Shown here: positions 1 through 25,996 of the stretch, in pieces
Layout of the letters: each line of letters starts with the position of its first letter
How positions within the stretch are numbered: the stretch's first letter is position 1
Assembly: GCF_003334315.1 (NCBI RefSeq)
Contig: NZ_QOWR01000064.1
Origin: Escherichia coli
GTDB lineage: Bacteria > Pseudomonadota > Gammaproteobacteria > Enterobacterales > Enterobacteriaceae
DNA: 25,996 nucleotides
Reading direction: 5' to 3' (one strand)
Made by a program: the position numbers and the translations under genes
The notes under the pieces: generated by a model
Databases searched by the model: none
What the model was told of the DNA's origin: nothing
What the model saw: only the letters and a program-made list of their open reading frames with translations

Positions 1-8696: not shown

Positions 8697-9869
8697 TTAT
8701 GCCGTTTCAAACGTTCCTTTCACGCAGGCTTTGCCGTCTTTGACCATCAGTTTGCCGCGAGCGTATACCTGCTCAATGCGCAATTCTGGCGTCATGACCA
8801 GCAAGTCTGCGTCATTGCCTGGCAGAATTTCGCCTTTCCCGGTCAGGTTAAGGAAACCGGCTACGCTACTGGTGAGCGGGCGCAGGGCATCGCTGATACT
8901 GAAATCATAGTCTTTGACCAGCACTTGCACGGTTTCCAGCAACGTTTCAAAACCGGCAACACCGATATGGGTTAAATTCCCTTCGTCATCGAAGAACGGC
9001 TGGCTACCGTTGCCGTCGGAGCTGAGGGTGACGCGTGTCAGCGGAATACCCGCCTGAACGGCGCGGGCAATACCTTCGGCAGGGGCGACCGGTTCGTCAA
9101 TGCTGCTGGTGATATCGATAGTGCCGCCTTTGCGCGCGAACTCAAGCGCCTGCTCAAACAACGGAACGTTGCGGTTAACGTGGGTCGGCAGCAACTTGCT
9201 GATCGGCACATCGCAGTTTTCCAGCAGGTCATAGACAGGCTGTAACGCCTTTTTGCTGTCGCCCATGTGGAACACGGTGACGCCAGGTTTACCGCCGAGC
9301 AAACCGCCAACGCGGGATTCCGCCGCCATATTAGCCAGGTGATAAACGTCCGGTGCGGCAGAACGGTGATCAGAGATGGCGCATTTCACACCAATCACAC
9401 GATCGATAATCGCCACGTCTTTTTCCACTGAACCCGTAATAGTGCGGGAAGGGACATGATAAGCGCCGGTCAGCATCCAGGCGCTGATGCCTTCTTCATT
9501 GAGCGCACGGGTCTTGGCGAGCAGGGATTCCGGGTGGCGAGAGATAGAGTCGGTGCCCAGCAGACCAACCACTGACGTGACGCCCGCTTCCGTCAGACGA
9601 CTTAACGCCACTTCCGGCGTGCGCGTCGTGGGACCTGCTTCGCCGCCACCGCCAATCAAATGGACGTGTTGATCAATAAAACCTGGGCAGAGGATCTGCC
9701 CGCTGAGATCGACAACCGTGCAGTCCGGTACAATGTCAGAAGGGATATTGCTGGCAACGGCGATAATTTTGCCGTTAGCGACGAGGACATCGCAAATTCC
9801 CCGATCTTCCGGCGCATACAAATGCGCTCCCTGCAGCAGGGTAAAACCGGCTGCGGTATAATCAATCAT
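8697..9869 (-). CDS. iadA: Isoaspartyl dipeptidase IadA (390 aa)
   Basis: Translation MIDYTAAGFTLLQGAHLYAPEDRGICDVLVANGKIIAV… with metal-dependent amidohydrolase motifs (DQHVHLIGGGGE); length and synteny. Confidence 0.9.
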   Translation of the reverse strand: MIDYTAAGFTLLQGAHLYAPEDRGICDVLVANGKIIAVASNIPSDIVPDCTVVDLSGQILCPGFIDQHVHLIGGGGEAGPTTRTPEVALSRLTEAGVTSVVGLLGTDSISRHPESLLAKTRALNEEGISAWMLTGAYHVPSRTITGSVEKDVAIIDRVIGVKCAISDHRSAAPDVYHLANMAAESRVGGLLGGKPGVTVFHMGDSKKALQPVYDLLENCDVPISKLLPTHVNRNVPLFEQALEFARKGGTIDITSSIDEPVAPAEGIARAVQAGIPLTRVTLSSDGNGSQPFFDDEGNLTHIGVAGFETLLETVQVLVKDYDFSISDALRPLTSSVAGFLNLTGKGEILPGNDADLLVMTPELRIEQVYARGKLMVKDGKACVKGTFETA

Positions 9870-9881
9870 GGTAACTCCTTG

Positions 9882-10343
9882 TTAAACAATAAGCTGCATA
9901 ACCCAGATCGACAGCAATGCGTTAATAACGCAGACCGTAATGATATGCGGGTAATATTTGGCATTCACTTCGGCTGTCCCCAGGCAGCGACCGACATTTT
10001 GCACCGGGTTGCCCATTAAATACATCGCGGGTAGTAAAACGGTGACATCGTGGCCGGTTAAAGCGCCAGCGGTCGCCAGACTGGCGGCAACACCGACTGC
10101 GCCGCCCATACTCATCAATGCGGCTAAAAGGACGGTTGCCGCTTCACCAGGCAATCCCCACAGCGCCATTACGGGTTCACAGATATGCCCCACCCAGTCG
10201 AGCAGGCCGGTAATTTTCAGCGCCTGAATGATGACAAACGCCATCACCACGTTTGGCAGCAGGTTGGTCGTGGCGATAGTAAAGCCACGGCGCGCGCCAT
10301 CGATAAACATATCCATGACGTTTTTGCGGACCTGAGTTGTCAT
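9882..10343 (-). CDS. yjiG: YjiG, SpmB-like inner-membrane protein (153 aa)
   Basis: Hydrophobic ORF; start overlaps the yjiH stop (ATGA), suggesting translational coupling; synteny. Confidence 0.8.
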   Translation of the reverse strand: MTTQVRKNVMDMFIDGARRGFTIATTNLLPNVVMAFVIIQALKITGLLDWVGHICEPVMALWGLPGEAATVLLAALMSMGGAVGVAASLATAGALTGHDVTVLLPAMYLMGNPVQNVGRCLGTAEVNAKYYPHIITVCVINALLSIWVMQLIV

Positions 10344-11023
10344 GCTTGCGCTCCTTGCGTTGGGTTGCGACGTTCTTCGAAGTTAAGCCAGACGCGCAAA
10401 ATGTTGGCTCCGACAAATTTAAACACCAGGATGACGGCTAAAGGTACGATTACGGACGTGCCCAGAAAGGCAAACACCGCGACGCCGGAAGAGAAGTAGT
10501 TGGTGATGATGGCGCTACCGCTGGTTTGATATGCGGCGAAAATCACTTTATCGCGTTCGGTAATTTCACCTTCCTGCGCCAGCTCTTTGGTCATACCGGC
10601 GGCGGCATCAGTGTTTTGCAAGTTAGCGATCAGCGCCAGCGAGCAGATCCCTGGAATGCCCAACAACGGTTTTAGCACAGGTGTCATTAACTGCTGCGCG
10701 GCGCGTAATCCACCAAGACCATCGGTAATTGAAATAATCCCCAGAGAGAGAATGACTGACGGTGCCAGTTCCAGCGCAAAGAGAAAGCCATCTTTAGCCC
10801 CCGCGCCACCCGCCCCGCGAAATGAGGTGGTGGCTCCGTTCGCACCAGGCAGTTGCCCAAACGATCCGTTCAGCACGGAAAAATCAAAAACGCGCCACCA
10901 GCTGTCTGTTCCGGAAAAAACACCGGAAAAAAAGATTATGGTGAGAAAAAAAGCCAGATACCCTTTAATGCCCACTTTTTCTGTCGCCAGCTCCCCGGCT
11001 ACAGCATCCCCTTGTTGTGTCAT
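10340..11023 (-). CDS. yjiH: YjiH, nucleoside-recognition (Gate) domain membrane protein (227 aa)
   Basis: Membrane ORF; I chose the start MTQQGDAV… (ATG 11023-11021) to give the expected 227 aa. The ORF track starts 4 codons upstream. Confidence 0.75.
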   Translation of the reverse strand: MTQQGDAVAGELATEKVGIKGYLAFFLTIIFFSGVFSGTDSWWRVFDFSVLNGSFGQLPGANGATTSFRGAGGAGAKDGFLFALELAPSVILSLGIISITDGLGGLRAAQQLMTPVLKPLLGIPGICSLALIANLQNTDAAAGMTKELAQEGEITERDKVIFAAYQTSGSAIITNYFSSGVAVFAFLGTSVIVPLAVILVFKFVGANILRVWLNFEERRNPTQGAQA

Positions 11024-11272
11024 AACAATCCCCATTGTTTTTTTGTGTTTGTGTGTTGCTTGAGCCAGGAAAATTCCTGGAGCTGAAAAACCTTATCAGC
11101 CATGTGGGTATGGGGAAAATGCAAGTATGTTTCTGGCTATGCGTTTTTTGCATAGCGGAAAAATTACGCTGTGTGGAAAAGGCTCTGCGCAGGATTGAGT
11201 TGCAGAAAATTCATAAACCCAGTGACAATGACATCAGTAAATAAAAGCAGAAAATCCAGGGACGAAAACGAG

Positions 11273-11827
11273 ATGGCAAAGTACAACGAAAAAGAGCTGG
11301 CGGATACGAGCAAGTTTTTAAGTTTTGTCCTCCGACACAAACCGGAGGCGATTGGTATCGTACTTGACCGTGAAGGATGGGCGGATATCGATAAGCTCAT
11401 ACTTTGTGCCCAAAAAGCGGGCAAGCGATTAACCCGTACATTGCTGGATACCGTGGTCGCCACCAGTGATAAAAAGCGTTTTAGTTATTCCAGTGATGGT
11501 AGGTGCATCCGCGCGGTTCAGGGGCATTTGACTTCGCAGGTCGCTATTTCCTTTGCCGAAAAAACACCGCCACAGTTTCTTTACCACGGTACGGCAAGCC
11601 GTTTCCTTGACGAGATAAAAAAACAGGGGCTGATTGCAGGTGAGCGTCACTACGTACATCTCTCTGCTGATGAAGCAACGGCACGCAAAGTGGGAGCAAG
11701 ACACGGATCGCCGGTTATCTTAACCGTCAAAGCACAGGAAATGGCGAAACGAGGCATCCCTTTCTGGCAAACGGAAAACGGGGTCTGGCTGACATCAACG
11801 GTTGCGGTCGAATTTCTTGAGTGGTAA
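11273..11827 (+). CDS. kptA: KptA, Tpt1-family RNA 2'-phosphotransferase (184 aa)
   Basis: Translation from [29 protein letters not shown]… is recognisable as the Tpt1/KptA family. The ORF track begins 34 codons upstream, but the start at 11273 gives the expected 184 aa. Confidence 0.85.
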
Positions 11828-11839
11828 GGGAAACACTCC

Positions 11840-13018
11840 TCATGAAGTGACCACTTGCAGCTTAAATAATTGTACTGTGCTGATAAGCGCAGCAATAAAC
11901 AACGCCGCCGCGCCGCAGAGAGTGGCGCCGGCAAGCGCCGATGTTCCATTGCCGAGCATACTGGTCAGCGCCGGGCCGAGGATTTGTCCAATGCCGTAAA
12001 TGAGCGTCACAAAGCCTAAAAGATTGAGATTTCCCGGAACGCTCAGTTGGCGGGCGATAGTCATCACCAGAGATGTCGTGCCCATAAAGGTACCGCCAAA
12101 ACCGATACTACTAATGATAAGCAAGAGAGGAGAGTCGCTGGCGAGAGTAAGCAGCACACTGATAGCCTGCACCAGCAAATTCGCCGTCAGGCAAGGCAAA
12201 GCCCCCCAACGTTTTGCTGCCCATAGCCAGCCAAAGCAGCCTGGCACAATTGATAAGCCGACTAACGTCCAGAGATGGGCGGTTAACAATGGTGAGCCTG
12301 CATCTTTCGCCATGAGCGGCAGGTAAGTCGCGACGATGATATAACCAAATCCCGCCAGGCCGTACAGAATAGCCAGTAACCACCAGCTCATTATCTGTTG
12401 CTCCGTTTTTGCCAATGGCATTGGTGCGATGGCGTGTTTTTTCGAGGGCATTAAAAGCGTAAGTGCAATCAGCATCATGCCAGAAAGCGCCCCGGCGCCT
12501 TGCCATAACGTTTGCGAGGATAAGGCAAAATGCAGGCCTGCCAGAACATATTCGTTGCCCAGTGCAATGCCAATGCCAACGCCAGAAAACAAAGCTGCCA
12601 GCACAAAAGGATGGCGCGTGTGCTGCATAATCAGCGTCGAACCAAAAATCAGCATACCGGCGCTGGCGACACCCGCCAGGAAGCGAATCAATAACACCAG
12701 AATAAATGGCGGCAACCATGCCATTGCGAGGATCAACAACCCGCTCGCCAGGGCAGAAACCAACAGAAATGGGCGCAGGCGCGACGGCTGGTGAAATGCG
12801 CCAAACGAAAATAGCAGACTGCCAGCCAGATACCCCGCATAGTTGCCGCTGGCAATCCACGAGAGCTGGCTAAATGAAAACGCCCCTTCCGCCATCATGA
12901 CGGGCAACATAGGCGTATAAAGGAAGCGACCTAATCCCATACCTAAGGTCAGAACCAGCATCCCGAAAAGCGCGGTGCTGAAAGAAAAGCGTTCTACGGG
13001 ATGCGAGGACGAAGGCAT
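11840..13018 (-). CDS. yjiJ: YjiJ, MFS-type membrane transporter of unknown substrate (392 aa)
   Basis: Polytopic hydrophobic ORF; length and synteny. Confidence 0.8.
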
Positions 13019-13085
13019 GTTTAACCTTGTATGTCATTTTTGTTGTTAACAAGTTAATAACAAAAAGGTGAAATATGCCAGCCTG

Positions 13086-16193
<3,108 letters not shown>

Positions 16194-16308
16194 GATTTTC
16201 CTTCCCCGTACCACGGGAGATAATGAAAAGAGGCCACATTATTACCATTCTTTTAGTGTGGTTTATTTGATCTCTCTCGCGGTTAGCCACTTAGTTTTTC
16301 ATGGATTT

Positions 16309-17589
16309 CTAAAAATTGCTGAGGGGGAACAAGGCCGGGAGCTGCGACAACAAATATAAAATTAGCCCAATACAACCGCCAACCAGCGTACCGTTGACAC
16401 GGATAAACTGCAGATCTTTGCCGATATTTAACTCGATTTGCCGCGACATATCCCGAGCATCCCAGCTTTTTACTGTATCGCTGATGTGGCGCGTCAGGAA
16501 TGCGGAAAACTCAGGCGCGACGCGGTGCGCGGCTTGTTCCAGGTGACCATTTAACGATGCCCGCAAGGCATCATCGGCAATTAACGTTTCGCCAAACCAT
16601 TGACCCGCCCGCGCGATACGTTCTTTCACACGAGAATCTTCACTGTTGATATCCGCTTTCAGCCATTCCCGTAAATCCCCCCACAATTCACTGAGATAGC
16701 GGTTAAAAGCTTCATCTTCTTTCAGATAACTTTTTACGGCATCGGCTCGCGCTGCCATTTCCGGATCGTTTTTCAACTTGTCGATCAGGGCAAAAGTGGC
16801 GCGATCAAACGCATGACGGATCTGATGCGCACGATCACGGCTGATATCATCAAGCAAAGAATTCACCGCGTCAGAAACCAACTCCGCGCTATGTTCGCCC
16901 AACCATTCGGTGGGGAGAATTTTGGCTTTCAGTGGATGCTCACTCTCCAGCCAGCGAACAATCTGCTGGGCAATAAACTTGCGCGATTTATCGCGCTGGA
17001 GAAGGGCGATCAACTGTGCGATCAGCGTATCGAGCAGCACCTGATGACGATCGTTTTTGGTCATACTCTCCAGCATCAACGCACTGGTTCCGGAAAGATC
17101 GACCATATCAATCGCCCGATGGACCGCGCGCTTAAGCAGGCGCTGAATACGTGCATCATCGGTCAGTTCAAGAAAACCGCTCATGATCTGCAACAGATGC
17201 TGACCAACGCGGCGGGCGTTCTCCGGCTGACTAAACCAGTTGCCAATCAACAACGCCGGTTCGTGACGTCGAATCAATGCCACCAGCGACTGGGTATCGA
17301 GAAATTTTTCCTGCACGAACTGACCGAGATTTTCGCCAATCCGGTCTTTATTACGCGGGATAATCGCCGTATGACGAGAAATGATCGGAATCGGCACGCG
17401 GCGAAACAGCGCCACCACCGCAAACCAGTCCGCCAGCGCGCCGACCATCGCCGCTTCAGCAATCGCCTTCACGCCGCTCACCCAAAAATTGGGCGGCAAA
17501 AACAGCGTAACTACAAAGGTAGCAGCGGCGATAAGCAGTAAAGAGAGCGCCAACATTTTGGCGCGTCTGAGTTCAATGAGTTTATTCAT
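16309..17589 (-). CDS. yjiN: YjiN, DUF445-family inner-membrane protein (426 aa)
   Basis: ORF with N-terminal and C-terminal hydrophobic segments; length and synteny. Confidence 0.8.
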
Positions 17590-17629
17590 AACGTTAAGAA
17601 TAGAGCCTGACGGCAGGATCGCGCAAAAA

Positions 17630-18862
17630 TCACCGCTCCTCCGCCAGCTCGGCAGCCTGATGTTGGCGCACGCGATTGAGCAATCCCGCCAGGGTGAAAA
17701 CGACGATAACGCCCGCCACGACGGCTAACAGATGAAACGGCAAGCGACCGCCGTTAAACCACAGCCAGCGGCCGATTTCGACCGAGACAGACATCACCAT
17801 CAGGATCACCATATTCAGCGATGCGGAGACGGTCCCTTTCGGTAAGTTATTGGAAAAAAGCGTAAAGCGGAATAAAGTCGGGAAGATCAAACCAATCCCG
17901 AAAGCATACAAACTGGTGCCCAGCACCGACCACAGCCAGACGTGCGGTGACAGCAGATTGCCGATAATCAACAGTGCGAGGCCGACCAGTTGAATGGGTA
18001 CGGCACGCCAGATAAAGCGCGGTTCGGTCGGATCTTTAACGAAACGCGCCACGATGGCATTCGCGACAATCACCGCGCCGAACACCGGAACCTGTGTCCA
18101 GGCGAACTGCGAGGTCGTTAAGCCGCCTGCGTCAATCAGGATCACCGGCGAGACAGCCACCCAACTCATCATGGGGATATAGCTTAAAGAGATGGTTGCT
18201 GCACCAAAGAGGAACAGCCGATTGCAAAAGACATTACGAAAATCGCGCAAGACGCTTTTGGCGCTAAATGGAACCGCGCCGCGCTTCACCGTCTCTGGCA
18301 TCGCCAGCAGTAAGCCAACAAATGAGATAAAACCCATAACCGCAATGATGGCAAAAAGGACTTTCCAGTGCACAAAGTGCATCAGAGCTGCGCCGGAAAG
18401 CGGGCCAATAATCGGCGCAATCAGTACGATGGAGGTGATAATCGCCATCAACTTGATCCCTTTTGTCTGTCCGAACGCCTCCTGCACCGTGACATAACCA
18501 ACGGTAGCAATAAAACAGATACTGGTGCCCTGAATTGCACGCGCGATAAGAAACTGTGTCATAGACGTTGTGAACATTGTCGCAGCGCAGGCAAGGGTAA
18601 AAATGAGCGCCCCGGTAATCAGCACTGGCCTGCGGCCAATCCTGTCGGAAAGCGGCCCCAGCAGCCACTGTAACGCCATACCGCCAGCGAGATAGAGACT
18701 GACGGCAGCAGGGGCCAGACTGACATCGGCATTAAAATCACGGACCACATTAATGATCCCCGGCTGGATCAGATCCGTCGACAGGTACGCGGCAAAGTCA
18801 TACAAAATCAACGCCATCGGGAAAAACAGCGTGGCGGCATGGCGGGCAAAAAAACGTGGCAT
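17630..18862 (-). CDS. mdtM: MdtM (YjiO), MFS multidrug efflux pump (410 aa)
   Basis: 12-TM MFS-like ORF beginning [36 protein letters not shown]…; the ORF-track start is 3 codons upstream. Confidence 0.88.
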
Positions 18863-19328
18863 AACAAACAACTCCTTGTCCGGAGAACCCCAACGGGGAA
18901 AACGAAATTCAATACCGTCGGTAATGACGAAAGGCAGGCGAGAAGGACAAATGTACTGAATTTCATGTAATCAACCACACTGCCTGTGAACACACAGACA
19001 GAGAAATACCTTCTGACTTCGGGTCAGAATGTATAACGATTACAAATAGTCATCAGCACATTACACCTCTTGAATTGATGGGTTGCATAGAAAATATACA
19101 CCTTAAGTGTAATTAAAATTTGCGGTTAATCAAAAGAGCGCGGTGGAAAGGGGAATATCTGCCGGGTACAGGAAATGTAAAACGCGAGCCTGTTTCCGGA
19201 AAAATGTATCGTTTGCAGATGAACAAAAATAGCCTGGAAAGCGCCTCGGGGAACGGGAAATTGCCGGGTGAGAATGGTTTTGTTAGTCGCTAAAGTCGGG
19301 CCATCTTATCTACAGGTGACGGATCGCC

Positions 19329-20285
19329 ATGACAAACTTCACGACCAGCACGCTGCATGACGCATTATTTAAGTCCTTTCTCACGCACCCTGACACCGCG
19401 CGGGATTTTATGGAGATCCACTTACCCAAAGATTTACGTGAACTGTGCGATCTCGACAGCTTAAAACTGGAGTCAGCCAGCTTTGTCGATGAAAAATTGC
19501 GGGCGCTACACTCCGATATTCTGTGGTCGGTAAAGACCCGTGAAGGTGATGGCTATATCTATGTGGTGATTGAACATCAGAGCCGTGAGGATATTCATAT
19601 GGCCTTTCGCCTGATGCGCTATTCCATGGCGGTGATGCAGCGCCATATCGAGCATGATAAACGCCGGCAGCTACCGCTGGTCATCCCGATGCTGTTTTAT
19701 CACGGTAGCCGTAGTCCTTATCCCTGGTCCCTGTGCTGGCTGGACGAATTTGCCGACCCGACTACTGCACGGAAACTTTATACTGCAGCGTTCCCGCTGG
19801 TGGATGTCACTGTCGTGCCAGACGACGAGATTGTGCAGCACCGCAGAGTCGCCCTGTTGGAGTTGATCCAAAAGCATATTCGCCAGCGCGACCTGATGGG
19901 GCTTATCGATCAACTGGTAATATTACTGGTTACAGAGTGTGCTAATGACAGCCAGATAACTGCGCTGTTAAATTACATTTTACTGACTGGCGATGAAGCG
20001 CGTTTTAAGGCGTTTATCAGCGAACTTACCAGGCGAATGCCACACCACAGGGAGCGAATAATGACAATTGCAGAGCGAATTCATAATGATGGATGGCTGT
20101 TGGGAAGGGAGAGGGGGAGGAAAGAAGGGAAAGTAGAAGGGGAACGGAGCCTCCTCCGATTGTTGTTGCAGAATGGGGCCGATCCTGAATGGATACAACG
20201 ATATACCGGACTTTCGGCAGAGCAAATGCAGGCATTAGATCAGCCCTTGCCTGAAAGCAAGCGCGAACCATGGATCGAGTACTAA
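19329..20285 (+). CDS. rpnD: RpnD (YjiP/YjiQ), Rpn/YhgA-like recombination-promoting nuclease (PD-(D/E)xK), apparently intact at 318 aa
   Basis: N-terminal motifs typical of the Rpn/transposase_31 family (HDALFKSFL…, DILWSV…YVVIEHQS); basic, Gly/Arg/Glu-rich C-terminal tail; position between mdtM and yjiR. Confidence 0.8.
20061..20285 (+). CDS. Candidate nested RpnS-like small protein (in-frame C-terminal 74 aa of rpnD)
   Basis: Internal in-frame ATG ([12 protein letters not shown]…) preceded by GGGAG with a 6-nt spacer. Rpn genes are reported to encode such intragenic small proteins that antagonise the full-length nuclease; not verified for this gene. Confidence 0.4.
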
Positions 20286-20309
20286 TCAGAGGCTGATGAC
20301 AAACGCAAA

Positions 20310-20420
20310 GCAGCCTGATGCGCTACGCTTATCAGGTCTACATAATCCATTAAATATATTGAACTTTTAATATTTTGTAGACCTGGTAAGGCGTTCACAT
20401 GGCATCTGGCATGAACGAAG
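20310..20420. repeat. BIME: two inverted REP units
   Basis: GCCTGATGCGCTACGCTTATCAGGTCTAC and GTAGACCTGGTAAGGCGTTCACATGGCATCTGGCATGAACGAAGC, between the convergent rpnD and yjiR. Confidence 0.75.
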
Positions 20421-20527
20421 CACACTTTGCCTAAGCCATGCCGGAACGTGGCGATGTCGCTATAAAGATAAAACGAGTCACAGGTTATTCGTGAGAGTAA
20501 ATCAGGGGCCTCGGCACTAATTCGAAT

Positions 20528-21940
20528 TCATTCCATTGCCTGATACACGGCCTCGCCAATTTGCTTCAGTGCTTCGCGATAGGTTTCGCTGAGCGGCAAA
20601 GCGCAGTTGATGCGCAGACAATTACGGTATTTACCGGAAGCCGAGAAAATCGAGCCTGCTGCCACCTGGATATTCATGCGGCACAGCTGCCGCGCAACGC
20701 AGACCATATCGACCTGTTCAGGCAATTCGATCCACAGTAAAAATCCGCCTTTCGGGCGCGTAATACAGATTTCGCAGGGAAAATATTCCCGTATCCAGCA
20801 GGTATAAAGCGCCAGATTGCGCTGATAGATCTGCCGCATCCGCCGGATATGGCGATGATAGTGACCTTCCAGCACAAACGTTGCCGCCGCCATTTGCGTG
20901 GACGGTACATTAAAGCTGCTGGTGGCATATTTCATATGCAGCAGTTTATCGTGATATCGCCCCGGTGCGACCCAGCCCACGCGCAGGCCAGGTGCAATGC
21001 TTTTACTGAACGAGCTGCACAACAGCACTCGCCCGTCGATATCCCAGGAATGAATGGTCCGCGGGCGCGGATACTCCGTTGCCAGTTCGCCGTAGACATC
21101 ATCTTCAAAAATCACAATATCATGACGCTGAGCGAGAGAGAGAACGGCCCGTTTGCGCGCGTCCGGCATAATAAATCCCAGCGGATTATTACAGTTTGGC
21201 ACCAGAATGATGCCTTTAATCGGCCACTGTTCCAGCGCCAGTTCCAGCGCTTCAACGCTGATGCCTGTTTCTGGATCGGTTGGGATTTCAATCACTTTCA
21301 CGCCCATGCCGCGCAGCATCTGCATTGAACCGTAATAACAGGGGGATTCGACCGCGACAATATCGCCCGGTTTACACACCGCCATTAACGCCATCGACAT
21401 CGAGTTATGGCAGCCGCTGGTGATGATGATGTCATCGGCGGTGACCACCGAGCCGCTGTCGAGCATCAGGCGGGCAATCTGCTCTCGCAACACTCGCTGA
21501 CCGGCTAACAAGTCATAACCGAGAACGGTTTGTAGATTATGCTGCACCACCCGGCTTAGCTCCCGCCACAGCGGTTTCAGGCTGGGCGTTTCGACATCCG
21601 GCGTGCTTTTGCTTAACGGAACAATGGAACTGTCGCTATGCGCCACCAGCATATCCAGCACCTGATCCCACTGGGTAATTTCCACCGGGCGCTGCACCGG
21701 ACGCGTCATCGGCGGTACTGGCGGCTGGGCTTTACGTTGTGCGACAAAATAACCCGAACGCGGCTGCGGAGTGATGAGCTTCATCGTCTCCAGTATCTGA
21801 TACGCCTGCTGCACGGTACTGATGCTGACGCCGTGCTCCTGACTTAAGCTGCGCACCGACGGCAATTTCTCCCCGTGACGATACAGCCCCTGCTCAATCC
21901 GCTCGGCAAGTAGAGTCGCCAGATGTTGATAACGCGTCAT
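20528..21940 (-). CDS. yjiR: YjiR, MocR/GabR-type regulator (GntR HTH fused to a PLP-dependent aminotransferase-like domain), 470 aa
   Basis: N-terminal HTH (YRHGEKLPSVRSLSQEHGVSISTVQQAYQILETMKLI) plus a long aminotransferase fold-type I-like body. Confidence 0.85.
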   Translation of the reverse strand: MTRYQHLATLLAERIEQGLYRHGEKLPSVRSLSQEHGVSISTVQQAYQILETMKLITPQPRSGYFVAQRKAQPPVPPMTRPVQRPVEITQWDQVLDMLVAHSDSSIVPLSKSTPDVETPSLKPLWRELSRVVQHNLQTVLGYDLLAGQRVLREQIARLMLDSGSVVTADDIIITSGCHNSMSMALMAVCKPGDIVAVESPCYYGSMQMLRGMGVKVIEIPTDPETGISVEALELALEQWPIKGIILVPNCNNPLGFIMPDARKRAVLSLAQRHDIVIFEDDVYGELATEYPRPRTIHSWDIDGRVLLCSSFSKSIAPGLRVGWVAPGRYHDKLLHMKYATSSFNVPSTQMAAATFVLEGHYHRHIRRMRQIYQRNLALYTCWIREYFPCEICITRPKGGFLLWIELPEQVDMVCVARQLCRMNIQVAAGSIFSASGKYRNCLRINCALPLSETYREALKQIGEAVYQAME

Positions 21941-21970
21941 GCTGTATTCCTTATTTGGACCATACAGAAA

Positions 21971-22065
21971 GAAAAACCGGTACAGATGAGGCTAAAAAAC
22001 CGGATGCAGATGCTGTTTTAACCTGTCTGTATGTTAAATAAAACTAATATTTGCATCTGTATTGT
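21971..22065. promoter_or_regulatory. Direct-repeat clusters in the yjiR-yjiS divergent spacer (candidate MocR-type regulator sites)
   Basis: Tandem AAAAACCGG-(2-3 nt)-CAGATG repeats (21971-21990 and 21993-22014), and TCTGTAT repeated exactly 30 bp apart (22026-22032 and 22056-22062). Confidence 0.4.
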
Positions 22066-22116
22066 GAACTGCCAGAAGGCAGATGATGAAGCCTCTGAAA
22101 GATGAGGAGGCAGCAG

Positions 22117-22281
22117 ATGGAATTTCACGAAAACAAAGCCAAAACGCCGTTTATCAGACTTGTGCAACTCTGGCAGGCGATGAGGCGTTGGCGGCGGCAA
22201 ATGCAGACCCGACGAGTGTTACAGCAGATGAGTGATGAGCGGTTGAGGGATATCGGGTTACGCAGGGAGGATGTGGAGTGA
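22117..22281 (+). CDS. yjiS: YjiS, DUF1127 small protein (54 aa)
   Basis: MEFHENKAKTPFIRLVQLWQAMRRWRRQMQTRRVLQQMSDERLRDIGLRREDVE*; GAGGAGG RBS 7 nt upstream. Below the ORF-track length cutoff, found by manual translation. Confidence 0.75.
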   Translation: MEFHENKAKTPFIRLVQLWQAMRRWRRQMQTRRVLQQMSDERLRDIGLRREDVE

Positions 22282-22377
22282 GGGGGCAGTTTGTCGCGGA
22301 TAAACCGGATTTCGCTATAACCTTCACAAGGAAGTGGTTATTATTGCGTCATTATTGCTTCACGGAAGGACGCCAGG

Positions 22378-25996: not shown

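Follow-up and report, generated by a model that had tools for sequence, protein, structure and literature searches.

What is an RNA 2'-phosphotransferase for in a bacterium? The question dates from the late 1990s. The mechanism of the Tpt1/KptA enzymes is established; the 2'-phosphate of the RNA attacks C1'' of NAD+, nicotinamide is expelled and RNA-2'-phospho-ADP-ribose is formed. The KptA of Escherichia coli K-12 is active in vitro and in yeast (PMC6097658), no source of internal 2'-phosphates is known in E. coli (PMC6333775, PMC6097658), and deletion of kptA from E. coli gives no laboratory phenotype (PMC6333775). The initial annotation called the physiological substrate of the enzyme in bacteria unresolved, and for E. 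coli KptA this agrees with the literature.

We have analyzed the kptA gene within a window of 25,996 nucleotides of E. coli DNA, that is the whole stretch examined. The window corresponds to the chromosomal stretch from fimH to hsdS, and is 99.99-100% identical to the DNA of 2017.13.01CC except at the IS1 positions. The kptA of the window is an annotated core gene in a local context that carries no functional signal, and taken by itself is of low importance. A recurrent module of toxin, immunity and kptA genes in Proteobacteria and Firmicutes nevertheless suggests a testable job for KptA, and offers a handle on the older question. The gene and its annotation were already known; what is added here is the S86L allele, the frequent inactivation of the gene, and the toxin-immunity-kptA module.

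The kptA gene and its surroundings

The features of the window that are relevant to the discussion are as follows.

10340-11023, minus strand: yjiH, nucleoside-recognition-domain membrane protein, from the RefSeq annotation of identical DNA
11024-11272: divergent intergenic region between yjiH and kptA, 41% GC
11273-11827, plus strand: kptA, Tpt1/KptA-family RNA 2'-phosphotransferase, an ATG-to-TAA open reading frame of 184 codons plus stop
11333-11338, plus strand: codons of Arg21-His22, the first two residues of the catalytic Arg-His-Arg-Arg tetrad, intact
11471-11479, plus strand: codons of Lys67-Lys68-Arg69 (AAA AAG CGT), Arg69 being the third tetrad residue
11471-11475, plus strand: A5 run, site of the O157:H7 kptA frameshift
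11528-11530, plus strand: codon 86, TTG (Leu) against TCG (Ser) in other E. coli alleles (S86L)
11617-11623, plus strand: A7 homopolymer, site of the 1-nt deletion in IAI39-type kptA alleles, intact in the window
11645-11647, plus strand: codon of Arg125, the fourth tetrad residue, intact
11840-13018, minus strand: yjiJ, MFS transporter, convergent and 12 bp from the kptA stop codon
19329-20285: Rpn nuclease
22378-24471: GmrSD-type open reading frame, 697 aa
about 24518-24930: symE/SymR

The product of kptA matches Pfam PF01885 (PTS_2-RNA, Tpt1/KptA) over residues 10-175, corresponding to positions 4-176 of the 177 in the model (E = 3.7e-46), and the NCBIfam equivalog NF002012 'RNA 2'-phosphotransferase' over positions 1-184 of 184, with a score of 423 bits against a cut-off of 233. 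It aligns with the solved structure of Runella Tpt1 (7kw8) over 173 residues with E = 2e-43, and with C. thermocellum Tpt1 (6e3a) with E = 1e-32 (alignment of 172-173 residues). The DNA is 100% identical to the annotated kptA of E. coli strains E2865 and 2017.13.01CC, and the protein is WP_001151863.1. The full-length agreement with PF01885 and NF002012 and the identity with annotated DNA bear out the name given to the gene in the initial annotation. Its description as a known gene is equally correct, as it is already annotated in E. coli genomes.

The catalytic tetrad of E. coli KptA comprises R21, H22, R69 and R125, and their essentiality is credited to Sawaya 2005 in PMC6097658. Translation and alignment of the alleles place all four in the KptA of the window. 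The HGT motif H105-G106-T107 is also present, which in Tpt1 binds the adenosine ribose of NAD+ (PMC8464070). Conservation was assessed in 150 relatives, the representatives of clusters at 50% identity. Arg21 and His22 are kept in 144-145 of these, and the HGT motif in 146-147. We are confident that the feature is the known chromosomal kptA of E. coli, a member of the family with an intact tetrad and HGT motif.

The upstream gene yjiH lies on the opposite strand and is divergent from kptA, as had been reported for this locus, with a gap of 249 bp by the RefSeq start; it is the start of a co-directional yjiH-yjiG-iadA run. On the other side the MFS gene yjiJ adjoins the 3' end of kptA, and thus the transporters previously placed here do indeed flank the gene. 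Both neighbors are transcribed from the other strand, yjiH away from kptA and yjiJ toward it, and so neither can share an operon with kptA. The nuclease and toxin genes that were said to be close are real, but their distance from kptA is 7.5-13 kb. They belong to a variable, defense-rich end of the window (Rpn, GmrSD-type, symE/SymR, hsdS and IS1) that begins ~7.5 kb downstream of kptA, where hsdS is truncated, cut by IS1. A promoter scan of the yjiH-kptA intergenic region gave one sigma-70-like match at 11228-11255, against 1.0 expected by chance, and promoter, terminator and Rfam scans around kptA returned nothing above chance and no Rfam family. An in-frame ATG is found upstream at 11228, and is taken as the start of kptA in some annotations.

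Is kptA part of an accessory block, as was first thought? The gene order hypT-iadA-yjiG-yjiH / kptA / yjiJ-yjiK-ytiA-yjiL-yjiM-yjiN is constant in E2865, 2017.13.01CC, S22EC, 729_270514, strain C and LWY24, a sample that includes two ibeA-carrying strains with a kptA of 92-93% identity. The exceptions among the sampled strains are O157:H7, in which an insertion of the 5-kb inverse autotransporter pseudogene iatD separates kptA from yjiJ, and MB64, which has a 5' deletion. Of 5426 complete E. coli genomes 5391 (99.4%) carry kptA, as a single copy in each, and 3665 genomes carry at least 80% of window positions 1-25000 at one place. Its GC content of 49.9% (50.0% for the window) is typical of the species. 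Neither of the properties by which accessory genes and genomic islands are recognized, variable presence and atypical composition, is seen for kptA. The 'accessory-flavored block' of the initial annotation is contradicted by this near-universal presence, typical composition and constancy of the immediate neighbors; only the distal end of the window varies. Within E. coli kptA is old and fixed.

We carried out a cross-genus scan with a 15-sequence alignment and one genome per species, and analyzed the best 80 kptA loci from other genera among the matches listed. These loci exclude Shigella and the other Escherichia species, so that 'outside E. coli' means outside the genus. Two of the nearest relatives from outside E. 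coli lie on contigs shorter than 2 kb, which say nothing about context. The encoded proteins are 49-65% identical to E. coli KptA. The loci were searched by tblastn with 16 neighboring proteins of the window, and iadA, yjiG, yjiH, yjiJ, yjiK, ytiA, yjiL, yjiM and yjiN were found within 8 kb of kptA in none of the best 80. The idea that the block provides a functional context for kptA thus fails, as that context is not conserved outside the genus. The neighbors of kptA in E. coli are not conserved partners.

E. coli KptA is 58-60% identical to its counterparts in Enterobacter, Kosakonia, Erwinia and Pectobacterium, compared with 56-62% for those of Accumulibacter and Pseudomonas. For other Enterobacterales overall the identity is 49-65%, no higher than that to Pseudomonas or Accumulibacter. 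The KptA tree departs from taxonomy. On these comparisons of sequence kptA looks patchy and non-vertical above the level of the genus, and looks to have been moved horizontally.

Natural inactivation and the S86L allele

Presence of the gene was compared with its integrity in 60 genomes, spaced evenly along the ranked list of the 5391 kptA matches. In nine of the 60 (about 15%) kptA is broken by a net indel or a truncation, and every broken copy that was inspected is labeled 'frameshifted' or 'incomplete' in RefSeq. The O157:H7 gene has lost a base around codons 67-69, and the frame switches after SDK and before the catalytic Arg69. The IAI39-type allele has lost one A from the A7 run at 11617-11623, giving a 554-nt match in IAI39 and three similar genomes, while in MB64 a deletion extends from hypT into kptA. 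The sites of the frameshifts differ, and the inactivation events are therefore independent. Both the O157:H7 and the IAI39-type lesions recur across independent assemblies.

Elsewhere, errors of long-read sequencing may account for some of the frameshifts that involve a single base.

Pairs of intact kptA alleles give dN/dS = 0.04-0.15 in nine of ten cases, and 0.25 for the closest pair. Intact kptA is under purifying selection, yet it has been repeatedly inactivated in whole lineages. The combination of low dN/dS and repeated loss indicates a gene that is useful in nature but losable, and this fits the deletion without a phenotype.

The copy in the window is unbroken, and departs from the family at another position. 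The conserved Gly-His-Ser motif reads G84-H85-L86-T87, a substitution that was overlooked in the earlier reading of kptA. Compared with strain C the KptA of the window differs by S86L, A167T and a few conservative changes. Among the 150 relatives residue 86 is Ser in 140, Thr in six, Ala in one and Arg in two, with one gap; it is never Leu. Both instances of Arg are E. coli frameshift fragments. The Ala ('GHCA') is ambiguous, and may be an artefact of alignment. The GHS motif lies where the RNA lobe meets the inter-lobe linker and is the sole conserved part of the linker, and in C. thermocellum Tpt1 the side chain of the equivalent Ser is hydrogen bonded to the catalytic His (PMC8464070). Single Ala changes are tolerated in vivo at several conserved residues of Tpt1, including the His and Thr of the HGT motif (PMC8464070). 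The departure from this conserved motif leaves membership of the family standing, but lowers confidence in full activity.

An exact 57-mer spanning the Leu codon occurs in 264 of the 5426 E. coli genomes, about 5%, consistent with the 266 genomes that are at least 99% identical over the full kptA of the window. The carriers include O26:H11, O103, O6:H16, UMNK88 and poultry isolates, and their reading frame is otherwise intact. The same TCG-to-TTG change is found in L004, a frameshifted allele of 92% identity; its intact sister allele L011 keeps Ser, and hence S86L has arisen at least twice.

How well might the S86L enzyme function? The chances seem to us evenly balanced that the allele is a hypomorph, encoding a weakened enzyme. 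Its spread over several lineages makes a strongly deleterious effect unlikely. A more extreme reading is that the copy is dead, the hydroxyl that orients His22 having gone, and is an early-stage pseudogene kept by inertia. An otherwise intact reading frame in about 264 genomes of several lineages argues against this, as do the alanine changes tolerated in vivo at the HGT His and Thr (PMC8464070) and, if it is not an artefact, the one relative with 'GHCA'. The presence of Ser or Thr in 146 of the 150 relatives and of Leu in none, the hydrogen bond to the catalytic His in CthTpt1, the frequent decay of kptA in E. coli and the occurrence of S86L in the already frameshifted allele L004 all speak in its favor, but on balance we consider a dead enzyme improbable. 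A weakened enzyme is the reading that we prefer.

With about 5% of genomes carrying S86L (including O26:H11 and O103) and about 15% having a broken gene (including O157:H7), the choice of strain matters for experiments on KptA. Natural kptA 'mutants' already exist among sequenced E. coli.

Toxin and immunity genes beside kptA in other bacteria

The open reading frames within 3 kb of kptA were clustered for the best 80 non-Escherichia loci. Only two families of neighbor recur across genera. These are large polymorphic toxins, in 14 loci, and a small protein of ~95-150 aa, in 10 loci. A further recurrent 'neighbor' in 12 high-GC loci was set aside, as it proved to be an antisense reading frame that overlaps kptA itself. 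Without exception the small gene is found between kptA and the 3' end of the toxin gene. Its orientation in Proteobacteria is convergent with that of kptA, and the two genes abut or overlap by a few bases. The three genes are co-directional in Firmicutes, so that kptA falls on the side of the cassette that gives protection.

The toxins share their last ~130 residues, with the motif IRFSQ...DG.LTS.DNTRI.AA..AGI, while their N-terminal parts vary. The carriers found beside kptA are PT-VENN/CdiA, RHS and LXG; the Rosenbergiella toxin is of the CdiA type, its N-terminal part carrying PT-VENN, and the N-terminus of the Pseudomonas toxin is read as PAAR-like. Using tblastn with toxin domains and small proteins, a toxin domain and an immunity gene were located next to kptA in 14 of the best 80 loci. 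They come from Gilliamella, Rosenbergiella, Kushneria, Pseudomonas, Duganella, Trinickia, Paraburkholderia and Rivibacter, together with a Methylococcaceae genome, an unclassified gammaproteobacterium and a Peptococcaceae genome. In the other 66 loci kptA stands alone.

The association was also examined from the side of the toxin. A reciprocal test gave 355 proteins homologous to the toxin domain (E no higher than 1e-5), and eight loci on long contigs were inspected. Seven of the eight have, in this order, the toxin gene, the small gene and a gene of the PF01885 family (Vibrio ruber, Aeromonas veronii, Enterococcus, Metasolibacillus meyeri, Photorhabdus khanii and two metagenome contigs), and in the eighth, Pseudomonas segetis, a kptA remnant of 84 residues occupies the place of kptA. 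Three further distinct loci came from plasmid records, which were queried by tblastn with the toxin domain. In one of them, on plasmid pl391 of Bacillus mycoides, there is an 8-nt overlap between the immunity gene and an annotated 'RNA 2'-phosphotransferase'. The Neisseria gonorrhoeae and Streptococcus Rhs loci have the toxin and immunity genes, with no kptA within 3 kb. In total, kptA or its remnant directly follows the immunity gene in nine of the 11 loci found by way of the toxin.

Of the 20 module KptA proteins examined, 19 have every catalytic residue in place and carry Ser or Thr at residue 86. That of V. ruber is truncated before Thr107, Arg125 and His129. In the tree the module proteins are interspersed with stand-alone KptA proteins, in the same proteobacterial clade as E. 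coli KptA. The kptA of the window is itself a stand-alone gene; tblastn of the window gave nothing for any of 10 toxin domains or 10 immunity proteins, and the DNA of a Photorhabdus toxin-immunity pair has no match in the 5426 E. coli genomes. The link of E. coli kptA to a toxin is consequently one of analogy. The convergence of kptA with yjiJ, only 12 bp away, raised the possibility that kptA is left over from a former module of this kind in Escherichia, but no sequence trace of one was found.

What kind of toxin is this? Tox-ParBL1, with Imm-SUKH immunity, was defined from sequence analysis by Zhang et al. 2012 (PMC3482391). The toxin beside the kptA homologs resembles it in its predicted ParB fold, in a conserved N-terminal Ser, and in an N-T-R motif that replaces the GxxR of ParB. 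The resemblance extends to a SUKH-like immunity protein, and to carriers of the RHS, filamentous-haemagglutinin or T7SS kind. The kptA-adjacent domain is also 50-53% identical to a sequence from N. gonorrhoeae, the species of the Tox-ParBL1 type example. The closest structural relatives of the toxin include the ATP-dependent phosphotransferases sulfiredoxin and free serine kinase.

A possible role for KptA and its relation to known systems

The adjacency of the genes suggests that KptA reverses a phosphorylation made by the toxin. The single reaction that is well established for KptA takes a 2'-phosphate off RNA. One enzyme can reverse a phosphorylation but not a strand break, and the module lacks a ligase, so that a phosphorylating toxin is the simplest reading. 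We propose that the Tox-ParBL1 domain, with its ParB/sulfiredoxin fold, would be an ATP-dependent phosphotransferase. It would place a 2'-phosphate on the 2'-OH of RNA, or on that of a nucleotide cofactor. Delivery would be by contact, the domain being carried on CdiA (PT-VENN), RHS, PAAR-like and T7SS-associated (LXG-island) toxins. Protection would be twofold, with the small SUKH-type protein blocking the toxin and KptA erasing the 2'-phosphate mark by means of NAD+. On this proposal, which we hold tentatively, bacterial KptA would be the enzymatic half of immunity against Tox-ParBL1 toxins, and a solitary gene like that of E. coli would be an orphan antidote to the toxins of neighbors. The likeliest task of stand-alone KptA in bacteria would be the erasure of 2'-phosphates that outside agents, rather than the metabolism of the cell, have placed on RNA, and a Tox-ParBL1 toxin would be the best candidate for their source. 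By analogy with the modules this may apply to E. coli as well, although we think it less likely than not. An orphan antidote would account for the lack of an endogenous source of 2'-phosphates, the lack of a laboratory phenotype, the patchy distribution over genera, and the loss or weakening of the gene in particular lineages.

Several observations weigh against the proposal. kptA stands alone in 66 of the best 80 loci, two toxin loci have no kptA within 3 kb, the window has neither toxin nor immunity gene, and ToxB, another ParB-fold toxin, is reported only as a slow ATPase. Other explanations must also be set against it. KptA could have an endogenous role with no link to toxins, such as the ADP-ribose capping of 5'-phosphates of RNA or DNA, the removal of terminal 2' or 3' phosphates in the repair of RNase-cut RNA, or the dephosphorylation of 2'-phospho nucleotides (NADP). 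Such activities are described in vitro for some Tpt1 enzymes (PMC6182162, PMC6573784 and PMC12678800), and in thermophilic archaea KptA erases the 2'-phosphate of tRNA U47 (PMC9095486). Moreover, among 143 relatives five are fused to NUDIX domains and three to microbial PARG domains; this indicates that the ADP-ribose products need further handling, and nothing more. A housekeeping function sits badly with a deletion that has no phenotype in E. coli, with O157:H7 and other whole lineages that lack a working kptA, and with a patchy, non-vertical distribution. We regard an endogenous role as a possibility, and a rather doubtful one.

Two further readings would connect kptA with defense, and no defense-protein model in PADLOC-DB 2.0 matches KptA at E up to 1, which counts against both. 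If kptA formed a single accessory or defense block with yjiH-yjiG-iadA, yjiJ-yjiK and the yjiL-yjiM genes, the stability of the arrangement across E. coli would be explained, and the GmrSD-type frame, symE/SymR and hsdS do lie at the far end of the window. But those defense genes are 7.5-13 kb away, none of the nine neighbors was found within 8 kb in the best 80 loci of other genera, and the divergent and convergent orientations leave no common operon. The 5-kb iatD insertion of O157:H7 and the hypT-kptA deletion of MB64 are also tolerated, and overall we find such a block extremely improbable. The remaining reading is that kptA is an anti-phage gene or counters RNA damage induced by phage. 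Some phages carry KptA for RNA repair (PMC9503650), and the distal end of the window is a variable restriction and defense region. Yet kptA has no defense partner beside it in E. coli or in the best 80 loci, save for the toxin-immunity pairs, and those belong to systems of inter-bacterial competition. An anti-phage function is thus very unlikely.

To what extent has this been anticipated? A literature search found no paper that links KptA or Tpt1 to ParB-like toxins, although earlier notice is possible. Neither PMC3482391 nor bioRxiv 10.64898/2026.05.05.722872 mentions KptA/Tpt1, and two papers that place KptA alongside toxin or conflict systems (one of them PMC9503650) treat it only as an RNA repair enzyme or as a model ADP-ribosyltransferase.

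The closest relative of the KptA of the window among characterized enzymes is that of E. coli K-12. It has the same locus, length and neighbors and an identical tetrad, and the DNA of the window is 97.7% identical to MG1655; it differs in having Ser86, the differences having been judged by way of strain C, whose allele is likewise 97.7% identical to that of the window. The Tpt1 proteins of yeast, Runella (7kw8) and C. thermocellum (6e3a) belong to the same two-lobe family and have the same catalytic motifs, but keep the GHS serine where the window has Leu86. S. cerevisiae Tpt1 has a defined and essential substrate, the 2'-phosphate at the tRNA splice junction, whereas E. coli has no known internal source of 2'-phosphate. 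The archaeal ArkI/KptA pair (PMC9095486) provides a precedent for a writer and an eraser. There a kinase writes an internal 2'-phosphate on RNA (at tRNA U47) and KptA removes it. That pair, however, is a housekeeping modification system of thermophiles, and the annotations of the window include no ArkI-like kinase.

A ParB-fold CDI toxin, ToxB, has been reported only as a slow ATPase whose target is not known (bioRxiv 10.64898/2026.05.05.722872). It differs from the kptA-adjacent toxin in matching PF02195, in having a G-N-H-R motif, and in its immunity protein. A parallel to the proposed module in its logic is the Tri1/Tre1 system. Tri1 is an ADP-ribosylhydrolase that confers enzymatic immunity against Tre1, an ADP-ribosyltransferase toxin. 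Enzymes that reverse the marks of inter-bacterial toxins are discussed in PMC11833690. The kptA of the window stands alone, but in the proposed Tox-ParBL1 module the same logic would apply. A toxin-binding immunity protein would be paired with an enzyme that undoes the mark, and by analogy that enzyme would be KptA.

Variation of kptA between strains of Escherichia coli

The accepted start of kptA is preceded in frame by a second potential initiation codon.
11228-11272: in-frame upstream ATG, 15 codons 5' of the accepted kptA start
RefSeq takes the upstream ATG as the start of the O157:H7 kptA pseudogene, and the protein databases contain N-terminally longer KptA variants of 208 and 227 aa. 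The accepted start is therefore a predicted one.

The gene is damaged in some strains. In the O157:H7 loci (L012 and L009) there is a frameshift around codons 67-69, ahead of the catalytic Arg69, and the inverse-autotransporter pseudogene iatD of ~5 kb is inserted between kptA and yjiJ; together these lesions are equivalent to 11471-11839 of the window. In strain MB64 (L010) a deletion equivalent to window ~7730-11509 has taken out hypT, iadA, yjiG and yjiH along with the initial 237 nt of kptA, placing iraD directly against the kptA remnant. Within the collection of 5426 complete E. coli genomes kptA has no match in 35, and three of the matches lie on records labeled as plasmids. In strain E2865 (L001) hypT (11448-12360 of that locus), yjiK (16814-17674) and ytiA (17739-17995) are annotated as pseudogenes, the first and last with a frameshift and yjiK with an internal stop, whereas their counterparts in the window are open reading frames.

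The alleles of kptA in different strains fall to as little as 92% nucleotide identity. In a comparison that included the window allele (11273-11827) and those of L003 and L011, synonymous divergence between alleles of different strains was 0.21-0.32 in six of ten pairs. This seems high for a core gene of E. coli, and may reflect a recombination-prone region adjoining hsd.

IS1 junctions and the distal restriction and toxin genes

Positions 1-453 of the window comprise the 3' part of IS1, fused ~160 nt into fimH (junction near 451-460), and the gene for the type 1 fimbrial adhesin is thus truncated. A 171-bp query spanning this junction was covered to at least 80% in none of the 5426 complete E. 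coli genomes; the junction stems from an insertion private to this genome or else from a join made during assembly. The distal part of the window contains the following features.
22378-24471 (+): intact ORF of DUF262/GmrSD type, 697 aa; PADLOC Orf5, 742 bits
24518-24916 (-): symE, with its 5' end antisense to SymR
24854-24930 (+): SymR antitoxin RNA; Rfam RF01809, 91 bits
25080-25757 (-): ORF for a truncated hsdS specificity subunit, cut by IS1
25793-25996: second IS1 copy, starting within hsdS
IS1 sequence thus occupies the two extremities of the window, at 1-453 and again at 25793-25996. The IS1-hsdS junction is also found in strain 2017.13.01CC. There the counterpart of the GmrSD-type gene is split by IS1, and in E2865 it is fragmented. 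The window ORF further matches the PADLOC models for HEC-06 and type IV methyl-directed restriction enzymes. RF01809 is the sole Rfam family in the window.

A toxin, immunity and kptA module in other bacteria

Outside Escherichia kptA recurs in a three-gene module, together with a polymorphic toxin having a C-terminal ParB/sulfiredoxin-fold (Tox-ParBL1-type) domain and a small SUKH-like immunity gene. The module is present in 14 of the 80 closest non-Escherichia kptA loci listed and in nine of the 11 loci found from the toxin side, and occurs in both Proteobacteria and Firmicutes. We found no description of it in print in the literature searched.
Module-related loci: L016, L019, L022, L024, L036, L039-L042, L047, L060, L064, L069, L085, L095-L102, L104

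In Photorhabdus khanii (L099) SymE_toxin genes lie on each side of the module, at 1521-1724 and 4438-4575, and in the window symE is 13 kb from kptA. The proximity of symE to kptA in both is probably a coincidence within toxin islands.

Follow-up and report, generated by a model that had tools for sequence, protein, structure and literature searches.

The 176-bp spacer between the divergent genes yjiR and yjiS of Escherichia coli (positions 21941–22116 of the window, the whole stretch of 25,996 nucleotides that was analysed) carries an array of six short boxes. We consider it probable, with odds of about two in three (0.68), that this spacer is the multi-box operator of the MocR-type regulator YjiR, laid over two weak divergent promoters and enclosing an ArcA site.

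The genes flanking the spacer

The start codon of yjiR, read as CAT on the plus strand, occupies positions 21938–21940, and the ATG of yjiS begins at 22117 (Table 1). Of 5,426 complete E. coli genomes, 3,740 match a 701-bp query around the spacer and carry the annotations yjiR and yjiS for the two genes. The YjiR protein exhibits a GntR domain (Pfam, residues 4–66) fused to an aminotransferase class I/II domain (Aminotran_1_2, residues 130–461), and the lysine of its SFSKS sequence falls on the PLP-lysine motif when compared with solved aminotransferases. Its best NCBIfam matches are the MocR-like families PdxR, YczR, EhuR, MocR, GabR and PtsJ, each below its curated cut-off; PdxR, the top-scoring named MocR family, reaches 265 bits (cut-off 320) and GabR 141 bits (cut-off 600). 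Taken together, the domains, the PLP-lysine motif and these sub-threshold matches identify YjiR as a MocR-subfamily regulator without an assigned subtype. Thus, the gene adjoining the spacer encodes a GntR winged helix-turn-helix (wHTH) joined to an aminotransferase-like domain with its PLP lysine, the neighbour expected of a MocR operator. MpaR from Pseudomonas aeruginosa was considered as a characterised orthologue of YjiR and rejected: it is encoded beside ccoN4 and its paper contains neither PA2032, YjiR nor DUF1127, and we treat it as a different MocR protein. On the other side of the spacer, the yjiS homologues contain PF06568, and the MEFHEN... sequence is kept in all orthologous loci.

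A six-box array in the spacer

The spacer contains six boxes of the ATCTGTAT type, here named B1 to B6, of which B1 points rightward (→), B2, B3 and the degenerate B4 leftward (←), and B5 and B6 rightward again. Read in their own orientation, all six align to nnnATCTGTATnGn and represent one 7–8-bp half-site. Adjoining boxes are separated, start to start, by 20, 18, 24, 22 and 30 bp, that is, by 1.7–2.9 helical turns, which do not clearly correspond to the one or several full turns expected of MocR operators. Five of the 26 occurrences of CTGTAY in the 26-kb window fall inside 121 bp (21942–22062), where about 0.06 would be expected from shuffled sequences. Their TGT core and their mixed direct and inverted order are those described for MocR operators, in which the boxes number two to four and rarely more (PMC5320631).

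Table 1. Features of the yjiR–yjiS region, in window coordinates; box sequences are given in the orientation of each box.
Feature	Position	Strand	Sequence	Remarks
yjiR	20528–21940	−		ORF and RefSeq annotation; 470 aa, MocR-subfamily regulator, GntR wHTH and fold-type-I aminotransferase-like domain
Conserved block	21941–21949		GCTGTATCC	Contains B1
B1	21942–21947	+	CATGCTGTATCCCT	CTGTAT; directly upstream of the yjiR start codon, overlapping the ribosome-binding region
Conserved block	21960–21968		CCATACAGA	
B2	21962–21968	−	TTCATCTGTATGGC	Exact TCTGTAT (plus strand ATACAGA)
Conserved block	21980–21985		GTACAG	
B3	21980–21986	−	CCAATCTGTACTGG	TCTGTAC; core of the first tandem-repeat copy
B4	22004–22010	−	GGTATCTGCATCGC	TCTGCAT; degenerate; core of the second tandem-repeat copy; at the mapped yjiR transcription start
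yjiR transcription start	~22008	−		Deduced from the placement of the ArcA site at −43 to −23 by Park et al. 2013
Likely yjiR −10	22015–22020	−	TAAAAC	Plus strand GTTTTA; −12 to −7 from the deduced start; weak sigma-70 score
Conserved block	22016–22020		TTTTA	
B5	22026–22032	+	CCAATCTGTATGTT	TCTGTAT; first of the 30-bp pair; between −10 and −35 of the yjiR promoter
Conserved block	22026–22033		TCTGTATG	
ArcA box	22031–22051	+	ATGTTAAATAAAAGTAATATT	K-12 sequence; exactly between B5 and B6; published (PMC3798270)
Conserved block	22035–22038		TAAA	
Conserved block	22040–22044		AAAAG	
B6	22056–22062	+	TGAATCTGTATTGT	TCTGTAT; second of the 30-bp pair; overlaps the expected yjiS −35 position
Conserved block	22056–22064		TCTGTATTG	Contains B6
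Candidate yjiS −10	22082–22087	+	GATGAT	NAnnAT
Invariant positions	22083, 22086, 22087		A..AT	Fit −11A, −8A and −7T of a sigma-70 −10
yjiS Shine-Dalgarno	22104–22110	+	GAGGAGG	6 nt upstream of the ATG
Conserved block	22106–22109		GGAG	Shine-Dalgarno
yjiS	22117–22281	+		RefSeq annotation; 54-aa DUF1127 small protein

An earlier note on this DNA had delimited the same spacer and named several repeats in it, every one of which we located in the window sequence. Its tandem imperfect direct repeat is present (AAAAACCGGTACAGATG at 21972–21988 and AAAAACCGGATGCAGATG at 21995–22012), and the TACAGA core of the first copy is near-invariant among orthologous spacers, but the AAAAACCGG part is loosely conserved. 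Since the cores TACAGA and GCAGA are the reverse complements of TCTGTA and TCTGC, this repeat is the same motif as TCTGTAT in the opposite orientation. The pair of TCTGTAT copies also lies 30 bp apart, start to start, as had been noted, a distance that amounts to 2.86 helical turns and not exactly to the three that had been given for it. The array extends beyond the repeats of that list, with further copies at 21942–21947 (CTGTAT) and 21962–21968 (ATACAGA). The inverted repeat CTGCC-N4-GGCAG, which had been counted as part of the operator, did not hold up: this sequence (CTGCC-AGAA-GGCAG, 22069–22082) occurs in only some E. coli and is variable outside the species, and K-12 reads GGTGG in place of GGCAG. 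As a lineage-specific hairpin that is broken in K-12, it was dropped from the element. A seventh CTGTAT, within yjiR (21881–21886), was likewise rejected: it encodes Leu-Tyr and varies synonymously, showing nothing beyond coding constraint.

Conservation of the array across Enterobacteriaceae

A YjiR protein scan restricted to one genome per species yielded 59 loci, none of them from Salmonella. Fifty-seven are orthologues (69–99% identity) from about 15 enterobacterial genera, which include Escherichia, Citrobacter, Klebsiella, Kluyvera, Leclercia, Lelliottia, Silvania, Huaxiibacter, Mangrovibacter, Shimwellia, Pseudescherichia and Pluralibacter. The divergent yjiR/yjiS arrangement was found in all 57 species, with a spacer of 175–182 bp. 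Deletion and pseudogene variants within E. coli (H19, H20) were left aside as recent and uninformative events.

In the alignment of the 57 spacers, the box cores are 98–100% conserved, B4 excepted. The CTGTA of B1 and the CTGT of B3 are invariant, the TAC flanking the latter being 93–100% conserved; the core of B2 is 98–100% conserved, and 7 of the 8 positions of TCTGTATG (B5) and 7 of the 9 positions of TCTGTATTG (B6) do not vary. The spacing is equally rigid. The start-to-start distances along B1-B2-B3-B5-B6 (20, 18, 47 and 30 bp) are identical in 56 of 57 species, with indels falling only outside B1–B6; taken singly, the B1–B2 distance is 20 bp in 56/57 species, and that between B2 and B3 is 18 bp in 54 of the 55 for which both boxes were called. 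TCTGTAT-N23-TCTGTAT occurs exactly, and once per locus, in 54 of the 57. B4 is the exception, with 65–93% conservation per position within Enterobacteriaceae: it is replaced by a forward CTGTAC in three loci of the Klebsiella oxytoca group (L021, L023, L027), and near-copies stand at its position in K. pneumoniae (TGGTGTAC in L012) and in L033 (TAGTGTAC).

As a neutral yardstick, we examined the four-fold-degenerate sites of yjiR in 33 gap-free orthologues, where none of 108 sites was invariant and the mean major-allele frequency was 0.645. Invariant boxes beside neutral sites that are not invariant indicate strong purifying selection on the boxes. The phylogenetic footprint that the earlier note had called for thus finds the repeats kept in the orthologous spacers of some 15 genera, with fixed spacing. 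The overlap of B1 with the ribosome-binding region of yjiR could account for part of the conservation of that box.

The boxes accompany distant YjiR homologues

A more distant set was assembled by searching representatives of 50%-identity clusters and retrieving the contigs that encode them. One homologue of 50% identity (L062) faces a divergent DUF1127 gene across a spacer with GTACAGAT, ATACAGAT, ATCTGTGC and ATCTGTAT at distances of 24, ~23 and ~31 bp. Another, of 41% identity (L066), is preceded by GTACAG, GTACAG, ATCTGTAT and ATCTGTAT at 25, 23 and 31 bp, the contig ending inside the spacer. In both loci the boxes correspond to B3, B4, B5 and B6, with GTACAG/ATACAGAT as ← ← and ATCTGTxx as → →, and from this shared arrangement we infer that the ancestral operator was a four-box array (B3–B6). 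The position of B4 is occupied by a perfect ATACAGAT in L062 and by GTACAG in L066; judged by these counterparts, B4 is a genuine box despite its degeneration in Enterobacteriaceae. Other homologues (42–44% identity), encoded beside EamA or PhzF genes, are accompanied by related CTGT(A/T) boxes in different arrangements.

The presence of the boxes beside the L062 and L066 regulators indicates that the cis-element travels with the regulator gene, and this is the main argument for YjiR as the protein that presumably binds it. The invariance of the boxes leaves no covariation with YjiR, and the comparison of wHTH and box sequences comprises eight homologues and is anecdotal. A search of the literature for YjiR binding studies (EMSA, footprint or ChIP) returned none, and YjiR is listed among the transcription factors still uncharacterised in genomic SELEX work.

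Binding by YjiR is itself a prediction, and the boxes could instead serve another transcription factor. CTGTAT is half of the LexA consensus, which is suggestive of LexA; nevertheless, an SOS box of the form CTGT-N8-ACAG is absent from the spacer even when one mismatch is allowed. Salmonella yjiS has been reported to be SsrB-dependent, so regulators other than YjiR can drive this gene. The boxes, however, are found without exception immediately upstream of a YjiR-type gene, also for distant homologues in unrelated assemblies, and the sites had been attributed to YjiR by comparative genomics in a separate study. Thus, we regard a different binding protein as distinctly unlikely, although it is the best placed of the alternatives.

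An ArcA site between B5 and B6

Part of the spacer has a published regulator. ChIP-seq of ArcA in MG1655 gave peaks in the yjiS/yjiR spacer, at the equivalent of window positions 22011–22026; yjiR was 2.9-fold up in a ΔarcA strain, sigma-70 occupancy was reduced anaerobically, and a predicted two-repeat ArcA box was placed from −43 to −23 relative to the mapped start of yjiR transcription (Park et al. 2013, PMC3798270). Within this box, the first repeat is TGTTA (22033–22037) and the second, 11 bp further on, reads GTAAT in K-12 and CTAAT in the window. This single difference (G to C at 22044) falls in the weaker of the two ArcA half-sites. Only the stretch 22031–22051 fits an ArcA box. Its TAAA and AAAAG segments are conserved across genera; ArcA, promoter elements and a need for DNA bending account equally well for the conservation of the AT-rich stretch from B5 to B6.

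The text of Park et al. allows ArcA sites of two to five direct repeats (PMC3798270), and the whole array could accordingly be conceived as an extended multi-repeat operator of ArcA, or of another global regulator, in which YjiR plays no part; the peaks of phosphorylated ArcA in the spacer and the derepression of yjiR in ΔarcA speak in its favour. The six boxes, however, do not behave as ArcA repeats. They read CTGTAT and not TGTTA, they occur in both orientations, and their spacings of 18–30 bp include no multiple of 11, the phasing of ArcA repeats, whereas the published box is confined to the bridge between B5 and B6. Moreover, conservation is lower in the ArcA half-sites, with 82% at the second T of TGTTA, than in the box cores (98–100%), and the same boxes accompany YjiR homologues of 41–50% identity. 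We regard an ArcA operator spanning the whole array as less probable still than binding by some other factor.

The YjiR operator array proposed in the earlier note is supported in part: the repeats are conserved at fixed spacing, they are kept beside homologues of 41–50% identity, and their TGT core is typical of GntR/MocR sites (PMC5320631). The inverted repeat, however, is not part of it, and the note did not consider the ArcA site.

Promoters and transcription starts

Relative to the yjiR transcription start deduced from the ArcA-site placement (Table 1), B5 lies at −18 to −24, in the promoter spacer, and B6 at −48 to −54, with the ArcA box over the −35 region; B4 straddles +1, with B3, B2 and B1 following in the leader near +26, +44 and +64. 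For yjiS, the candidate −10 is GATGAT in E. coli, other genera mostly having GAAGAT, and a comparable TAAGCT stands 18 nt after B6 in L062. If positions 22082–22087 are indeed the −10, yjiS transcription would start near 22094 and B6 would be centred near −35, with B5 near −65, an arrangement that would suit activation; a start further upstream would put B6 over the −10 and would imply repression.

A scan of the spacer with the sigma-70 consensus returned no promoter and a simple terminator scan no terminator, and a sigma-70 weight matrix applied to the 57 species gave weak, ambiguous candidates for both promoters. Shimada et al. found by genomic SELEX that the RpoD holoenzyme binds the spacer, and suggested a weak promoter for each gene. 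The available supplements of Kim et al. 2012 yielded no transcription start entry for yjiR or yjiS. With both promoters scoring weakly and no E. coli yjiS start found, the sign of yjiS regulation is a guess.

Since several boxes lie in leaders, we also weighed an action at the RNA level, with a B2/B1 hairpin around the yjiR Shine-Dalgarno and a CCUCU/GAGG hairpin masking that of yjiS. In the minimum-free-energy fold of the deduced yjiR leader, CUGUAU does pair with AUACAG around AAGGA; in the yjiS leader, GCCUCU folds onto the Shine-Dalgarno, and CCUC precedes the Shine-Dalgarno in most genera. These folds, however, are no more stable than those of shuffled sequences (z = −0.01 for yjiR and −1.06 for yjiS), the invariant arms show no covariation, and the anti-Shine-Dalgarno is missing in several genera. 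Furthermore, both B5 and B6 precede the yjiR start, and they also precede the start expected from the putative yjiS promoter. No Rfam family matched at its gathering score, the three matches to archaeal C/D-box families (22078–22119) reaching 15–19.5 bits against gathering scores of 45–54, and alifold gave no consensus structure for the yjiS leader, whose alignment is poor. An RNA element is, on this evidence, highly improbable as the reason for the array.

Chance similarity in an AT-rich spacer, to which randomly recurring 6–7-mers, the empty promoter and terminator scans and lineage-specific repeats of the CTGCC-N4-GGCAG class might point, is refuted by the footprint, with its invariant boxes and fixed spacing in 57 species against saturated neutral sites, and may be neglected.

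A proposed model for a YjiR operator

In the operator model that we favour, one winged-helix domain of YjiR would contact one 8-bp half-site, ATCTGTAT. The ancestral core ← ← → → (B3, B4, B5, B6), with start-to-start distances of about 24, 23 and 30 bp, would have been extended in Enterobacteriaceae by two boxes, B2 and B1, on the side of the yjiR start codon, while B4 was left to degenerate. A YjiR dimer, in which flexible linkers would hold the wHTH domains much as they do in GabR and PdxR, may occupy pairs of boxes, the pairing being conjectural. Given the location of B5 in the yjiR core promoter and of B4 to B1 at or downstream of the yjiR start, occupancy should repress yjiR, that is, YjiR would be autoregulated. 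At yjiS, B6 at the expected −35 position and B5 about 30 bp further upstream could mediate effector-dependent activation or, alternatively, repression. From the AT-rich B5–B6 bridge, which it binds, phosphorylated ArcA represses yjiR under anaerobic conditions.

Relation to known systems

A YjiR–yjiS regulon was already predicted in silico in 2016. The 'YjiR - Enterobacteriales' regulog of Suvorova and Rodionov (PMC5320631) has b4340 as its regulator and COG5457, that is DUF1127 or yjiS, as its target, and covers six genomes (E. coli, Citrobacter koseri, Enterobacter 638, Pectobacterium, Klebsiella and Serratia); the entries of that study also pair YjiR with COG5457 in Pseudomonadaceae and Oceanospirillales. 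Compared by regulon membership, that prediction and ours share the regulator, the target family and the approach of phylogenetic footprinting. They differ in that the regulog was built on six enterobacterial genomes, against 57 species here, and its entries neither mark YjiR autoregulation nor mention an overlap with ArcA. [quoted passage not shown] The present analysis adds to this the exact anatomy of the six boxes and the rigidity of their spacing in 57 species; it also identifies an ancestral core of four boxes, excludes the inverted repeat and integrates the published ArcA site.

By analogy, GabR from Bacillus subtilis is the closest mechanistic model for the array. There, one dimer binds two ATACCA direct repeats, whose starts are separated by 35 bp with an AT-rich, bendable bridge in between, and the operator overlaps the divergent gabR/gabT promoters, providing autorepression as well as activation of the target with the effector (PMC4756830). 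The YjiR array resembles it in its box sequence (ATACAG versus ATACCA, two bases differing), in the AT-rich B5–B6 bridge and in its presumed overlap with divergent promoters. It differs in that four to six boxes are present, some in each orientation and at the shorter spacings of 18–30 bp, and in that its target is a gene for a 54-aa small protein and not a catabolic operon. PdxR is a second point of comparison, as the named MocR family to which YjiR scores highest; YjiR nonetheless stays below the PdxR cut-off, no pdx gene lies near yjiR, and the sequence and number of the boxes differ. According to the literature, PLP binding shifts the affinity of PdxR for distinct DNA boxes, and a comparable ligand-dependent re-pairing of boxes is a possibility for the YjiR array. 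With the ArcA box, finally, the likeness extends to 22031–22051: it covers the B5–B6 bridge only, and the six boxes misfit both its repeat and its phasing.

YjiS and the possible role of the module

Of the two genes, for which the earlier note had stated that no effector is known, yjiS now has a described role: its product in E. coli was shown in 2025 to bind PhoR and to dampen both the Pho regulon and phosphate uptake (PMC12501420). Salmonella YjiS is associated with SsrA/B, and bacterial escape from macrophages as well as virulence are affected by it (PMC11707872). YjiR is mentioned in neither of these two papers, and they do not address the control of E. coli yjiS. The box array points to YjiR as the probable control of yjiS, with ArcA acting on yjiR.

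Going further, YjiR and YjiS might form an ancient two-gene signalling module, in which a PLP-dependent MocR sensor of an amino or carbonyl metabolite, redox-gated by ArcA, would set the level of a DUF1127 protein that tunes sensor kinases (PhoR and, in Salmonella, SsrA). The six-box array would then be the switch, dimers re-pairing with ligand between autorepression and yjiS activation. We put this forward as a speculation that, taken as a whole, is more doubtful than not by a wide margin; if it were true, the DUF1127–PhoR axis would have, in the YjiR link, its first upstream signal.

The practical value of the array lies in providing a design basis for binding, reporter and effector work and not in any new kind of mechanism. 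The exact bases to be mutated are the CTGT cores at 21942, 21964, 21982, 22027 and 22057.

Box orientation and spacer variants

Across the loci retrieved with the YjiR protein, one change in the yjiR–yjiS spacer concerns B4, the degenerate reverse member of the six CTGTAT-type boxes (B1 to B6) proposed as YjiR sites. In three loci of the Klebsiella oxytoca group (L021, L023 and L027), this box is replaced by a forward CTGTAC situated 18 bp upstream of B5, and the same place is occupied by TGGTGTAC in L012 and by TAGTGTAC in L033. Since the 18-bp spacing to B5 mirrors that of the B2–B3 pair on the opposite side, one box appears to have switched its orientation over evolution.

In the published ArcA box (PMC3798270), which lies between B5 and B6, the weaker of the two half-sites, the second one, carries a C in this strain at a position occupied by G in K-12 and in approximately 90% of other species. 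The repression of yjiR by ArcA may be weaker in the lineage of this strain.

The spacer varies most at the inverted repeat CTGCC-AGAA-GGCAG, which is restricted to some lineages. K-12 exhibits CTGCCAGAAGGTGG at this position, and the corresponding sequence in other genera is unrelated to the repeat.

Features of the yjiR–yjiS spacer and its surroundings (window coordinates unless a locus is named)
Feature	Position	Remark
Rpn-family recombination-promoting nuclease	19329-20285	upstream of spacer
B4-replacement site (L021, L023, L027, L012, L033)	22004-22014	equivalent position
ArcA half-site variant	22044	C
Inverted repeat	22069-22082	
Rfam snoRNA matches	22078-22119	sR1, sR41, sR23
yjiS leader pairing	22091-22111	GCCUCU with AGGAGGC
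Alternative yjiS ATG	22102-22104	in frame
DUF262 protein	22378-24471	697 aa, intact; downstream of spacer
L063 region	L063:1211-1500	

The yjiS leader and start codon

In the yjiS leader, GCCUCU is able to pair with AGGAGGC over the Shine-Dalgarno (SD) sequence, thereby masking it; the predicted fold is not significant (z = -1.06). The CCUC located ~12 nt upstream of the SD is retained in most genera and absent from several, and some genera show matching changes in the pairing (UCUCC with GGAGA). Weak, sub-threshold Rfam matches to archaeal C/D-box snoRNAs were rejected as spurious, probably arising because GAUGAUGA and CUGA strings look like C and D boxes.

An alternative ATG, five codons before the annotated yjiS start, would give a 59-aa ORF (MRRQQMEFHEN...). 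It lies inside the SD region and is not conserved beyond Escherichia.

Genomic neighbourhood and distribution

The spacer sits in a variable region close to restriction genes that is absent from ~31% of complete E. coli genomes. Two variants affect yjiR (L060 and L061): strain PAR has lost yjiR together with the 5' portion of yjiS through a deletion next to symE, and in another isolate the spacer is intact and yjiR is a truncated pseudogene.

Salmonella, which possesses a yjiS reported to be SsrB-dependent, is not represented among the 59 loci retrieved with YjiR. If Salmonella truly lacks yjiR, the region upstream of its yjiS would constitute a natural test of the dependence of the boxes on YjiR.

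Two loci carry an enterobacterial yjiR and a typical spacer under unexpected labels, namely L001 (Collinsella sp. MAG, Gram-positive; 99% identity) and L034 (Chryseobacterium sp. isolate; 76% identity), which probably reflect mis-binning or contamination of public assemblies. In the low-GC genome of L063, the divergent neighbour of a YjiR homologue (44% identical) is a 45-aa ORF lacking any Pfam match instead of a DUF1127 gene, and the spacer retains ATCTGTAT and ATCTGTCA, 23 bp apart.
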